NCBI GenBank assembly: GCA_905373475.1
Contig: CAJPTC010000003.1
Coordinates: forward strand, 24,883-88,882
DNA length: 64,000 nt
Direction of reading: 5' to 3'
Origin: Bacteroidia bacterium
GTDB taxonomy: Bacteria > Bacteroidota > Bacteroidia > Bacteroidales > CAJPTX01
A program made the position numbers and the translations under genes. Shown in pieces: positions 1 to 64,000 of this stretch. Each line of letters opens with the position of its first letter. Within the stretch, counting starts at the first letter, position 1. Below the pieces are notes generated by a model. It searched no databases and was not told where the DNA came from. It saw only the letters and a list, made by a program, of their open reading frames with translations.

Positions 1-981
1 TTGTGCAATGATTACGTAGGGCATCAGTGCCCCGTCCATCTCGGGTGTTACCACACTCTGGCTCAGGAAACCGCCTATTATCCCATTCGGATCTGCCTCC
101 CATTGTTCTTTCAGCGCATTGATGGTAAGCGGTGCAAAAAGAGGTGTATTGTGGCTGGTAAACCATTGTCCGACAACCTTCGATGCTCCCATTACAAACC
201 GCCCGTGAGGCATATACACCACAAGGTCGGGGTTTATTTCCGTCAGGTACTCAAGACGTTTCTCAAGCGCATTGATGGGGTAAACATTAAACCCTACGCG
301 TTCGAGCGAGGAGATAATAGAATCCAAGTGTTCACGATCTGGACTGAACGGACCGCTGGCCATTCCCGTGAAGAATGCGAGCTTCGGAGCACCAGCACGG
401 AAACCGTTCTTATTGTAGTACTCCTGAAATTCGTTTACTGTTAAGAAACCTTTATCGGCAAGGTTCTTAGCAAATAGACACTCGTCGGGATAATCTATCG
501 GGTCTTTTATCTCTCCCTCGCGCAGTTCCTTATTCAGAATTTCGGCGCGGAAGTAATTCAACCCCGAACGTAAGTTCGTTGCACCTGCACTTAAGCCAGC
601 ATTTCGGAAATATTCCAGAAAACGATCGCGCTTTGCCGAATCTATATTGCTGATGTCATTTTCGGGTGTAGTGGTCATTATCGCCATATAGCGTATTCCC
701 TTCGCATCGAGGGCTTTTACGCGTTCGCGATCTTCGTCTGTCCACTTCAAGCCCATCCCAAAGGCGATAACGCCATCGTAGGAACTGAGGTCTTCGGTGT
801 TATTAACCACGTGCAGAGTTACGTTCTTCTTGTCTATTGCCCGCATCATCCCCTTGCAGGTAGATTCGGGGTAATTTACCAACGCAATGCGTACGGGGCG
901 CGGTCGGAAAAGGAATACCACGATGCCTACTGCCACGACCACGACAAGCGCAATAAGCGCGATTAAGATTTTTTTCTTCAT
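1..981 (-). CDS. hmuS: CobN/Mg-chelatase-family protein, N-terminal 327 codons (gene continues past the left edge). HmuS-like third gene of the hmu operon.
   Basis: This gene is absent from the ORF track because it has no stop in the window. My translation of the reverse strand from ATG 981..979 stays open to position 1. It reads MKKKILIALIALVVVVAVGIVVFLF...FFTGMASGPFSPDREHLDSIISSLERVGFNVYPINA...VVYMPHGRFVMGASKVVGQWFTSHNTPLFAPLTINALKEQWEADPNGIIGGFLSQSVVTPEMDGALMPYVI, a TM helix followed by CobN-like sequence. It lies directly downstream of the receptor and HmuY-like genes. Confidence 0.7.
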   Translation of the reverse strand, partial: MKKKILIALIALVVVVAVGIVVFLFRPRPVRIALVNYPESTCKGMMRAIDKKNVTLHVVNNTEDLSSYDGVIAFGMGLKWTDEDRERVKALDAKGIRYMAIMTTTPENDISNIDSAKRDRFLEYFRNAGLSAGATNLRSGLNYFRAEILNKELREGEIKDPIDYPDECLFAKNLADKGFLTVNEFQEYYNKNGFRAGAPKLAFFTGMASGPFSPDREHLDSIISSLERVGFNVYPINALEKRLEYLTEINPDLVVYMPHGRFVMGASKVVGQWFTSHNTPLFAPLTINALKEQWEADPNGIIGGFLSQSVVTPEMDGALMPYVIIAQ

Positions 982-1040
982 CTCTTGATTCTCATTATGA
1001 CTAACTACACACGGTGTGCGTAGTTGTTCGCTTTTTAAGC

Positions 1041-3020
1041 TTAGTAGCGCAACGATAGAGCTACATAAAAACTACGACCAGGCGACAGTGACGTCACTAC
1101 GCTTACTTGTTCCGACACATAGTTAAGCAAGTTTTCGCAGCCAAAGGTAAGCGTAGCATGGTTCTTCCAACTTGCGTAAAGGCTTGCGCGCAGCGTGTAG
1201 TAGGAAGGATAGTCGCGATAAGCATACAAAAGGTCGGTATCCGAGGTGCGGAAAGCGGCATGCAGCGACCCATAAAAACGCCCCGATACATCTGTTCCTA
1301 CGGCAAAATCCTTCTTGAAGGTATAACGATAGTTTACGGCTGCTGTGGCAGTGTGAGGACGCACTTGCGATACATCGAATGCATCGCCATTTTTATCCTT
1401 TACCTCGTATATGTCGTGCACGTAGGAGTGGTTTAGGCGCAGGTCTAGATTCGATAATACGTGATAAACCAGAATAGTTTGCACGCCTGCAATCCACGAC
1501 GAACCGCTGTAGTTCAGATACTTCAGATAGCGCGTCCCGCCTATTTCCAGCCATTCTTGTTCGATCCTGTTGCGGAATACGTTGTAGTAGAAAGTGCTAC
1601 TAATATTGAACTTTCCGTATGTAAATTCGGGGGATAGTGCAAACATGTTGCTTGTCTCGGGTTTTAGGTTCTCATTCCCTTGAATAACAAATCCGCCTCC
1701 CCCTGCATGTGTCCATTCCATAAACAACTCTTTGAGTGTAGGCGAGCGGAAACCTGTTGAAAAAGAGCCACGCACTGCAAAGTATTTTTCGCGCCACATA
1801 GCAGCAATACGTGGTGTAGCATACCCCCTGAACTGTGAATGAAGGTCGTATCGTACGCCACCTGTAAGTGTCAGTTTTTCGAGTGCACGCCACTCGGTCT
1901 GCAAATACCCCGTGTAGGTCGAAGCCGAACGATATTTACTCTGATCCTTAAAACGGTCGCCTTTTGTGCGTTCGTTTACCGACTCAAAGCCTAGGTTGAA
2001 GGTAGGAAGCCCTTCGCCCCATGGTTTGGCATTGAATTGGACACGCGAAGTGTGCGTAAGGTAACTATAAACGGGACGACGACCTTTCCGTGATCCGAGT
2101 TCCATGACCTCGTCGCGCGCATAACCATCGTGGTTATAGGCAATGTCCAGATTGTACGCATCGTTGAAACGATATTGCGCATTGCCCCCCACTTTGTAGA
2201 ACTTATAGTGATTGTAAAAACCGTTTACTTCGCCGAACTGCTCGCGATTGTTGTAAGTACCATTCGCTTCCACCTTAAAGCGCCCCGTTGGGGTGGAATA
2301 TCCGAGTTTTTGACCCACATTCCAAATCTCGTTGCCTGGTACTACTGCGGTGTCTCGTGCGTCTTTTATGCGTAAACCATACGTGTCTTGAAAAGACCAT
2401 CCCCCCGTCGTGGTAGATTGAAATCCTTTCTGCTTGATGCCAAAATAGCCATTGTGGCGCTGCACCATCTGGCTGTCATAAAGCCCTGTGTAGGAAGCTT
2501 CTACGGGACGTTTTGCCGTACGTGTTATAATATTGATTACTCCACCTATAGCATTTGAGCCATAGAGCGCCGAGGCAGAGCCTCGCACCATCTCAATGCG
2601 TTCGATATTGCTGGGGTCTATACGATTAAGGTCTACAGAGCTGGAGCCTTCGTTCGTAATACGCTCTCCGTCTACGAGGAATAGAACATAGTCTGCCGAA
2701 AGACCCTGTATCGAAAGGCGCTCTTGAGAGCCGTGTAGGCTGTATTCGATCCCAGGGAGTATAAACTCTATTACATCGACCATAGAGCGCGGATTTAGGC
2801 GTTGTATCTCTTCACTTCGTACGACATGTGTAATAACAGGCACATTGCGAAGGGGACGAAGCTGACGGTCGGAGGTAATGACCACATCGTCCATGTTTAC
2901 CTCCTTCATAAGCGTTGTGTCTTGCTGTGTACTTACGCTAGGTTGCGATACTGAGCTCTGCCCAAGGGCAGAATTACAAAGCAAAAGGGCACAGACGAGG
3001 TAGAATATCTGTTTTCTCAT
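1041..3020 (-). CDS. hmuR: TonB-dependent outer-membrane receptor, HmuR-like heme receptor
   Basis: Signal peptide MRKQIFYLVCALLLCNSALGQ. Plug-domain motifs are present (DDVVITSDR, IERIEMVRGSASALYGSNAIGGVINIITR). The C-terminus is aromatic (VALSLRY). The gene sits between the HmuY-like and CobN-like genes. Confidence 0.8.
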   Translation of the reverse strand: MRKQIFYLVCALLLCNSALGQSSVSQPSVSTQQDTTLMKEVNMDDVVITSDRQLRPLRNVPVITHVVRSEEIQRLNPRSMVDVIEFILPGIEYSLHGSQERLSIQGLSADYVLFLVDGERITNEGSSSVDLNRIDPSNIERIEMVRGSASALYGSNAIGGVINIITRTAKRPVEASYTGLYDSQMVQRHNGYFGIKQKGFQSTTTGGWSFQDTYGLRIKDARDTAVVPGNEIWNVGQKLGYSTPTGRFKVEANGTYNNREQFGEVNGFYNHYKFYKVGGNAQYRFNDAYNLDIAYNHDGYARDEVMELGSRKGRRPVYSYLTHTSRVQFNAKPWGEGLPTFNLGFESVNERTKGDRFKDQSKYRSASTYTGYLQTEWRALEKLTLTGGVRYDLHSQFRGYATPRIAAMWREKYFAVRGSFSTGFRSPTLKELFMEWTHAGGGGFVIQGNENLKPETSNMFALSPEFTYGKFNISSTFYYNVFRNRIEQEWLEIGGTRYLKYLNYSGSSWIAGVQTILVYHVLSNLDLRLNHSYVHDIYEVKDKNGDAFDVSQVRPHTATAAVNYRYTFKKDFAVGTDVSGRFYGSLHAAFRTSDTDLLYAYRDYPSYYTLRASLYASWKNHATLTFGCENLLNYVSEQVSVVTSLSPGRSFYVALSLRY

Positions 3021-3059
3021 CTATAATTTCCGTTTCAGACTAAAATGAAAAGCGAAAGC

Positions 3060-3084
3060 GTGACAAAACAAAATGTTTTGCCAC
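3060..3084 (-). terminator. Intra-operon hairpin between hmuY and hmuR (possible attenuator or partial terminator)
   Basis: On the reverse strand it reads GTGGCAAAACAtttTGTTTTGTCAC, an 11-position stem with one A/C mismatch and a 3-nt loop. It is followed by the T-rich run GCTTTCGCTTTTCATTTT. Confidence 0.4.
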
Positions 3085-3116
3085 ACTTTCTTTGTCAAAG
3101 TTCAAACGTGGTATTT

Positions 3117-3890
3117 TTATTCTACAGGGTAGATATAATCTAACTTGTACTTGATGCTTGAGAAGGAGTTAGACTGTCCTTGTGCTTTCTGCCCGTTGCG
3201 TAAACGGCACATGGCAACCTTCCCATTAGCACAGCGTACAAAGAAGATAGATTCGTCTACTAGGGCTTTAGGTGGCATACCTGGCACGAATCCCGCTATT
3301 CCAAATTGCATGTACCCACCAAAAAACTCTTGAGGATTGTTATAAGTAGTGGAAAGCGCTAGGTTGAGTCCTGTCTTCTCAAAAGAACCGTAATTCATAC
3401 CTTCGCCTTCATACGGTTTGTTATTGTAGTACTCTTCTGTATCTGCTACCCAGTCGCTCTCTGCGGGGCGCTTTTTATACATCCAAAGTTTAACTCCCTC
3501 TGTGCGTTCTTCGCCCTTTCGTACATCTTTCTGATCTGCTTTTTCTTTTATAAGTGGATCAGTATGGAAAGCTGCCCCTTTCCCTTTTCCAGATTTTCCT
3601 CCATTCGTTTTGAAATACACACGGTTTACGCCTAAATCCCAAGCATCCGATTCTACAGCTTGGTCGACAGTCATACCCGCGTTTACAGCTACGCCCTTTT
3701 CAAAATTGATCCACAACCAAGCACCGAATTTAGTAACCTCAAGTTCAAGAGTTTTCACATCGTGAGCTTCCAATTCCTTTTGGTTTTTCTTCTCACGTTC
3801 TATGTTATCGTCAACTTTTTTCTTTCGGCAAGAAAAACCTAAAACGCTGATGCAAAGTGCCATAAGCACGTAAAACACCTTTTTTGTCAT
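3117..3890 (-). CDS. hmuY: HmuY-family heme-binding lipoprotein (hemophore-like)
   Basis: Start moved to MTKKVFYVLMALCISVLGFSC (lipobox Cys). Family hallmarks I recognise: WDLGVNRVYFKTNGGKSGKGKGAAF, FFVRCANGKVAMCRL and the C-terminal KLDYIYPVE. It lies immediately upstream of a TonB-dependent receptor. Confidence 0.8.
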   Translation of the reverse strand: MTKKVFYVLMALCISVLGFSCRKKKVDDNIEREKKNQKELEAHDVKTLELEVTKFGAWLWINFEKGVAVNAGMTVDQAVESDAWDLGVNRVYFKTNGGKSGKGKGAAFHTDPLIKEKADQKDVRKGEERTEGVKLWMYKKRPAESDWVADTEEYYNNKPYEGEGMNYGSFEKTGLNLALSTTYNNPQEFFGGYMQFGIAGFVPGMPPKALVDESIFFVRCANGKVAMCRLRNGQKAQGQSNSFSSIKYKLDYIYPVE

Positions 3891-3916
3891 GATTAAAATC
3901 ATTTTAATTAACGACG

Positions 3917-3924
3917 CAAAGATA
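3917..3924 (-). promoter_or_regulatory. Candidate Bacteroidota -7 promoter box for hmuY
   Basis: The reverse strand reads TATCTTTG, matching TAnnTTTG. It ends about 27 nt upstream of the hmuY ATG, and a TTG lies about 20 nt further upstream. Confidence 0.35.
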
Positions 3925-4139
3925 AAGGAGTGCGACTTTGCACACAATCACCAAAAAAGAGGAATTAGATCACGGAAAATGAAGGGGTGCAGAATTTAGA
4001 AAGACGTAGCAAGTTTTCTATAAACCCCTTTTGCGAATTTGGTAAGCTACAGATTAAGAAACTGATATTTTTATGTATAGAAGCGTTTTCTGGATTTGCT
4101 CCAATATGCATAAACAAGCTACATCCCTACACAGAAAAT

Positions 4140-4152
4140 ATTGATTATCAAT
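4140..4152. promoter_or_regulatory. Perfect palindrome ATTGAttaTCAAT upstream of the hmu operon (possible operator)
   Basis: Read directly from the sequence. It is one of three ATTGA-N3-TCAAT sites in the window, all intergenic. It lies about 250 nt upstream of the hmuY start and 45 nt past the rpe stop. Confidence 0.3.
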
Positions 4153-4196
4153 TGTAGGGGCACAGCTTCGTACAACTCTTAATTTGCGCCTCTGGG

Positions 4197-4853
4197 CTAT
4201 AATTGGGCTTCTTTTAGCGCACGTATGGTTTGTAGCGGATCGGGGGACTTAAAAACCGCATTGCCTGCTACTAGCGCTGTTGCGCCAGCATTGTAGAGTG
4301 CGCCTGCATTTTGCACATTCACCCCTCCGTCTACCTCAATGATAAGCGCTGGATTTAAGCGCTCTGCCATTGTACGAAGCGCACGAATTTTATCCAAAGA
4401 GTTCGGAATAAACGACTGTCCGCCGAAGCCAGGGTTTACACTCATTACCAGTACAAGATCGGCGTAGGGTAAAATGCTTTCTAACAGACAGACAGGCGTA
4501 TGCGGATTGATTGCAATGCCTGCCAAGGCGCCCAATTCGCGAATACGGGAGAGTGTACGATGCAAATGGGTACAAGCTTCGTAGTGCACAGTAAGCACGT
4601 GTAAACCGAGTGCTACAAAGCGCTCAAGGTAACGGTCTGGGTCTACTATCATTAGGTGTGCATCGAGCTTTTGGGTCGTCTGACGTGCTACTTGCTCCAT
4701 AATGGGGAAACCGAAGGAGATGTTGGGAACAAACACGCCATCCATTACATCGAGGTGTAGCCATTCGGCAGCACTCCCGTTGAGCATTTCAAGGTCGCGA
4801 CTTAGGTGTAAAAAATCGGCGGATAGGAGCGAGGGAGATATAATTGGCGTCAT
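4197..4853 (-). CDS. rpe: Ribulose-phosphate 3-epimerase
   Basis: MTPIISPSLLSADFLHL...HLDVMDGVFVPNISFG...MSVNPGFGGQSFI...EVDGGV, the typical Rpe TIM-barrel motifs. Confidence 0.95.
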   Translation of the reverse strand: MTPIISPSLLSADFLHLSRDLEMLNGSAAEWLHLDVMDGVFVPNISFGFPIMEQVARQTTQKLDAHLMIVDPDRYLERFVALGLHVLTVHYEACTHLHRTLSRIRELGALAGIAINPHTPVCLLESILPYADLVLVMSVNPGFGGQSFIPNSLDKIRALRTMAERLNPALIIEVDGGVNVQNAGALYNAGATALVAGNAVFKSPDPLQTIRALKEAQL

Positions 4854-4893
4854 GGCTTCTAATGTTTAGAATCTTCTCATAAAAAGTGGTGTG

Positions 4894-5367
4894 CTATTCG
4901 TCGGTACTCTTTTTAATTCTCCGTAGCACTGCGAAGAATTGTGTTTTCGTGAACCCTCGTTGTTCGGAAAAGCGAAGTAGTTTCATTTTAAGCTCCTCGG
5001 TCAGAGGTTCATTCTCTTTTACTTTACCTCGAAGTAGTCCTTCCAACAATTGAAGCTCTTCCTCTGCATTGAGTTGCAAGAGTGCTTTATTTATAACCGT
5101 CTGGGTTATCTGATGGTTTGCTGTCAGTTTGTAACTTATTTTCAGACGTCCCCATCGGTCAAAGCAAAACTTGTCGTGCACGTATGCAGTGGCAAAACGA
5201 AGCTCGTCGATAAATCCTTCTGCCTCTAAAGCTTCTAGAATGTGGTTGCACTCCGTAGAATTCGCGCCGCGTTTCGTGAGTTTTTGTCGCATAGCAAAAG
5301 GCGAAACTTCTTGCTGTGCACACTGATGTTGTGCCCATGCCAAGAGTTGTAGTTCGTGCTCCGTCAT
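4894..5367 (-). CDS. recX: Regulatory protein RecX
   Basis: 157 aa with a helical-repeat pattern (SPFAMRQKLTKRG...LEAEGFIDELRFATAYVHDK) typical of RecX. It shares a 4-nt ATGA overlap with prmC. Confidence 0.8.
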   Translation of the reverse strand: MTEHELQLLAWAQHQCAQQEVSPFAMRQKLTKRGANSTECNHILEALEAEGFIDELRFATAYVHDKFCFDRWGRLKISYKLTANHQITQTVINKALLQLNAEEELQLLEGLLRGKVKENEPLTEELKMKLLRFSEQRGFTKTQFFAVLRRIKKSTDE

Positions 5368-6215
5368 TCCTTCGTCGCAAAAACAATTCGTTCTTTGCCT
5401 GCAAAATCGCGGTACAATCTGACGTCTGCCATCCCCGCCTGAGTAAATTCAGCGGCGGTCTCCGCTCCTAAGGTCTCATATATTTCGCAAGCTACAAAAC
5501 CTCCTGGTTTTAATAATTGTGTGGCTAAGTATGCTATACGCCGATAAGGTTTTGTAGGCGCTTCCGAAGGCACAAAAAGGGCAAGGTGAGGTTCAAAATT
5601 GTGCACGCGGCGCGAGAGGCTTGCCGCTTCTGCTTGGGGAATATAGGGGGGATTTGATATGATGAAATCGTAACTATTGGGGATTCCCTCCCATGTATAC
5701 AGATCGGCTTCTAGAAAGGAGATACTTGCGTTATAGTGCTTTGCATTTTCTTTTGCCACCTCAAGCGCAGCGTGGCTCAGTTCTAAGGCATCTAGTACAA
5801 GTTGCGGTGTTTCCAGAGCGAGGGTAATAGCAATGCAACCGCTGCCTGTGCATAAATCGAGCCCGCGCAAGGGGCGTTGTTTGGGCAAATGCTTTAGTAC
5901 CAAGTCGCACAACTCCTCTGTTTCGGGACGAGGAATCAGCGTATCTGCAGTGACCTTAAAGGAGCGGTTAAAAAAGTAAGCTTGCCCCAAAATATATTGT
6001 AAGGGCGCACCTGTAGCGAGCACTGAGAGTATGCTAGTTTGCTGTTCTATTTGTTCTGGGGTAGCTTCGCTTTGTGCGTCGGCGTAAAGCACAGGAAAAG
6101 AGGTAGCATAAATGTGCTCGGCTATAAGCCGATAGGTACTTTCTACCTCTTCCTGTAACCCCAAGGCATTTAGTTCGTCTTTCAGACGATGAAGCAAAGC
6201 CAGCCGAGTAATCAC
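5364..6215 (-). CDS. prmC: Release-factor glutamine N5-methyltransferase PrmC
   Basis: SAM-binding motif LDLCTGSGCIAI and catalytic IISNPPYI (NPPY). Length 283 aa. Confidence 0.9.
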   Translation of the reverse strand: MITRLALLHRLKDELNALGLQEEVESTYRLIAEHIYATSFPVLYADAQSEATPEQIEQQTSILSVLATGAPLQYILGQAYFFNRSFKVTADTLIPRPETEELCDLVLKHLPKQRPLRGLDLCTGSGCIAITLALETPQLVLDALELSHAALEVAKENAKHYNASISFLEADLYTWEGIPNSYDFIISNPPYIPQAEAASLSRRVHNFEPHLALFVPSEAPTKPYRRIAYLATQLLKPGGFVACEIYETLGAETAAEFTQAGMADVRLYRDFAGKERIVFATKE

Positions 6216-6240
6216 TTTCTGCTATCTTTGTAACAAAGGT

Positions 6241-7353
6241 ATGCGGAAAATGTCAATCAGTAGTGAACAGCGCGCGTTAGACGAGGTCTTTATGGGACGC
6301 GCCATCGAGATTGCTCGTAATGGGATGGGCTTTGTAGCCCCCAACCCAATGGTGGGAGCAGTGATAGTGCGCGGCAATGAAATAATTGCTGAAGGTTATC
6401 ATGCTCAATACGGAGGTTCACATGCCGAGGTTATGGCTTTTCAGCAGGCAGAAGCCAAGCACGCAGACCTGACTGATACAACGCTTTATGTGACCCTAGA
6501 ACCCTGCACCCACGTAGGTAAAACGCCTCCATGTTGTGAAGCTATTGCACAGCGCCCAGTGCGTCGTATAGTAATTGCTACGCTAGACCCTAATCCTGTG
6601 GTACATGGCAAGAGCATAGAATATTTGCAAAATGCGGGGAAGGAGGTAGAGGTAGGCGTTCTTGAAGAGCAGTCGCGCGAACTCAATCGCCGCTTCTTCA
6701 CCTTTCACAACAGACGGCGTCCGTATATCATCTTGAAATGGGCACAGACCCTAGACGGTTTTATAGATTCCAACCGAGCGGCGAGCGAACCCTATCGTTG
6801 GATAACGAATCAGAAAAGCCGCATGCTTGTGCACAAGTGGCGCAGCGAGGAAATGTCGATACTCGTGGGTACGAATACCGCTCTTCGCGACAACCCCGAG
6901 CTTACGGTACGCTACTGGAGCGGTAAAAATCCGTTGCGGGTTGTAATGGATCGTACGCTTCGTCTCCCGCACACGCTTCATCTTTTTGACGGCTCTACAC
7001 CTACACTTATCATTGCAGGGAATAATTTATCGGCTTCTACGCGGGGCGAAACCTTTTCCAATATTCCCAATACTGAACTGGTTTTCGTCGATTATATGAA
7101 AGGCATAGAGGGTGTACTGCTTGCCGAACTGCAAAAGCGTAATATCACGTCGCTCATAGTAGAAGGTGGCGCACTCATTCTCAACAATTTCCTCAAACTT
7201 GGTCTGTGGGATGAGGCGCGCGTTTTTGTAGGTAATCAGTTTTATCGCGCTGGGCTTCTTGCACCTGCTCTCCCCGAAGGTTTGCACTACACCTATAGCA
7301 TAGACCAGTGTCAGTTACATACCTTTCGTAACCCTAAGCCCCGCGGTAATTAG
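6241..7353 (+). CDS. ribD: Bifunctional riboflavin biosynthesis protein RibD (deaminase/reductase)
   Basis: Deaminase zinc motifs HAEVMAF and PCTHVGKTPPC. The C-terminal reductase domain contains ILKWAQTLDG and VEGG. An alternative start exists at M4. Confidence 0.95.
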   Translation: MRKMSISSEQRALDEVFMGRAIEIARNGMGFVAPNPMVGAVIVRGNEIIAEGYHAQYGGSHAEVMAFQQAEAKHADLTDTTLYVTLEPCTHVGKTPPCCEAIAQRPVRRIVIATLDPNPVVHGKSIEYLQNAGKEVEVGVLEEQSRELNRRFFTFHNRRRPYIILKWAQTLDGFIDSNRAASEPYRWITNQKSRMLVHKWRSEEMSILVGTNTALRDNPELTVRYWSGKNPLRVVMDRTLRLPHTLHLFDGSTPTLIIAGNNLSASTRGETFSNIPNTELVFVDYMKGIEGVLLAELQKRNITSLIVEGGALILNNFLKLGLWDEARVFVGNQFYRAGLLAPALPEGLHYTYSIDQCQLHTFRNPKPRGN

Positions 7354-7391
7354 CGCGGTAAGCAAGCGCGTTTGCTAAGACCTACAGCTGC

Positions 7392-8417
7392 TTGTACAAA
7401 TCTACAAACGCTGTGAGACGCACTAGGTTGTTTGTCTGCCTCTCGTTCATAGTACTGCTACTTGCCGTGGCAGATCTTTTCTTCGGCGCTATTTCTCTCC
7501 CCTGCGACGAACTTTTGCAAACGCTTTTAGGTGAGCCGCCGTCAGAATTCCTACGGAATATACTCTGGGAATATCGTTTTCCTAAAATGCTAACAGCTTT
7601 ATTGGTGGGTATGGCGCTTCCCACCAGCGGACTTCTGATGCAGCGTTTTTTCCGTAATCCTCTTGCAGGTCCGTTTGTGCTTGGCATTAGTTCGGGGTCT
7701 ACGCTTGGTGCTGCATGTGTCATACTGATAAGTGGGGGAGGAGGTATGATCGGGGCGCTGACCATCGCAGGAGCTGCCACATTGGGGGCATTGGCAATAC
7801 TGCTGCTTATCCTCGTGGCATCAATTCGTCTTAAGGGGCAGAATACAATTCTAATATTAGGAATATTATTGAGTGCTTTGGCGTTGGGGGTTGTAAACAT
7901 TTTGCAATACACAAGCAACGAACACGCACTCAAGCTCTTCGTCATTTGGACGATGGGTAGCCTTAGCGAGGTTTCCAGTACATCGCTTCTCTTCTTGGCA
8001 TTAGGTACGCTACTTGGGCTTATACTGGCTTTTTTGTGCTTGCGTCCACTTTCCTTACTCCAACTGGGGGCTGCGCACGCCACCTCACTAGGTTTGTCGC
8101 TACGAGCCACTACAATTCTTTTGTTTCTGGCAACTGCGCTCCTCGCAGGGGTTACTACGGCTTTCTGCGGTCCTATTGGTTTTATAGGGCTTGTTGTTCC
8201 GCACATTGCGCGCCAGATGTTCCGCACCTCCTCACTCAAAACGTTGTTTGTAGCAACGCTACTCATTGGCATGGCGTCCCTTCTTGTCGTAGATCTCCTA
8301 TCGCAATACATTGGGCGTTGGATGCCTTTACCCTTAAATGCCTTAGTAGCTATTGTGAGTCTGCCTTTTATGATTCACCTTCTCTTTTCGACAAAAAGCT
8401 CGCATGCATTCAATTAG
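7392..8417 (+). CDS. FecCD-family ABC transporter permease (iron complex/heme/B12 type)
   Basis: Polytopic membrane protein with FecCD-like segments (FPKMLTALLVGMALPTSGLLMQRFFRNPLAGPFVLGISSG; GPIGFIGLVVPHIAR). The annotated start is TTG. A GTG at 7413 is an alternative. Confidence 0.85.
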   Translation: MYKSTNAVRRTRLFVCLSFIVLLLAVADLFFGAISLPCDELLQTLLGEPPSEFLRNILWEYRFPKMLTALLVGMALPTSGLLMQRFFRNPLAGPFVLGISSGSTLGAACVILISGGGGMIGALTIAGAATLGALAILLLILVASIRLKGQNTILILGILLSALALGVVNILQYTSNEHALKLFVIWTMGSLSEVSSTSLLFLALGTLLGLILAFLCLRPLSLLQLGAAHATSLGLSLRATTILLFLATALLAGVTTAFCGPIGFIGLVVPHIARQMFRTSSLKTLFVATLLIGMASLLVVDLLSQYIGRWMPLPLNALVAIVSLPFMIHLLFSTKSSHAFN

Positions 8418-9144
8418 TTTAATAGTTTCCGAGCTTTCGGTAGGCTACCCTCGCAAACCCCTACTTCTATCAAACCTCTCTTTTGCAGCCAGTGGAGGAG
8501 AACTTATTGCGCTACTTGGGCGAAATGGGACGGGAAAGAGTACGCTTCTTAAAATTTTAGCAGGTGATTTGAATTTTAGTACGGGCTCTATTAGGTTGAA
8601 TGGCAAAGATCTAGCCTCTTTTTCCGTACGGCAACGCGCCGAGCACATTGCTTATTCTCCGTCACGTCTTCAGTTTGAACCTCTTACCCGTGTAGAAGAG
8701 TTGGTCACATTCGGACGCTTCGCAGCTCGCGGATGGCTAACCCCGTTGCAACAAACTGATAGGGAGGTAATTGAGAAAGCTCTTGAGGCAGTAAACCTTA
8801 TACCTTTACGACGGAGCTATTTGTCTGAAATAAGCGATGGCGAACGGCAACGTGCAAGTATCGCATTGGCATTAGCGCAAGAGGCATCTTTGCTTTTATT
8901 GGATGAACCGACTGCCTACTTGGATTATCTTGCACGGCAGGAACTAGTAGCTCTTTTGCGGGAAGTGGCGCACACTCAAAAACGGCTAGTGCTTTATGCA
9001 ACGCACGAGCTGTTGGTAGCGACCGATTATGCCGACCGCTTTCTCTTGGTAGCCAATGGAACTGTGCAAGAGGTGAGTGCCGAGTATGTAAGGGCTATTT
9101 GTCCCAGCGGATCTGGCCTACGAGTTGAAGGAAATAGTCGTTAG
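8404..9144 (+). CDS. ABC transporter ATP-binding protein (partner of the FecCD permease)
   Basis: Walker A GRNGTGKST, signature ISDGERQR, Walker B LLLLDEPT. It overlaps the permease by 14 nt. Confidence 0.9.
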   Translation: MHSISLIVSELSVGYPRKPLLLSNLSFAASGGELIALLGRNGTGKSTLLKILAGDLNFSTGSIRLNGKDLASFSVRQRAEHIAYSPSRLQFEPLTRVEELVTFGRFAARGWLTPLQQTDREVIEKALEAVNLIPLRRSYLSEISDGERQRASIALALAQEASLLLLDEPTAYLDYLARQELVALLREVAHTQKRLVLYATHELLVATDYADRFLLVANGTVQEVSAEYVRAICPSGSGLRVEGNSR

Positions 9145-9258
9145 ACATATTGTAGGGGCTGCAGGAGGAATAAAAGTTGTGAGCTGTGCAATTTGAATAG
9201 TTCATCACCGATTTATGTAATCGCGATACAGATTTATTCTTCTCGCATTTTGTAGCAA

Positions 9259-9297
9259 CAAAAAAACGGGAGCATCTCTACAGATCTCCCGTTTTTA
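9259..9297. terminator. Bidirectional rho-independent terminator
   Basis: AAAAAAACGGGAG(C)ATCTctacAGATCTCCCGTTTTT. The stem is flanked by an A-run and a T-run. It lies between the convergent ABC ATPase gene and the small basic-peptide gene. Confidence 0.75.
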
Positions 9298-9317
9298 TAA
9301 AGGCAGTATGTCTACCT

Positions 9318-9410
9318 CTACTTGTTCTTTTTATGACGATTCTTACGCAATCTTTTTTTGCGCTTGTGAGTCGACATCTTATGGCGCTTACGCTTCTTAC
9401 CACTTGGCAT
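9318..9410 (-). CDS. 30-aa highly basic small protein (small basic-peptide family conserved in Bacteroidota, as I recall it)
   Basis: Below the ORF-track size cutoff. The reverse strand reads ATG..TAG and encodes MPSGKKRKRHKMSTHKRKKRLRKNRHKKNK. GGAGGAACGTCGAA lies just upstream of the ATG, and the 9259..9297 terminator lies just downstream. Confidence 0.6.
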   Translation of the reverse strand: MPSGKKRKRHKMSTHKRKKRLRKNRHKKNK

Positions 9411-9500
9411 TTCGACGTTCCTCCGTATTAAAAAATGTAACTTATTCTTTTTTGTCTACCGCCTAACGAAGCGTAGCCGCTTCCTTGGGAAACGGGAGCA

Positions 9501-9809
9501 CTACTTCTTTTCTTCTTCGTTGTCATTGAGAGGGCTGCCTGCAATACGCCCCATCAGATGCTTAGAAGGCTTAAATGCGGGAATTTTGTGCGCAGGAACT
9601 ATGATGGCACAATCTTTCGAAATATTGCGGGCAAGCTTTTCTGCACGTTCCTTGATGATGAACGACCCAAAACCTCTTAAAAAAACGCTCTCGCCTTGCT
9701 CCAACGATAGTGAAACAGACTCCATAAAGCCCTCTACGCAACGGAGCACCACACTACGTTCCACGCCCGTTTTACGAGCAATCTCATTTACAACGTCAGC
9801 CTTTGTCAT
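9501..9809 (-). CDS. HU-family DNA-binding protein
   Basis: MTKADVVNEIARKTG...VFLRGFGSFIIKERAEKLARNISKDCAIIVPAHKIPAFKPSK, the classic HU/IHF fold signature, followed by an acidic C-terminal tail. Confidence 0.9.
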   Translation of the reverse strand: MTKADVVNEIARKTGVERSVVLRCVEGFMESVSLSLEQGESVFLRGFGSFIIKERAEKLARNISKDCAIIVPAHKIPAFKPSKHLMGRIAGSPLNDNEEEKK

Positions 9810-9868
9810 CGTATTTATCCTTTGTATCAGAGTTATACAAGCACTGCCTATCTGTTATACTCTCACCA

Positions 9869-9876
9869 CAAAAGTA
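9869..9876 (-). promoter_or_regulatory. Candidate -7 promoter box for the HU gene
   Basis: The reverse strand reads TACTTTTG (TAnnTTTG), about 60 nt upstream of the ATG. Confidence 0.35.
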
Positions 9877-9949
9877 GTAATTTTATTATAAACAGCGTGT
9901 TATGCGGTTGACTCTTTCAGAGAAATGCTCTTTGGGTGTATGAGCTCTG

Positions 9950-12631
9950 CTAAAATTTTACGCGGAGGGCGAGAAGCAGATGTCCTGGCATGCGGCGATA
10001 TAACGTGCTTGAATACATATTGATGTCGGCAGTGCTTTGCCACCATTCGTTCTGGCGGAGGTGTAGAAGCTTCTTACCGCGCACTGACAAATCAAAATTC
10101 CCTATCTGATAGTTCATGGTTACATCAAAATCGTACATGTCGCGCAATAGTTTTTCCTCTTGTATGAAAGAATAGTAGCCTGCCAACATCGCATTGAACT
10201 TTTTCCAACGAAAGCGCAATGAAGCACGCCCTGTTAGTTCTTCGTAGCTAGAGGTTAGGGCATCAGCTGCCGAGAGTTTGTTGTCGCTGCGTTCGTACTT
10301 GCCCTGTATACCAAAATTGAGAAGTGTGTGACGGAAGCGTGAGAAGAAGCCGATGTCTGCATTTACTAAATCGCTTGAAAGGCTCTCATCTCTTACAGTA
10401 TTGCGTTTTACACTTTCGGAGGTAGAATGTACATGAGCGGCGATTTTGGCATCAATGGGAAGCGAACCTAGCCCCTTTGTTATATTTAACGAGCCATAGA
10501 TACGGTATGACGAGCCGCCATCTATGTAGTGTAAGTAGGAAACCAGATCTTGCGTTCTTGTTATGCTCTGCGCTTTGTCGCCCTGTGTTGCGTATGCTGT
10601 GTACGCAAAAAGCATGAAGTTGTTGAAAAGGCTAACATAGCTATATTGCACATTGAATTCGTCTTGCTCTACGAAGGGTTTTTGCATGAGTGAAGGCGTG
10701 ATATATTGTCGGTAACTAATTACCCATGGAAGGCGCGAAAGTTGCTCGCTTTCGCTGAGCGTATGGGTTCGTTGTGCCGTAAAAGTGATGCTGTGGTAGG
10801 AGGTAAATTCCATCTTTAGCGAAGCCTTAGGCTCTAGATAGGCGAATGAGTTCGTGCGGAGTGTGTAAGGCGAGGTATGTAACTGGTAGTACGAAAAATA
10901 ACTCCCGAGCGTGAAACGGAAGATACTCACATTTTTCATCAGACCGAGATAAGGGTGTAGTGTATGCAAAAGCAAGGTCTCACTCGCTTGCCCCAGATCA
11001 ATTTCTTGTATAAGGCGTGTTGACTTCCCCTGATAAGCCAATTCGCCTGTAAGATATATTTGCCAAAACAGGGGGTAAATAGTGCCCACATAAGCTCGGT
11101 ATTCTGTATTTAGCTTCTCGCGTCGCGGTTGTAATCTATGCCATGTTCCTTCAAATTCATAAGAGAAGGGGAGCATTGTTGCGCTACTTAGCAAGTTGTT
11201 TCTGTTGGCGTAGTTATTGAATGCAAACTTGGCGCCGAAAAAGAGTACTCCGCGTCCCAACAGCCACTGTGCCTCGAGGTCTTCTTTAACGTCATAAGTA
11301 CGTCGTGTACTCGTACGTTGTGCATTGAGGGTACGACTGAGGTAGGCGTTCTTATAGTCCAGAATATTGTCAAGGTCGCTTACGGAAAATTTCGTATCGC
11401 TCTGTAGCGAAAATCGTCGGTTCGGCAGCCATTTGTTTGTAAGAGATTGTGAAATGAGCTGTATGTCCTTCTGTTCCGAACTTTGGTGATAGTTTGTAAA
11501 CTTCCCCGATGGGTCAAAGAAACGCTGTATACTATTCTCGAGACCAAAAGCTCGGCTGCGGTTGTAGATAGTAGAACTCTTCAGTTTGTAATGCTTGGTA
11601 GGTTTAAGTGTTGCATTGATATTGGCAAGCCCAGACGTACGTTTGTATTCATTGCTCGGAGGGTCTATGAGTTCACTCTCTTCGGGGGTGAGGCGCATCA
11701 CATTATCTCCTTTCCCTGCGAGAAGAGATTCTACGTCTGCGATTTGCATGAAGTAGTCCTCAATAGAGAAAACGGGTTCGCCCGTATTGTTGCCGTTGAG
11801 CATTGCACTGACTGAGCCTTTGGGAAGGAGCGATAGTAACGAAGCTTTTCCTTCAAATTTATTGATGATGCCCCCAGCTCCCTCAGCCGATCCATTAAGG
11901 GTTAGTTTCTTTTCCGACTTAAGGTTAAGAGCCGTCATCTTTTTGTCGCGAAACTGGGAAGCGATATCATCGTCAGCTTTATAGTTTTGTAGCAACTCTA
12001 TGGAGTTGGCAAAATCGGGCGGCAAAGTGTTTATGGCAATTCCCGATGTGGCGTTCGAGAAGATATCTTCGTTGTTCACAAGTACTTTATCTACCTCTTT
12101 GCCTTGAAAATAGACCTTTCCATTCTTATCTACGTTCATGCCAGGCATTTGGTCAATCACTTCCCCAATACTGCGCTCGTCTCCCTGAGTATAACTCTTT
12201 GGGTTATAGACAATCGTATCGCCTTTTTCGTACATGTCTGGAGCTTGAGCAATGATGACCACATCCTCCATCCCCACGTTCTCCTCTGGCAGGGTAACTG
12301 TAAGTGAGCTGGGGAAGTCGTGTTGTACAAAACGATGCAGATAGGGTACAAAACCCATAGAACGAATACTCAGCCACAATTCGGGACTAGTCTTCGCGAT
12401 TTGCTTGATTACGAACTCTCCGCTGTTATTGGTAATGGCGTAGCGAATATTCTGCGTAAGAAGACTATCGGCAGCCACTACCACCGTTGCATAAGCTATA
12501 GGGTGTTGTTTTGGGTCAAGCACCTTGCCGCGCAACGACGCGGTTTGGGCAAAAACTACTGAAGGGAGTATAAGAAATGTGATAAGAGCAACAGCTAGCC
12601 GCTGTGAAAAGCAATGTCTGAAATTCTTCAT
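9950..12631 (-). CDS. Outer-membrane beta-barrel protein with an N-terminal carboxypeptidase-regulatory-like domain and a plug-like segment (TonB-dependent-receptor-like)
   Basis: Signal peptide ...ILPSVVFAQ. A CarboxypepD_reg-like N-terminus follows (SLRGKVLDPKQHPIAYATVVV), then a plug-like stretch (GDERSIGEVIDQMPGMNVDKNGKVYFQGKEVDKVLVNNEDIF). The C-terminus is LALRVKF. The gene is followed by GLPGLI genes, a pairing I recall as typical. Confidence 0.75.
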   Translation of the reverse strand: MKNFRHCFSQRLAVALITFLILPSVVFAQTASLRGKVLDPKQHPIAYATVVVAADSLLTQNIRYAITNNSGEFVIKQIAKTSPELWLSIRSMGFVPYLHRFVQHDFPSSLTVTLPEENVGMEDVVIIAQAPDMYEKGDTIVYNPKSYTQGDERSIGEVIDQMPGMNVDKNGKVYFQGKEVDKVLVNNEDIFSNATSGIAINTLPPDFANSIELLQNYKADDDIASQFRDKKMTALNLKSEKKLTLNGSAEGAGGIINKFEGKASLLSLLPKGSVSAMLNGNNTGEPVFSIEDYFMQIADVESLLAGKGDNVMRLTPEESELIDPPSNEYKRTSGLANINATLKPTKHYKLKSSTIYNRSRAFGLENSIQRFFDPSGKFTNYHQSSEQKDIQLISQSLTNKWLPNRRFSLQSDTKFSVSDLDNILDYKNAYLSRTLNAQRTSTRRTYDVKEDLEAQWLLGRGVLFFGAKFAFNNYANRNNLLSSATMLPFSYEFEGTWHRLQPRREKLNTEYRAYVGTIYPLFWQIYLTGELAYQGKSTRLIQEIDLGQASETLLLHTLHPYLGLMKNVSIFRFTLGSYFSYYQLHTSPYTLRTNSFAYLEPKASLKMEFTSYHSITFTAQRTHTLSESEQLSRLPWVISYRQYITPSLMQKPFVEQDEFNVQYSYVSLFNNFMLFAYTAYATQGDKAQSITRTQDLVSYLHYIDGGSSYRIYGSLNITKGLGSLPIDAKIAAHVHSTSESVKRNTVRDESLSSDLVNADIGFFSRFRHTLLNFGIQGKYERSDNKLSAADALTSSYEELTGRASLRFRWKKFNAMLAGYYSFIQEEKLLRDMYDFDVTMNYQIGNFDLSVRGKKLLHLRQNEWWQSTADINMYSSTLYRRMPGHLLLALRVKF

Positions 12632-12689
12632 GGTCTCACAACAAAAATGGAAATAAAAAAGCGAGGCAGTTGCCTACCCCGCCTAAAGG

Positions 12690-13412
12690 CTACATTTTTA
12701 TGACTTGTACGCCTGGTGTACCACTAGAGCCTAGCTCCTTTAGTTTCTTGTCTCTTAGCTTGTTGAACTCTTCGCGAGAGTATATTTTACCCTTTGGTGC
12801 AAGAATTTCTACCTTCTTGGCGAGGTACTCTACAGAGGACACTGTAATAGTCTGTAGAGAGTCTTCTATTTCAAGAATCAGCCCAGGTAAGCCATTGTAA
12901 CCCGCTGGTCCTGCTTGGACAGGAAGCTCTGTGCAATACCAAGCCACGGCATAACCTTTCGCAAGTTTTGCACTCGCCTTTTTGCAACGCTTCCCTGCAA
13001 TAACCTTTTCTACATTCTCCAGCGTCCACTCGTACTGCTTTATCGAATCTTTCACCAGAAAAAGCTTATCCATAATCTTGAACAGGGCAATCTTCTCCTG
13101 TTTGCCAAAATCTATGTACAAACTACCATTTTCGCTTTTTTCAGTGGGCTGAATCTGCTGTGTAGCATCAGAACCAGTTTTAGGAGTATAGCTATACAAA
13201 TCTTTATCCAAGAAGAGCTCAAATTGCTGCCCCTTGCCCATTTGTGCTTCAAACGTTTGTTGCGCTAAGGCTCGAATATTCGGATCGGCGATCTGTTTGA
13301 TGCTCTCGGGCATTTTCATCGCTACATCGTAAGTAGCATGTAAGACCTTTGACTGTGCAAAAACGGCAAGTGTAGCAAACAAAAAGCAAGAAAAGAAAAT
13401 GAACCGTTTCAT
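12690..13412 (-). CDS. GLPGLI family protein (paralog 1)
   Basis: Signal peptide MKRFIFFSCFLFATLAVFAQ and the signature YNGLPGLILEIED. Confidence 0.85.
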   Translation of the reverse strand: MKRFIFFSCFLFATLAVFAQSKVLHATYDVAMKMPESIKQIADPNIRALAQQTFEAQMGKGQQFELFLDKDLYSYTPKTGSDATQQIQPTEKSENGSLYIDFGKQEKIALFKIMDKLFLVKDSIKQYEWTLENVEKVIAGKRCKKASAKLAKGYAVAWYCTELPVQAGPAGYNGLPGLILEIEDSLQTITVSSVEYLAKKVEILAPKGKIYSREEFNKLRDKKLKELGSSGTPGVQVIKM

Positions 13413-13510
13413 ACGCCTAAAATTTATGGTAACTCTTAATCAAATTGTCACAGCCAGATGTAAATCTACCAAGCATTAGTATCTAGATAAGTAGCGCCTT
13501 ACATAAGGCG

Positions 13511-14264
13511 TTTAGTGCTTTATCTCCCATTCTGTATCCTCGTTCGTCTCGAGGAAACGTGTAAGAGCTTCCTCCATCATCTTCTCGTATTGTTCAGGGG
13601 TTACTATTTTGCCCTTCGGAGCTAAAAGAGATTGACTCTGCGAAATATATTCAACTTTAGTTGCCGTCGTAATCTTGCTATTTATCTCTGTTTCAAGTAT
13701 AAGCCCAGGCAGTCCATATAGCCCCTCAGGACCAAAGGGAACGGCAATCTCTTTGCAAAACCATGCTATGTAGGTCTCTGTGGTATCCTTATGTGTAATC
13801 CTTGTATCATTGTAGGTGGCAGGCTTCACAGCGACCGTAAGTGTCGCCTTTGTACATTTCTTGCCAAGTATTTCCTTGGTTTCCGTCCCAATCTTCCACT
13901 GTGGCGACGCGGTTAGCTCCTCCTTTATCACTAGCGGCTTATCCGTAAACGCCTTTTGTGTAAGCCTCTCTTTAGCCTCGAGATCCAGATAGATACTTTG
14001 CACGTTCCCAAGTTTAAAAGAATTTACCCCCTCAAGAGAAGAATTTCCCTTGGCTAGTAACGGCTCAACAGACTTATCTTCGACGATCGTGTAACTAGAG
14101 CGCGTCCCGCTTTGTAGAAGCGTGCTTGTTTCACGTTGCTCAGTATGCTTTTTCAACTCCTCTTCCAACTGTTTCTTTACCTCGTCAGAATAGCCACTCA
14201 CCTCTATAGCAGCACTAATTTTAGAAACAGAAGCATAGCTTACTCGCAAGGTGCGCTGCTGTGC
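13511..14264. repeat. Direct repeat copy A (754 bp) of a 1230-bp-offset duplication
   Basis: A block-by-block comparison with 14741..15494 gives 14 mismatches, and 13828..14209 is identical. Confidence 0.95.
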
Positions 14265-14321
14265 AGAAATGACTGTGCTACACATAAATAAGAAGACCAA
14301 TAGAGTTAATCTTTTCATCAT
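13512..14321 (-). CDS. GLPGLI family protein (paralog A of a near-identical pair)
   Basis: Start moved to MMKRLTLLVFLFMCSTVISAQQ. Signature LYGLPGLILETE. Its 3' 754 bp are 98% identical to 14741..15494. Confidence 0.85.
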   Translation of the reverse strand: MMKRLTLLVFLFMCSTVISAQQRTLRVSYASVSKISAAIEVSGYSDEVKKQLEEELKKHTEQRETSTLLQSGTRSSYTIVEDKSVEPLLAKGNSSLEGVNSFKLGNVQSIYLDLEAKERLTQKAFTDKPLVIKEELTASPQWKIGTETKEILGKKCTKATLTVAVKPATYNDTRITHKDTTETYIAWFCKEIAVPFGPEGLYGLPGLILETEINSKITTATKVEYISQSQSLLAPKGKIVTPEQYEKMMEEALTRFLETNEDTEWEIKH

Positions 14322-14334
14322 TCCTAATAGTGAA

Positions 14335-14363
14335 AAATGCTGGAGAAAAAATCTCCAGCATTT
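14335..14363 (-). terminator. Rho-independent terminator after the small secreted-protein gene
   Basis: AAATGCTGGAG-aaaaaat-CTCCAGCATTT, a perfect 11-bp stem. On the reverse strand it runs into TTTTCAC. Confidence 0.65.
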
Positions 14364-14372
14364 GTACAAAAC

Positions 14373-14627
14373 TTACATGCAAGGTTCCCAATAATCTTCG
14401 TGTATTATATACACCGCAATAACCTTGCCCGTCGTTGCATCTCGGATAACAACGATCCGAGCACGACGCCCTTTGTACTTGCATTGTATCTCTGCATTTG
14501 ACAATTCTGGAGCTACAACCGTTGTTTGTTCCAAAGTTTGTAGCGAGTTCTGACTTGCTCTTGCGTCAAGAACAAACAGCATAGTAGCCACTATAAGTGA
14601 TACTACCATCAATAATCGTTTTACCAT
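14373..14627 (-). CDS. Small secreted protein of unknown function (84 aa, 2 Cys)
   Basis: Start moved to MVKRLLMVVSLIVATMLFVLDARASQ (signal peptide). The mature part is ...AEIQCKYKGRRARIVVIRDATTGKVIAVYIIHEDYWEPCM. It lies in the unique spacer between the two duplicated GLPGLI genes. Confidence 0.5.
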   Translation of the reverse strand: MVKRLLMVVSLIVATMLFVLDARASQNSLQTLEQTTVVAPELSNAEIQCKYKGRRARIVVIRDATTGKVIAVYIIHEDYWEPCM

Positions 14628-14740
14628 GACAAAACAATTTTTATTTAGAGAAGGCGAATTTTGCCCTCTCTTTCTGTTACAAATATAACCAATTTTCTGA
14701 AATCGCAAAATGCAACGCCATTTAAGTTGCAAATAAAGTT

Positions 14741-15494
14741 TTTAGTGCTTTATCTCCCATTCCGTATCCTCGTTCGTCTCGAGGAAACGTGTAAGAGCTT
14801 CCTCCATCATCTTCTCGTATTGTTCAGGGGTTACCATTTTGCCCTTCGGAGCTAAAAGAGATTGACTCTGTGAAATATACTCAACCTTAGTTGCCGTCGT
14901 AATCTTGCTATTTATCTCTGTTTCCAGTATTAGCCCAGGCAATCCATACAGCCCCTCAGAACCAAAGGGAACGGCAATCTCTTTGCAAAACCATGCTGTG
15001 TAGGTCTCTGTGGTATCCTTATGTGTAATCCTTGTGTCATTGTAGGTGGCAGGCTTTACAGCGACCGTAAGTGTCGCCTTTGTACATTTCTTGCCAAGTA
15101 TTTCCTTGGTTTCCGTCCCAATCTTCCACTGTGGCGACGCGGTTAGCTCCTCCTTTATCACTAGCGGCTTATCCGTAAACGCCTTTTGTGTAAGCCTCTC
15201 TTTAGCCTCGAGATCCAGATAGATACTTTGCACGTTCCCAAGTTTAAAAGAATTTACCCCCTCAAGAGAAGAATTTCCCTTGGCTAGTAACGGCTCAACA
15301 GACTTATCTTCGACGATCGTGTAACTAGAGCGCGTCCCGCTTTGTAGAAGCGTGCTTGTTTCACGTTGCTCAGTATGCTTTTTCAACTCCTCTTCCAACT
15401 GTTTCTTTACCTCGTCAGAATAGCCACTCACCTCTATAGTAGCACTAATTTTAGAAACAGAAGCATAGCTTACTCGCAAGGTGCGCTGCTGTGC
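14741..15494. repeat. Direct repeat copy B (754 bp)
   Basis: See copy A. The offset is exactly 1230 bp. Confidence 0.95.
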
Positions 15495-15560
15495 TGCAAC
15501 AACTACCACACACGAGAGCGCAAGAAGTAATAACCCAATCTCTTCATTGAATGCATTCAA
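14742..15560 (-). CDS. GLPGLI family protein (paralog B). The 5' end is ambiguous and possibly frameshifted.
   Basis: The body is 98% identical to paralog A. The only signal-peptide-like start (ATG 15547, MKRL) is out of frame. In-frame options are TTG 15560 or a far-upstream ATG at 15659, which adds about 38 non-signal residues. Confidence 0.7.
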   Translation of the reverse strand: MNAFNEEIGLLLLALSCVVVVAAQQRTLRVSYASVSKISATIEVSGYSDEVKKQLEEELKKHTEQRETSTLLQSGTRSSYTIVEDKSVEPLLAKGNSSLEGVNSFKLGNVQSIYLDLEAKERLTQKAFTDKPLVIKEELTASPQWKIGTETKEILGKKCTKATLTVAVKPATYNDTRITHKDTTETYTAWFCKEIAVPFGSEGLYGLPGLILETEINSKITTATKVEYISQSQSLLAPKGKMVTPEQYEKMMEEALTRFLETNEDTEWEIKH

Positions 15561-15562
15561 TG
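15545..15562. repeat. 18-bp perfect palindrome CATTGAATGCATTCAATG at the 5' end of GLPGLI paralog B
   Basis: Read directly from the sequence. It contains the out-of-frame ATG and shares CATTGA/TCAATG half-sites with the 19460..19474 palindrome. Confidence 0.9.
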
Positions 15563-15734
15563 AACTGTTTGTTATTTTCGCATCTAATTTAGCCAAATTC
15601 AACAAATTACCAATTACAACTGTCTGGAGTTGCAAAACGAAAAATTGTCGTTTGCACACCTCTGTTAAGAATTCGCTTCTAACCCTAAGCGTTTGTGCGA
15701 AGCAAGAATTTGGGTAGTAGGTTACAAAGTGAAT

Positions 15735-16802
15735 TTATTGGGTGATCGCGGAGTAGTGTAGAGCCTTTGCCACTTTGTTAATCGAGCGTAGCGCATCAGA
15801 TGAGAGTTCTAACCCCTGCTTCAAACGTTGTGTTCGTAAAAGATGCTCAGCCGCCCCAGGGATGCGAATACCTGGGGTTCCTTCGCGTCCGGGGGCGTTA
15901 CGGAAAGTATCTATCCATTCATCTACGGCTGCTCGGAACTCTGCTGCAGGACGAAAAGCATCTATACGCAATGCACCGAAAAAATGCCCCACTCCTTTTC
16001 CTACAGGGTTTGTTAAGATAGGAAGGTAAGCGAATGGCGGAGGTACAAAAGGACCGAAGTTCGCACCACTAAAGAGCGCACTAAAAATATCAACCAGAGC
16101 ACCAACACAAAACCCCTTGTGTCCGCCGTGTGCGACATCGCCGCCTAGAGGCAACATTGCGCCTCCGCGTTTAAGAGTCGCGGCATTGTTGGCAGGTTGC
16201 CCCATTGCGTCTTGTACGATAGAATTGGGTAAAGGGTGAGGCAGTTTCTCTAGTTTCCCTTGTGAGAAGGGGACAGTGGAAAAATCGAATACTAGGTGAG
16301 GGTGTTTTTGGGCAGGGAAAGCCACCGATACGGGGTTTGTACCTAACATACGTGTTGTACCGTTAATGGCTGCTACCAGTGGCTCGGAATTGGTCATAGC
16401 CACCCCTACCATATCCTTTTCAATGGCGAGCATACTGTAGTATGCCGCTACGCCGAAATGGTTACTCCCTCGTACTGCCACCCATCCTGTTCCTGCTGTA
16501 GTCGCCTTCTCTATGGCTATTTCCATTCCGCGTTTTGCCGCCAGAGGGCCGAGGGCTGCATCTGCTTCGAGTGTGGCAGTTGATGGGGTTTGGTAGAGTA
16601 CGCGCATCTCAGGTTTTAGGTTGATACGCTTTGCACGAATCAGTTCGTAGTATCGTTCAACATACACGACACCATAGGCATCCAGACCGCGTAGTTCTGC
16701 CTCGAGAATAGACTGTGTAACCACCTGTGCATCGGCAAATGAGCACCCAATGTTCACGAAAAGCCCTGTGAGGTATTCTTGTAAATAGGAGACTGAAAGC
16801 AT
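15735..16802 (-). CDS. Ldh_2 family (malate/L-lactate/ureidoglycolate-type) NAD(P)H oxidoreductase
   Basis: MLSVSYLQEYLTGLFVNIGCSFADAQVVTQSILEAELRGLDAYGV...NHFGVAAYY...GGHKGF, resembling the AllD/YbiC/Pyr2C-reductase family. An alternative start lies at 16826. Confidence 0.8.
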   Translation of the reverse strand: MLSVSYLQEYLTGLFVNIGCSFADAQVVTQSILEAELRGLDAYGVVYVERYYELIRAKRINLKPEMRVLYQTPSTATLEADAALGPLAAKRGMEIAIEKATTAGTGWVAVRGSNHFGVAAYYSMLAIEKDMVGVAMTNSEPLVAAINGTTRMLGTNPVSVAFPAQKHPHLVFDFSTVPFSQGKLEKLPHPLPNSIVQDAMGQPANNAATLKRGGAMLPLGGDVAHGGHKGFCVGALVDIFSALFSGANFGPFVPPPFAYLPILTNPVGKGVGHFFGALRIDAFRPAAEFRAAVDEWIDTFRNAPGREGTPGIRIPGAAEHLLRTQRLKQGLELSSDALRSINKVAKALHYSAITQ

Positions 16803-16856
16803 AATGCTAAGTTTCAGGAACAACAATAATTAAGCGAAGGTAGCGAGATTTGGGCT

Positions 16857-16894
16857 AAAAGAAGAAGCGCCCAGCAACTGCCGAGCGCTCCTTC
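16857..16894 (-). terminator. Terminator or attenuator between the SNF transporter and Ldh_2 genes
   Basis: The reverse strand reads GAAGGAGCGC-tcggcagttgctgg-GCGCTTCTTC followed by TTTT. The stem has one mismatch. Confidence 0.5.
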
Positions 16895-16940
16895 TCACAC
16901 TTGTAAAAGTAGGTTGCTTAATTTTTGATAGATACTTGGA

Positions 16941-18302
16941 TTATAGAAGACCGTATATGAAAATTAAGATGATTGCCACAGGAGCAATAAATTGCAAAAT
17001 AAAGCGGTAAACGTTGAGTATTGAATGTCCGATCTTGATAGTGCCTCCGTTAGAAAGCTGCTCGTATACCAACGCTTTTTTGAGCCTCCAGCCAACAAAG
17101 AGCGAGACAAAAAGTCCACCAATTGGTAGGAAGAGTTTTGCCGTAATGAAGTCTAAGCGATCGAAGAACAGACTCGAGTATGAGCAGCCAAAGGCTAGTC
17201 CCATGAGCAAGATAGTCACGATAATTGTTGCTACAGTACGAGATATCTTGAATTCTTCATGTATAAAGACGGTGACCACTTCCATAAGGCTAATCATAGA
17301 AGTAAGTGCTGCAATGCCGAGGAAGATGAAGAAGATCGAGGACCACAAAGAGGAGAAGGGGAGTTGTCTGAAAAGTTCGGGGATGGTCATAAATACGAGA
17401 CCTGCGCCACCCTTCTCTAGCACTTCCTTTATTTCGTTAACTGGCAATGAAGAAAGAGCGAAAGCGGATGGGAAGATGGTAAGACCTGCGAGAATTGCCA
17501 CAATCGAGTCTAGGATTGCGACTTGCGTGGCGGTCTTAATCAGGTGTGAATCTTTGCGGAAGTATGATCCGTAGGTGATCATGATGCCCATACCGAGCGA
17601 GAGCGAAAAAAATGCTTGTCCGATGGCATCTAGGAATATTGTTGGGCGCATGGTTGATAGGTCTGGTTTGAATAAGAACTCTACACCTGCTTGTGCGCCG
17701 TCCAAAGTGAGCGAACGTATTGCTAGCCCAATGAGGAGTACAAACAAAAGTGGCATCATGAATTTGGCAGAGGTCTCAATCCCTTTTTTCACCCCAGAAA
17801 TTACAAAAAATGCAGTCAGTAGAATGAAGATGGTCGCCATAATTCCTTGACGTAGCGGGTTGGCAAGGAAGCGGGAGAAATAATCGCCATAGCCATTGTC
17901 AGCGGGATTCACACTCATGAGTGTGCCCGATACGGAATCTATGATGTATTCTAACGTCCAACCTCCTACAACGAAGTAGAAGCCCAAGATAAGAAACGAA
18001 GCTAGAACTCCCAGTCCTCCCACCAGTTGCCATCCTTCGCGTTTGGGAGCTAACTTAGAGAATGCGCCTGAGGCGTTGGCTTTTGCTGCACGCCCAATGA
18101 TAAGCTCGGCTATCATGAGCGGAAGCCCGAACACCAGAATGCACGCAATGTATACGAGCAAGAAGAGTGCGCCGCCATCACTAGCTGTGACACTCGGGAA
18201 GCGCCAAATATTGCCCAATCCTACTGCAGACCCTGCAGCTGCCGCTATAATCCCCAATTTTGAGGCGAATGTGGTACGAACCTTCTGTTTGTTTTCACTC
18301 AT
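16941..18302 (-). CDS. Sodium-dependent transporter, SNF (neurotransmitter:sodium symporter) family
   Basis: FASKLGIIAAAAGSAVGLGNIWRFP motif, about 12 TM segments, 453 aa. Confidence 0.9.
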   Translation of the reverse strand: MSENKQKVRTTFASKLGIIAAAAGSAVGLGNIWRFPSVTASDGGALFLLVYIACILVFGLPLMIAELIIGRAAKANASGAFSKLAPKREGWQLVGGLGVLASFLILGFYFVVGGWTLEYIIDSVSGTLMSVNPADNGYGDYFSRFLANPLRQGIMATIFILLTAFFVISGVKKGIETSAKFMMPLLFVLLIGLAIRSLTLDGAQAGVEFLFKPDLSTMRPTIFLDAIGQAFFSLSLGMGIMITYGSYFRKDSHLIKTATQVAILDSIVAILAGLTIFPSAFALSSLPVNEIKEVLEKGGAGLVFMTIPELFRQLPFSSLWSSIFFIFLGIAALTSMISLMEVVTVFIHEEFKISRTVATIIVTILLMGLAFGCSYSSLFFDRLDFITAKLFLPIGGLFVSLFVGWRLKKALVYEQLSNGGTIKIGHSILNVYRFILQFIAPVAIILIFIYGLL

Positions 18303-18380
18303 CTTATACCTAGATTTTTACTTTAAGTACTATCGAACTGGGTTTAACAATCTCTTGTTGTAGGTAGAGAATGTTCTTGT

Positions 18381-19304
18381 TTAAGCTTCCTCGTCTCGTT
18401 TTAAGAGCTTGGCTTCCTCGGGTGCATAATTATTAGGGTTTTCAGAATGTTTATTTTGCGGAGCTTTTATAACGATGAAAGATGGATTGACCATCTCTTC
18501 CTTATTGTAAATAAGTCTTTTGGGTTGTTTTTCCATGGTAACAACCACACAGTCTGCAAATTCACAAATAGCCTGCCCCGCTGCCGTATCCCATTCTGAG
18601 GTCGGGGTAATGCGTGGGTACAAATCTGCGGTTCCTTCTGCTACTAAACAGAATTTCTTAGAAGATCCCTGCGGAATGGGCGGAAGCATATCGGGGTGAA
18701 GTTCCCTGACTTTTTCTAGATAGGAAGTCATCTCAGGAGCTAAATGCGAGCGACTACTCACTACCGTGTAGCGGTGTTCGGCTTCGTATGGCAAAGGTAA
18801 GCGAAGAGCTTTAGGAAGTAGCTTTTCCACGCTGCAATCTTTGTACTCCTTTATTTCGCTAAGAGCTCTATTGGGTATCTTATATGAACCGACTGAGCGC
18901 GCAGCGAAGTAGAGCGTTTCGGTAGAGGGGAGGCAGATGACGCCGATAATAGGATTTCCCTCCTCTATGAGCGCTATATTTACTGTAAACTCGCCGTTTA
19001 CCTTTATAAACTCCTTTGTTCCGTCAATCGGGTCTACCAGCCAATAGAGCGACCAATTGGCACGCTCCTCGTAGTGTATCAACCTACCCTCTTCGCTCAT
19101 AAGAGGAATGTAGGTGTGAAGTAACTGTTCGCGTATCTCCGAATCCGAGATCTTGTCCGCTTTGGTCAGAGGCGTGGAGTCAGATTTCAGGTTTACGCCA
19201 AAATCGCCCGAATCGTATATTTCCCGTACTTTTTTCGACGCCGAAATAGCTGCGAAAACTGCATCCTGCAATAGCTTGGCTACCACCTCATCTCCCAATA
19301 TCAT
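18381..19304 (-). CDS. cysQ: 3'(2'),5'-bisphosphate nucleotidase CysQ / inositol-monophosphatase family
   Basis: MSEEG...WLVDPIDGTKEFI...EWDTAAGQAI motifs. It carries a roughly 35-aa charged C-terminal extension. Confidence 0.8.
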   Translation of the reverse strand: MILGDEVVAKLLQDAVFAAISASKKVREIYDSGDFGVNLKSDSTPLTKADKISDSEIREQLLHTYIPLMSEEGRLIHYEERANWSLYWLVDPIDGTKEFIKVNGEFTVNIALIEEGNPIIGVICLPSTETLYFAARSVGSYKIPNRALSEIKEYKDCSVEKLLPKALRLPLPYEAEHRYTVVSSRSHLAPEMTSYLEKVRELHPDMLPPIPQGSSKKFCLVAEGTADLYPRITPTSEWDTAAGQAICEFADCVVVTMEKQPKRLIYNKEEMVNPSFIVIKAPQNKHSENPNNYAPEEAKLLKRDEEA

Positions 19305-19434
19305 CCAGCCACCTTCTAAAATGAGAATTATTCACTATTACAAAAGTAACTAAATAAAAATGGAATCACAAAATCTTTTTCGATTAATGATTTAATCATT
19401 TGCTTTGCCCCCTCATCTCGCATCCCCAAAAACG

Positions 19435-19676
19435 GGCGTTGCGGGCAACGCCTCTACAACATTGATATTCAATGTCTTTTTGTTGCCATGCGCTCTAAAC
19501 AGCCGTCTGCGAGAGAACCACTTTGTGTAACACTTAATTCTTAGCTCTAAACTTGTACCAAAGGCGCTACATCCGCTTGTCGCCTCAATACAATTCAGCC
19601 CAAGGCACTGCCTTGGGCTGAATTGTTCTATCCTTTTTACGCCCTAAAAGGGCAATACAAATCATTGACTATCAAT
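19435..19676. repeat. MITE-like structured intergenic element: GC palindrome, about 27-bp imperfect inverted repeats, central 37-nt palindrome
   Basis: GGCGTTGCGGGCAACGCC lies at 19435..19452. The left arm ATTGATATTCAATGTCTTTTTGTTGCC starts at 19461. The reverse complement of the right arm (ending at 19676) is ATTGATAGTCAATGATTTGTATTGCC. No ORF is present. Confidence 0.6.
19590..19626. repeat. 37-nt perfect palindrome / hairpin (17-bp stem)
   Basis: ACAATTCAGCCCAAGGC-act-GCCTTGGGCTGAATTGT. It lies 113 nt downstream of the sufD stop. No U-tract follows it on the suf strand. Confidence 0.9.
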
Positions 19677-19738
19677 TTTATATTGCTTGCACTACCTCTC
19701 ACTCCGGATTTACGCCAACTGCATTACGTCTGTGTGGA

Positions 19739-21064
19739 CTATAATTTTTCCCCTTTTAAGCGAGATTCTATCAGCGTTTCAATCTGCTCTTGGATTACAG
19801 GAAGATGGATCTCGGAAATAACATCTTGCAAGAAAGCTCGCATCAATAGGCGCGTAACCTCTTTTTGCGGGATGCCTCGCGTTAGCATATAGAACTTCGC
19901 TTCCTCGTCTAGTTGTCCCACTGTTGCGCCATGACTACATTTTACGTCGTCGGCATCTATGAGCAATTGCGGACGCGTATGTGCTATGCCCCCGCGATTT
20001 ACCAACACGTTCGCATTGCGTTGGTAGGCTTGTGTTTTTTGCGCGTCGCGGTGTACATGAATGTGTCCAAAGAAAGAGTATTCCCCTCCGTCGTCTATCA
20101 ACGTTTTATACAATTGCGAGCTTGTGCAATTGGGCACTCTGTGTTCTACCCGCGTTACATTGTCTATATACTGCCCCTCATCCACCAAGGCTATACCAGA
20201 GAGATTGAGTTCGGCATATTGTCCACCTAAATCCACTACAACTTCATCGCGAATAAAACCTCCACGCAGAGTTATGGTGTTGTTGTAGAACTGCGCTTTT
20301 TCGTTAAGCTGCGCATAGGTATGGTTTAGTAGCGTTGTACGGTTGTGTACATTCTGCAACGTTACACAGCGTAAGGTCGCACCTGCGCCGAGTATACACT
20401 CAAGCGTGGCGTTAGATACAAAAGCAACCTCGGAGAGCGAATGCTCGCTGAGGTTACACTGGGCTTGTGCACCATTGCCCAACAGGATCAGATTCCGCTG
20501 GTTTACAAAAAGTGGGCGAGGTCCTTGCTGCACAAGGGTTATATTAAAAGGCTTGTCTGCCACGACATTTTCGGGGACGTACAGAAAGAACCCGTCTTCA
20601 GAAAGTAAAGTCGTTAATGCCTCTAGTACATCTTTGGCTTTATGTGCCAAGTAGGGGAGTACCAAATCGGGAAGCTCCTCAAGGGCTTTAGCAAGACTTC
20701 CGTAAACGATGCCCGAGGGAAGCCGAACCAAGCGTTCGTTCTCAGGTGCTATATATTTACCATTGATACAACGCAACGTGTACGTCTCATTCTTATTCAA
20801 CTTGTAGCCCAAGAAAGGGAGTTGGAGATACTCCATATTGGCACGATGCTCAGGCAAGTAAAGCTCCTGCTGAAACACGTTCTGCAATTTGGCAAATCGG
20901 AAAGTTTCGCTTTTTTGCGTGGGTAAGCCTTTGGAAAGTTCTTGCTGTGCCTGTTCCAACAACAGATGAAACTGAGGCGTATCTGCCCCCAAAGGCTTAT
21001 AATCCTGCATACGCCCAGCTTGTAGCAGCGTGGCGAGCGTATGCGGCAAGGTTACATTCGTCAT
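19739..21064 (-). CDS. sufD: Fe-S cluster assembly protein SufD
   Basis: C-terminal RPQLLIDADDVKCSHGATVGQLDEEAKFYMLTRGI motif. It follows sufC. Confidence 0.9.
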   Translation of the reverse strand: MTNVTLPHTLATLLQAGRMQDYKPLGADTPQFHLLLEQAQQELSKGLPTQKSETFRFAKLQNVFQQELYLPEHRANMEYLQLPFLGYKLNKNETYTLRCINGKYIAPENERLVRLPSGIVYGSLAKALEELPDLVLPYLAHKAKDVLEALTTLLSEDGFFLYVPENVVADKPFNITLVQQGPRPLFVNQRNLILLGNGAQAQCNLSEHSLSEVAFVSNATLECILGAGATLRCVTLQNVHNRTTLLNHTYAQLNEKAQFYNNTITLRGGFIRDEVVVDLGGQYAELNLSGIALVDEGQYIDNVTRVEHRVPNCTSSQLYKTLIDDGGEYSFFGHIHVHRDAQKTQAYQRNANVLVNRGGIAHTRPQLLIDADDVKCSHGATVGQLDEEAKFYMLTRGIPQKEVTRLLMRAFLQDVISEIHLPVIQEQIETLIESRLKGEKL

Positions 21065-21069
21065 CCTTC

Positions 21070-21816
21070 CTACTCCTTTAACCAGTCGTAACCACGTTCT
21101 TCGAGTTCGAGAGCAAGCTCCTTGCCACCAGTCTTCACGATTTTCCCTTTGTAAAGTACGTGCACTTTGTCGGGAACAATGTATTCGAGTAGACGCTGGT
21201 AGTGCGTAATTACGATAGTAGCACGTTGGGGGCTGCGTAGTTTGTTCACCCCGTTTGCTACGATGCGTAGTGCATCAATATCAAGTCCAGAGTCCGTCTC
21301 ATCTAGGATAGACAGAATTGGCTCAAGCATGGCCATCTGAAAAATCTCGTTCCGTTTCTTCTCGCCTCCAGAGAATCCTTCATTCACCGCACGCCCAGTC
21401 AAAGAAGCATCTAGTTCTACCAGCTCTTTTTTCTCGCGCATCAGTTTCAAAAAGTCGGAGGCATTTACAGGGGGCAAACCTTTGTATTCACGGTGAGCGT
21501 TGAGAGCCGCCTTCATGAAATTTACCATAGACACCCCTGGTATCTCTACGGGGTACTGAAAGCTTAGAAATAAGCCTTCTTGTGCCCGTTCTTCGGGGGG
21601 GAGGGCTAGCAAATCCTTCCCGTTGAAGGTTACCTTCCCTTCGGTTACCTCATATATATCGCGTCCTGCCAGAACCGCACTCAGTGTACTTTTTCCAGAG
21701 CCGTTAGGTCCCATAATAGCATGCACTTCGCCTGCGTTTACTTCAAGGTCTATGCCGCGTAGGATCTCCTTCCCCTCAATGCTGGCATGTAAATTCTCTA
21801 TTTTTAGTAACGACAT
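21070..21816 (-). CDS. sufC: Fe-S cluster assembly ATPase SufC
   Basis: MSLLKIENLHASIEGKEILRGIDLEV, Walker A GPNGSGKST, signature FSGGEKKRNEI, Walker B ILDETDSGLD. Confidence 0.95.
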   Translation of the reverse strand: MSLLKIENLHASIEGKEILRGIDLEVNAGEVHAIMGPNGSGKSTLSAVLAGRDIYEVTEGKVTFNGKDLLALPPEERAQEGLFLSFQYPVEIPGVSMVNFMKAALNAHREYKGLPPVNASDFLKLMREKKELVELDASLTGRAVNEGFSGGEKKRNEIFQMAMLEPILSILDETDSGLDIDALRIVANGVNKLRSPQRATIVITHYQRLLEYIVPDKVHVLYKGKIVKTGGKELALELEERGYDWLKE

Positions 21817-21866
21817 CGTAACATTTAGAATTATAGTGGAATAGAAACGCTTTGTGCTCGCATCAA

Positions 21867-23321
21867 TTAGCCTACACTCCCTTCCAGACTGACCATGAGA
21901 AGCTTCTGTGCTTCTACAGCAAATTCCATGGGGAGTTTATTGAGCACTTCTTTCGCGTATCCGTTTACAATCAGCCCAATGGCGTCTTCGGTCTTAATAC
22001 CGCGCTGGTTGCAGTAGAAGATCTGATCCTCGCCTATTTTCGAGGTCGTAGCTTCGTGTTCTACCACAGCCGTCGGATTCTTGACCTCTATCTCGGGGAA
22101 AGTATGTGCTCCACACTTGTCGCCCAAAAGCAGCGAGTCACACTGAGAGAAATTCCGGGCATTTTCCGCCTTGGTTGAGACCTTAACCAAGCCACGATAA
22201 CTATTGTCGCTCCGACCCGCCGAGATACCTTTAGAAACAATAAGACTTTTCGTACCGGGGGCAAGGTGAATCATTTTTGTACCAGTGTCTGCCTGTTGAA
22301 AGTGATTGGTTACAGCCACCGAGTAGAATTCAGCCACCGAGTTTTCGCCTGCCAAGATGCAACTGGGGTACTTCCACGTAATAGCCGAGCCAGTTTCCAC
22401 CTGAGTCCAAGAAATCTTGCTATTGCGTCCCTTGCAAATTCCACGTTTGGTTACGAAATTGTAAATCCCTCCTTTGCCTTCGGCATCGCCTGGATACCAG
22501 TTCTGTACGGTGGAATATTTTACTTCTGCTCCCTCCTCCGCCACGATCTCTACCACAGCTGCGTGCAGCTGGTTCTCGTCGCGCATTGGGGCTGTACAGC
22601 CTTCAAGATAGGATACATACGCATCGCGATCTGCTACAATGAGCGTGCGTTCAAACTGACCAGAGCCCATAGCATTTATGCGGAAGTAGGTACTGAGCTC
22701 CATTGGGCAACGTACCCCTTTAGGGATGTAGCAAAAACTCCCATCGCTAAACACCGCAGCATTTAAGGCGGCAAAAAAATTGTCGTTGTCGGGCACTACT
22801 GCCCCCAAATATTTTTGTATAAGCGTGGGGTAGTTCCGAATGGCTTCGTTCATCGAACAGAAGATGATTCCCTTCTCCGCGAGCGTTTCTTGAAAAGTAG
22901 TCTTTACAGAGGTACTATCCATCACAGCATCTACTGCAACGCCCGACAATATCTCGCGCTCCTTGAGTGGAATGCCAAGCTTATCGAACGTATTCAATAT
23001 CTCGGGATCTACTTCCTCTAATGAGGCAGCCTTCTTTTTCGGAGCAGCGTAGTAGATAATATCCTGAAAATCAATAGGAGGGATCTTAAGGTAAGCCCAG
23101 TCTGGCATGGTAAGCGTCTGCCAATGACGGAAGGCGCGGAGACGCCGATCGAGCATCCAAGCGGGCTCGCCCTTTATTTGCGATATACGCCGCACAATAT
23201 CTTCATTTAACCCTTTGGGAAGGGTATCGGTCTCTACGTCAGTATAAAATCCGTACTTGTAATCGCCAGAGGTCACTGACTCGAGAACGTCTTCTTGTTG
23301 AAGCTTTTTTTCGTCGTTCAT
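21867..23321 (-). CDS. sufB: Fe-S cluster assembly scaffold SufB
   Basis: Start moved to [12 protein letters not shown]. It contains YKYGFYTD...[11 protein letters not shown]...FYCNQRGI...LEGSVG, the typical SufB sequence. Confidence 0.95.
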
Positions 23322-23366
23322 GCCGTGAATGAGCGGGACTCTATTTGTGTTCTTTCTACTTAAGAA

Positions 23367-23374
23367 CAAAAGTA
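23367..23374 (-). promoter_or_regulatory. Candidate -7 promoter box for sufBCD
   Basis: The reverse strand reads TACTTTTG, 46 nt upstream of the sufB ATG. Confidence 0.35.
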
Positions 23375-23593
23375 GTGGAAAAAAGTTTCAGAGGGCGAGG
23401 CGAATAAGTGATGCTACCAGCTACGTATGCATTTCCGATCATGTTTTGTGCAAGGCCTCATGATTTCATTACACTACGCATTACTCTATTCTCAAAACAT
23501 TGGTTCTCAACCTCGAGTTTGGGTATGTTGTACAAGCTATACTGGTAGGTATTGAAAAGTTTTTAACTTTGTATCTGTAGTCTTTTATTGAAG

Positions 23594-24103
23594 ATGTTGA
23601 CGGTTCGCTTAAAGCTCTACGTCGTGGATATGACGCCCGATTACCTCGACGAATTATTTCGTTCTCTACCCGATTATATCTCCTTTGAATATGAAACATA
23701 TGAGAATGGTAGCTCTTTTGTAGACAGCCTGCATCGGAAGCTGTCTGCCAACGAACTCCACGTAGTGCTACTTGCCTACCAGTTTGGTTATGGTTCATCG
23801 TACGTCATGAACGGGCTCGAGGTTCTGGAGGCAGCACGTGCATTACAACCCACCCTGAATTTCGTGATGTTGGCACAAAGCAAAGAGTTGGAATATACCA
23901 TGAAGGCGAAGTCGTTAGGCGCCTACGCAGTTATAAACCGTGACCAGTTACCCCTGCAAATCAATTCATTACTAATGGGTCTGATTGCAGAACAACGCAT
24001 ACCCTTTGCACGCCGCCATCTGCTCTTTGCAGGGCTTTATTTTCTCGTTGTTGTAGTAGCTTTCCTTGCGGTTTTTGTTGCCTTCAATTATTTAGACTTT
24101 TAG
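23594..24103 (+). CDS. Receiver-like (pseudo-REC) protein with a C-terminal transmembrane anchor
   Basis: The beta-alpha pattern resembles a CheY-like receiver: KLYVVDMTPD, HVVLLAYQFG, MNGLEVLEAARAL, NFVMLAQ, AYAVINRD. The phospho-acceptor position appears to be Ala (LLAYQ). The C-terminus LLFAGLYFLVVVVAFLAVFVAF is hydrophobic. An alternative TTG start lies at 23588. Confidence 0.5.
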   Translation: MLTVRLKLYVVDMTPDYLDELFRSLPDYISFEYETYENGSSFVDSLHRKLSANELHVVLLAYQFGYGSSYVMNGLEVLEAARALQPTLNFVMLAQSKELEYTMKAKSLGAYAVINRDQLPLQINSLLMGLIAEQRIPFARRHLLFAGLYFLVVVVAFLAVFVAFNYLDF

Positions 24104-27094
24104 ATGTGTGCTGCCGCCGAGCATTTCTTCCTCTACCGTGTTGCACGCGATTTATGGGAACGCTGGGGTGCGGAGGGATTGCGCCATAGTATGGTATTTC
24201 TGCCCTCGTCTCGTTCCAAGCTTTTTTTTGTGCGTTACCTGCACGAATTAGCAGGAAAGCAGGCGCTCGTACTGCCCGCCTGGGCTAGCGTTCGCACTGA
24301 AGCAGAGCGCATTTCGGGGATAGAGGTCGTAGAGCCTCTTTTATTGCTCCCCGAAGTTTTTCATTCCTATCAGGAGCTTAATAAAGCCTCGCTGCAAGAT
24401 AAAGAAATCTCTGACGTTTTTGATGAGTTCTACCCTGCGGGGATGACCATCTTGCACGATTTTGACCAGATAGACAAATACCTAGTCAATGCGCACGAGC
24501 TTTTTGAAAACATTCAGGCTACCTCTGAACTCTCGCGCCGCATAGACTTTTTAACCGAAGAGCAACGCCAGTGGCTTGAAAAGTTCTTTACTCGAGTTGG
24601 GAGCACCCCCAGATCTCAACTTGAACAGCGTTACCTCGATATTTGGCAATTATTAGGCTCTATCTACGAACGCTTGCAGAGCTACATTTTAGAGCGTAAA
24701 GAAGGTTACGAAGGGGCAGTATTGCATCACGCTCTGCAAAAAATAGAGGACTCCCCGAGTCTCGTTTGTAACGAAAATGTACAGCACTATGCTGTTGTGG
24801 GGTTTAATGCGCTGAGTGCTTGCGAGGAGAAGTATTTTGAGTATCTGAAAAATGGAGTGGGCAAAGAGAACGTCCTTTTTTATTGGGACTTTCCCGCTAC
24901 ACTCAATCGTCAGGAGCAGAGCGAGACAAGACGAAAGGATGCGGGCTACTTTATTCGTATGCACCGCACGTTGGGGGATGCGTTGTCTGAAGCCGAACCC
25001 AGCAACACAGCGCAAACCGTCGAAATAATAGCTGCTCCGTCTGTATTATCGCAGGCCGATGTGGTACGCGATATCCTCGAAAAACAAACCAAAGAGGCGA
25101 TAGAGAATTCGGTACTAATACTCCCCGACGAACAGCTACTGATGCCCGTATTGCAGGCGCTTCCACAGAACATAAGTGCCAATATAACGATGGGGTATTC
25201 GCTACGCAACACATTGGTTTATCTCCTTCTGGAGAACCTGTTGGCATGGTTGGCTTCGCGTACCGAGGGAGAAAAGAGTTCTTCCCGCAAAAGTTTGAAA
25301 ACGCTATTGCTGCATCCGTTTTGGCAAAACGAAGAGGAAGTAAAGCATGCGCTTAGGGTTCTAGAAAGTGATACAAACGACAAAATAGCTGATACAAAGC
25401 TTGAAGGAGTTACGAGTCTTGTAACGAACTGGATAAGGAGTTTTGAAAAAAATACCTTGGGCGAATTCTTGCTAGAGTTTCTCCACAAACTGGGCGAAAG
25501 GCTTGAAGTTATCTACGAAGCAGAGAAGAAAGAAGAGAAAGAGACAGAATGCCCCATCTGGATGCACCATATAAGCGCTGCCTACGAAGTAATCTCAGCG
25601 CTCAACCAAGTAGTTCTGCGCGCAAATATATCGTCAAGTGTTCGTTTGTATCGGATGCTATTGCCGCAACTTTTTCGCGATAAAAAGATTTTCTACTACG
25701 GCGAACCACTTGCAGGCTTGCAGATTATGGGCTTCCTCGAAACGCGTTGCCTTGATTTTGAAGAGGTAACCATTCTCTCTTGCAACGAGGGTAGTTTACC
25801 CGCTCTACACGTTACGCCCTCTTTCATCATGTCGTCGCTAAGTCGGGGCTATAATCTGCCTACGTTACAGGATCGCGAGCTTATGTATGCCTATTATTTT
25901 CAGACGATAGTGGCTCGTGCGCGTCATGTACGCCTTATCTATGCAAAGACCGATGGGGCAGGGGTAGGTACAGAACCTAGTCGCTATCTGTTGCAAAAAA
26001 AATATCCCTTGGGGAATGAGGACGTTACCAACACCGCGCGTCTTACCACCCTCGATTACAGTTTTAGCCCAAGGGAAGAAGAAAGCAACAATACTGCACA
26101 GCATCCAGTACAAGTGCCCATTGAGAATTGCAAAGCGGAATTTGAAGCCTATTGTGCGCAAGGAATCAGTCCCTCGGCTTTGAGTTCGTATTGCCGTTGC
26201 CCCTTGCTGTTCTATTACAAATATATTGCTCGCATAGAAGAACGTAAAGAGCCCGAACGTGCAGAACTCTCAGCGCTTACTTTTGGCACTTGGGTACACA
26301 ATTCTCTACAAGCGTTGTACAAACCATTGTGCGGGGAAGATTTCTCGGAAGAAAAGCGTCAAGAGCTTGTTGGTGCGGTAGATGAGGTTGTTAAATCGCA
26401 GTATGAAAAGATAAAAGGAGGAAGCGATATACGAGGTATAGAGCTTATAGAGAGCACTATTGTAAGCAAGGTAATGCAGGACTGCCTAGCGTTTGATGTG
26501 CAACGTATACCCTTTAAGCTCTGCGCATTAGAATACAATATCAAGGGAGAAATAGAACTTGAGGGCGGAAAGAAAGTCCTGTTACAAGGCACAATTGACA
26601 GAATTGATAAGGAGGGCGACAATTTCCGAATCATAGACTACAAAACAGGGCAGTACGATAAGAAGCATGCAACCCTAACTTCGGTAGAATCTATTTTGGA
26701 TGGCAGTGAGGAACGAGATTATGTCTTTCAAACGTTCTTTTATGCTTATCTGCTAGAGCAAGCGCCTAGTGCGCTCTCGGAATACAATGGTAATAAGCCA
26801 CTTACTCCCTTGCAAACAGTACCTAGTTTGTGGTTTGTGATGGAGGGGGAAAAGGCCAAACTCGAGCTTCTATACCCCAAAAAGCCAACAACCCATTCTG
26901 GCGAGGTAAATGCACCATCTACAAAGGAGCAAGGGGTGCAAAGCTACGCGGCGTATGCTGCCGATTTCAAGGCGGCTTTGAGAAATACGTTAAGCGCCAT
27001 GCTTACCACAAAAAGTTTTGCGCCAACGAATGATACGAAGCGATGCGAAAAATGCGCTTACCAAGTCCTCTGTTGGGGCGCGAAAGGGATATAG
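24104..27094 (+). CDS. AddB/RexB-like PD-(D/E)XK nuclease family protein (996 aa)
   Basis: Nuclease motif LQGTIDRIDKEGDNFRIIDYKTGQ. Cys residues resemble the AddB Fe-S ligands (SSYCRCPLLFYYKY and C-terminal RCEKCAYQVLC). Its ATG directly abuts the stop of the upstream gene (TAG-ATG). Confidence 0.75.
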   Translation: MCAAAEHFFLYRVARDLWERWGAEGLRHSMVFLPSSRSKLFFVRYLHELAGKQALVLPAWASVRTEAERISGIEVVEPLLLLPEVFHSYQELNKASLQDKEISDVFDEFYPAGMTILHDFDQIDKYLVNAHELFENIQATSELSRRIDFLTEEQRQWLEKFFTRVGSTPRSQLEQRYLDIWQLLGSIYERLQSYILERKEGYEGAVLHHALQKIEDSPSLVCNENVQHYAVVGFNALSACEEKYFEYLKNGVGKENVLFYWDFPATLNRQEQSETRRKDAGYFIRMHRTLGDALSEAEPSNTAQTVEIIAAPSVLSQADVVRDILEKQTKEAIENSVLILPDEQLLMPVLQALPQNISANITMGYSLRNTLVYLLLENLLAWLASRTEGEKSSSRKSLKTLLLHPFWQNEEEVKHALRVLESDTNDKIADTKLEGVTSLVTNWIRSFEKNTLGEFLLEFLHKLGERLEVIYEAEKKEEKETECPIWMHHISAAYEVISALNQVVLRANISSSVRLYRMLLPQLFRDKKIFYYGEPLAGLQIMGFLETRCLDFEEVTILSCNEGSLPALHVTPSFIMSSLSRGYNLPTLQDRELMYAYYFQTIVARARHVRLIYAKTDGAGVGTEPSRYLLQKKYPLGNEDVTNTARLTTLDYSFSPREEESNNTAQHPVQVPIENCKAEFEAYCAQGISPSALSSYCRCPLLFYYKYIARIEERKEPERAELSALTFGTWVHNSLQALYKPLCGEDFSEEKRQELVGAVDEVVKSQYEKIKGGSDIRGIELIESTIVSKVMQDCLAFDVQRIPFKLCALEYNIKGEIELEGGKKVLLQGTIDRIDKEGDNFRIIDYKTGQYDKKHATLTSVESILDGSEERDYVFQTFFYAYLLEQAPSALSEYNGNKPLTPLQTVPSLWFVMEGEKAKLELLYPKKPTTHSGEVNAPSTKEQGVQSYAAYAADFKAALRNTLSAMLTTKSFAPTNDTKRCEKCAYQVLCWGAKGI

Positions 27095-27145
27095 GTGTTG
27101 CCTCCTAAAACCGAAAGATAAAACGTTGAATAGCAGTCTTTTAGT

Positions 27146-27226
27146 GGCGTTGCCCGCAACGCCTGAAAAAATGAATGTGTGTCATTGAACATTGGATATC
27201 AACCTTTTTGCCTTGTGTCTCATACC
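27146..27226. repeat. Second copy or fragment of the dispersed intergenic element
   Basis: GGCGTTGCCCGCAACGCC, then 19 nt, then CATTGAACATTGGATATCAACCTTTTTGCCTTGTGTCTCATAC. It has the same module order as 19435..19500. Confidence 0.6.
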
Positions 27227-27377
27227 TCGCCTACATAGTTTATTACCGAAGGGATCTGAAAAACGAATAGACAAAAACAATATATCAATAACTCCAAAGT
27301 CACTATTTCTTGCGAAATCAGAATGCCAAATAGCTTGTATGTAGTAGGTAAATTTCGCAGAAAGAGCAAAAAGGTAT

Positions 27378-27385
27378 TAACTTTG
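27378..27385 (+). promoter_or_regulatory. Candidate -7 promoter box for the SiaC-like gene pair
   Basis: TAACTTTG (TAnnTTTG), 32 nt upstream of the ATG at 27417. Confidence 0.4.
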
Positions 27386-27416
27386 GGGCACGTAGGTGGA
27401 GTGTAAATAGCATCAA

Positions 27417-27842
27417 ATGGCTGTTGAAAATAGAGAAACTGCTTTGGCTCTCGAACATTTGCAACTGGCGGGTACGTTGGTAACTCCTTCTGTAGATTTT
27501 GACAGTGCGTCAGGTCTACTGACGCTCAGCGGGGTTTCTATGCCTGAAGATATGGGGCGTTTCTATAGCCCTCTTCTCACTTGGATGCGAAAATACGCCG
27601 AGCATCCTGCGCCTCAAACCATATTTCGTATAGAGTTCAGCTACTTCAATACGGCAACCTCCAAGGTGCTCCTCGAGTTGTTTGCCATCTGCGAGAATAT
27701 ACACGAGAATTCTCACCCCGTACGAATAGAGTGGTGCTACCTTGCCGACGATATTGATATGATTGAAGCAGGCGAGAATTACGAGATGCTCCTCCGTGCG
27801 CCATTCCACTTGGTGGCGGTCAATGCTACGAACGCTAATTAG
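27417..27842 (+). CDS. SiaC-family (DUF1987) regulatory protein, copy 1
   Basis: LTLSGVSMPEDMGRFYSPLLTWMRKY...FRIEFSYFNTATSKVLLELF...RIEWCYLADDIDMIEAGENY matches the DUF1987 pattern I recognise. Confidence 0.75.
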   Translation: MAVENRETALALEHLQLAGTLVTPSVDFDSASGLLTLSGVSMPEDMGRFYSPLLTWMRKYAEHPAPQTIFRIEFSYFNTATSKVLLELFAICENIHENSHPVRIEWCYLADDIDMIEAGENYEMLLRAPFHLVAVNATNAN

Positions 27843-27845
27843 GAA

Positions 27846-28298
27846 ATGACGATGTTGTCTTATTACGTTGCACAGGGTAATGATTACCCGATGGTAAACT
27901 TCGACATTGAACGAAGGGAGTTCGTCATTTGTGGGATCTCACATCCCGAGTCTGCCATGGACTTCTATGGTCCTTTAATCCGGTGGCTTAAGGACTTCGT
28001 AGATGAGCAGCATTCAAGCTCCGATGTATTACGTGCGCCGCTTTCCCTAAAGCTTATGTTCAGGCACGTTAATTCCATGTCGTTCCGTTCGGTAAGCCGT
28101 ATCTGCCGCCTCTTTTCAACTTTGAGCGATCTTTATTCGTGCGAGGTTATTTGGTACTTTGAAAACGAGGATATCGATATTTACGAGGCTGGTGTTGATC
28201 TCAAGGAAGAGCTTGCATTGCAAGATACCCTCTTCAAGATAGAGGAAACCAGCGATACGATAGAAGATGTGCAGGAGAGGTTACGACCTCGTAGCTAA
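27846..28298 (+). CDS. SiaC-family (DUF1987) regulatory protein, copy 2 (more divergent)
   Basis: FVICGISHPESAMDFYGPLIRWLKDF...LKLMFRHVNSMSFRSVSRICRLF...VIWYFENEDIDIYEAGVDL. It starts 3 nt after copy 1. Confidence 0.7.
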   Translation: MTMLSYYVAQGNDYPMVNFDIERREFVICGISHPESAMDFYGPLIRWLKDFVDEQHSSSDVLRAPLSLKLMFRHVNSMSFRSVSRICRLFSTLSDLYSCEVIWYFENEDIDIYEAGVDLKEELALQDTLFKIEETSDTIEDVQERLRPRS

Positions 28299-28331
28299 CC
28301 AAAGCAACTAGACAATAGGTAAGTATATTTA

Positions 28332-28360
28332 GGGTAAGAATTCCACTTACCCATTTTTTT
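28332..28360 (+). terminator. Rho-independent terminator of the SiaC-like operon
   Basis: GGGTAAG-aattcca-CTTACCC followed by ATTTTTTT. Confidence 0.8.
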
Positions 28361-28471
28361 ATCGTAAAATTGAGGTGTGCGACGGGAAGGGCACGCCGTA
28401 TTAGAGAAGGGAAGTTCGTCGAAATGGGGCGAGAGTTACGTAAGGAGTTGGCATTACGCACAGGGCGTCTG

Positions 28472-29092
28472 ATGTTCATTACGCATCCGAACAGTCAGAA
28501 CTCCTTGCAAGAACAGCTGGAAGGTTATGTGAACGGAGGAGGACGACTCGTGCAAATCCGTTTGAAGGGTGTAGCCAAGGAGGAATTGAGCCGTGTAGTG
28601 ACGCGTGTGGTAGGGGTGATGGATGAGCTTGGTGGCAGCGTAATTGTGAACGACAATTGGGAGGTTGCCCGTGCCACAGGAGCATGGGGTGTGCACATCG
28701 GACAGAAAGATGGCGACCCCTACAAGGTGCGTAAAGCGGTAGGGGAGAGTATGGCGCTCGGAGTTACGGTGAATACTGCTGAACAGCTCCTCGCGTTGAA
28801 GGATGCGCCTATCGATTATGTAGGACTTGGACCTCTCCGCTTTACACGCACGAAAGAAAATCTGGCATCTATTCTTGGCATCGAAGGAATTCGCAATGTC
28901 GTTACAAAAGCGCGCGAAGCGGGGGTTACACATCCCATATTTGTTATTGGTGGGGTAGAGAATATAGATGTACGTCCACTACTTGCTCTCGGCGTGCACG
29001 GGGTGGCAGTCTCGGGAAGTATTGCTTCGGCGAGTGATCCTGCCTTTGCCACGCAAAAGTTTCTTGAATCAATAGAGAAAATATTACGCTAA
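28472..29092 (+). CDS. thiE: Thiamine-phosphate synthase ThiE
   Basis: MFITHP...[11 protein letters not shown]...[10 protein letters not shown]...GVHIGQKD...[12 protein letters not shown]...FVIGGV. Start chosen to give about 206 aa. The ORF is open from 28370. Confidence 0.8.
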
Positions 29093-29874
29093 TGCTTCGT
29101 TTAGGGTCTTATACATTCTCGTCGCATCTGTTGTTAGGGACGGGAAAATTTGCGTCGAATCAGTTGATGGCGGAGGCTATTGTTGCCTCGGGAACTGAAC
29201 TTGTTACAGTGGCTTTGAAGCGTATAGACGTGCACAATGCCGAAGACAACATGTTGGCTGCATTGCGTAGTACGGGAGTGAAATTATTGCCTAATACCTC
29301 GGGCGTACGGAATGCCGAAGAAGCCATATTTGCCGCTCAGATGGCGCGCGAAGCCTTAGGTACAGATCTTATTAAGCTCGAAATTCATCCCGACCCGCGT
29401 TACTTGCTGCCCGACGGCGAAGAAACCCTCAAAGCGAGTGCTGAGCTTGCAAAGGATGGTTTTACCGTTTTGCCCTATATTAGTGCAGACCCTGTACTGT
29501 GTAAAAAATTGGAAGAGGTTGGCGTAGCTGCTGTAATGCCCTTGGGTGCGCCCATCGGTAGTAATAGGGGGTTGCTCACACGCGATTTTTTACGCATCAT
29601 CATCGAACAGAGTAACGTGCCTGTAATAGTAGATGCGGGTATAGGCGCTCCTTCGCACGCTTGCGAGGCTTTAGAAATGGGTGCTTCGGCGGTACTGGTG
29701 AATACAGCAATTGCCGTAGCCGACAACCCAATCCTTATGGCAGAGGCTTTCAAAAAAGCCGTACAAAGCGGTTATGAAGCTCGGAAGGCTGGGTTGCCTT
29801 CATCTGCTGTTACTGCTTTAGAAGCCTCAGCCTCAAGTCCGCTCACGGCGTTCCTAGAGAAGCTAGACTGCTAA
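29092..29874 (+). CDS. thiG: Thiazole synthase ThiG
   Basis: LLLGTGKF...VTVALKR...LLPNTSG...IKLEIHPD...[14 protein letters not shown]...[15 protein letters not shown]...AVLVNTAIA. It shares a TAATG overlap with thiE. Confidence 0.95.
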
Positions 29875-29920
29875 ACCAGCTTACTGAAGTAATAACGCGC
29901 CTCAGCGCGCTGGTAAACTA

Positions 29921-29957
29921 GGGGTGTGCGGAATTTCTATTCTGCATGCCCCTTTTT
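29921..29957 (+). terminator. Rho-independent terminator after thiG
   Basis: GGGGTGTGC...GCATGCCCC (9-bp stem including two G-U pairs) followed by TTTTT. Confidence 0.6.
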
Positions 29958-30002
29958 AGTGTATTCGATATACGTAAAATGCAAAGCGCTGGGAATAGAG
30001 CT

Positions 30003-30026
30003 CCCTTTTGCCCTGTGTTCTCATGC
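30003..30026. repeat. Third fragment of the dispersed intergenic element
   Basis: CCCTTTTGCCCTGTGTTCTCATGC compared with CCTTTTTGCCTTGTGTCTCATAC at 27203..27225. Confidence 0.5.
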
Positions 30027-30277
30027 ATTATAAGCATAAGTCTATAAAAATACATTTGTTATTTATTTTCATCATTCGGTAGGGCGAGAAAAGCCCTTCT
30101 GACGATTCTTAACATCCAACTTTCTACACTGAACTTTCATAACCCCGCGCCCACGGAATTGCCTTGTCTGTAAATACGAAAAAACATAATTCTACGTATA
30201 TTTGTAAGGGGCGAGAGGGGGCTACATGGCAGCCCATGTAGTAGTGTATCTTCTTAGCTCTAATAAAGACGAAGAAG

Positions 30278-31231
30278 ATGTTTTCAAACAATAAATTGTG
30301 CCAGCTGCTAGGCATCGAGTACCCTGTTATTCAGGGAGGTATGATTTGGTGCAGCGGTTGGCGTTTAGCCAGTGCCGTTTCTAAGAATGGCGGGCTGGGT
30401 GTGCTCGGCGCAGGCTCTATGACGGGCGAGTTCCTCAAGGAACAAATTGCGAAAGTTCGACAAGAGACTGAAAAGCCCTTTGGGGTTAATGTTCCTTTAC
30501 TTTTTTCAAAAGCCGAGGAGTGTATGGAGATTTGTTTGTCAGAACGCGTTCCTGTTCTGGTCACTTCGGCAGGCTCTCCTGCTGCATGGACAGGGCGTGC
30601 GCACGAATTGGGGATTAAGGTCGGACACGTGGTAGCCAATACCAAATTTGCACAAAAGGCAGAAGCGGCTGGAGTAGATTTCATTGTTTGCGAAGGGGTA
30701 GAAGCTGGAGGGCACAATGGTCTTGACGAGATTACAACGTTGGTCTTAACGCAACTACTGGCGGGTACTACCTCGTTGCCGCTTGTTTCTGCTGGAGGCT
30801 ATATGGGTGGTCGAGGCTTAGCAGCTGCCATAGCGTTAGGTGCAGACGGAATTCAGATGGGGAGTCGTTTTGCGTGCAGTGTCGAATCCTCGGCAAGTGA
30901 CGTGTTTAAGGCGCACTTACTAAAAGTGGGGACTATCGGTACAGTGCTAACCTCGCATGGCTGGGGGCCTACGCGTGTGGTGCGCAACACATTTTCAGAT
31001 CAGTTGCAAGCTCTTGAGCGAAGTGGTGCTAGCGTAGAAGAACAACGCGAGCACATAGGTACAGGGCGCAGTCGTCGGGGTATGATGGAGGGCGATTTGG
31101 AGCATGGCGAGCTAGAGATAGGGCAAATTGCGGGTACGTTCACGGAAGTAATGAACGTACACTCTATCATGGAAAAATTAGTGGCGAATTATACCGATTC
31201 GGTTCGTCGCCTCGAAGCTACTTTGCTCTAA
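30278..31231 (+). CDS. fabK: FabK-type enoyl-ACP reductase / NMO-family FMN oxidoreductase
   Basis: LLGIEYPVIQGGMIWCSGWRLASAVSKNGGLGVLGAG...KPFGVNV...CEGVEAGGHNG closely parallels the FabK N-terminal half as I recall it. Confidence 0.7.
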   Translation: MFSNNKLCQLLGIEYPVIQGGMIWCSGWRLASAVSKNGGLGVLGAGSMTGEFLKEQIAKVRQETEKPFGVNVPLLFSKAEECMEICLSERVPVLVTSAGSPAAWTGRAHELGIKVGHVVANTKFAQKAEAAGVDFIVCEGVEAGGHNGLDEITTLVLTQLLAGTTSLPLVSAGGYMGGRGLAAAIALGADGIQMGSRFACSVESSASDVFKAHLLKVGTIGTVLTSHGWGPTRVVRNTFSDQLQALERSGASVEEQREHIGTGRSRRGMMEGDLEHGELEIGQIAGTFTEVMNVHSIMEKLVANYTDSVRRLEATLL

Positions 31232-31291
31232 CAGTTCTAGAAAAGAAAAATAGTAACAGGTTTCAATCCGCGTATTGCAACATATTCTTTT

Positions 31292-32521
31292 ATGATTCTC
31301 TTTGATCGTTTCGTGCTCCCAAATGGGCTTAAGGTATTAGTAAATACCGATATGAGCACACCGCTCGTCTCTATGGTTGTGCTTTACGATGTAGGGGCTA
31401 AGGATGAGGACGAGGAGCATACGGGTTTTGCACATCTTTTTGAGCACTTGATGTTTGGAGGCAGTGTTAACATTGCCAATTTTGACGAGGCGCTTCAGCT
31501 CGCAGGTGGTAGCAACAACGCCTACACTACAAACGACCTTACTTGCTATTATTGCACACTGCCTGCTGTTAACATAGAGACCGCTTTTTGGCTTGAAAGC
31601 GACCGAATGTTGTCGTTGGCCTTTACTCCTAAGAGCTTAGAAGTGCAGCGCAGTGTGGTCATTGAAGAGTTCAAGGAGCATTATCTCAATGCTCCGTATG
31701 GCGATTTGTATCACCTTGTGCATGCGCTGAATTATAAAGTACACCCGTATCGTTGGCCTACGATTGGGAAAAACGTGGAGCAGATAGAGCGTGCTACTAT
31801 GGAGGATGTGCGTTCTTTTTTTGCAGCGCACTACTATCCCGCCAATGCGATTCTTGTACTTTCAGGAGGCATAACTACGGAGCAAGTGCAACAACTATGC
31901 GACAAATGGTTTGCTCCTATTCCGAGTCCTGCCAAATTACAACGTTCGCTTCCCATAGAACCTCGCAGAACCGAGTATGTGCGTGAAGTGGTGGAACGCG
32001 ACGTGCCGAGTAGCCTCCTGTACATGTCATTCCAAATGCCAGGACGCCGTAGCAAAGACTACGTTATTTACGATATGCTGACCGATATTTTAAGCCTCGG
32101 ACGCGGGGGGCGTCTAAATGCCGAGCTGGTGCGTAAACAGGGCTTATTTAGCTCAGTAGATGCCTCTGTAGATGGAACGATAGAAACAGGTCTGGTATCA
32201 ATTTCGGGAATGGTGATGGAAGGCGTAACTCTGGAAGAGGCAGAAGAAGGAGTATGGAAGGAATTGGGGCGCCTTTCGCGCATCTCGGAGGAGGAGCTAA
32301 GACGTATCCAAAATCTTTATGAGACCGATGCGCTCTACCAGGAATTGCGCTCTTCGCGACGTGCAGAACTATTGGCAGAATACGAACTCTACGGCGATGC
32401 CAATGCGGTAAATCGTAGAGTACAAGAAAGAGCTGAGGTAACAACACAGATGCTTGAGGCGTGTGCTGCCACTACGTTTACTCGCGAGAATTGTCGTTCA
32501 TTGCACTATCGTGCCAAATAA
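31292..32521 (+). CDS. M16-family (pitrilysin-like) zinc peptidase, catalytic subunit
   Basis: Inverted zinc motif HLFEH (HxxEH) in GFAHLFEHLMFGGS. 409 aa. Confidence 0.85.
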   Translation: MILFDRFVLPNGLKVLVNTDMSTPLVSMVVLYDVGAKDEDEEHTGFAHLFEHLMFGGSVNIANFDEALQLAGGSNNAYTTNDLTCYYCTLPAVNIETAFWLESDRMLSLAFTPKSLEVQRSVVIEEFKEHYLNAPYGDLYHLVHALNYKVHPYRWPTIGKNVEQIERATMEDVRSFFAAHYYPANAILVLSGGITTEQVQQLCDKWFAPIPSPAKLQRSLPIEPRRTEYVREVVERDVPSSLLYMSFQMPGRRSKDYVIYDMLTDILSLGRGGRLNAELVRKQGLFSSVDASVDGTIETGLVSISGMVMEGVTLEEAEEGVWKELGRLSRISEEELRRIQNLYETDALYQELRSSRRAELLAEYELYGDANAVNRRVQERAEVTTQMLEACAATTFTRENCRSLHYRAK

Positions 32522-32541
32522 GGAGGGGAAAGGGGAGAGAG

Positions 32542-33852
32542 ATGACGCTTAATAGAACGATTGCCCCAGCATTGCATTGGGAGAAGAAGGTAGCACTCCC
32601 AACCTGTGAGAGTAAGCAAGAAAATGGACTCTCGTTTACTCTTTTTGTAGATCCGAATACTTCGGTATTGGAATTCCGTTTTGTTTTCCCGCGTATTGAT
32701 GCAGTAGGCAACAACCCACTTCTGGGGTATGCTGCTATGGAAATGCTGCTACGTGGCACAAAAAGTAAGAACGCCGAGCAGCTCTTTCAAGCTTTGGAAA
32801 TACTCGGGGCAAGAATACGATCCGCAGCTGCACGTGACTATAATGAGGTGACGTTACGTACCTCATTGCGGAATATGGAAGCCTCATTGCTTTTGCTTCG
32901 CGAAGTGCTCTTTACTCCACGTATGGCGCTAGAAGATTTTAATCAATGGATTGAGGAGAGTAAAGCCGAGTTCGTAGTAAACATGGAAGATCCTGCGTAT
33001 TTGGCAGGGCGAGCTTTGCGGCGCACTCTTTACGGCGAAAAACATTTTTATGGAGAACTCCTTCAGACAGAGCACTACGAGCGCCTGACCCTTGCCGAAA
33101 TCGAGCAATACTGGCGGAAGAATATTGTAGAGAATTGCCCTTCGGTGATTATAGCGGGAGGAGCTGTTGCAACAGCCTCTATTGACCCAATTCGTCTTAT
33201 TGCATCATGGGAATTTGGTAAACAGAAAGGGGCATTGCAATACGGCGAGCTCCGTGCTACAGAGGGCGCAATGGTTCGTACCGCAGTACCTTCTGGAACG
33301 CAAGTTCCCATGTATATGGGCTGCTTGTTACCTCGCCATCCATTCGTAGGCGAATACGACTTGCGTATAGCCGTAGCGCTATTTGGGGGCGTTTTCAGTA
33401 GCCGCTTGATGCAAAACCTACGAGAGGACAAGGGTTATACTTATGGTATTCGTGCTGGGCTCTCGTTCTACTATGATACAAGCGTGCTTTCTTTGCGTAC
33501 CAATGTAGGCAACGAGTATGCCCAAAGAGCCATTGAAGAGATTCATAACGAATTTATGCGCATGGTCAGTGTTCCCGCTTCCGAACAGGAATTGGAGATT
33601 CTTCGCGGGCAGCTACTCGGCGAATCTATGCAGGCTCTGGATGGAGTGCTGGATGCAGCTGTAAGCATGTTTATTTATGGCTTCCCCGTGGAAGAATGGT
33701 ATGAAAATACTCGTAAGAAAATAGAAGCCATAAGTAGGGTGGGAGCAGCCGAGATTGTGGCAATTGCCAAAGAGTGGCTAAAGCCCAATAACTTTGTACT
33801 TAGCGTTTCGGGAAGAGAGGAAGTAATCAATTCGTTGGAGCGACCACAGTAG
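32542..33852 (+). CDS. M16-family peptidase-like protein, non-catalytic partner
   Basis: Start moved to MTLNRTIAP, 20 nt after the upstream stop. The fold pattern is M16-like, but no HxxEH motif is visible. Confidence 0.75.
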   Translation: MTLNRTIAPALHWEKKVALPTCESKQENGLSFTLFVDPNTSVLEFRFVFPRIDAVGNNPLLGYAAMEMLLRGTKSKNAEQLFQALEILGARIRSAAARDYNEVTLRTSLRNMEASLLLLREVLFTPRMALEDFNQWIEESKAEFVVNMEDPAYLAGRALRRTLYGEKHFYGELLQTEHYERLTLAEIEQYWRKNIVENCPSVIIAGGAVATASIDPIRLIASWEFGKQKGALQYGELRATEGAMVRTAVPSGTQVPMYMGCLLPRHPFVGEYDLRIAVALFGGVFSSRLMQNLREDKGYTYGIRAGLSFYYDTSVLSLRTNVGNEYAQRAIEEIHNEFMRMVSVPASEQELEILRGQLLGESMQALDGVLDAAVSMFIYGFPVEEWYENTRKKIEAISRVGAAEIVAIAKEWLKPNNFVLSVSGREEVINSLERPQ

Positions 33853-34019
33853 TATTTGCCACGAAGCAAAGAAGTAAATGTTGAAATACATTCATTGCCA
33901 AGTTTTTAGGGAGATGTTGTTGGTCAAGCCAAAACCCTTAAACTTTGTTTGACCATGAAACGTAATTATTCTACACGAGGTTTTGTAGAATACGGTTCTG
34001 AGGCTTAAAGAGGTAGAAG

Positions 34020-35630
34020 ATGCGAAAAGTATTAGAGAGGATATACGCAACGGTTTGGGGAGCACTTGCTCCTGTATTGTTTTTGTTGGTGTTGCTGCCA
34101 TTTCAGAGTATGGCGCAGGGTGGTAATCCGTTTTGGCAGAATATTCCGCTGCCCCCTACATTCCGAGTTGTAACGGTAGAACCCAATAGTGGTAAGGCAA
34201 TCTTAACTTGGGAAGCACCTGCTCCTAGCCCCAACAATCCTGTACCACAGGGCTATCTGATATATCGTGAGACCACCAATGCCGCAGGCGATAAGGTTTG
34301 GACTTTGGTGCGTACCGTACCGCCCACACAATTTTCTTGGACTGACGACGATGCCCATGCCAAGGATGGTGTCGTACGCTATCGAATTGCTTCAAAAGGA
34401 CCAGATAACGACAAACCAAGCCCCATGACAGACCCACATGCCACGATTTATTTGGAGGTGGAATATGTGCCTTGTCTGAACAAAATCCGCATGAAATGGA
34501 CACAATACGGCGGTTGGAATAATGAGATTGAGAATTACATAGTACGAGCAGGCGATCGCCAATCGTGGACTTCGCTGACCGAATTTGCTACCTTGAAAGG
34601 AGCACAATGGGAATATGAGTTCGATTCGGGGCAGGATAAGACTTGGTATCTTTTTATAGAGGCACGCCGCACAGGAACAGGAGAGGTCACACGTTCCAAT
34701 ATGTGCGAAGTAATCACGCGAAAACAGTACATTCCATCAACCATTCTTTTGGACTCAATCATAAGCAGCCCACACCAGAATAGGTTGACCCTAAAGATGA
34801 ATTTGAACAGTAATCCTGCCTATTTCCGTCTGGTTCGTCAGAATGTCTTTGATGAGGCTGAAGGGAAGCTCGAAGCCATAGAAATTTTGCGGTTTACCGA
34901 TCCTACTACACGCGAGTTAATAGACGCCGTAGACCCCGATCAGATTCAGGGACGTAAGCGCTTTTATTCCATTATAGCTATGGATGAATGTGATGCCGAG
35001 GTAGATCGATCGCAGAAGAGTAATAGTATCATCGTTCGGGTTTCAAGCCGCGGAAGCAGCAACATTGTAACTTGGGATCAGCTGGAGGTAGAAGAAGGGA
35101 ATCGCGCAGAATACCGTGTGCACCGTATCATCACGAAACCTACGGGTGTGGAAGATCTAGAAATGGCTACTGTACACGGTGGTTCTGAATTACGCTATAT
35201 AGACGACCTCTCTGAACTCGAAGGACAAGGCGTTAAAAACGATTTCTGCTACAAAGTATCTGCTTATGAACTCACAGCAGATAATAGTACAAAGCGCGTC
35301 AGTATCTCGGCACCACATTGTACGCAAGCAGATTCTAAAATCGAGATACCCACAGCTATCTCCCCCATGGAAACGGCCGCTACTGGCAATAAGCTAGCAC
35401 GAAATGTATTTGCGCCGCTTACAACCTACGATTCCAATTACAAGATGTATATCTACAATCGTGTGGGTGAACTGATCTACACAGGAGAGGGGAAAGGTTG
35501 GAACGGTAAACTCCGCGATGGAACTTACGCACCCGAAGGTGCCTACATTTACCGCATTGAGTTTTATTTTGCCGAACGAGGTTCCCAAGTACGTACAGGC
35601 TCGTTCATGGTAGTATATCCTACTCGTTAA
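34020..35630 (+). CDS. Secreted protein with a T9SS type-B (gliding-motility-associated) C-terminal sorting domain
   Basis: Signal peptide ...LLPFQSMAQG. The C-terminus IPTAISP...MYIYNRVGELIYTGEGKGWNGKLRDGTYAPEGAYIYRIEFYF...GSFMVVY resembles the CHU_C/type-B CTD. Confidence 0.7.
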   Translation: MRKVLERIYATVWGALAPVLFLLVLLPFQSMAQGGNPFWQNIPLPPTFRVVTVEPNSGKAILTWEAPAPSPNNPVPQGYLIYRETTNAAGDKVWTLVRTVPPTQFSWTDDDAHAKDGVVRYRIASKGPDNDKPSPMTDPHATIYLEVEYVPCLNKIRMKWTQYGGWNNEIENYIVRAGDRQSWTSLTEFATLKGAQWEYEFDSGQDKTWYLFIEARRTGTGEVTRSNMCEVITRKQYIPSTILLDSIISSPHQNRLTLKMNLNSNPAYFRLVRQNVFDEAEGKLEAIEILRFTDPTTRELIDAVDPDQIQGRKRFYSIIAMDECDAEVDRSQKSNSIIVRVSSRGSSNIVTWDQLEVEEGNRAEYRVHRIITKPTGVEDLEMATVHGGSELRYIDDLSELEGQGVKNDFCYKVSAYELTADNSTKRVSISAPHCTQADSKIEIPTAISPMETAATGNKLARNVFAPLTTYDSNYKMYIYNRVGELIYTGEGKGWNGKLRDGTYAPEGAYIYRIEFYFAERGSQVRTGSFMVVYPTR

Positions 35631-35639
35631 CCAGCGAAA

Positions 35640-37973
35640 ATGCCAGAAAGTACGTCGGCGCATTTGTATACCGATTCTGACGTGCCGAAGCTCTATGATG
35701 AGCTTCTACAGCAAAATGCGACACTACTAGAAAGAGCACCTGAGTATCGTGAGCTTATAGATAGAGCCTACGGTATTGCCAAAATTGCGCACGGTGCACA
35801 GTATCGTAAATCGGGAGAGCCTTACATCATTCATCCCATCATTGTGGCACAATATGCTTCGCAAATCTATCCTGGCGACATAGATATGATTCTTGCGGCG
35901 CTCCTCCATGACGTGGTAGAAGATTCGCCCAAGACTCTCGATGAGATTAAGCAAAGTTTCCCCGAGCGTGTCGGGTTAGAGCAAATCGTTGACGGTGTAA
36001 CGAAGCTGAACGTGCTAAACGACACGGAAGATAGCGCACAAGTGGCGAACTTCCGAAAGCTTATCTCACAAACTATCAATGACAATCCGCGCATAATCCT
36101 CATAAAGCTTGCCGATCGCCTGCACAATATGCAGACGCTAGAGTATCAGGCGCAAGATAAGCGGCAAAAGATAGCAAGCGAGACTATGACTTTTTACGTT
36201 CCCATTGCGGAACGTCTTGGGCTATATGCCATTAAAACCGAATTGGAGGATTTGAGCTTCCGTTACCTTAATCCGAGCGACTACCGCGAGGTACAGGAGC
36301 TTTTCAACAAATACCGCGAGAAGCTTTCGGCAGTGCATCAGGATGTAAAGGATCGCGTTGCTCGTCTGTTGACGAGCACGGGGATGAAGTTTACACTCCT
36401 GAGCCGTGAAAAAACGCCCTATTCCACCCATAAGAAGATTACCCGTAAACGTATCCCATTTGAGGAGATTTACGATCTCATCGCTTTACGTATCATCTTC
36501 GAACCTCGCCCTGACATCCCCGAAAGAACGCAGTGCTGGTTTATTTATATGCTTCTGACGGAGCATTTCCCCGCACTCCGTGAGCGTACACGCGACTGGG
36601 TAACCACCCCAAAAGTGAATGGTTACGAAGCTTTGCATTGCACGCTTATGGACAAGAACGGGCAATGGGTAGAGGTACAGATACGCACCGAGCGCATGAA
36701 TTCCATTGCCGAAAATGGCGGGGCTTCACATTGGCGCTACAAGAAGGAGGACGATGTAGATAGCGATGGGCATTTGGGCGAGATCGGGTCTAGTTTAGCG
36801 ACCTTGGTATCTTCCTACTCGTATGAAATGTCCTCCTCCACATTCATGGCCTACTTAAAAACTGACCTTCTCGCTAAGAAAATTACGGTCTATGAGCGTG
36901 TGCTAAGTGAAAAGGATGATGAGGGGCTGTCGCATGTTCGGAAAGGTTTTACTGTACCACGCAATTCGCGTGTCCTAGATTTTGCTTACCTCAAGGATAA
37001 AAATATTGGGGATCACGCTCTAGGGGCTCGCGTTAACGGTATACTCAGAAGTCTTGATTACAAGCTTTTGGCGGGCGACGAGGTAGAAATTATAGAAGCT
37101 CCGTCGCAACATCCCACAAAGAACTGGAAAGAGGTTGTGCAAACCTCTTTGGCGCGAAATCTCATCAATCAGACACTTGAAAAACAGGAGGAAGGACTAC
37201 AGGAGCGTGGAAGGCAACGACTCCAAGAGATGTTCAATACCCTGGATGTTGCCTACTCTGAGGATATTTTAAGCAAGTTATTGCCGCTGTTCAAGGTAGA
37301 AAATCTGGATATTTTCTATTCTAACCTTGCCAATGGCTATATAAATCCGCAGTATCTTTTCCGTAAGATTCGACATGCAGTTCGCAGAAAGCAGTTCGCA
37401 GAGTCGTGGATGCGACTTCGCAACTATGTTATGCTACATATATTCCGTCGTCATACGAGTTGTGACACCGTTGAGCACCAGAGTATTGCTGCCAAAAAAC
37501 AGAGTACATACAAGCTACTGACGTCTCCATGTTGTTGCGCCCTGCCTGGTGACAAAGATGTATTCTGTTTTCGAGAAACCGAGATGCGCGAAAATATAGT
37601 TCGCGTACACAAATCGAATTGTCTCGAAGCCCAGCGCCTCTCTGCTGAGCATGGCGATTGGTTAGTGAAGAATATTGATTGGTCGGTACGTACCGATGCT
37701 ACTTACCCCACCCATATTTATGTGGGTGGAGAAGACCGAACCAACTTACTGATAGAGTTGTTCTCGGTGTTTATGAAAGAATTGCCCAATACGAATATTA
37801 CCCGCGCCGATTTACGGAGCGATGGATTTCATTTTCAGGGGGTGCTCTCGTTCTCGTTGCAGCACCTAAGTCAGCTTGATATGCTTATTCAGCGTCTTTA
37901 CCGAATTGAGGGAATTCAGCGTATCTATCGCCTAGATGTTCCTTCATCCTACGAATTTGTGGATCGTCTCTAG
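35640..37973 (+). CDS. Bifunctional RelA/SpoT-homolog (p)ppGpp synthetase/hydrolase
   Basis: HD hydrolase motif LLHDVVEDS and synthetase motif EVQIRTERMNSIAENG. TGS- and ACT-like C-terminal regions. 777 aa. Confidence 0.9.
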   Translation: MPESTSAHLYTDSDVPKLYDELLQQNATLLERAPEYRELIDRAYGIAKIAHGAQYRKSGEPYIIHPIIVAQYASQIYPGDIDMILAALLHDVVEDSPKTLDEIKQSFPERVGLEQIVDGVTKLNVLNDTEDSAQVANFRKLISQTINDNPRIILIKLADRLHNMQTLEYQAQDKRQKIASETMTFYVPIAERLGLYAIKTELEDLSFRYLNPSDYREVQELFNKYREKLSAVHQDVKDRVARLLTSTGMKFTLLSREKTPYSTHKKITRKRIPFEEIYDLIALRIIFEPRPDIPERTQCWFIYMLLTEHFPALRERTRDWVTTPKVNGYEALHCTLMDKNGQWVEVQIRTERMNSIAENGGASHWRYKKEDDVDSDGHLGEIGSSLATLVSSYSYEMSSSTFMAYLKTDLLAKKITVYERVLSEKDDEGLSHVRKGFTVPRNSRVLDFAYLKDKNIGDHALGARVNGILRSLDYKLLAGDEVEIIEAPSQHPTKNWKEVVQTSLARNLINQTLEKQEEGLQERGRQRLQEMFNTLDVAYSEDILSKLLPLFKVENLDIFYSNLANGYINPQYLFRKIRHAVRRKQFAESWMRLRNYVMLHIFRRHTSCDTVEHQSIAAKKQSTYKLLTSPCCCALPGDKDVFCFRETEMRENIVRVHKSNCLEAQRLSAEHGDWLVKNIDWSVRTDATYPTHIYVGGEDRTNLLIELFSVFMKELPNTNITRADLRSDGFHFQGVLSFSLQHLSQLDMLIQRLYRIEGIQRIYRLDVPSSYEFVDRL

Positions 37974-38104
37974 TAACAAATCTTTCTTAAGTACATCGCA
38001 AGTTTAAGCAAATTACCCAGCGCTCATTTGCGACATTTTCTTGCAGGAGGCGAGCCCCAGAACTATTTTATTTGTCTAGATACTAACACGAAACCTCTTT
38101 TGTT

Positions 38105-40021
38105 TTGAAATATAGGCTCTTTATTCTGTTTTTTTTAGGACTCTTTCTGGGGCAAACGGTAGTGCAAGCACAGCTTAACCGTTATTACTTTTATGCGAAG
38201 ACGCAGAAGCTTTACGAGCGCGGCGACTATTCGGGGGCTATTGGAGCCATTTCCGTATTCCTCGAATACCAGAGTGAAGACGAAATTGCGCTCTACCTGC
38301 GTGCTCTCTGTAAATACCAGCTGGATGATTGGCGGGGGGCTCAGCTAGACCTTGACCAATTGCTTACCCGCAAGCCTTTTATGACCGAGGCGCTAGTACT
38401 ACGTACTGCGGTGCGCAACCAGTTAGGCGAGCACAAGGCGGCGATGGTAGATATCAGATTGGCATCGGAACTACGCCCTAATGAGCGCGATATACAGTAT
38501 ATGCGTGGCGTAACACATTTCCTTTTGGAAGATTATACCGACGCAATCGAAGATTTCACGATAACCCTGAAACGTGACCCAGAGCATCTGGATGCCCGCT
38601 TAAATCGCGGGACGGCACATCTTCTGAAAGGCGATACAGTTGCTGCTCTGCAAGATTATAGGCAGGCGGCGCAGACCAATCCGTATGCGGCAGGTCCGCA
38701 TATCAACGAGGCGCGCGTCTATTATGCACAACAAAAGAACGAGCTAGCACTTTCCACGCTCAATAAAGCGCTTGAGTTGTCGCCTAAATCGGGGCAGGCG
38801 CTTCTAATTAAGGCTTTAATAGAGCACGATCTTGGAAGAAAAGAACCTGCCATAGCTACAATAACCAAGGCGATAGAGTACGCTCCTAGAAGTTCGTTGG
38901 CATATTACAACCGCGCTATAATGTATGCGCAGGATGGTAATTATAAGGCGGCCATAAAAGATTATGAAGCAGCGGCGCAGATATCGCCCAACAACGTTTT
39001 TATTCGGTATAACATTGCGCTTGTTTACGGCGAAGCGAAACGGTATCGCGAGGCAGCCGATGCGCTTTCCTATGCCATTGCACTCTATCCGCAGTTTGCT
39101 CGTGCCTATAACCTGCGTAGTGCTATGCGCCTAAAATTGGGCGATAAGAGTGGTGCGCGCGTAGATTACGATTCGGCACAGAGTATCGTTGCTCGTTATC
39201 AAAATACACCTGAGAAAGATATCGAGAAATGGAGCGATACAAGTGCGAATTTTTCGCGGCTCATTGCTTTTGAAAACGATTTTACAACGCCCTCAGAGCT
39301 GGTAATTCCTGCCTTTTTAAAAGACTATGACGAACTGTATCCGCTTGCCACAATCCGTGTTGGGCAGGAGCAGAACTATACCGAATGGACGCCTGTACGT
39401 CGCGCCGATAGTGTGGCAGGTGCTCCTTTTTTTGCACTGGTTGTTCCATCCGACGATACGGCTCGTAGGGTAGATCTTTCGCTTTTCCCGCCCGTGCGCG
39501 ATCCGCATGCCGTGAATCTGATGCGGAGTATTGCGTGGGTAGAAGCACATAACTACGATGCGGCTCAGTTGCTTCTGGATTCCATTCCTAAACATAGCCC
39601 CATCAAACCATTGGGACGTCTGGTAAGTGCTGTGGCTAAAATCTCGCAAATACGCTTTGCGCCCCCTGCTCCTATGGTATTATCGCTCTCAGGAACGAAG
39701 AGTAGAGAAATGCCCCCGCCTGCCGATTATTCCGCGCCTATTGGCGAACTAAATGCACTCAATGCTGAATACGGCGAGAATCCGTATCTCTATTATAGTC
39801 TGGGGATTGCACATTATCTCTCGCGCGATCTACATGCCTCGGAAGAGGCTTTCAACAAAGCCATAGCTCTCGAGACAAATTTTGCAGAAGCTTTGTTCAA
39901 TAGGGGATTAGTGCGTATCTTGCTAAACAAAAACAATCAGGCGTGTCTTGATTTAAGTCTAGCAGGCCAGCTAGGTTTGGATCGCGCCTATCGGGTAATA
40001 TCTGATCACTGTAAGCGATAG
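38105..40021 (+). CDS. Tetratricopeptide-repeat (TPR) protein with signal peptide
   Basis: Signal peptide LFILFFLGLFLGQTVVQAQ. Multiple TPR units follow (AxxDYxxAlxlxPxxxxAyxNRg pattern). The start codon is TTG. Confidence 0.8.
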   Translation: MKYRLFILFFLGLFLGQTVVQAQLNRYYFYAKTQKLYERGDYSGAIGAISVFLEYQSEDEIALYLRALCKYQLDDWRGAQLDLDQLLTRKPFMTEALVLRTAVRNQLGEHKAAMVDIRLASELRPNERDIQYMRGVTHFLLEDYTDAIEDFTITLKRDPEHLDARLNRGTAHLLKGDTVAALQDYRQAAQTNPYAAGPHINEARVYYAQQKNELALSTLNKALELSPKSGQALLIKALIEHDLGRKEPAIATITKAIEYAPRSSLAYYNRAIMYAQDGNYKAAIKDYEAAAQISPNNVFIRYNIALVYGEAKRYREAADALSYAIALYPQFARAYNLRSAMRLKLGDKSGARVDYDSAQSIVARYQNTPEKDIEKWSDTSANFSRLIAFENDFTTPSELVIPAFLKDYDELYPLATIRVGQEQNYTEWTPVRRADSVAGAPFFALVVPSDDTARRVDLSLFPPVRDPHAVNLMRSIAWVEAHNYDAAQLLLDSIPKHSPIKPLGRLVSAVAKISQIRFAPPAPMVLSLSGTKSREMPPPADYSAPIGELNALNAEYGENPYLYYSLGIAHYLSRDLHASEEAFNKAIALETNFAEALFNRGLVRILLNKNNQACLDLSLAGQLGLDRAYRVISDHCKR

Positions 40022-40035
40022 TGAAGAGACAGTAG

Positions 40036-40998
40036 ATGAGTGAATTAGAGAAGGCATCAGAACGATTGGATGTGACGAGCGTGTCTCCCGAAACGATTGA
40101 AGCGGAGTTGCACGCGGGGCATTTCTTACGTAAAGCGAATAACGGGGGAAATGAGATTTATCATTTTCGCGCTGTAGATTGTCCGTTTACGATGCAGGAG
40201 TTGGGGCGTTTACGCGAGGAGACCTTCCGTGCTGCTGGAGGTGGAACAGGTAAAGAATTAGATATTGATGAGTACGATACGAGCGAATACCCGTACACGC
40301 AGCTCATTGTCTGGAATCCTGAAGACAAAATTATTCTGGGAGGCTATCGCTACATAATCCCCACACCAGATGGTAAATATGCAAGCCATTTAGCTACCAG
40401 CGAACTTTTTCACTTCTCCGAGCGATTCCAAAACGAATACTTGCCTTACACGATAGAATTGGGTCGTTCGTTCGTGCGCACCGCTTACCAGTCCACACGC
40501 GATGCGCGTCGTGGTATGTACGTTCTCGATAACTTGTGGGATGGCTTAGGGGCGCTTCTGATTCTGAATCCCACGATTAAGTATTTCTTCGGGAAAGTTA
40601 CCATGTATCCCACTTATAATTGGGAGGCGCGGAATCTGTTGCAGATATTCTTACAAAAATATTTCCGCGATCCCGATGGGTTAGTAACGCCCATAGAACC
40701 GTTAGACTTGCATCTGGATCCGTCACTCGAAGCACGAGTATTTACTGGGGGGAGTTATAAAGCCGATTTTGAAATACTGCTACGCGAATTGGGGGAATTT
40801 GGCGAGCGAATCCCACCACTCATTAAGTCGTACATAAGCTTGAGTAGTACATCGCGTGTCTTTGGGACTGCTATCAATCACGAATTTGGCGATGTGGAAG
40901 AGACTGGTATTCTGGTCGTTGTGAACGAGGTACTTCCCGATAAACGAAGTCGTCACATAGATACGTTCGATCCTGCTACGACGGGTAAAAAAGCATAA
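40036..40998 (+). CDS. GNAT-like N-acyltransferase of the OlsB/GlsB aminolipid-synthesis type ('hemolysin'-annotated family)
   Basis: About 320 aa with ELGRSFV and YISLSS...GTAINHEFGDVEETG segments typical of the Acetyltransf_5-type lipid N-acyltransferases, as I recall them. Confidence 0.6.
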   Translation: MSELEKASERLDVTSVSPETIEAELHAGHFLRKANNGGNEIYHFRAVDCPFTMQELGRLREETFRAAGGGTGKELDIDEYDTSEYPYTQLIVWNPEDKIILGGYRYIIPTPDGKYASHLATSELFHFSERFQNEYLPYTIELGRSFVRTAYQSTRDARRGMYVLDNLWDGLGALLILNPTIKYFFGKVTMYPTYNWEARNLLQIFLQKYFRDPDGLVTPIEPLDLHLDPSLEARVFTGGSYKADFEILLRELGEFGERIPPLIKSYISLSSTSRVFGTAINHEFGDVEETGILVVVNEVLPDKRSRHIDTFDPATTGKKA

Positions 40999-41019
40999 CG
41001 AGCCTAGGAGAAAAGAATT

Positions 41020-41952
41020 ATGCCCCGCGTTCTAGGTTTAGGTAATGCGCTTATGGACTCTATTATTCCGTTAGCAGATGATGCGTTACTCCAGGAATGG
41101 GAGTTGGTAAAGGGGGGGATGCAAGTAGTAGACCTCGATACCCTTCTTGCCATGCATAGGGTAGCGTGTACCGAGGAGATTATGCGAAGCGTAGGTGGAA
41201 GCGCTTGTAATGCCATTCGTGGCATTGCGCATCTGGGTTTGCAGACGGGGTTTATAGGGAAAATTGGGCACGACGAAACAGGAGAACGAGTCTTAGCCGC
41301 ACTACAGGAAGCAAAAGTATTCCCTCTGTTGCGTTACAGCCGTGCCCGCACAGGCGAAGTACTTGCCTTGGTTTCCAAGGATACTGAGCGAACCATGGCA
41401 ACTTTTTTAGGCGCCTCGGGAACGCTCAACGCAGAAGATCTCTCGGAAGACGAATTCGTGGGTTACGATCATCTGCACTTAGAGGGATATACAGTCCCCA
41501 ATCACGATCTTTTTCTTCGTGCGCTATCTTTGGCACGAAGCTGCCATCAATCTGTTTCTCTCGACCTTTCAAGCTACGATATTGTCGATATGAATCGTGA
41601 GCTACTCGGAAGGATGATCCCCGAATACGTAGATATTCTCTTCGCTAATGAAGATGAGCTGCGGGCCTTTACGGGGCGCGACGTAGAAGGTGGGATGGAG
41701 GAACTTTCTCAGTTCTGCGATGTAGTCGTGGTTAAGCTAGGTGCGAAAGGGGCAGTTGCTCGTAAGGGCGAACAAGAGTCGTGCAGCCCAAGTGTGCCCG
41801 TATGCTGCGTAGATAGCACTGGAAGTGGCGATATGTTTGCGGCTGGTTTTCTCTACGGTTATCTGCAGGACTGGACGCTAGGTGAAAGCCTCGCATACGC
41901 CAACAAGATGGCCGCAGAGGTAATACAGGTTTACGGAACGGGGCTTAGCTAA
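41020..41952 (+). CDS. PfkB-family carbohydrate/adenosine kinase
   Basis: GGSACN motif and C-terminal DSTGSGDMFAAGFLYG (DTxGAGD-type) motif. Confidence 0.75.
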   Translation: MPRVLGLGNALMDSIIPLADDALLQEWELVKGGMQVVDLDTLLAMHRVACTEEIMRSVGGSACNAIRGIAHLGLQTGFIGKIGHDETGERVLAALQEAKVFPLLRYSRARTGEVLALVSKDTERTMATFLGASGTLNAEDLSEDEFVGYDHLHLEGYTVPNHDLFLRALSLARSCHQSVSLDLSSYDIVDMNRELLGRMIPEYVDILFANEDELRAFTGRDVEGGMEELSQFCDVVVVKLGAKGAVARKGEQESCSPSVPVCCVDSTGSGDMFAAGFLYGYLQDWTLGESLAYANKMAAEVIQVYGTGLS

Positions 41953-41975
41953 CCTATTCTTGAATTTTCCCTTTT

Positions 41976-42761
41976 CTAAAATAAAAAGCGCGCGAGTTCT
42001 CTGGGCGGTTGTCCAGAGCCTTTGAACTGTAGCAAAACAATTTGCTTCTCATCAAGCGCAACGTAGGTATTCTGCGTAATCCAGTCTCCCAAAATCACTA
42101 ATGCACCCTGAGGCGCAAGGGGATGAATGGTAGCAATGTGCAAATGTCCCATGATGTAAAAGGGAATTTGCGTATCACGATAATTCTGAATAGCAAACTG
42201 TGCAACGGGTTCGTTGTTACCACGGAAGTTATGTTGTAAGTCTTTCGCATAACGGTTGTGATGCGACCATGCATTGCCGAAGCGCAAAGCGGCATTGGGG
42301 TGCACAAGTTTGGCAAACAGCATCTGTAGGAACGAGGAGTGGAAAGCAGCTCGCATAATACGGAAGAGTGCTGACGATTTCCCTAATCCGTCGCCATGAC
42401 ATAGAAAAAAGGGGTGTTGGAAAAAATGCGCTACCATTGCCTCTCGATGAATCTGGACGCCTATCTCTTTTTCCAGATAATCAAACATCCACACATCATG
42501 ATTGCCCGTAAAAATGTGTACTGGTACGCCAGTATCCGTAAAATGGGCAAGTGTGGCTAAAAAACGTACGTAGCCTTTAGGTACGACGCGTTTGTATTCC
42601 CACCAAAAATCGAAGATATCGCCTAACAAATAGAGTTCTTGGGTAGTGGGGTAGATATCGTGCAACCATTGAATGATAGTCCGTTCTCGCAATTCGGGAG
42701 CGACCTCAGTACATAAGCCGAGGTGAAAATCGGAGGCGAAGTAAATTTTTTTCTCACTCAT
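41976..42761 (-). CDS. lpxH: UDP-2,3-diacylglucosamine diphosphatase LpxH
   Basis: Calcineurin-like metallophosphoesterase motifs FASDFHLG, LLGDIFDFWWEY, GNHD and GHLH. Confidence 0.85.
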   Translation of the reverse strand: MSEKKIYFASDFHLGLCTEVAPELRERTIIQWLHDIYPTTQELYLLGDIFDFWWEYKRVVPKGYVRFLATLAHFTDTGVPVHIFTGNHDVWMFDYLEKEIGVQIHREAMVAHFFQHPFFLCHGDGLGKSSALFRIMRAAFHSSFLQMLFAKLVHPNAALRFGNAWSHHNRYAKDLQHNFRGNNEPVAQFAIQNYRDTQIPFYIMGHLHIATIHPLAPQGALVILGDWITQNTYVALDEKQIVLLQFKGSGQPPRELARFLF

Positions 42762-43545
42762 CGGCGCATTCTCTTAAGACTTTTGCAGCGAGAAGTGTGT
42801 CTGCATAACAGCGCATGATGCGCGAAGCTATCTCCCGTGCGAATGCACGATCGCGTGGCGAGTCAAAAAAATAATTGTCGCCATTGTAGCGTGCTTGCAA
42901 TGCCAGTAAATTCGCTTTTGAGAGGGGTTCTTGTGCTATGAATCGTGTCAGGGTACGACGCGTATGTGCTACTAACGAGTCGTAATTATGCCGCATTTGC
43001 TCTTGTAACATTGCGGCTACTTCTGGCGCATAAGTCCATTCATACTTGCGTTTCAGGAGTTGCACTGAATCGTTGAAACCTTTAAAAATTTCATTGAGTT
43101 CGCAGATTCGTGCTGATTGCGGTGACCCTAAGACCTCATATCCTAAAGGTCGTAGTTGTAGCTCTACACGATCGTTCGGTGCAATGAGAAGGAGGTAGGT
43201 GCGTGGATTTTGTCGCGTCCGTACCGCAATAAAAGTAGGTTCTACAAGAGATAAAGCAACCGTTTGCGCTTCGGCAGAACAAAATACAGGTTGCGAAAGT
43301 GTGTCGGAAAGGGAGTGGGGCAGGGAAATAAGCGCGTATTCAAAAGCTATGCATTCTTGAGCCTGATTTCGTACAATGAGCGTAGTCGTTTTGTGCGAGT
43401 TGCAGGAGAGGAGAGAATAGGAGATAACAAAGAGACTCAACAGAAGTAACACATTACTAGTCGTGGGATAACGAAATAGACGCCTAGAGCCACTACTCAA
43501 TTGCCCGCCTTTTTGGGGCGCTACAGGAGGGAAAAAGGCAGTCAT
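42754..43545 (-). CDS. Putative lipoprotein of unknown function
   Basis: Lipobox-like LLLLSLFVISYSLLSCNS after a long N-region. It overlaps lpxH by 8 nt. I recognise no catalytic motif. Confidence 0.5.
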   Translation of the reverse strand: MTAFFPPVAPQKGGQLSSGSRRLFRYPTTSNVLLLLSLFVISYSLLSCNSHKTTTLIVRNQAQECIAFEYALISLPHSLSDTLSQPVFCSAEAQTVALSLVEPTFIAVRTRQNPRTYLLLIAPNDRVELQLRPLGYEVLGSPQSARICELNEIFKGFNDSVQLLKRKYEWTYAPEVAAMLQEQMRHNYDSLVAHTRRTLTRFIAQEPLSKANLLALQARYNGDNYFFDSPRDRAFAREIASRIMRCYADTLLAAKVLRECADE

Positions 43546-43920
43546 AATTGCAAAATGTTAATCAGACAGTTAGTTTGATATCCAAATTTCTGACCCAAAA
43601 ATAGGAAAAGTCTTTTGAGGAAATACGAATTGGCGATACAGATATTTTTCTTAGCACTCGCTTTAAGGAACAAAAAATACGCTACAATGCTATGAAAATG
43701 TTGCCATATTATAGCAGCAATAGACCTAATAGCAACGCTCAATAATCTTTATATATTGCTGTGATACAGTACATATAGAGATCGCTATGAAAGACATTTG
43801 ATAATAATTATCTGAAAATATATTCCTGTCCAAGCTACGAAGATATGGGCATCAGAGAACCCTAAAATACGCTTCCACAAGTTCACAGTTAGAGACGACT
43901 AGAGTCGCTCCCACCGTAAG

Positions 43921-43995
43921 AAGAAATGGCAAATGAAAGTTTTCTTTAGGTATTATCTGCAATATTTTCCACGAACAGATTTTCTGCCATTTCTT
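43921..43995. repeat. 11-bp perfect inverted repeat AAGAAATGGCA / TGCCATTTCTT with a 53-nt spacer, upstream of nrdD
   Basis: Read directly: 43921..43931 and 43985..43995. Confidence 0.8.
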
Positions 43996-44116
43996 AAAAA
44001 TGAGCAGTTGTGCATTTTGCCTGTTTGCGCAATGAAATTCTATCGTCGGTGGGCAATGTTCGTATTTTCTGACAGAGAATTGTGCAACAAACGGTAGCGT
44101 AAGATTGTCTTTTTGT

Positions 44117-44124
44117 TAGCTTTG
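44117..44124 (+). promoter_or_regulatory. Candidate -7 promoter box for nrdD
   Basis: TAGCTTTG (TAnnTTTG), 19 nt upstream of the ATG. Confidence 0.35.
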
Positions 44125-44143
44125 TTGGAGTAAATCAGACGCG

Positions 44144-46627
44144 ATGGAACTACAAAAATCTTTAATGAACGAACAGGGGGCATTCGGTTTTGAATCAGAT
44201 TGTGGCTTGTCTCAGTTTACGGTTGTTAAACGTGACGGAACGGAAGTACCTTATGATACACTCCGTATCGTGAACGCTGTTAGCAAATCGTATGCAGCTG
44301 ACGGCTTGGAGCCAGACACCTCTGTGATAAATGTCATTGTGCAGAACGTGAGCATGGAAATTAGTATGAGTGGGCGTATGACGGTCGAAGATATTCAGGA
44401 TCGGGTAGAGCACCACTTAATGCGATACAATCCGCATGTTGCACAACGTTACATCCACTACCGGCATGCGCGCGATAAGGCGCGTTGGGAACGCATGAAC
44501 CTCAAGGGTATGTTCGACCCTATCGTTAATGTCGAACCGTGCGAACTCAACCGTAGCAATGCGAACATGTCGGCACATACGCCTGCGGGGCAAATGATGA
44601 CCTTTGCTTCGGAATTAGCTCGCAAGGATGCTGTAAGCGGACGCCTTAACCCTTTGTACGGTGAGCAGCACGAATCGGGCGAAATACACATCCACGACTT
44701 GGATTATTACCCAACGAAGACGACTACTTGCTTGCAGTACGACCTTGGGATGCTTTATGAGAAAGGCTTCCGAACCAAGAATGGTTCGGTACGTCCGCCA
44801 CAGAGCATTCAGAGTTATGCGACCTTAGCTACCATCATTTTCCAGACGAACCAGAACGAGCAGCATGGTGGGCAAGCTATCCCCGCTTTTGATTTTTTCA
44901 TGGCGCCTGGCGTACGCAAGTCGTTTCATAAACACTTAGCGCAGCGCTTGATATATACCTACCAAGATCTTTATGGGCTGGAACTTAGTGAACAGGAAGA
45001 AGAGCGCCTAGAACGTACGATACGTAAAAGGCTTTGGGCGCGCGAAGTAGCGCTAGGCGATGGACACGATACGCAGACCATGCTGGATGAGATAATGCGT
45101 TCGCTAAACATGCAGCTCTCCTCTTCTGGTTTACACCTAGCACTGAAAGAATCGGTACGTCAAACCCGAATTGATACGCATCAGGCTATGGAGGGCTTTT
45201 TGCACAACCTTAATACCATGCACTCGCGTGGTGGCAATCAGGTAGTGTTTAGCTCTATCAACTACGGAACGGACACCTCCTCTGAGGGGCGTATGCTTAT
45301 GCGCTCGCTTCTAAGAGCTACAGAAGAGGGATTAGGGAAAAAGGAAACGCCCATTTTTCCTATTCAAATCTTCAAATTGAAAAAGGGTATTAGTTTTAGC
45401 GATGCCGATCTTGCAAAGGCTTTGAAGGATTGGCAGGGCGCATTGGCAGGTAAGCTTACCTTTGAAGCTCCGAACTTTGATCTCTTTGTAGAAGCTTGTC
45501 GCACTACGGCACATGCGCTTTTCCCAAATTTCCTTAACCTAGACGCACCTTTCAATTTTGATAGTGATTGGCGCGCTGATGACCCGAAGCGATACTATCA
45601 TGAGGTGGCAACTATGGGGTGTCGGACTCGTGTGTATGAAAACGTAAATGGACCGCGTACCTCAATTGGGCGGGGAAATCTTTCATTTACCTCGATCAAT
45701 ATGCCACGCTTGGCTATAGAAGCCCGCAAGGCAGCCGTTCGCGATGCTTTTGATGCTGGCGAAGAGAAGATTCAAGCTATGGCAAAGATCTACTTCATGG
45801 AAAAGCTAGAGGCTAAAGCGCGCTTAGTGGCAGACCAGTTGTATGAACGGTATCAGTTCCAGCGCACTGCCTATGCATTTCAATTCCCATTTATGATGAC
45901 GAACGATGTCTGGAAGGGAGGCGGTAGCTTAAAGCCCGATCAGCCTGTTGGCGATGTTATTGCACAGGGGACACTAGGTATTGGTTTCATTGGTGGTCAC
46001 AATGCTATGGTAGCGCTCTTTGGCGAAGGGCATGGCAAGAGCCAGAAGTCTTGGGATACGCTCTACGAGGCACTACAATTGCTTAATAAGGTTGTGAATG
46101 AATACAAGACACGCTATCACCTTAACTATTCGGTATTAGCAACGCCCGCAGAAGGATTGTCGGGGCGCTTTACAAGGATGGATAGAAAGAAATACGGTGT
46201 AATCCCTGGAGTGACTGACCGCGACTACTATGTCAATTCTTTCCACATTGATGTACGCGAAACAATAAGCATTCAGGATAAAATCCGTAAAGAGGCGCCA
46301 TTCCACGCATTAACGTTAGGCGGACACATCACCTACGTAGAACTCGATGGCGAGGCTAAGAAGAACTCTAGCGTAATTGCTCTCATTGTGAAATCGATGA
46401 TTGATAACGGTATTGGCTATGGTTCTATCAATCACCCAGTAGATACTTGCCGTGGTTGCGGGTACAAGGGCGTGATTCACGATAAATGCCCCGTGTGCGC
46501 TTCTGACCAAATAACGCGCATCCGTCGTATAACAGGCTATTTGACAGGGAATTTAGATAGTTGGAATGGTGCAAAACAGGCGGAGGAAAGAGACCGTATT
46601 AAGCACGGATTGCGCGAAGAGAAATAA
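44144..46627 (+). CDS. nrdD: Anaerobic ribonucleoside-triphosphate reductase NrdD (class III)
   Basis: N-terminal ATP-cone (VVKRDGTEVPYDTLRIVNAV), a C-terminal Zn-ribbon (CRGCGYKGVIHDKCPVC) and the glycyl-radical motif RIRRITGYL. Confidence 0.95.
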   Translation: MELQKSLMNEQGAFGFESDCGLSQFTVVKRDGTEVPYDTLRIVNAVSKSYAADGLEPDTSVINVIVQNVSMEISMSGRMTVEDIQDRVEHHLMRYNPHVAQRYIHYRHARDKARWERMNLKGMFDPIVNVEPCELNRSNANMSAHTPAGQMMTFASELARKDAVSGRLNPLYGEQHESGEIHIHDLDYYPTKTTTCLQYDLGMLYEKGFRTKNGSVRPPQSIQSYATLATIIFQTNQNEQHGGQAIPAFDFFMAPGVRKSFHKHLAQRLIYTYQDLYGLELSEQEEERLERTIRKRLWAREVALGDGHDTQTMLDEIMRSLNMQLSSSGLHLALKESVRQTRIDTHQAMEGFLHNLNTMHSRGGNQVVFSSINYGTDTSSEGRMLMRSLLRATEEGLGKKETPIFPIQIFKLKKGISFSDADLAKALKDWQGALAGKLTFEAPNFDLFVEACRTTAHALFPNFLNLDAPFNFDSDWRADDPKRYYHEVATMGCRTRVYENVNGPRTSIGRGNLSFTSINMPRLAIEARKAAVRDAFDAGEEKIQAMAKIYFMEKLEAKARLVADQLYERYQFQRTAYAFQFPFMMTNDVWKGGGSLKPDQPVGDVIAQGTLGIGFIGGHNAMVALFGEGHGKSQKSWDTLYEALQLLNKVVNEYKTRYHLNYSVLATPAEGLSGRFTRMDRKKYGVIPGVTDRDYYVNSFHIDVRETISIQDKIRKEAPFHALTLGGHITYVELDGEAKKNSSVIALIVKSMIDNGIGYGSINHPVDTCRGCGYKGVIHDKCPVCASDQITRIRRITGYLTGNLDSWNGAKQAEERDRIKHGLREEK

Positions 46628-46654
46628 GACGCTTTACGAGTACTGAATTAGAAG

Positions 46655-46687
46655 AAAGCCTTCCTATTGCGGGGAGGCTTTCTTTTT
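46655..46687 (+). terminator. Rho-independent terminator after nrdD
   Basis: AAAGCCTTCC-tattgcg-GGGAGGCTTT followed by CTTTTTG. Confidence 0.75.
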
Positions 46688-46852
46688 GCTACAAAGTACG
46701 GGGAGTTAAGAGTTTTATTCAAATACGAAAAACGAGGGATGAAGGCACGAAATAAAGTACGGTGTGTCATAAATAGGCTGATTATCAAATAAGAAAGGGT
46801 GCTTATAATGCAGCAGCAGTGTATTTCCATAAAAGCCCATGAAGCATCGTGG

Positions 46853-49348
46853 CTAGAACTGGAATGCCAGACCTACTCGTAGCGAAGGCTTAAAGCGTTC
46901 GCGCGCTGTTGTGTGGGTGAGACGCCAAACAGCATCAATACGAAGCACGTGGAATATATTTTCTAAGCCTAACATCGCTTCTACGTAGGGAACTTCTCCA
47001 ATTCCGCGCAGAGGGAGAGACGAATGTAACTCTGCAAGGTTTGCGTCAGACAAACTGCCTATTACGGCTTTCACGCCTAGCAATTCGCGAAACTTGAGAT
47101 GGCGTATCCACGGTATATGGTTGAGGAAGAAGCCCATAAAATGATGTTCGATCGTGGCAGTTAGCCAACGGTCGGATGCTAACTCGTAAAATTCGAGTCG
47201 GTCAAACCCGAAGCGGGAAACTGCATAGGTATTGCTTCCCTCATGCAATTCTAGGAGCGGGTAGGGTACACGCCCAAAGATAGCTCCCCCCGTTAGCAAT
47301 AGCCACGAATAACCTATGGGATGCAAAGAAAGCTTCTGGCGTATACGAGCGCGCACTTTCAAAAAACTATAGTCGGTATAGAGTAGCCCCTTTTGCGCTC
47401 CTTGTATATTTACACTAAGCTCGGGATAAGTACTTCCTAGCGTCTGACGTGTAAAGTAGTTCGTAAAAAATTTCTCCTTGTGCTGCCAACGGAATTCTGC
47501 CCCAAAATAGGAGTACTGTATGTAGGGCAATGCCTCGCCATTAGGTTTCTCAAATGTGAGGTGACGATTGGGTAGAAGACGTCGATAGCCCAAATCGAAC
47601 TGTAACGATAGCCCAGTATATATTTCGTGGAAGTAGTTGAGTTTGTATTGTTCTACTGGTGCAATAGAGAAATTGCGATAGCGGCGAAAAACCGACGCTA
47701 AAATATTGTCGTACTTGAGTGTTCGTTCGGCCTGTCCGAGCTGTTCCATGTCGTGCGAGGCAGTAAGGGTAAACTTACGCCATGGGTAGCGGCTGTGTAC
47801 GTATTCTATTCCACTCCGCCATTTCCATGCTCGGTCGCGCGTTCCATACGCAGTTAAAAAGCTGAAACGCCACTGCGGGTGGAGAAAGCGTGTAGTGCGC
47901 CCTCCTATTGCGAAACGTTGCCCCTCGACGGGGTTAAAGCTGTAAAATTGTTGCACTGGTCCTATTTCAAAGTACTTTACTTTCAGGTGTGCGTTTACCA
48001 ACAGTTCGGCGATGGCGCGTGCATTTTGGTACAGGGGGAGGGTCTTTATGGTATCCACATTGCGGTAAATGGAGCGCTCTTTGTGCGATAACTCTTCACG
48101 ACGTAATGTGTCCCACACTTGTGCCGAATACTCGTTTACTACACTCTGCACCTGTACCTCATTGGGAACGCGGAGTAAGGCTTGTGGTATCGGCTGATTG
48201 AGTGTTAGCGAATCGTAAATGGTAGTCTTGTGCCCGAAGAAGCCAAAAGTCTTATCGGTCAGGGCAAAATCTAAAAAGAAGTACTTGCGTTCTGGAAACC
48301 AGACATCGCCCGCGTGACGGGCAAAGCGTTCCTGTACCATCACGTAGTTTACAAAGTTGAGATTGACAGAGCGATCTAGCTCGTATTGCGCCTCGGTTAC
48401 TGCATATTCGCGTGTATCAACCCATATATATCCCTTGAAGGTCGGTTCTTGTTTGCGCTTGGGGCGGAAAGAAATTCGGTATCGTTTTACCTCATTCTGC
48501 ACTGTGCTATCCACCAAGAAATAGTGATAGTAGAAGGTGCCGTTATCGTGTATCGGGCTTACCAATCCTTGATTGAAGACCGACATGTAGTTCTCGTACA
48601 GATTAAAATCTTGATATAACTCGCCCGAGAACTCTGTTAGATCGTCTCGTTCTACGCCCGACATGCGAGAAGCATAGATTACTTCTCGCGAGGCTTTGGG
48701 CGAGGCACTATAATAGTATCGGGAAAGCGATTCGGAAAGGAATACGGGAAGAAATGTCTTCCCGGTAGCAGCATTGGTATCTATATTTTTAGAAAGGAAA
48801 CGCAGATCGCGGAGTCCTGCAGTGTTGAAAAAAGAACTATCAATGTTGTTAACATCGAACTCTATCTTGTTGTAAACGCGAGTAGAATAGCGTGAGATAC
48901 TTTTGGGGTTATTGCGGGGCTTGTACTTAATTACAGAATCTAGTATGGGAAGTGCGGGATTGAAATCGCGTCGCACCACAACTTCCTCCATGGCAATTTC
49001 TTGTGGCTGGAGCTCAATCTTAAACTCTTGGTATGTACCTCGTTGTATGCGAAAACGTTGTTCGATATATCCGACAGAGGCAACGACCAAAGTGTCTGCT
49101 CGTTTTCGCGTCTCAAGAAAAAAGATCCCCTCGTCCGTCGTGATAGTACCCACGGGGAGCCCTAAGAGGGCAATGCTAACGTCGGGGACAGGTTGATGCG
49201 TTTCAGCATCGTACACAACGCCTCGTATACGCGTTACCTGTGCATACGCATGATCTACAGAACAGACGGTGAATAAGAACAAAAGAGCTATCGCGCTTAC
49301 CCAACCGAAGCGATTCATTTCCCTACGCGAATAGAATTTATGCTGCAT
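46853..49348 (-). CDS. DUF5686-type outer-membrane protein with an N-terminal carboxypeptidase-regulatory-like domain
   Basis: Signal peptide, then RIRGVVYDAETHQPVPDVSIALLG (CarboxypepD_reg). About 830 aa with C-terminal VGLAFQF. An alternative start lies at M11 (49318). Confidence 0.75.
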   Translation of the reverse strand: MQHKFYSRREMNRFGWVSAIALLFLFTVCSVDHAYAQVTRIRGVVYDAETHQPVPDVSIALLGLPVGTITTDEGIFFLETRKRADTLVVASVGYIEQRFRIQRGTYQEFKIELQPQEIAMEEVVVRRDFNPALPILDSVIKYKPRNNPKSISRYSTRVYNKIEFDVNNIDSSFFNTAGLRDLRFLSKNIDTNAATGKTFLPVFLSESLSRYYYSASPKASREVIYASRMSGVERDDLTEFSGELYQDFNLYENYMSVFNQGLVSPIHDNGTFYYHYFLVDSTVQNEVKRYRISFRPKRKQEPTFKGYIWVDTREYAVTEAQYELDRSVNLNFVNYVMVQERFARHAGDVWFPERKYFFLDFALTDKTFGFFGHKTTIYDSLTLNQPIPQALLRVPNEVQVQSVVNEYSAQVWDTLRREELSHKERSIYRNVDTIKTLPLYQNARAIAELLVNAHLKVKYFEIGPVQQFYSFNPVEGQRFAIGGRTTRFLHPQWRFSFLTAYGTRDRAWKWRSGIEYVHSRYPWRKFTLTASHDMEQLGQAERTLKYDNILASVFRRYRNFSIAPVEQYKLNYFHEIYTGLSLQFDLGYRRLLPNRHLTFEKPNGEALPYIQYSYFGAEFRWQHKEKFFTNYFTRQTLGSTYPELSVNIQGAQKGLLYTDYSFLKVRARIRQKLSLHPIGYSWLLLTGGAIFGRVPYPLLELHEGSNTYAVSRFGFDRLEFYELASDRWLTATIEHHFMGFFLNHIPWIRHLKFRELLGVKAVIGSLSDANLAELHSSLPLRGIGEVPYVEAMLGLENIFHVLRIDAVWRLTHTTARERFKPSLRVGLAFQF

Positions 49349-49485
49349 CTATTTCTCTCCTAAACACTACAATATAGCGTATTTCAGTGTCAAAAGTACA
49401 TCGTTTATCATCTTAATGTCTCTTTTTACACCTAAGGGTTAGGTATAGAGATGAACCGAACCCTACGCAGCACGAAAAATATTAC

Positions 49486-49493
49486 TACCTTTG
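49486..49493 (+). promoter_or_regulatory. Candidate -7 promoter box for rpmE
   Basis: TACCTTTG (TAnnTTTG), 53 nt upstream of the ATG. Confidence 0.4.
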
Positions 49494-49545
49494 CCAGAGG
49501 ATTGGGCGATAGGATGTCCAACAAATTGGCAGGAGGTTATAGAGA

Positions 49546-49806
49546 ATGAAAAAGGGAATTCACCCCGAAAATTACCGTTTGGTTGTTTTCAAAGACATGT
49601 CGAACGACAAAGTCTTCATTACGAAGTCGACCGTAAATACACGCGAGACCATTGAAATAGACGGTGTTGTTTATCCGCTTTTCAAGATGGAAATTTCGAG
49701 TGCATCGCACCCCTTCTACACGGGTAAGATGAAGCTTGTAGATACCGCTGGACGCGTAGATAAGTTCATGAGCCGTTATGGTAATCGTAATGCGCAGAAG
49801 AAGTAG
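49546..49806 (+). CDS. rpmE2: 50S ribosomal protein L31, type B (Cys-less)
   Basis: [17 protein letters not shown]...[29 protein letters not shown]. The protein contains no Cys, so the CxxC zinc motif is absent. Confidence 0.95.
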
Positions 49807-49836
49807 TCTTGCAGCATAAAAAGAAATTGAAAGGAA

Positions 49837-49870
49837 GACCCTCACAGACGTTAGTTTGTGAGGGTCTTTT
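49837..49870 (+). terminator. Rho-independent terminator after rpmE2
   Basis: GACCCTCACA-gacgttagtt-TGTGAGGGTC followed by TTTT. Confidence 0.85.
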
Positions 49871-50005
49871 GTTGGAAGAGGTGTGAGCGTTAGTGCGTTG
49901 GTAATCAAAAAAAAAGACGGGAGAAGGGAGAATCAGGTTTCGCCTGCAAATATCATTAACAATGCTCTATCGGAAAGGGGGTAGAAAAGCCCCCCTACAA
50001 AAAGA

Positions 50006-50035
50006 AGCGAGTCGTTCCCTGCGGAACGACTCGCT
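50006..50035 (-). terminator. Terminator after the FadL/PorV-like barrel gene (13-bp perfect stem)
   Basis: AGCGAGTCGTTCC-ctgc-GGAACGACTCGCT. On the reverse strand it is followed by TCTTTTT. Confidence 0.8.
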
Positions 50036-50058
50036 TTAATTTTAGTAGCCAAATCTGT

Positions 50059-51588
50059 TTAGAAGCGGAAACCTATTGTAGAAAGCAATAAGCCTTCAAA
50101 CGTTTTACGTTCAGAGGTTGCCGCTATATCTGCATATTTGTAGAGAACGCCTTCGCCGCTCTGATAGGAGTGACGATAGGCTACATCAAAGTAGAAACCG
50201 TCAAACGCCATACCGAACCCCGCAGTAGCATACCACGAGTCGCCGTAGGGTTCATAGAGTTTGGCAGAATAGGGCGATGTTCTGTAGCCTCCGCCAGCGC
50301 GAAATACAAAGGGAAGAAGAAGAAATTCTACCCCTGCACGCACTTCGTGAGTGGGTTTCGTGTCGTTCTGCAACACTTCGTTATCATTGGAATAAACGGA
50401 TACATCGGCGAAGCGGGTAAGCGGGGTGTACGAGAATACGTAGTCTGCCGATAAGAAGCCGTGTGAGCCTAAGAAAAGACCTACTGAGCCGAGTGCTCGG
50501 AATGGCTCGTAGAAGGTGTATTTGTTAGCTCCTTTAGGTGTCTCGAAGTAGCAACGGGGCGTTCCCGACTTGAAGTAAGCATCGGCTTGTACACGAAAAG
50601 AGGTCTCTACAGAAAGTACTGTTGGGGTATGAAATGCGAGTCCGAAACGGAGGTAATCATTCGCCCTTAATACAGTTCCTACCTTCAGGTTAACGCCCAT
50701 TCCCTCTTCTTTGGCCTGCTGCTGTAGAACAAAATTGTCTAACGTAGAGGCAGGCGATGGTGTAAAAGTCGAAACCTCTGTATGTTTCATAACCCAAGAG
50801 CGATAGAGCTCTTGCACGCCCAGCGTAACACCGAGAAACAATCGGTTAGAGAAGTTCATTGCAATCGAAAAATCTACTTCTCCTAGGTGTCCTGTGGTGC
50901 TGTTAACCTGTTTCTGATCTACAATCTCGCCAGGTTCTAGCACGGTACGGAAATGATCGAAGGTCTCGCCTGTTTTCCCTTCCCAGGGTTTCCCGTGGGT
51001 ATTTACTGGTTCTATAAGATAGGCTTTTCTTGCCGCGATCATGAACCAGTTGTAAGCCGAAAAGACATCGTTTCTATCGAAGGTAGAGGGTAAGAGTCGC
51101 AACGTTTGTGCTTCTTTGGTGAGCGCATCAAGATAGGAATGCTCCTCGTTGGTGGCGTGTGCGGTATACGAATAATCGTAGTTTGCAAGCTGGTTGTAAG
51201 CAATTCCGAAGTTGAAATCTATAAGCCCTTCCTGCTTCTCGCGTTTCCCGAAGTTGAGCACAAGAGCAAGACCGCCCAAATCGGCATTGAACGATGGGGT
51301 AGCATAGGTTTGCTTCCTGTAGGTCTCTGTTCCAATGTGCACCCCCAAGTTGAGTGTACCTGCCAACTCGCTTGAGCGATAAAAGCCTAACCCAGCGGGG
51401 TTGGTAGATAGCGTAGAAAAGTCTCCTCCAATAGCCCCCATTGCTCCGCCTACACCTACAGAGCGCGCCGTAGCTGCGGGGTTGTTGTGCGAATAGAGTA
51501 GAAGGTCGTTAATATCCTGCGCGTAGAGCGAGCTACTGCATAGTAGTGCAAGCGCTAAACCGAATCCTAAAGCTGTGCCTTTACGCAT
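50059..51588 (-). CDS. FadL/PorV-superfamily-like outer-membrane beta-barrel protein
   Basis: Signal peptide ...CSSSLYAQ. An N-terminal motif ARSVGVGGAMGAIGGDFSTLSTNPAGLGF resembles FadL/PorV-type barrels. The C-terminus is TIGFRF. Confidence 0.6.
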   Translation of the reverse strand: MRKGTALGFGLALALLCSSSLYAQDINDLLLYSHNNPAATARSVGVGGAMGAIGGDFSTLSTNPAGLGFYRSSELAGTLNLGVHIGTETYRKQTYATPSFNADLGGLALVLNFGKREKQEGLIDFNFGIAYNQLANYDYSYTAHATNEEHSYLDALTKEAQTLRLLPSTFDRNDVFSAYNWFMIAARKAYLIEPVNTHGKPWEGKTGETFDHFRTVLEPGEIVDQKQVNSTTGHLGEVDFSIAMNFSNRLFLGVTLGVQELYRSWVMKHTEVSTFTPSPASTLDNFVLQQQAKEEGMGVNLKVGTVLRANDYLRFGLAFHTPTVLSVETSFRVQADAYFKSGTPRCYFETPKGANKYTFYEPFRALGSVGLFLGSHGFLSADYVFSYTPLTRFADVSVYSNDNEVLQNDTKPTHEVRAGVEFLLLPFVFRAGGGYRTSPYSAKLYEPYGDSWYATAGFGMAFDGFYFDVAYRHSYQSGEGVLYKYADIAATSERKTFEGLLLSTIGFRF

Positions 51589-51606
51589 TTCTTTTCCTCT
51601 TTTAGT

Positions 51607-52836
51607 TTAACGACGCGTGGTCTGCTGCACGCTATTTCCGCCCGAGTTCCCTCCATTTGATGATCCCGAATAGCTGCTGCGTGTTGTTTGTGGCGCAGAG
51701 TTGTTGTAAGAACTGGACTGACGGGTGGTTTGTTGCGGAGTGTAAGAACGTGTGGGTGTGCTACTGCTGTTGTAGTTGCGTGTAGGTTGCGATTGGTACT
51801 GATAGTCTGCCTGACGAGTGGTTTGTCCCGCGGATTGCGAACTGCGCGTGTAGGGTTGCGACCAATTCGATGAATTGTTGTAGTGTCGTGAACTCCCACT
51901 TTCAGGGCTGGTATAGGTAGGGGTGTAGTCCGCATTACGTGTTGTTTGTACCGTATTATTGCGGTAATACCCGTCTGTATTGCTCTGAGCGCGCACTGTT
52001 TGTGCAGTTGCTGAGCGCTGTACCTGCCCATAGCCCGACATCGAACTCGTAGAGGCGCGTCGTACGCCATACACGGTCGGTTCGCGCGGGATAGAGATTG
52101 ACGGTGGCGTGTAATAGCCACCATAGTAGGGCGGCAGGTAAGGATAGTAGCCGTAGTCGTACGACCCCGCCATATAGCCATCGCGGAAGCCACGGTTATA
52201 GCTATTGCTCCAGCCCCAAGGATCGTAATTCCAACCGTAGTATGAGTAAGACCAAGGATAGTCCCAGAACGGGTCGCGCCAATAACGGTAGTAACGTACA
52301 CGGTATGAGGTCATATACCACGGATCGAAGAAAAGCCCCATGGTAACGGAGGGCGAATCCCAGAACGGATCGTATACCACCGAAGTGGTAACAACTTGTG
52401 GGTTCTGTTGTGGCTGTGTATTTACATAGTAGTTGTTCACCACTGAGCCACTCTGTTGTTGCTGAATACCTTGCGACGCGGTCGCATTGCTGGCGTTTTG
52501 TTTTGTACGCTGTCCTAGTCCGTCGAGATACTCTCGATACTCGGCGTATGAAGCAAAATCTTCTGGCTTCTTAATAGTCTCCTGCGGAGGTTGATTGTTA
52601 GCCGCGTTCTGTGCTGCCTGCTGCTCTTTGTACCATTTTTCGTACTCAAGCTGGCGCTGCTCCTCCAGTTCGCGTTGCTTCTTGGCTTGTTCAGCCTCTT
52701 TTTGCAATGATGCCTTATTGATGTAAGTATCGGAATAAGGCGATTGTGCAACCGATAGCATGGGTACCATCGCGAGTGCTACTGCAAGCAGTGCACTGTT
52801 GACGAGAATAGCGGATGTGGTTTTCATGGCTTCCAA
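51607..52836 (-). CDS. Secreted low-complexity protein: coiled-coil, Gln-rich, aromatic (Y/W/F/P/D) block, S/T/Q/N tail with QTTR repeats
   Basis: Signal peptide ...MVPMLSVAQS. The aromatic block includes RDPFWDYPWSYSYYGWNYDPWGW. The tail carries 5 copies of QTTR. The gene stops 18 nt before the barrel gene start. An alternative start lies at M4 (52827). Confidence 0.6.
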   Translation of the reverse strand: MEAMKTTSAILVNSALLAVALAMVPMLSVAQSPYSDTYINKASLQKEAEQAKKQRELEEQRQLEYEKWYKEQQAAQNAANNQPPQETIKKPEDFASYAEYREYLDGLGQRTKQNASNATASQGIQQQQSGSVVNNYYVNTQPQQNPQVVTTSVVYDPFWDSPSVTMGLFFDPWYMTSYRVRYYRYWRDPFWDYPWSYSYYGWNYDPWGWSNSYNRGFRDGYMAGSYDYGYYPYLPPYYGGYYTPPSISIPREPTVYGVRRASTSSMSGYGQVQRSATAQTVRAQSNTDGYYRNNTVQTTRNADYTPTYTSPESGSSRHYNNSSNWSQPYTRSSQSAGQTTRQADYQYQSQPTRNYNSSSTPTRSYTPQQTTRQSSSYNNSAPQTTRSSYSGSSNGGNSGGNSVQQTTRR

Positions 52837-52953
52837 ATGTTGTGGGTCTTGAGCAATGACCCTATGTGCGTATAATTTGGTTACTTTGTGCTTGTAAAAA
52901 TGTACTACATCTTTTTGTTAAAGGTAGTAACAAAATCTATACCAAAAGAATAG

Positions 52954-54432
52954 GTGATGGCGAAGGAGATTACGACACGTGCGGAGGATTATTCGCAGTG
53001 GTATACGGATTTGGTGGTTAAAGCGCAGCTGGCAGACTACAGCAGTGTACGAGGGTGTATGGTAATACGTCCGCGTGGTTATGCGATTTGGGAGAAGATG
53101 CATGACGCTCTCGATGCTATGTTTAAAGAAACGGGACACGTAAATGCGTACTTCCCTCTTTTTATCCCTAAGTCCTACCTCAGTCGCGAGGCGGAACACG
53201 TAGAGGGTTTTGCCAAAGAGTGTGCCGTGGTAACGCATTATAGATTAAAGACCTCGCCCGAAGGGGGAAGCGTAGTGGTGGATGAGGATGCGAAACTCGA
53301 AGAAGAACTCATTGTACGTCCTACCTCGGAAACCATCATCTGGAACACTTATAAGAGCTGGGTTCAGTCCTATCGCGATTTGCCAATCTTGGTAAACCAG
53401 TGGGCGAATGTGGTGCGCTGGGAGATGCGTACCCGCCTATTTCTTCGCACCGCCGAGTTTCTCTGGCAAGAAGGGCATACGGCGCACGCTACACGCGAAG
53501 AAGCTGAAGAGGAAGCCCAAAAAATGGTAAACGTCTATGCAACCTTTGCGCGCGAGTGGTTGGCTATGCCTGTAATTGTGGGAGTGAAAACAGAAAGTGA
53601 ACGCTTTGCGGGAGCTGTAAACACCTACTGTATAGAGGCACTAATGCAAGATGGTAAGGCTTTGCAGGCGGGCACATCGCACTTCTTGGGTCAGAATTTC
53701 GCAAAGGCCTTTGATGTGAAATATGCCGATATCAACGGAAAATTAGAATACGTTTGGGCCTCTTCGTGGGGCGTTTCTACGCGTTTGATCGGCGGACTTA
53801 TCATGACGCATTCTGACGATAATGGGCTAGTGCTTCCTCCTAGATTGGCTTCGGTTCACGTGGTTATTGTTCCTATTTATAAGACCGAAGAGGAGCGTTC
53901 GCAGATACGTGCTTGCGCCGAAACGCTTTTGCAAGAGTTGAAAGCAGAAGGCATCGTTGCAAAGTTTGACGATCGCGACAATCTGAAGCCTGGTTTCAAG
54001 TTTGCAGAACACGAGATGCACGGCATACCGCTACGCATAGCTATAGGGCCGCGCGATCTGGCCAATGGTACTGTAGAACTTGCCCGTCGCGATACGCTCG
54101 CTAAGAGTTCGGAGCCCCTTGTAGGACTGGCTGCACGTATTCCTGCTTTATTGGAAACCATGCAGCACGATATGTACCAAAAAGCCCTGAAGTTTGTAGA
54201 AGCGAACATCCGTAAAGTAGATACGTACGAGGAGTTTAAGCGTGTACTCGACGAGGATGGCGGTTTTATCTCTGCGCATTGGGATGGTACGCCTGAAACA
54301 GAAGCACTTATCAAGGAGGAGACCAAGGCTACAATTCGGTGCATTCCGTTAGATAGTGTACCCGAAGAGGGCGTATGCGTGCGCACAGGTAAACCTTCGC
54401 ATCGTCGCGTACTTTTTGCGCGCGCGTACTAA
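52954..54432 (+). CDS. proS: Prolyl-tRNA synthetase (archaeal/eukaryote-like class II type)
   Basis: [46 protein letters not shown]...[15 protein letters not shown]...C-terminal FARAY. Confidence 0.95.
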
Positions 54433-54483
54433 ACACCCTTTTTACTAAAAATAAGGATACGAGACAGTAAATCTGATAAATCC

Positions 54484-55230
54484 GTGATGGAGCAAGAAAA
54501 CGAAAGTAGTACCCCAGTTATTAATCTTGAAACGCTCGATGCGAAGGGGCGTGCGATAGTTGAGACGCTCGTGCAGAAGTCTGCCGTAAAAATGGCTGTC
54601 TACGATCACACGTTTGAGACCTTTAATTTACTAAAGGAGATTCTGCATGAACTAGTGAACGACCTAAACCCTTACCTACGCGAACTCGATCGGCGTGTGC
54701 GCCTTGAGTACCGAGACCGAGGTAAGTTTGAAGCCGAAGTACGTCTGGCGGGCGATGTACTGCTCTTTAGCATGCATACGAATGTGTTTGAGTTTGACCG
54801 CGATCATTCGATTTGGAATCTCTCGTACGTTGAAAAAGACAAATTGAATTCGTATTGCGGCGTGATCAATATGTACAACTTTCTATCCGATTCGTTCAAG
54901 TACAATCGCGCAGAAGATTTAGGCTACTTGGTAGGACGTCTGTTCATCAATCGCGACCTACAATATTTTGTAGAAGGGAAACGGCAGACCGATTATTTGT
55001 GTGGTACGTTTGGCACGCAGCCAATTTCCAAAGATGCGCTTGTAAATATTATCCAGACCGCGATGCAGTATACGCTGGATTTTGATTTACTAGTTCCCCC
55101 ATACGACATTGTGAAAATTGCCACCGTATCGCAGATGAACACGAAGGTGGAGAATAGCAAACTGCAAACTGGGAAACGCCTAGGTTTCCGCTTTAATTCG
55201 GATGACATTGCAGGAGAAACACAGAAATAG
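54484..55230 (+). CDS. Hypothetical cytoplasmic protein (248 aa)
   Basis: A clean ORF with coding-like composition between proS and the peptidase gene. I recognise no motif. GTG start at 54484 or ATG at 54487. Confidence 0.5.
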   Translation: MMEQENESSTPVINLETLDAKGRAIVETLVQKSAVKMAVYDHTFETFNLLKEILHELVNDLNPYLRELDRRVRLEYRDRGKFEAEVRLAGDVLLFSMHTNVFEFDRDHSIWNLSYVEKDKLNSYCGVINMYNFLSDSFKYNRAEDLGYLVGRLFINRDLQYFVEGKRQTDYLCGTFGTQPISKDALVNIIQTAMQYTLDFDLLVPPYDIVKIATVSQMNTKVENSKLQTGKRLGFRFNSDDIAGETQK

Positions 55231-55254
55231 ATACAATTCTAAATATTGACGAGA

Positions 55255-56919
55255 ATGAAACACAAGTTTTCTCTTTTAACCGTGGGAGTTGTTAGTGCTT
55301 TCTTCATAGGTTGCACACCCACGGTAAACAATCAACCAGACTCAATGGATGAGGAAATGGAGCTAAAGCAGAAGGTTGAAGCTTTTGCACAAGTGCCCTT
55401 GAAGTGCAACATAGAGCACCTAACAGAATCGGAAAAAGCGGTACTGAACCTCTGTTTTGATGCGGCGAAGATAATGGACGATCTGTTCTGGCAAGAAGCT
55501 TATGGCGACAAAGAAAGCTTCCTTGCTAGTTTGCCAAACGATACGTATCGTGAGTTTGCACTAATCAACTACGGGCCATGGGAACGCCTAAATGGCAATG
55601 CTCCTTTTGTACCTGGGTACGGCGAAAAGCCGCTAGGAGCGAATTTCTATCCGAAGGATATGACCAAAGAGGAGTTTGAAGCGTGCTCGGATCCGTTGAA
55701 AGAAAGTATGTATTCGATATTAAGCCGCGACGCAGAAGGGAAGCTTATCGCCATTCCGTATCACGAATTCTATGCAGAGAAGATTGAACAGGCTGCGAAG
55801 CTGCTTGACAGTGCTGCAAAGCTTGCAGAAGATCCGGGGCTTTCTAAATATCTCGCGCTTCGTGCTACAGCGCTTCGTACTGATAACTATTACGATAGCG
55901 ACGCTGCATGGATGGAAATGAAAAACAATCGGATAGATTTTGTAGTAGGACCTATTGAGAATTATGAGGATCATCTGTATGGCAACAAGGCTGCACACGA
56001 AGCTTTTGTTTTGGTAAAAGATATGGAGTGGAGCGAGCGTCTGAGCCGTTATATGAGTTTCTTACCCCAATTGCAGAAGAACCTGCCCGTGGAAGCAAAA
56101 TACAAGTCGGAGCTACCAGGTGCAGAGTCCGATTTGGGCGTGTATGATGTGGTATTCTACGCAGGCGATTGCAACGCGGGGAGCAAGACCATTGCGATCA
56201 ATTTGCCGAATGACGAAAAGATTCAAGAATTGAAAGGGTCGCGTCGCCTCCAGTTGCGCAATTCGATGCAATACAAGTTCAACATGATAATGGAACCTAT
56301 TGCCGCATTGCTAATAGACCCTGCTCAACGGAACTATGTAACATTTGATGCTTTCTTCGAGAACACCATGTTCCACGAAGTGGCACACGGGTTGGGTATC
56401 AAAAAGACGCTAGACGGAAAAAGCACGCCGCAGGAAGCGCTTCTCGAGACCTATTCGGCTATTGAGGAAGGTAAGGCAGACATCCTGGGTATTTTCATGC
56501 TTGAGCAGCTGGCTAAAATGGGAGAACTTCCCGAACACGATATGATGAACAACTATGTAACCTTCCTAGCAGGTATTTTCCGTTCTGTGCGTTTTGGCGC
56601 TGCATCGGCACACGGGAAGGCTAATATGGTTCGCTTCCATTATTTCCAGGATAGAGGCGCTTTTGTTCGCGATTCTGTAACGGGCTTCTATCGTATTGTA
56701 CCTGAAAAGATGTCGGAAGCAGTTGCTGGTTTGGCGCAAGATATTCTTGTAATTCAGGGCGACGGCGACTATCAACGTGCTTCGGAGATGCTCCTCAAGC
56801 AAGGTGTTGTAGATCCGCTGTTGGCAGAAGACCTTCAGAAGATTCAGGAGGCGAATGTACCTATAGATATTCGTTTCGAGCAAGGGAAAGAGGTTCTGGG
56901 ACTCACCCCAAAGCCCTAG
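55255..56919 (+). CDS. M49 (DPP III)-like zinc metallopeptidase lipoprotein
   Basis: Start moved to MKHKFSLLTVGVVSAFFIGC (lipobox). Zinc motif FHEVAHGLG (HExxH), and 26 residues downstream (His to Glu) lies EEGKADILG, which resembles the second M49 motif EExxAE/D. Confidence 0.65.
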   Translation: MKHKFSLLTVGVVSAFFIGCTPTVNNQPDSMDEEMELKQKVEAFAQVPLKCNIEHLTESEKAVLNLCFDAAKIMDDLFWQEAYGDKESFLASLPNDTYREFALINYGPWERLNGNAPFVPGYGEKPLGANFYPKDMTKEEFEACSDPLKESMYSILSRDAEGKLIAIPYHEFYAEKIEQAAKLLDSAAKLAEDPGLSKYLALRATALRTDNYYDSDAAWMEMKNNRIDFVVGPIENYEDHLYGNKAAHEAFVLVKDMEWSERLSRYMSFLPQLQKNLPVEAKYKSELPGAESDLGVYDVVFYAGDCNAGSKTIAINLPNDEKIQELKGSRRLQLRNSMQYKFNMIMEPIAALLIDPAQRNYVTFDAFFENTMFHEVAHGLGIKKTLDGKSTPQEALLETYSAIEEGKADILGIFMLEQLAKMGELPEHDMMNNYVTFLAGIFRSVRFGAASAHGKANMVRFHYFQDRGAFVRDSVTGFYRIVPEKMSEAVAGLAQDILVIQGDGDYQRASEMLLKQGVVDPLLAEDLQKIQEANVPIDIRFEQGKEVLGLTPKP

Positions 56920-56967
56920 CACACAACAATTACGAATTTGTTTCGTAAACTTGTGAAAAGCTTAATA

Positions 56968-57555
56968 ATGGAACAGATGAATTTGACGTTCAACTTCGTA
57001 AAGTCCATATCGATCATATATGACGAGATGATCGCTAAAGGTTTCTCGCTCGTCTATTTGGGTGAGTTCAGCCACGAAATCACCAAGATGTTCACGTCTA
57101 TGACCGAAACGGACATGGAGAAAAATAGCGAGGAACGCTCAGTACAACGTCGTGTTTATCATGTAATGGTAGAGACGCTACAGAACATGAATAAACATTC
57201 TGACGAGCTTCGCGAAGGCGAAGGGGGAGTAGGCGGTGGTCTCTTTATCATTGGAAAGAAGAACGATACCTACTACGTAATAACTTCCAATAAGGTGGCT
57301 CGCGAACACAAGGAAAATTTGGAGTCTGCTTTGAACACAGTGAACAATGCCTCGCAGGAGGAATTGAAAGAGATGTACAAAAAGCAGATTAAGGAAGGGA
57401 AGATCTCGGAGAAAGGTGGTGCAGGTCTTGGTTTGATTGACATTGCACGGAAAACCGAAGAACCCTTAGAGTATCAGTTTTTGCAGTTGGATCAGGATAC
57501 CTTCTTCTTTATACTGAAGGTAGAGATTAACGCTAAGAAATTCTACAAGCAGTAG
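56968..57555 (+). CDS. SiaB-family (DUF6272) GHKL-type protein kinase-like protein
   Basis: FSLVYLGEFSHEITKMFTSMTE...RRVYHVMVETLQNMNKHSDE...EKGGAGLGLIDIARKTEEPLEYQF matches the SiaB-family pattern I recognise. The ORF is open from TTG 56938. Confidence 0.7.
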   Translation: MEQMNLTFNFVKSISIIYDEMIAKGFSLVYLGEFSHEITKMFTSMTETDMEKNSEERSVQRRVYHVMVETLQNMNKHSDELREGEGGVGGGLFIIGKKNDTYYVITSNKVAREHKENLESALNTVNNASQEELKEMYKKQIKEGKISEKGGAGLGLIDIARKTEEPLEYQFLQLDQDTFFFILKVEINAKKFYKQ

Positions 57556-57600
57556 AAAGAAGAAAACGAAAAACGAGGTAAGAAGAAACATTGCTAAGGA

Positions 57601-58914
57601 ATGGAAAACGAGAATAAACCCACGCGGCGTTCTTTGTCGCCAGGTATTAAGTTGCTGTTGTTAGCCGTAATGGCTTTGGTGTTACTCATCCCCCAGATTT
57701 TCATAGATCTGCTGGTAGATAGCCGCCGAGACTATTCGGAAGAGGTGCAGGCGAACATTGCCCAATCATGGGGTGGCGAGCAAGCAGTTCGCCCTATATG
57801 GCTTTCTTTCCCTGTACAAAAGAAGGATAAGGACGATAATTCCAATTACGTGGCTCACTACCAAGTAGATAGTGTGAAAATGGATGTTGAAATGACCACG
57901 CAAACGCGCTATCGTGGTTTCTATTCGGCAGTACTCTATCATGCTAAAATTAAGGTAGACGGCTACATAGATCCGAAAGCACTTAAGGAGGATCTGTATA
58001 TAGATGGATATCGTTACGATAGAATCGCGCCTACGGGCTATATCTCGACTGCAATACGCGAGCCGCTTGGGTTGAAGTCTAACCTCGTGGTTAACATGGG
58101 GGGCAAGGAGTATCATCTCACGGCTTCTAATGCCTCGAGTTTGTTTGACGATGGGAAGACGTTTTCCGCACCCATTGATTTGCGAACGGATTCGTTAGGC
58201 AAATTCTCTTACACGTACGAACTCAACGGATACAAAGATTTGCAGTTTTATGTGCAGTCTGATGCTATGGATGTGAACCTGAAGTTGCATTATCCGTCGC
58301 CTTCGTTTTCGGGAGATTTCTTACCCGACGAGCGCACCATCTCGGACAGCGTAACCACTGCACACTGGCGACTCTTTGCCAGCGCTTCCACCTTCCCGCA
58401 GACGTCTGTTAGAGATCGCGATACTCGTTACTACGACTATGATGACGAGTTTAATCCGCGTTCATTCTCAGTAAGCACGCAATTTACCGACGTATATTAC
58501 CGTGCTATAGAGCGTTCGTTAAAATACGCGATTCTTATCATCGTTTTCACGTTCCTAACGTTCTTTTTTACCGATACGCTCTCCAAAACCAACATGCCTA
58601 TGATAGGCTATTTGCTTACGGGGTGCGCTATCTTGTTATTCTATACCCTGTTGCTCTCGCTTTCCGAATATCTGGCCTTCGGTTGGGCTTACCTTATAAC
58701 CTGTTTGGCGATAATCGGGATGATAGGGGTTTACTTCTGGAGTTTTGTGCGTAGTCTGAAAGCTACTATGGTCTGTGTAGGGATACTGGTCATTTTGTAT
58801 GTATTCCTGTACCTCATCCTTCAGATGGATACTTTCCCACTTCTAGTAGGTAGCATCTTCCTGTTTATTGTGCTAGGACTTGTAATGTATTTGTCGCGCA
58901 AACTCACGTGGTAG
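57601..58914 (+). CDS. creD: Inner-membrane protein CreD family
   Basis: An N-terminal TM helix, then SRRDYSEEVQANIAQSWGGEQ. A large periplasmic domain is followed by a C-terminal cluster of about 5 TM helices. Confidence 0.8.
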   Translation: MENENKPTRRSLSPGIKLLLLAVMALVLLIPQIFIDLLVDSRRDYSEEVQANIAQSWGGEQAVRPIWLSFPVQKKDKDDNSNYVAHYQVDSVKMDVEMTTQTRYRGFYSAVLYHAKIKVDGYIDPKALKEDLYIDGYRYDRIAPTGYISTAIREPLGLKSNLVVNMGGKEYHLTASNASSLFDDGKTFSAPIDLRTDSLGKFSYTYELNGYKDLQFYVQSDAMDVNLKLHYPSPSFSGDFLPDERTISDSVTTAHWRLFASASTFPQTSVRDRDTRYYDYDDEFNPRSFSVSTQFTDVYYRAIERSLKYAILIIVFTFLTFFFTDTLSKTNMPMIGYLLTGCAILLFYTLLLSLSEYLAFGWAYLITCLAIIGMIGVYFWSFVRSLKATMVCVGILVILYVFLYLILQMDTFPLLVGSIFLFIVLGLVMYLSRKLTW

Positions 58915-58951
58915 AGAACGTTTCTGTTAGGGAAACTAGTTGTATTAAAAG

Positions 58952-58985
58952 GGCGTGGCTCATGCGAGTCACGCCTTTATTTTTG
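58952..58985. terminator. Terminator hairpin between convergent creD and tilS
   Basis: GGCGTGGCTC-atgc-GAGTCACGCC (one G-U pair) followed by TTTATTTTTG. Confidence 0.7.
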
Positions 58986-59002
58986 TCAAGGAGTAAAAAA
59001 AG

Positions 59003-60391
59003 CTAGAAGCTATTCTCCGAGCGATGATATTCTACAACAAGTACTTGGCGTGTGCTTGGCGATAATACTGCCATCGAGGATTGACGGAGGGGAGGAATCC
59101 ACAATATTGCTCCTGTGGCGTCTACGAGTACACAGACCTGTTGCCGAAGCTGCGTAGGGTAGTGTGCATCTGTTAGCACGTCGCTTACTTTTTTCCTGCC
59201 GTTCGGCATACCTAAAGGATAGATAAAATCGCCCTTCTCCCACACGCGATAAGTGAGCGGAAAGCGAACCTGCTCAAAATCAAATAGCGCAGTGCTTTTT
59301 CCTCGGTTTGCGTAACTCTTTAATTCGGTTAGACTAAGTTGCTGTTTTATAACTTCTTGTTTAAAGATGAAGTTTGCGTCGCTTGCCTCGGAGTCAGGGT
59401 AAATTCGAGCTACGGGCAAATTGCATCGAGGTACTATCACGATTTTTCCCCTTTCCAAGTAGGCTTCCCAATTGGGCGCAAGGACTTTCTTTCCTGTTTG
59501 TCCACAAGAGAGCAAGGTTTGTAGTGTATCTACTGAGTGATTGCTAAAATTTAGATACTGAAGGCGCTCTCGAAGCCAAAAAAAAGCGAGACCTTCATGC
59601 TCTCGTATCTTTGCACTGATATCAAATACAAAAGGAATTGGGCGTTCTATGCTTCCAAAAAGCGTTTCAGATTCAGTGCGTAGTGTTTCATATATTTGGT
59701 CAGCATACCGACTTAAGGCATAGATATGCCGTACGGCCTGTGGGTTTACGGTTACTAGATCTGGTAGAACATTGTGTCTGATATAGTTGCGCGCATAATC
59801 GTCTGAAGCATTAGAAGAATCATCTACGTAGGCAATTTGGTTTTCACTCAACCAGCTTTCAAGCTCCTCGCGATTAAATGAGAGAAGTGGACGAACTATC
59901 TTCCCGTTGCGAGGGCGCATACCGCGCAGTCCTTCCACACCACAGCCACGACTCAGATGAAAAAGAAGGGTTTCGGCTTGGTCTTCTGCATGGTGCGCCG
60001 TTACAATCTCAGTATAGCCGTATTTATCGCACAACGCGTTGAAATATTCGTAGCGAAGCGCCCTGCACCCTTCTTCTAGCGAGCATTTGTGCTCTTTGCT
60101 CCATTTTTTGGCATCAGCGCATTGTATGTGCAATGGGAGGTTCGCACTCTTGCAAATCTGCTCAACGTGACGCTGGTCGCGTTGGGATTCTTCGCCTCTC
60201 AGCAGGAAATTGAAATGTGCTACGCTAATTGGCCATTTGTATAGATGAAGAAAAAGGCTTAGGAGTGCCATAGAATCGCGCCCTCCGCTAACGGCTAAAA
60301 GTGGGCGAGAGGTTGCGGAAAGGAGTTTTTCTTGCTCTATATAAGCACTCAGCGCTCGGAGTATATATGGGCTGCGCCGTTTTTCTCTCAT
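59003..60391 (-). CDS. tilS: tRNA(Ile)-lysidine synthetase TilS
   Basis: PP-loop VSGGRDSMAL. Start moved to MREKRR, which forms an ATGA overlap with the upstream stop. The ORF is open to 60412. Confidence 0.9.
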   Translation of the reverse strand: MREKRRSPYILRALSAYIEQEKLLSATSRPLLAVSGGRDSMALLSLFLHLYKWPISVAHFNFLLRGEESQRDQRHVEQICKSANLPLHIQCADAKKWSKEHKCSLEEGCRALRYEYFNALCDKYGYTEIVTAHHAEDQAETLLFHLSRGCGVEGLRGMRPRNGKIVRPLLSFNREELESWLSENQIAYVDDSSNASDDYARNYIRHNVLPDLVTVNPQAVRHIYALSRYADQIYETLRTESETLFGSIERPIPFVFDISAKIREHEGLAFFWLRERLQYLNFSNHSVDTLQTLLSCGQTGKKVLAPNWEAYLERGKIVIVPRCNLPVARIYPDSEASDANFIFKQEVIKQQLSLTELKSYANRGKSTALFDFEQVRFPLTYRVWEKGDFIYPLGMPNGRKKVSDVLTDAHYPTQLRQQVCVLVDATGAILWIPPLRQSSMAVLSPSTRQVLVVEYHRSENSF

Positions 60392-61209
60392 TTCATTCCG
60401 CGTGCATTGCAAATTACTTCGTATGCGGACTGAATCTCTTTGAATTTCTCGGTGGCTTTATTAATCTCTTCTTCGGATTTGCTTTGGAAACGATCGGGAT
60501 GCCAAGTGTTTACCAATTTCCTATACGCCGATTTTACTTGTGCATTGGTTGCGGTTGGCTCAATGCCGAGAATTTTGTAGGGGTCGCCTACATTTTGCGA
60601 GCTACGAGGCGGATAATAGCCGCTTTGCGAATTGTAGGAGGAAGAGCTGTTGTAGGAATAGGAGGAATTGCCACGTAGAAAGGCATCTACATACGTTGCA
60701 TTGATATGGAAACGAGCGGCAATTTGATAAAGCAAGTATCGCTCTTGCGAATCTACCATACCATCTGCCTGTGCCAGTCCTACAAGCATGTACAAAATTG
60801 AAATTCGGCTTTGCAACGAGTATTGAGCCGCTATTTCGTCGCAGGCCTCCTCGATTGAGAGGTTCTGATGCAAAATCTCCTTTAGCTCGTCAATCAGAGC
60901 GGGCACTTGTTCTGGAGGGTAAAGCTTTTTGAGTGCATCGCTTACGTAAACCAATTCCGTTCGCATTATTCGTCCGTCTGCCTTCATGATAGCGGCAAAG
61001 AGGATGAGAAGCGGTCGTGCATTGCCCGCCGTTGTTGCGCCACCCGCGAAAAAATTTTGGCTAAAGCGCTGCCCGCTTCGCACGAACGGAAAGAGCCCCA
61101 ACACCCCTAACAAAGGGAGTAGAAATAGGGCATACGGACCAATGAGATAGAAAAAAAAGACAGCCGCTAGAATGGTAATAAAGCAACCAAAACTGGAATT
61201 AGTTCGCAT
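60388..61209 (-). CDS. DjlA-like membrane co-chaperone (TM - TerB-like - C-terminal J domain)
   Basis: N-terminal TM helices. C-terminal J domain DPYKILGIEPTATNAQVKSAYRKLVNTWHPDRF. Confidence 0.7.
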   Translation of the reverse strand: MRTNSSFGCFITILAAVFFFYLIGPYALFLLPLLGVLGLFPFVRSGQRFSQNFFAGGATTAGNARPLLILFAAIMKADGRIMRTELVYVSDALKKLYPPEQVPALIDELKEILHQNLSIEEACDEIAAQYSLQSRISILYMLVGLAQADGMVDSQERYLLYQIAARFHINATYVDAFLRGNSSYSYNSSSSYNSQSGYYPPRSSQNVGDPYKILGIEPTATNAQVKSAYRKLVNTWHPDRFQSKSEEEINKATEKFKEIQSAYEVICNARGMK

Positions 61210-61810
61210 TCTGCAATTGCAATATATCTATGAGTTGAGCCACTTCTGTTGCCAGATCAAAGCGAGATGAGTTTTCAAGAACGAAATGTGCTACTTCGTA
61301 GTATTCGCGTGTGGTCGGTTGTGCTGCCATGCGTTCTAGTGCACGTTCGCGTGTAGTATGGTCGCGTTGCATAACGCGTTCCAAACGCACCGACTGTGGG
61401 GCAGTAATGAGCACAATACCCCGAAAATAGGGATGCCAGTCCAAACGTGGGAGCAAGGCGGATTCCATGAAGACGAAATTGCGTTGTGTTGCACATTTCT
61501 CCTTCCAGAGGGCAAAATCGGCGAAAACGGCGGGATGTATAAGAGCTTCGAGTGCGGAACGGAGTGTAGGATTCTTGAAAATTTTTCCTGCAACATATTC
61601 TCGGTTGTAGCCTCCTTTGGGAGTAAACGCTTCTGCCCCAAGGAGATCGGAAATTCTTGCCTGAAGCTTGCGATCTGACAAAAGAAGGAGCTGTGCGCGC
61701 TCGTCGGCGTTATAGATGGCGCAATCCTGTTGTGAGAGGAGCTTGCCTACGAAAGTTTTACCTGCGCCAATTTGCCCTGTAAGTCCGTAAGCTACACGAG
61801 CTTTCCTCAT
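61199..61810 (-). CDS. coaE: Dephospho-CoA kinase
   Basis: GLTGQIGAGKTF P-loop, about 200 aa. Its position in the nusB-yajC-ybbR-coaE run is one I recall as conserved in Bacteroidota. Confidence 0.9.
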   Translation of the reverse strand: MRKARVAYGLTGQIGAGKTFVGKLLSQQDCAIYNADERAQLLLLSDRKLQARISDLLGAEAFTPKGGYNREYVAGKIFKNPTLRSALEALIHPAVFADFALWKEKCATQRNFVFMESALLPRLDWHPYFRGIVLITAPQSVRLERVMQRDHTTRERALERMAAQPTTREYYEVAHFVLENSSRFDLATEVAQLIDILQLQNAN

Positions 61811-62787
61811 TCCCTAGAAACGTAGTAGCCCACATACATGGGGTGAAAGCGCAAGTTGCGGACGTAGTATGGGAGCGGGTCAAATTGCACCTGTAGACGC
61901 GAGAATTGTTGTAGGGTGTCTAGCTGCGTCCAAAAACGTAGGGAGTGGGTATTTAGCGAATCGTAGTAAGAAACGGGGATGTTGCAGACTACATCGACTG
62001 TAGTGGGTACTAGCTTCAGGTGTAGCGAATCGGTGTCATTCTGCACCATGATGGGCACTCGCAAGGTCTTCTCGGTATACTGTTCGACGGTAAGAAAAAC
62101 ATCTACAGCTTTCTGACTTGCCGATACACCCACGGGAAGATCGAGAGGAAGCGTAGTAGTAACGCTTGTAGAGAGCATACCCAAGTGGGTTGGTACTGTT
62201 TCTATCGCTACGAGGCTATCTAAACGGTCTTCAGTGCCTATAACATCAATGCTGTCGCGGGAGAGTTCTATAGGCTTTACAAGCATACACTGGTCGGCGA
62301 GTGTATAAGTTACCTTTGCGCGTAGCGGAAGGCGTTTTTCAATCTGCCAACCGAATTGGAAGCTAAGCGAGTCAGATACTACGTCTATAAGTTGAAGATC
62401 GGGAGGAAGGTGACGCGAGAGTAGGTTGGACAGATCTTGGCGAGAGAGGGTAGCGCCATTGAGGTGAAAGCTTGAAAAACGACGTAAGGAGTCGCGGTAA
62501 TTGATGTGAATGGGTGAGGTGTAGGCCCAACCTCGGTAACTCATGAGGGCATAGCCGTGCCCTTTAATACGATAGGTTACATTGTTGTGTTCGGCATCTA
62601 CTACGCGCAGACCAAAGGGGGTATTATCCAGCAATACTGTACGTGCTACCTCGATGGTGTACTCGTGATTAAGCTTGTTGAGAAACCAGAGCAGGGCTGA
62701 GAGCGCAACAAAGAGGAGGTATAGCAAGACTTGTTTTCTTGCTCGCCATAGAGTAGAGGGAAGCGTCTTGAGTGTGTGGAGTGGCAA
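61807..62787 (-). CDS. YbbR-like domain protein (N-terminal TM anchor)
   Basis: TM helix VLLYLLFVALSALLWFL followed by repeated beta-rich modules. TTG start. 4-nt overlap with coaE. Confidence 0.65.
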   Translation of the reverse strand: MPLHTLKTLPSTLWRARKQVLLYLLFVALSALLWFLNKLNHEYTIEVARTVLLDNTPFGLRVVDAEHNNVTYRIKGHGYALMSYRGWAYTSPIHINYRDSLRRFSSFHLNGATLSRQDLSNLLSRHLPPDLQLIDVVSDSLSFQFGWQIEKRLPLRAKVTYTLADQCMLVKPIELSRDSIDVIGTEDRLDSLVAIETVPTHLGMLSTSVTTTLPLDLPVGVSASQKAVDVFLTVEQYTEKTLRVPIMVQNDTDSLHLKLVPTTVDVVCNIPVSYYDSLNTHSLRFWTQLDTLQQFSRLQVQFDPLPYYVRNLRFHPMYVGYYVSRE

Positions 62788-62881
62788 AACAGAAGCAGAA
62801 TTGATGCAGAACCACTCTAAACTAACTGCGCAGCCATGAGCTGGGGCAACCTAGTCTAGAGGAGTTCTGTCTTGTAAAATT

Positions 62882-63193
62882 CTATTTCACGTCGGTCGCG
62901 TCGCGGTACACGCTCGTTTTGAGCACACGTATTGTGGTGTCGTGCGCTATGGTAACCACGATAGAGTCGTCGCGCAATTCTTCTACTGTTCCAAAAATAC
63001 CGCCTGCCACCAAAACTCGGTCGCCTTTCTTTAAGCTCTCTTGGAATTTGCGTAATTCCTTTTGGCGTTTCATCTGCGGTTTTATCATGAAAAAGTAGAA
63101 GACTACGATGATCAGAGCGATCATAGCGATAGACATCCACGGACTTCCGCCACCTTGGGCTGCTTGAAGCAGTACGAACATGTTGTTTGCCAT
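62882..63193 (-). CDS. yajC: Preprotein translocase subunit YajC
   Basis: IALIIVVFYFFMIKPQMKRQKELRKFQESLKKGDRVLVAGGIFGTV, the canonical YajC sequence. Confidence 0.9.
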   Translation of the reverse strand: MANNMFVLLQAAQGGGSPWMSIAMIALIIVVFYFFMIKPQMKRQKELRKFQESLKKGDRVLVAGGIFGTVEELRDDSIVVTIAHDTTIRVLKTSVYRDATDVK

Positions 63194-63233
63194 CTATGCA
63201 AATATTTTGAATTAAAAGCTACTGTTAGCGCGT

Positions 63234-64000
63234 TTATTGCTTTTGCGCTTCAAAGTTCTTGTGTATACGCCCTTTGCTTTCCAACTGACGTAGAATATTG
63301 TCTAATACGCCATTGATGAATGGTAACGCCTCGTTTGCCGCAAATTGGCTTGCTATATCTACGTATTCGTTTAGCGTTACGCGCGTCGGAATATCGGGGC
63401 AGTAGAGTAGTTCGGTTATTCCTAGTTCGATGATTATGAGGTCTGTTTTTTTCAGACGATCCAGTTCCCAGTTGTGTAGGTTTTCTTTGATGAGCGCTTG
63501 ATGCTCGCCTGAATTTGAAATCATCTTAAGCAAAAGTTGTTCCGCAAATTCGAGCTCGTCTGCTAAAACTGGCTTAGTTGTCAGTTTCGTTTCGGGCGCG
63601 GGCAATTCCTTGAGCTTGTGAATGCGCTCTGTTACTTGTCGCGCGGCGAGTTCCAAATCTGAGGTATAGGTAAGTGGCGCATCTAGAAAGAATTTCTGGA
63701 GGTACGATTTACCAAACGGGACGTTGCTCTGATTGTTGTGAGGGAGACTCTCCAAGAGTTTTTCCTCAGCCTCTATTTCCTCATACCAGCTACTAAAAAG
63801 CCATGAGTAGAGTGCCCCTGCCATTTCCTGTATAGCTGCCAAGCGTTTCTTTTTGTCACTGCCGTCAGCTGCCACGTATTGTTTGTAAGGGGCGGTACGA
63901 AGCCACTCTTGAAAGATATGGAGGAAGGCGGGAGATTGCAAACTTGCCTCAAGGCCTTTTACATACTCCGAATCCAGTAGGGCGTTGTTGTTGTGAATGG
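63234..64000 (-). CDS. nusB: Transcription antitermination factor NusB (long Bacteroidota form). The 5' end lies beyond the right edge.
   Basis: C-terminal NusB core DRLKKTDLIIIELGITELLYCPDIPTRVTLNEYVDIASQFAANEALPFINGVLDNILRQL. The reading frame stays open upstream of the track's TTG (63941) through 64000. Confidence 0.85.
   Translation of the reverse strand, partial: IHNNNALLDSEYVKGLEASLQSPAFLHIFQEWLRTAPYKQYVAADGSDKKKRLAAIQEMAGALYSWLFSSWYEEIEAEEKLLESLPHNNQSNVPFGKSYLQKFFLDAPLTYTSDLELAARQVTERIHKLKELPAPETKLTTKPVLADELEFAEQLLLKMISNSGEHQALIKENLHNWELDRLKKTDLIIIELGITELLYCPDIPTRVTLNEYVDIASQFAANEALPFINGVLDNILRQLESKGRIHKNFEAQKQ

What the first reader, a model, noticed from the sequence alone, without database searches (positions are those of the whole stretch)
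13511..15494. Recent 754-bp GLPGLI gene duplication with mosaic divergence (gene-conversion signature)
A block-by-block comparison at an exact 1230-bp offset shows that 13511..14264 and 14741..15494 differ at only 14 positions (98.1% identity). Thirteen of these fall within 13533..13827 (the C-terminal part of the genes), 13828..14209 (382 bp) is identical, and one more difference lies at 14210. Only 4 of the 14 differences change an amino acid (I/M, P/S, I/T, A/T). The signal-peptide regions and upstream DNA are unrelated, and a unique 476-bp spacer carrying a small secreted-protein gene separates the copies. The sharp boundary between a diverged and an identical segment suggests ongoing gene conversion or recombination between paralogs. 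The excess of synonymous changes suggests both copies are expressed and under selection.
Basis: seen in the sequence. Interest (0 to 1): 0.55.

Follow-up and report, generated by a model that had tools for sequence, protein, structure and literature searches.

The report
Recombining tandem GLPGLI gene pair
Two neighbouring genes for secreted proteins of unknown function share a 754-bp near-identical stretch because they and their alleles in other strains keep exchanging DNA, and the upstream copy in this genome looks broken; this is an ordinary case of paralogue gene conversion, not a fresh duplication.

Summary
13511-14264 and 14741-15494 differ at exactly the 14 listed positions, with a 382-bp identical run; clustering is non-random (P about 3e-4 to 0.035 by test).

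- **Genes.** The repeat is the mature-protein part of two tandem minus-strand GLPGLI genes, B (13512-14321) and C (14742-15556).
- **Flanks are old.** Their signal peptides are homologous (both 21 codons) but only about 52% identical. The flanks have counterparts in relatives, so the 754 bp looks like a homogenised tract, not a duplication boundary.
- **Not private.** The C-small-B-A arrangement recurs in at least six other metagenome assemblies. Other strains carry C-X-A, C-s79-A or a C/B hybrid.
- **Differences are mostly imported.** Eleven of the 14 differences are polymorphisms also seen elsewhere. B's 3' haplotype occurs at the C locus of strains lacking B.
- **C looks inactive.** The three private changes are all in C, including Pro to Ser at a family-invariant proline. 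C also has a 1-nt deletion that separates its ATG and signal peptide from the mature frame.

All data are assemblies, so a partial assembler artefact cannot be excluded. Interest is low to moderate.

The parts
13511..14264 (-). Repeat copy 1. It covers the mature-protein codons, the stop codon and one further base of GLPGLI gene B.
   Evidence: 754 nt, 14 differences from copy 2; sequence.
14741..15494 (-). Repeat copy 2. It covers the mature-protein codons, the stop codon and one further base of GLPGLI gene C.
13828..14209 (-). The 382-nt stretch identical in both copies (partner 15058-15439). It is the recently homogenised tract. It carries the C-G-G haplotype at 14057, 14054 and 13944, which is otherwise seen only in loci that contain B or derive from it.
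13533..13827 (-). The diverged 3' segment, with 13 differences and dS about 0.16. Copy B carries population haplotype II, which is 1 nt different from the C alleles of L025-L029. Copy C carries haplotype I plus private changes.
13512..14321 (-). GLPGLI gene B, 269 aa, intact. It has an ATG start and a signal peptide MMKRLTLLVFLFMCSTVISA/QQ.
   Evidence: TIGR01200 1.6e-34 and PF09697 1.1e-11. The structure model has pLDDT 79.5 and a PNGase F-II N-terminal-domain-like fold.
14265..14321 (-). Signal-peptide codons of B. This is the B type, about 90% nt identical to the orthologous gene of the distant relative L003, but only about 52% identical to C's signal-peptide codons.
14373..14627 (-). Small secreted-protein gene of 84 aa (identical to P0027). 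It has a signal peptide and two Cys, and no family assignment.
   Evidence: It is 77% identical to the gene upstream of B in L003.
14628..14741 (-). C's 3' flank, which is also the promoter region of the small gene. It holds a hairpin plus T-run after C's stop codon, and a Bacteroidetes-type -7 motif TATATTTG at 14680-14687. The same module precedes X and s79 in other strains.
   Evidence: The motif count across the window is at chance level, so its function is inferred.
14742..15556 (-). GLPGLI gene C. The mature part is intact, but the canonical start (ATG at 15556 or 15547) is out of frame and gives MHSMKRLGYYFLRSRVW followed by a stop. Only in-frame TTG codons remain, at 15560 and 15602. 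C is probably a pseudogene or poorly exported.
   Evidence: In all other assemblies C is intact at 271 aa.
15529..15540 (-). Site of the 1-nt deletion in C's signal-peptide codons. The window reads GATTGGGTTATT, against GATTGGGTTTATT or GATTTGGGTTATT in the other strains aligned (L001, L005, L008, L010).
13413..13511 (-). B's 3' flank, with a hairpin (CGCCTTAtgTAAGGCG) right after the stop codon. It is shared only with the loci that match the window collinearly through it: the two-copy locus L019 and the single-gene C/B hybrid loci L001 and L005.
12690..13412 (-). GLPGLI gene A, the third paralogue. It is 240 aa and about 26% identical to B and C, and it is not part of the repeat.
9950..12631 (-). 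An 893-aa outer-membrane protein resembling a TonB-dependent receptor (CarboxypepD_reg domain, weak Plug match). It is the conserved downstream partner of the GLPGLI genes in every locus.
15735..16826 (-). Ldh_2 family dehydrogenase gene. It is the conserved upstream neighbour that anchors copy C in all conspecific loci.

Best explanation
The 754-bp repeat is the mature-protein-coding part of two old tandem GLPGLI paralogues: upstream C, next to Ldh_2, and downstream B, preceded by a small secreted-protein gene. Homologous recombination keeps the two nearly identical.

The proposed sequence of events:
1. Non-reciprocal exchange (gene conversion) between the copies can only start and end inside the well-matched mature-coding region. 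The identity block therefore stops sharply at the signal-peptide cleavage site and at the stop codon, while the signal peptides, promoters and 3' flanks stay diverged.
2. In this genome the 5'/central 437 nt were homogenised most recently, probably from B into C.
3. The 3' 317 nt still carry two different haplotypes that also circulate as alleles in the population: hap I in C and hap II in B.
4. The same repeats and shared promoter/signal-peptide modules make the locus a structural-variation hot spot. It occurs as C-small-B-A, C-X-A, C-s79-A and a C/B hybrid followed by A. The hybrid is what a deletion by C x B crossover would produce.
5. In this window C has lost the frame link to its ATG and signal peptide, and has a Ser at the invariant Pro198. 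It is most likely an inactive copy that can still act as a recombination partner.

Shown directly: the sequence identities, flank homologies, structural alleles, haplotype sharing and the frameshift. Inferred: the direction of conversion, the inactivity of C, and that the hybrids arose by deletion.
For: - **Family.** Both genes are GLPGLI family members.
- **Old signal peptides.** Both are 21 codons with the pattern MKRL-LL...C..V..AQQ, but only about 52% nt identical, against 98% for the mature part.
- **Old flanks.** Window 14715-13508 is collinear with L003 at 79% nt. L003's genome-level protein identity is about 75%. C's 3' flank is present in L002, L009 and L025.
- **Recurrence.** The two-gene arrangement occurs in L019, L020 and L021, and in spacer-only contigs L022-L024 (476-nt spacer plus about 55-145 nt of repeat on each side).
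- **Concerted evolution.** In the 5' 437 nt, B and C differ at 1 site, while each differs at 3-7 sites from other strains' alleles. dS is 0 in the 5' part against 0.164 in the 3' part.
- **Significant shared tract.** P = 7e-4, 0.035 and 2.9e-4 in three tests.
- **Different tract patterns elsewhere.** L020 has 7 B/C differences in its first 431 nt; L019 has 0.
- **Pervasive recombination.** 42 of 78 site pairs fail the four-gamete test, giving Rm >= 4.
- **Shared haplotype.** B's 3' haplotype is 1 nt away from the C alleles of the C-X-A strains L025-L029. Eleven of the 14 differences segregate elsewhere.
- **Hybrids.** L001 and L005 have C's 5' end and B's 3' flank, with different crossover points.
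- **C damaged.** It has a 1-nt deletion and P198S at a column invariant in 56 family members.
Against: - Every sequence compared is an assembly, mostly short-read metagenomic. Assemblers can pop isolated SNP bubbles or reuse one unitig twice. The 382-nt identity here, the 0 differences in L019, and some mosaics or hybrids in other contigs could therefore be partly artefactual.
- The haplotype counts are small and the strains are not independent.
- The 1-nt deletion could be a sequencing error, although no other broken gene was seen in the 64 kb.
- The direction of conversion rests on three linked sites.
- No expression data exist. C could still be translated from an in-frame TTG, and one public annotation does call it as a 286-aa protein (P0002).
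Confidence: 0.65

Rival explanations
1. This is a simple recent tandem duplication of one GLPGLI gene, followed by ordinary point-mutation divergence.
For: The two copies are 98.1% identical over 754 nt at an exact offset. Copy C is absent from the distant relative L003.
Against: - The identity block ends inside homologous genes, at the signal-peptide cleavage site. A duplication of the gene would have copied the signal peptide and flanks as well. Instead they are about 52% identical or unrelated.
- The spacer carries a gene (small) and a B-type signal peptide that are orthologous to L003. The junction therefore cannot be made from the parent sequence of a tandem duplication.
- The arrangement is shared by at least six other assemblies.
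- Eleven of the 14 differences are pre-existing polymorphisms, and none is private to B.
- The differences are significantly clustered.
Confidence: 0.07
2. The pattern comes from inter-strain (allelic) homologous recombination rather than intragenomic conversion. The two copies were once fully identical, as in L019. One copy then received a 3' fragment carrying a different population haplotype from another strain's DNA.
For: - B's 3' haplotype II is found, 1 nt different, at the C locus of C-X-A strains L025-L029.
- L019's copies are identical.
- Rm >= 4 among alleles.
- Nucleotide identity to another species is unusually high in the 5' part of the gene.
Against: - This does not explain why the two copies within one genome share a 5' haplotype (C-G-G at 14057, 14054 and 13944) that B-less strains lack. 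That still needs exchange between the paralogues.
- An imported tract into B would need its 3' end inside the last 22-94 nt of the gene (between 13605 and the stop codon), because the 3' flanks differ.
- This reading is complementary to the best explanation rather than exclusive of it.
Confidence: 0.3
3. The pattern is an assembly artefact. Either the whole duplication is spurious (a strain mixture or repeat mis-join), or the 382-nt perfect identity was created by bubble popping or unitig reuse in a short-read assembly.
For: - The contigs compared here (the window's own platform is unknown) are metagenomic assemblies, and the named ones come from MEGAHIT- or SPAdes-style pipelines.
- Three samples give only a spacer contig flanked by about 55-145 nt of repeat, so the repeat is not resolvable by short reads.
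- L019's copies are suspiciously identical.
- The only difference in the 5' part (14210) lies 54 nt from unique sequence, where a k-mer can still phase it.
Against: - The same unique junctions recur in seven independent assemblies: C 3' flank to small, small to B's signal peptide, and B's 3' flank to A. They have orthologous counterparts in L002 and L003.
- Copy C has private changes and its own frameshift.
- The 64-kb window shows no other broken genes.
- L020 resolves the two copies with 7 differences.

The duplication itself is therefore real. Only the exactness of the identical tract remains uncertain.
Confidence: 0.12

Closest known systems
Concerted evolution of bacterial paralogues by RecA-dependent gene conversion, for example tufA/tufB in Salmonella and rRNA operons
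   Same: Two paralogues in one genome have coding parts that stay nearly identical while the flanks diverge. The identity block ends where homology ends. The copies are more alike within a genome than alleles are between genomes in the converted tract.
   Different: Here the pair is a tandem direct repeat only 476 nt apart, so the same recombination also produces deletions (hybrid alleles L001 and L005). One partner is frameshifted in this strain. Much of the residual divergence comes from haplotypes that also circulate as alleles between strains.
GLPGLI family (TIGR01200; Pfam PF09697 Porph_ging), a paralogous family of Bacteroidota secreted proteins of unknown function
   Same: B, C and A all score far above the curated cut-offs, carry the GLPGLI motif, and occur as several paralogues next to an outer-membrane barrel gene.
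   Different: Nothing in the searched literature assigns a function or describes recombination between members. The fold resembles the N-terminal domain of PNGase F-II without the catalytic domain.
Silent-cassette antigenic variation systems, such as Neisseria pilE/pilS and Borrelia vlsE (from my own knowledge)
   Same: A non-expressed, start-less copy lies next to an expressed homologue and exchanges segments with it by gene conversion.
   Different: There is only one extra copy. It is 98% identical to its partner, so it offers almost no diversity. It is intact in every other strain examined. No repeats, G4 structures or other conversion-promoting elements were seen. The resemblance is superficial.
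N-terminal 'bowl-like' domain of PNGase F-II (PDB 4r4x, 4r4z, 7zgn) and LolA/LprG-type half-barrels
   Same: The predicted structure of B matches these. Foldseek gives E = 8e-8 to 1e-6 and query-normalised TM about 0.5 to PNGase F-II, followed by weaker LolA, LprG and ependymin-like matches. Pfam PF22252 gives sub-threshold hits.
   Different: B has no glycanase catalytic domain. Sequence identity is 14-15%, and the model has a disordered loop at residues 85-104. The match suggests a ligand-binding role only by analogy.

Membership tests
GLPGLI family (TIGR01200 / PF09697) | HMM score above the curated cut-off | tested here: met
   TIGR01200 scores are 119.7 bits for B, 107 for C and 138.7 for A, against a cut-off of 50. 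PF09697 scores are 42-46 bits against a cut-off of 25.
GLPGLI family (TIGR01200 / PF09697) | Conserved G-P...G-L-P-G-L-I motif | tested here: met
   The motif is present in B, C and A. G197, P198 and G203-I208 are invariant in 56 aligned members. Window copy C has Ser at P198.
GLPGLI family (TIGR01200 / PF09697) | N-terminal signal peptide, marking a secreted or periplasmic protein | tested here: inconclusive
   B and A have canonical-looking signal peptides by eye, but no predictor was available. In C, the signal peptide is out of frame with its ATG.
Gene conversion between paralogues | A tract of high identity inside homologous genes whose adjoining homologous parts are much more diverged | tested here: met
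   The mature part is 98.1% identical, against about 52% for the signal-peptide codons of equal length.
Gene conversion between paralogues | The shared fragment is longer than expected given the positions of polymorphic sites (GENECONV or max-chi-square type test) | tested here: met
   P = 2.9e-4 by site permutation. P = 7e-4 for the run length and P = 0.035 for max chi-square.
Gene conversion between paralogues | Paralogues within a genome are more alike than orthologous alleles between genomes in the tract, and relatives with other tract boundaries exist | tested here: met
   In the 5' part there is 1 difference within the genome, against 3-7 between strains. L020 shows 7 differences in that region and L019 shows none. 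The numbers are small.
Gene conversion between paralogues | The pattern is present in the DNA molecule and not created by assembly | not testable with these tools
   No reads are available. Spacer-only contigs show that short-read assemblers struggle with this repeat.
Silent-cassette antigenic variation system | A reservoir of diverse, constitutively silent donor copies | tested here: not met
   There is a single extra copy, 98% identical to its partner. It is intact at 271 aa in all other assemblies.
PNGase F-II N-terminal-domain-like fold | Significant structural match of a confident model | tested here: met
   The model has pLDDT 79.5 and pTM 0.73. Foldseek matches 7zgn_B at E = 7.9e-8 and 4r4x at E = 9.8e-7, with TM 0.49-0.52 normalised to the query.

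The most novel reading that the evidence does not exclude
The locus could be a selected, recombination-driven variation system for accessory proteins of an outer-membrane protein resembling a TonB-dependent receptor.

- One conserved promoter-plus-signal-peptide module is fused to interchangeable mature cassettes (small, s79, or the 285-aa GLPGLI X).
- The C/B pair swaps segments, and one copy is sometimes kept silent.
- Strains would thereby diversify or switch what is exposed at the cell surface, for example under phage or host immune pressure.

The evidence does not exclude this reading, but it shows no switching within a strain, and the diversity between C and B is very low.
Probability: 0.08. 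Interest if true: 0.6.

Novelty: new member of a known kind. Interest (0 to 1): 0.3.

Why it matters
- **As a worked example.** It shows that an apparently recent duplication in a metagenome-derived genome can be an old paralogue pair homogenised by recombination. It also shows that a low dN/dS between such copies says nothing about whether both are expressed.
- **For the GLPGLI family.** The function of this family is unknown. The work documents that these genes sit in a structurally hypervariable slot next to a conserved outer-membrane barrel gene, and that they have the fold of the PNGase F-II N-terminal domain. Both are modest leads to function.
- **For annotators.** It flags a likely pseudogene (C) that one public annotation calls as a 286-aa protein starting from a TTG codon.

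Tried and rejected
- **Exact-sequence look-ups.** Look-ups of the window's B (two start choices), A, P0002 and a wrongly delimited small protein found nothing. The small protein worked once the 84-aa form P0027 was used.
- **Recent tandem duplication.** I considered it and rejected it, because the junction contains a gene and a signal peptide that are orthologous to another species.
- **B's 3' haplotype as an unconverted remnant of an old B lineage.** I rejected this as stated, because the same haplotype sits at the C locus in strains without B.
- **Outgroup polarisation.** Using L002 and L003 gave no excess similarity of B to L003's B: six sites favour each copy.
- **Promoter scans.** The sigma-70 scan and the Bacteroidetes -7 motif scan were uninformative, with counts at chance level.
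- **Literature.** A search for GLPGLI gave four papers, none on function or recombination.
- **PDB sequence search.** A search with the 893-aa barrel protein found nothing.
- **Phase variation at the frameshift site.** I considered it and set it aside, because the run is only GGG/TT, not a long homopolymer.
Full report
**Observation**

One search confirms the finding exactly. The segments 13511-14264 and 14741-15494 are 754 nt each, at an offset of 1230. They differ at the 14 listed positions: 13 within 13533-13827 and one at 14210. The stretch 13828-14209 is identical. Outside the block, identity drops to background. The repeat finder sees the same pair.

The clustering is non-random by four tests:
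- The longest identical run of at least 382 nt has P = 7e-4 under uniform placement of the differences.
- The maximum chi-square test puts a breakpoint at 13827, with permutation P = 0.035.
- A GENECONV-style permutation restricted to the 39 sites that are polymorphic among conspecific alleles gives P = 2.9e-4.
- Polymorphism among other strains is spread evenly along the gene, with 21 sites in the 5' 437 nt and 15 in the 3' 317 nt. The identical tract is therefore not a mutational cold spot (Fisher P = 0.0012).

**Anatomy**

All genes here are on the minus strand. In transcription order they are:
- an Ldh_2 dehydrogenase gene (15735-16826);
- GLPGLI gene C (mature part 14742-15494);
- an 84-aa secreted-protein gene, 'small' (14373-14627);
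- GLPGLI gene B (13512-14321);
- a third, distant GLPGLI paralogue A (12690-13412, about 26% identical);
- an 893-aa outer-membrane protein with a CarboxypepD_reg domain and a weak Plug match (9950-12631).

B, C and A all score well above the curated cut-offs of TIGR01200 and PF09697. The repeat runs from the codon at the signal-peptide cleavage site (A-QQRTL) to one base past the stop codon. It is exactly the mature-protein-coding part.

**The flanks are old, so this is not a fresh duplication**

- The signal peptides of B and C are both 21 codons long and share a pattern. B reads MKRLTLLVFLFMCSTVISAQQ. Intact alleles of C read MKRLGLLLLALSCVVVVAAQQ. Their DNA is only about 52% identical.
- The module from the small gene's promoter through small and B's signal peptide to the end of B (window 14715-13508) is collinear at 79% nt with L003. 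L003 is a MAG of another species whose GLP_A and barrel proteins are 74-75% identical to those of the window.
- C's 3' flank is found after the orthologous gene in L002, and in every conspecific locus where another gene follows C.
- A tandem duplication could not have produced a junction that contains an orthologous gene and an orthologous signal peptide.
- The sharp ends of the identity block are what is expected when recombination between two old homologues can only initiate and resolve inside the well-matched coding part.

**Population context**

Protein and contig look-ups recovered about 25 conspecific loci from independent metagenome assemblies. The slot between C and A is structurally polymorphic:

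| Arrangement | Loci | Notes |
|---|---|---|
| C-X-A | L009, L011-L018 (some truncated before A), L008, L025-L027 (L028, L029 partial), L002 | X is a 285-aa GLPGLI, 34% identical to C |
| C-s79-A | L010 | Its SNF and Ldh_2 proteins are 100% identical to the window's |
| C-small-B-A | Window, L019, L020 (ends inside B), L021 (ends before B) | Three spacer-only contigs, L022-L024, carry the 476-nt spacer plus about 55-145 nt of repeat on each side |
| C/B hybrid followed by A | L001, L005 | C's 5' end joined to B's 3' flank |

The hybrid is exactly what a deletion by crossover between the two direct repeats would give. It is also what an assembler would produce if it skipped the loop. The duplication is therefore not private to this genome.

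**The mosaic**

In the 5' 437 nt, the window's B and C differ at 1 site, while each differs from other strains' alleles at 3-7 sites. In the 3' 317 nt they differ at 13 sites. dS is 0 in the 5' part and 0.164 in the 3' part.

The shared 5' haplotype is C, G, G at 14057, 14054 and 13944. It occurs only in loci that contain B or derive from it: both window copies, both L019 copies, L020's B, L001, and partly L021's C. It is absent from all B-less loci. In L020, C still has the T-A-A type and B the C-G-G type, with 7 differences in 431 nt. This argues for B-to-C conversion in the window's lineage. That direction is an inference from few, linked sites.

B's 3' haplotype is not specific to the B locus. 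It is 1 nt away from the C alleles of the C-X-A strains L025-L029. Of the 14 differences, 11 are polymorphisms for which both states occur in other strains. Three are private to the window's C, and none is private to B. Among ten alleles, 42 of 78 informative site pairs fail the four-gamete test (Rm >= 4). The picture is frequent recombination both between the paralogues and between strains. It is not slow divergence after a duplication.

**State of copy C**

Every other assembly encodes an intact 271-aa C (MHSMKR[L/F]GLLLL...). The window differs:
- It lacks one T in GATTGGGTT(T)ATT (15529-15540).
- The ORF from the canonical ATG (15556 or 15547) therefore ends after 17 codons.
- The mature frame is reachable only from TTG codons at 15560 or 15602. 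These give an N-terminus without the usual positively charged region.
- One public annotation calls it from the 15602 TTG as a 286-aa protein (P0002).

C's three private substitutions are A38T, P198S and one synonymous change. P198 is invariant in an alignment of 56 family members.

No other gene in the 64-kb window looks broken, so a general indel-error problem is unlikely. A single sequencing error still cannot be excluded. The overall dN/dS of 0.11 reflects the history of circulating alleles and does not show that both copies are expressed here.

**What the proteins are**

A model of B (pLDDT 79.5) matches the N-terminal domain of PNGase F-II (7zgn, 4r4x, 4r4z; E = 8e-8 to 1e-6; query-normalised TM about 0.5). 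Weaker matches follow to LolA, LprG and ependymin-like half-barrels. This agrees with sub-threshold PF22252 hits. The literature searched offers no function. A periplasmic or surface ligand-binding partner of the adjacent barrel protein is a reasonable guess, but it was not tested.

**Caveats**

All evidence comes from assemblies, and the window's sequencing platform is unknown. Short-read assemblers can erase isolated SNPs inside a repeat or reuse one unitig for both copies. The only 5' difference (14210) lies within k-mer reach of unique sequence, which is the pattern bubble popping would leave. The exactness of the 382-nt identity, L019's zero differences and the single-gene hybrids all need read-level confirmation. 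The existence of two copies is secure, because the same junctions recur in seven assemblies and have orthologues elsewhere.

**Verdict**

The reading of recombination or gene conversion is supported. The readings of a recent duplication and of both copies being expressed are not supported. This is a new example of a well-known process, concerted evolution and structural churn of tandem paralogues, in a family of unknown function. Interest is 0.3.

Noticed in passing
window 14628-14741 and 14555-14627 (minus strand); L009 6817-6945; L010 6817-7000: One conserved promoter region (GCATTTTGCGATTTCAGAAAATTGGTTATATTTG, containing a Bacteroidetes-type -7 motif) and a near-identical signal peptide (MxKRLxLTLLVVIA..FFALNASA / MVKRLLMVVSLIVATMLFVLDARA) are fused in different strains to three unrelated mature parts. 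These are the 84-aa 'small' protein, a 79-aa protein (s79) and a 285-aa GLPGLI protein (X). The module looks like a shared recombination site for cassette replacement.
   Followed up: partly
window 14181-14321 compared with L003 10001-10140: The B gene is unusually conserved at the nucleotide level with a species that is otherwise about 75% identical at the protein level. Identity is about 90% over the signal peptide and 92-100% over the first 120 nt or so of the mature part (60 of 60 identical at 14240-14181). It then falls to 57-73% (one 60-nt window reaches 0.83). This could be inter-species recombination or a constraint acting on the nucleotide sequence. It remains unexplained.
   Followed up: partly
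window 14373-14627 (minus strand): The 84-aa secreted protein has two cysteines and no Pfam match. Only seven homologue clusters were found among 5.8 billion proteins, all in this group of Bacteroidia.
   Followed up: partly
window 15549-15562 (minus strand): Just upstream of C's ATG the window reads TCATTGAATG, where the other strains aligned (L001, L005, L008, L010) read TCAACGAATG. This two-base change creates the in-frame TTG at 15560 in the same strain that carries the frameshift. It could be coincidence or a compensatory alternative start.
   Followed up: no
window 11589-11619 and 13448-13478: A 31-nt inverted repeat, 77% complementary, pairs B's 3' flank with a site inside the barrel-protein gene. 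It is probably a chance match.
   Followed up: no
window 9950-12631 (minus strand): The 893-aa partner protein matches only CarboxypepD_reg domains in Pfam, with a very weak Plug hit (E = 0.18). It has no relative in the PDB by sequence. It is a divergent barrel protein resembling a TonB-dependent receptor, and it is conserved next to GLPGLI genes in every locus.
   Followed up: partly
L011 and L017 3256-4616; L012 4763-5822; L025 4124-4822 and 7981-9834: Several related metagenome contigs have the SNF, Ldh_2 or barrel genes split or truncated. These are either real pseudogenes or assembly indels. They are a reminder that single-base indels in these assemblies need caution.
   Followed up: no
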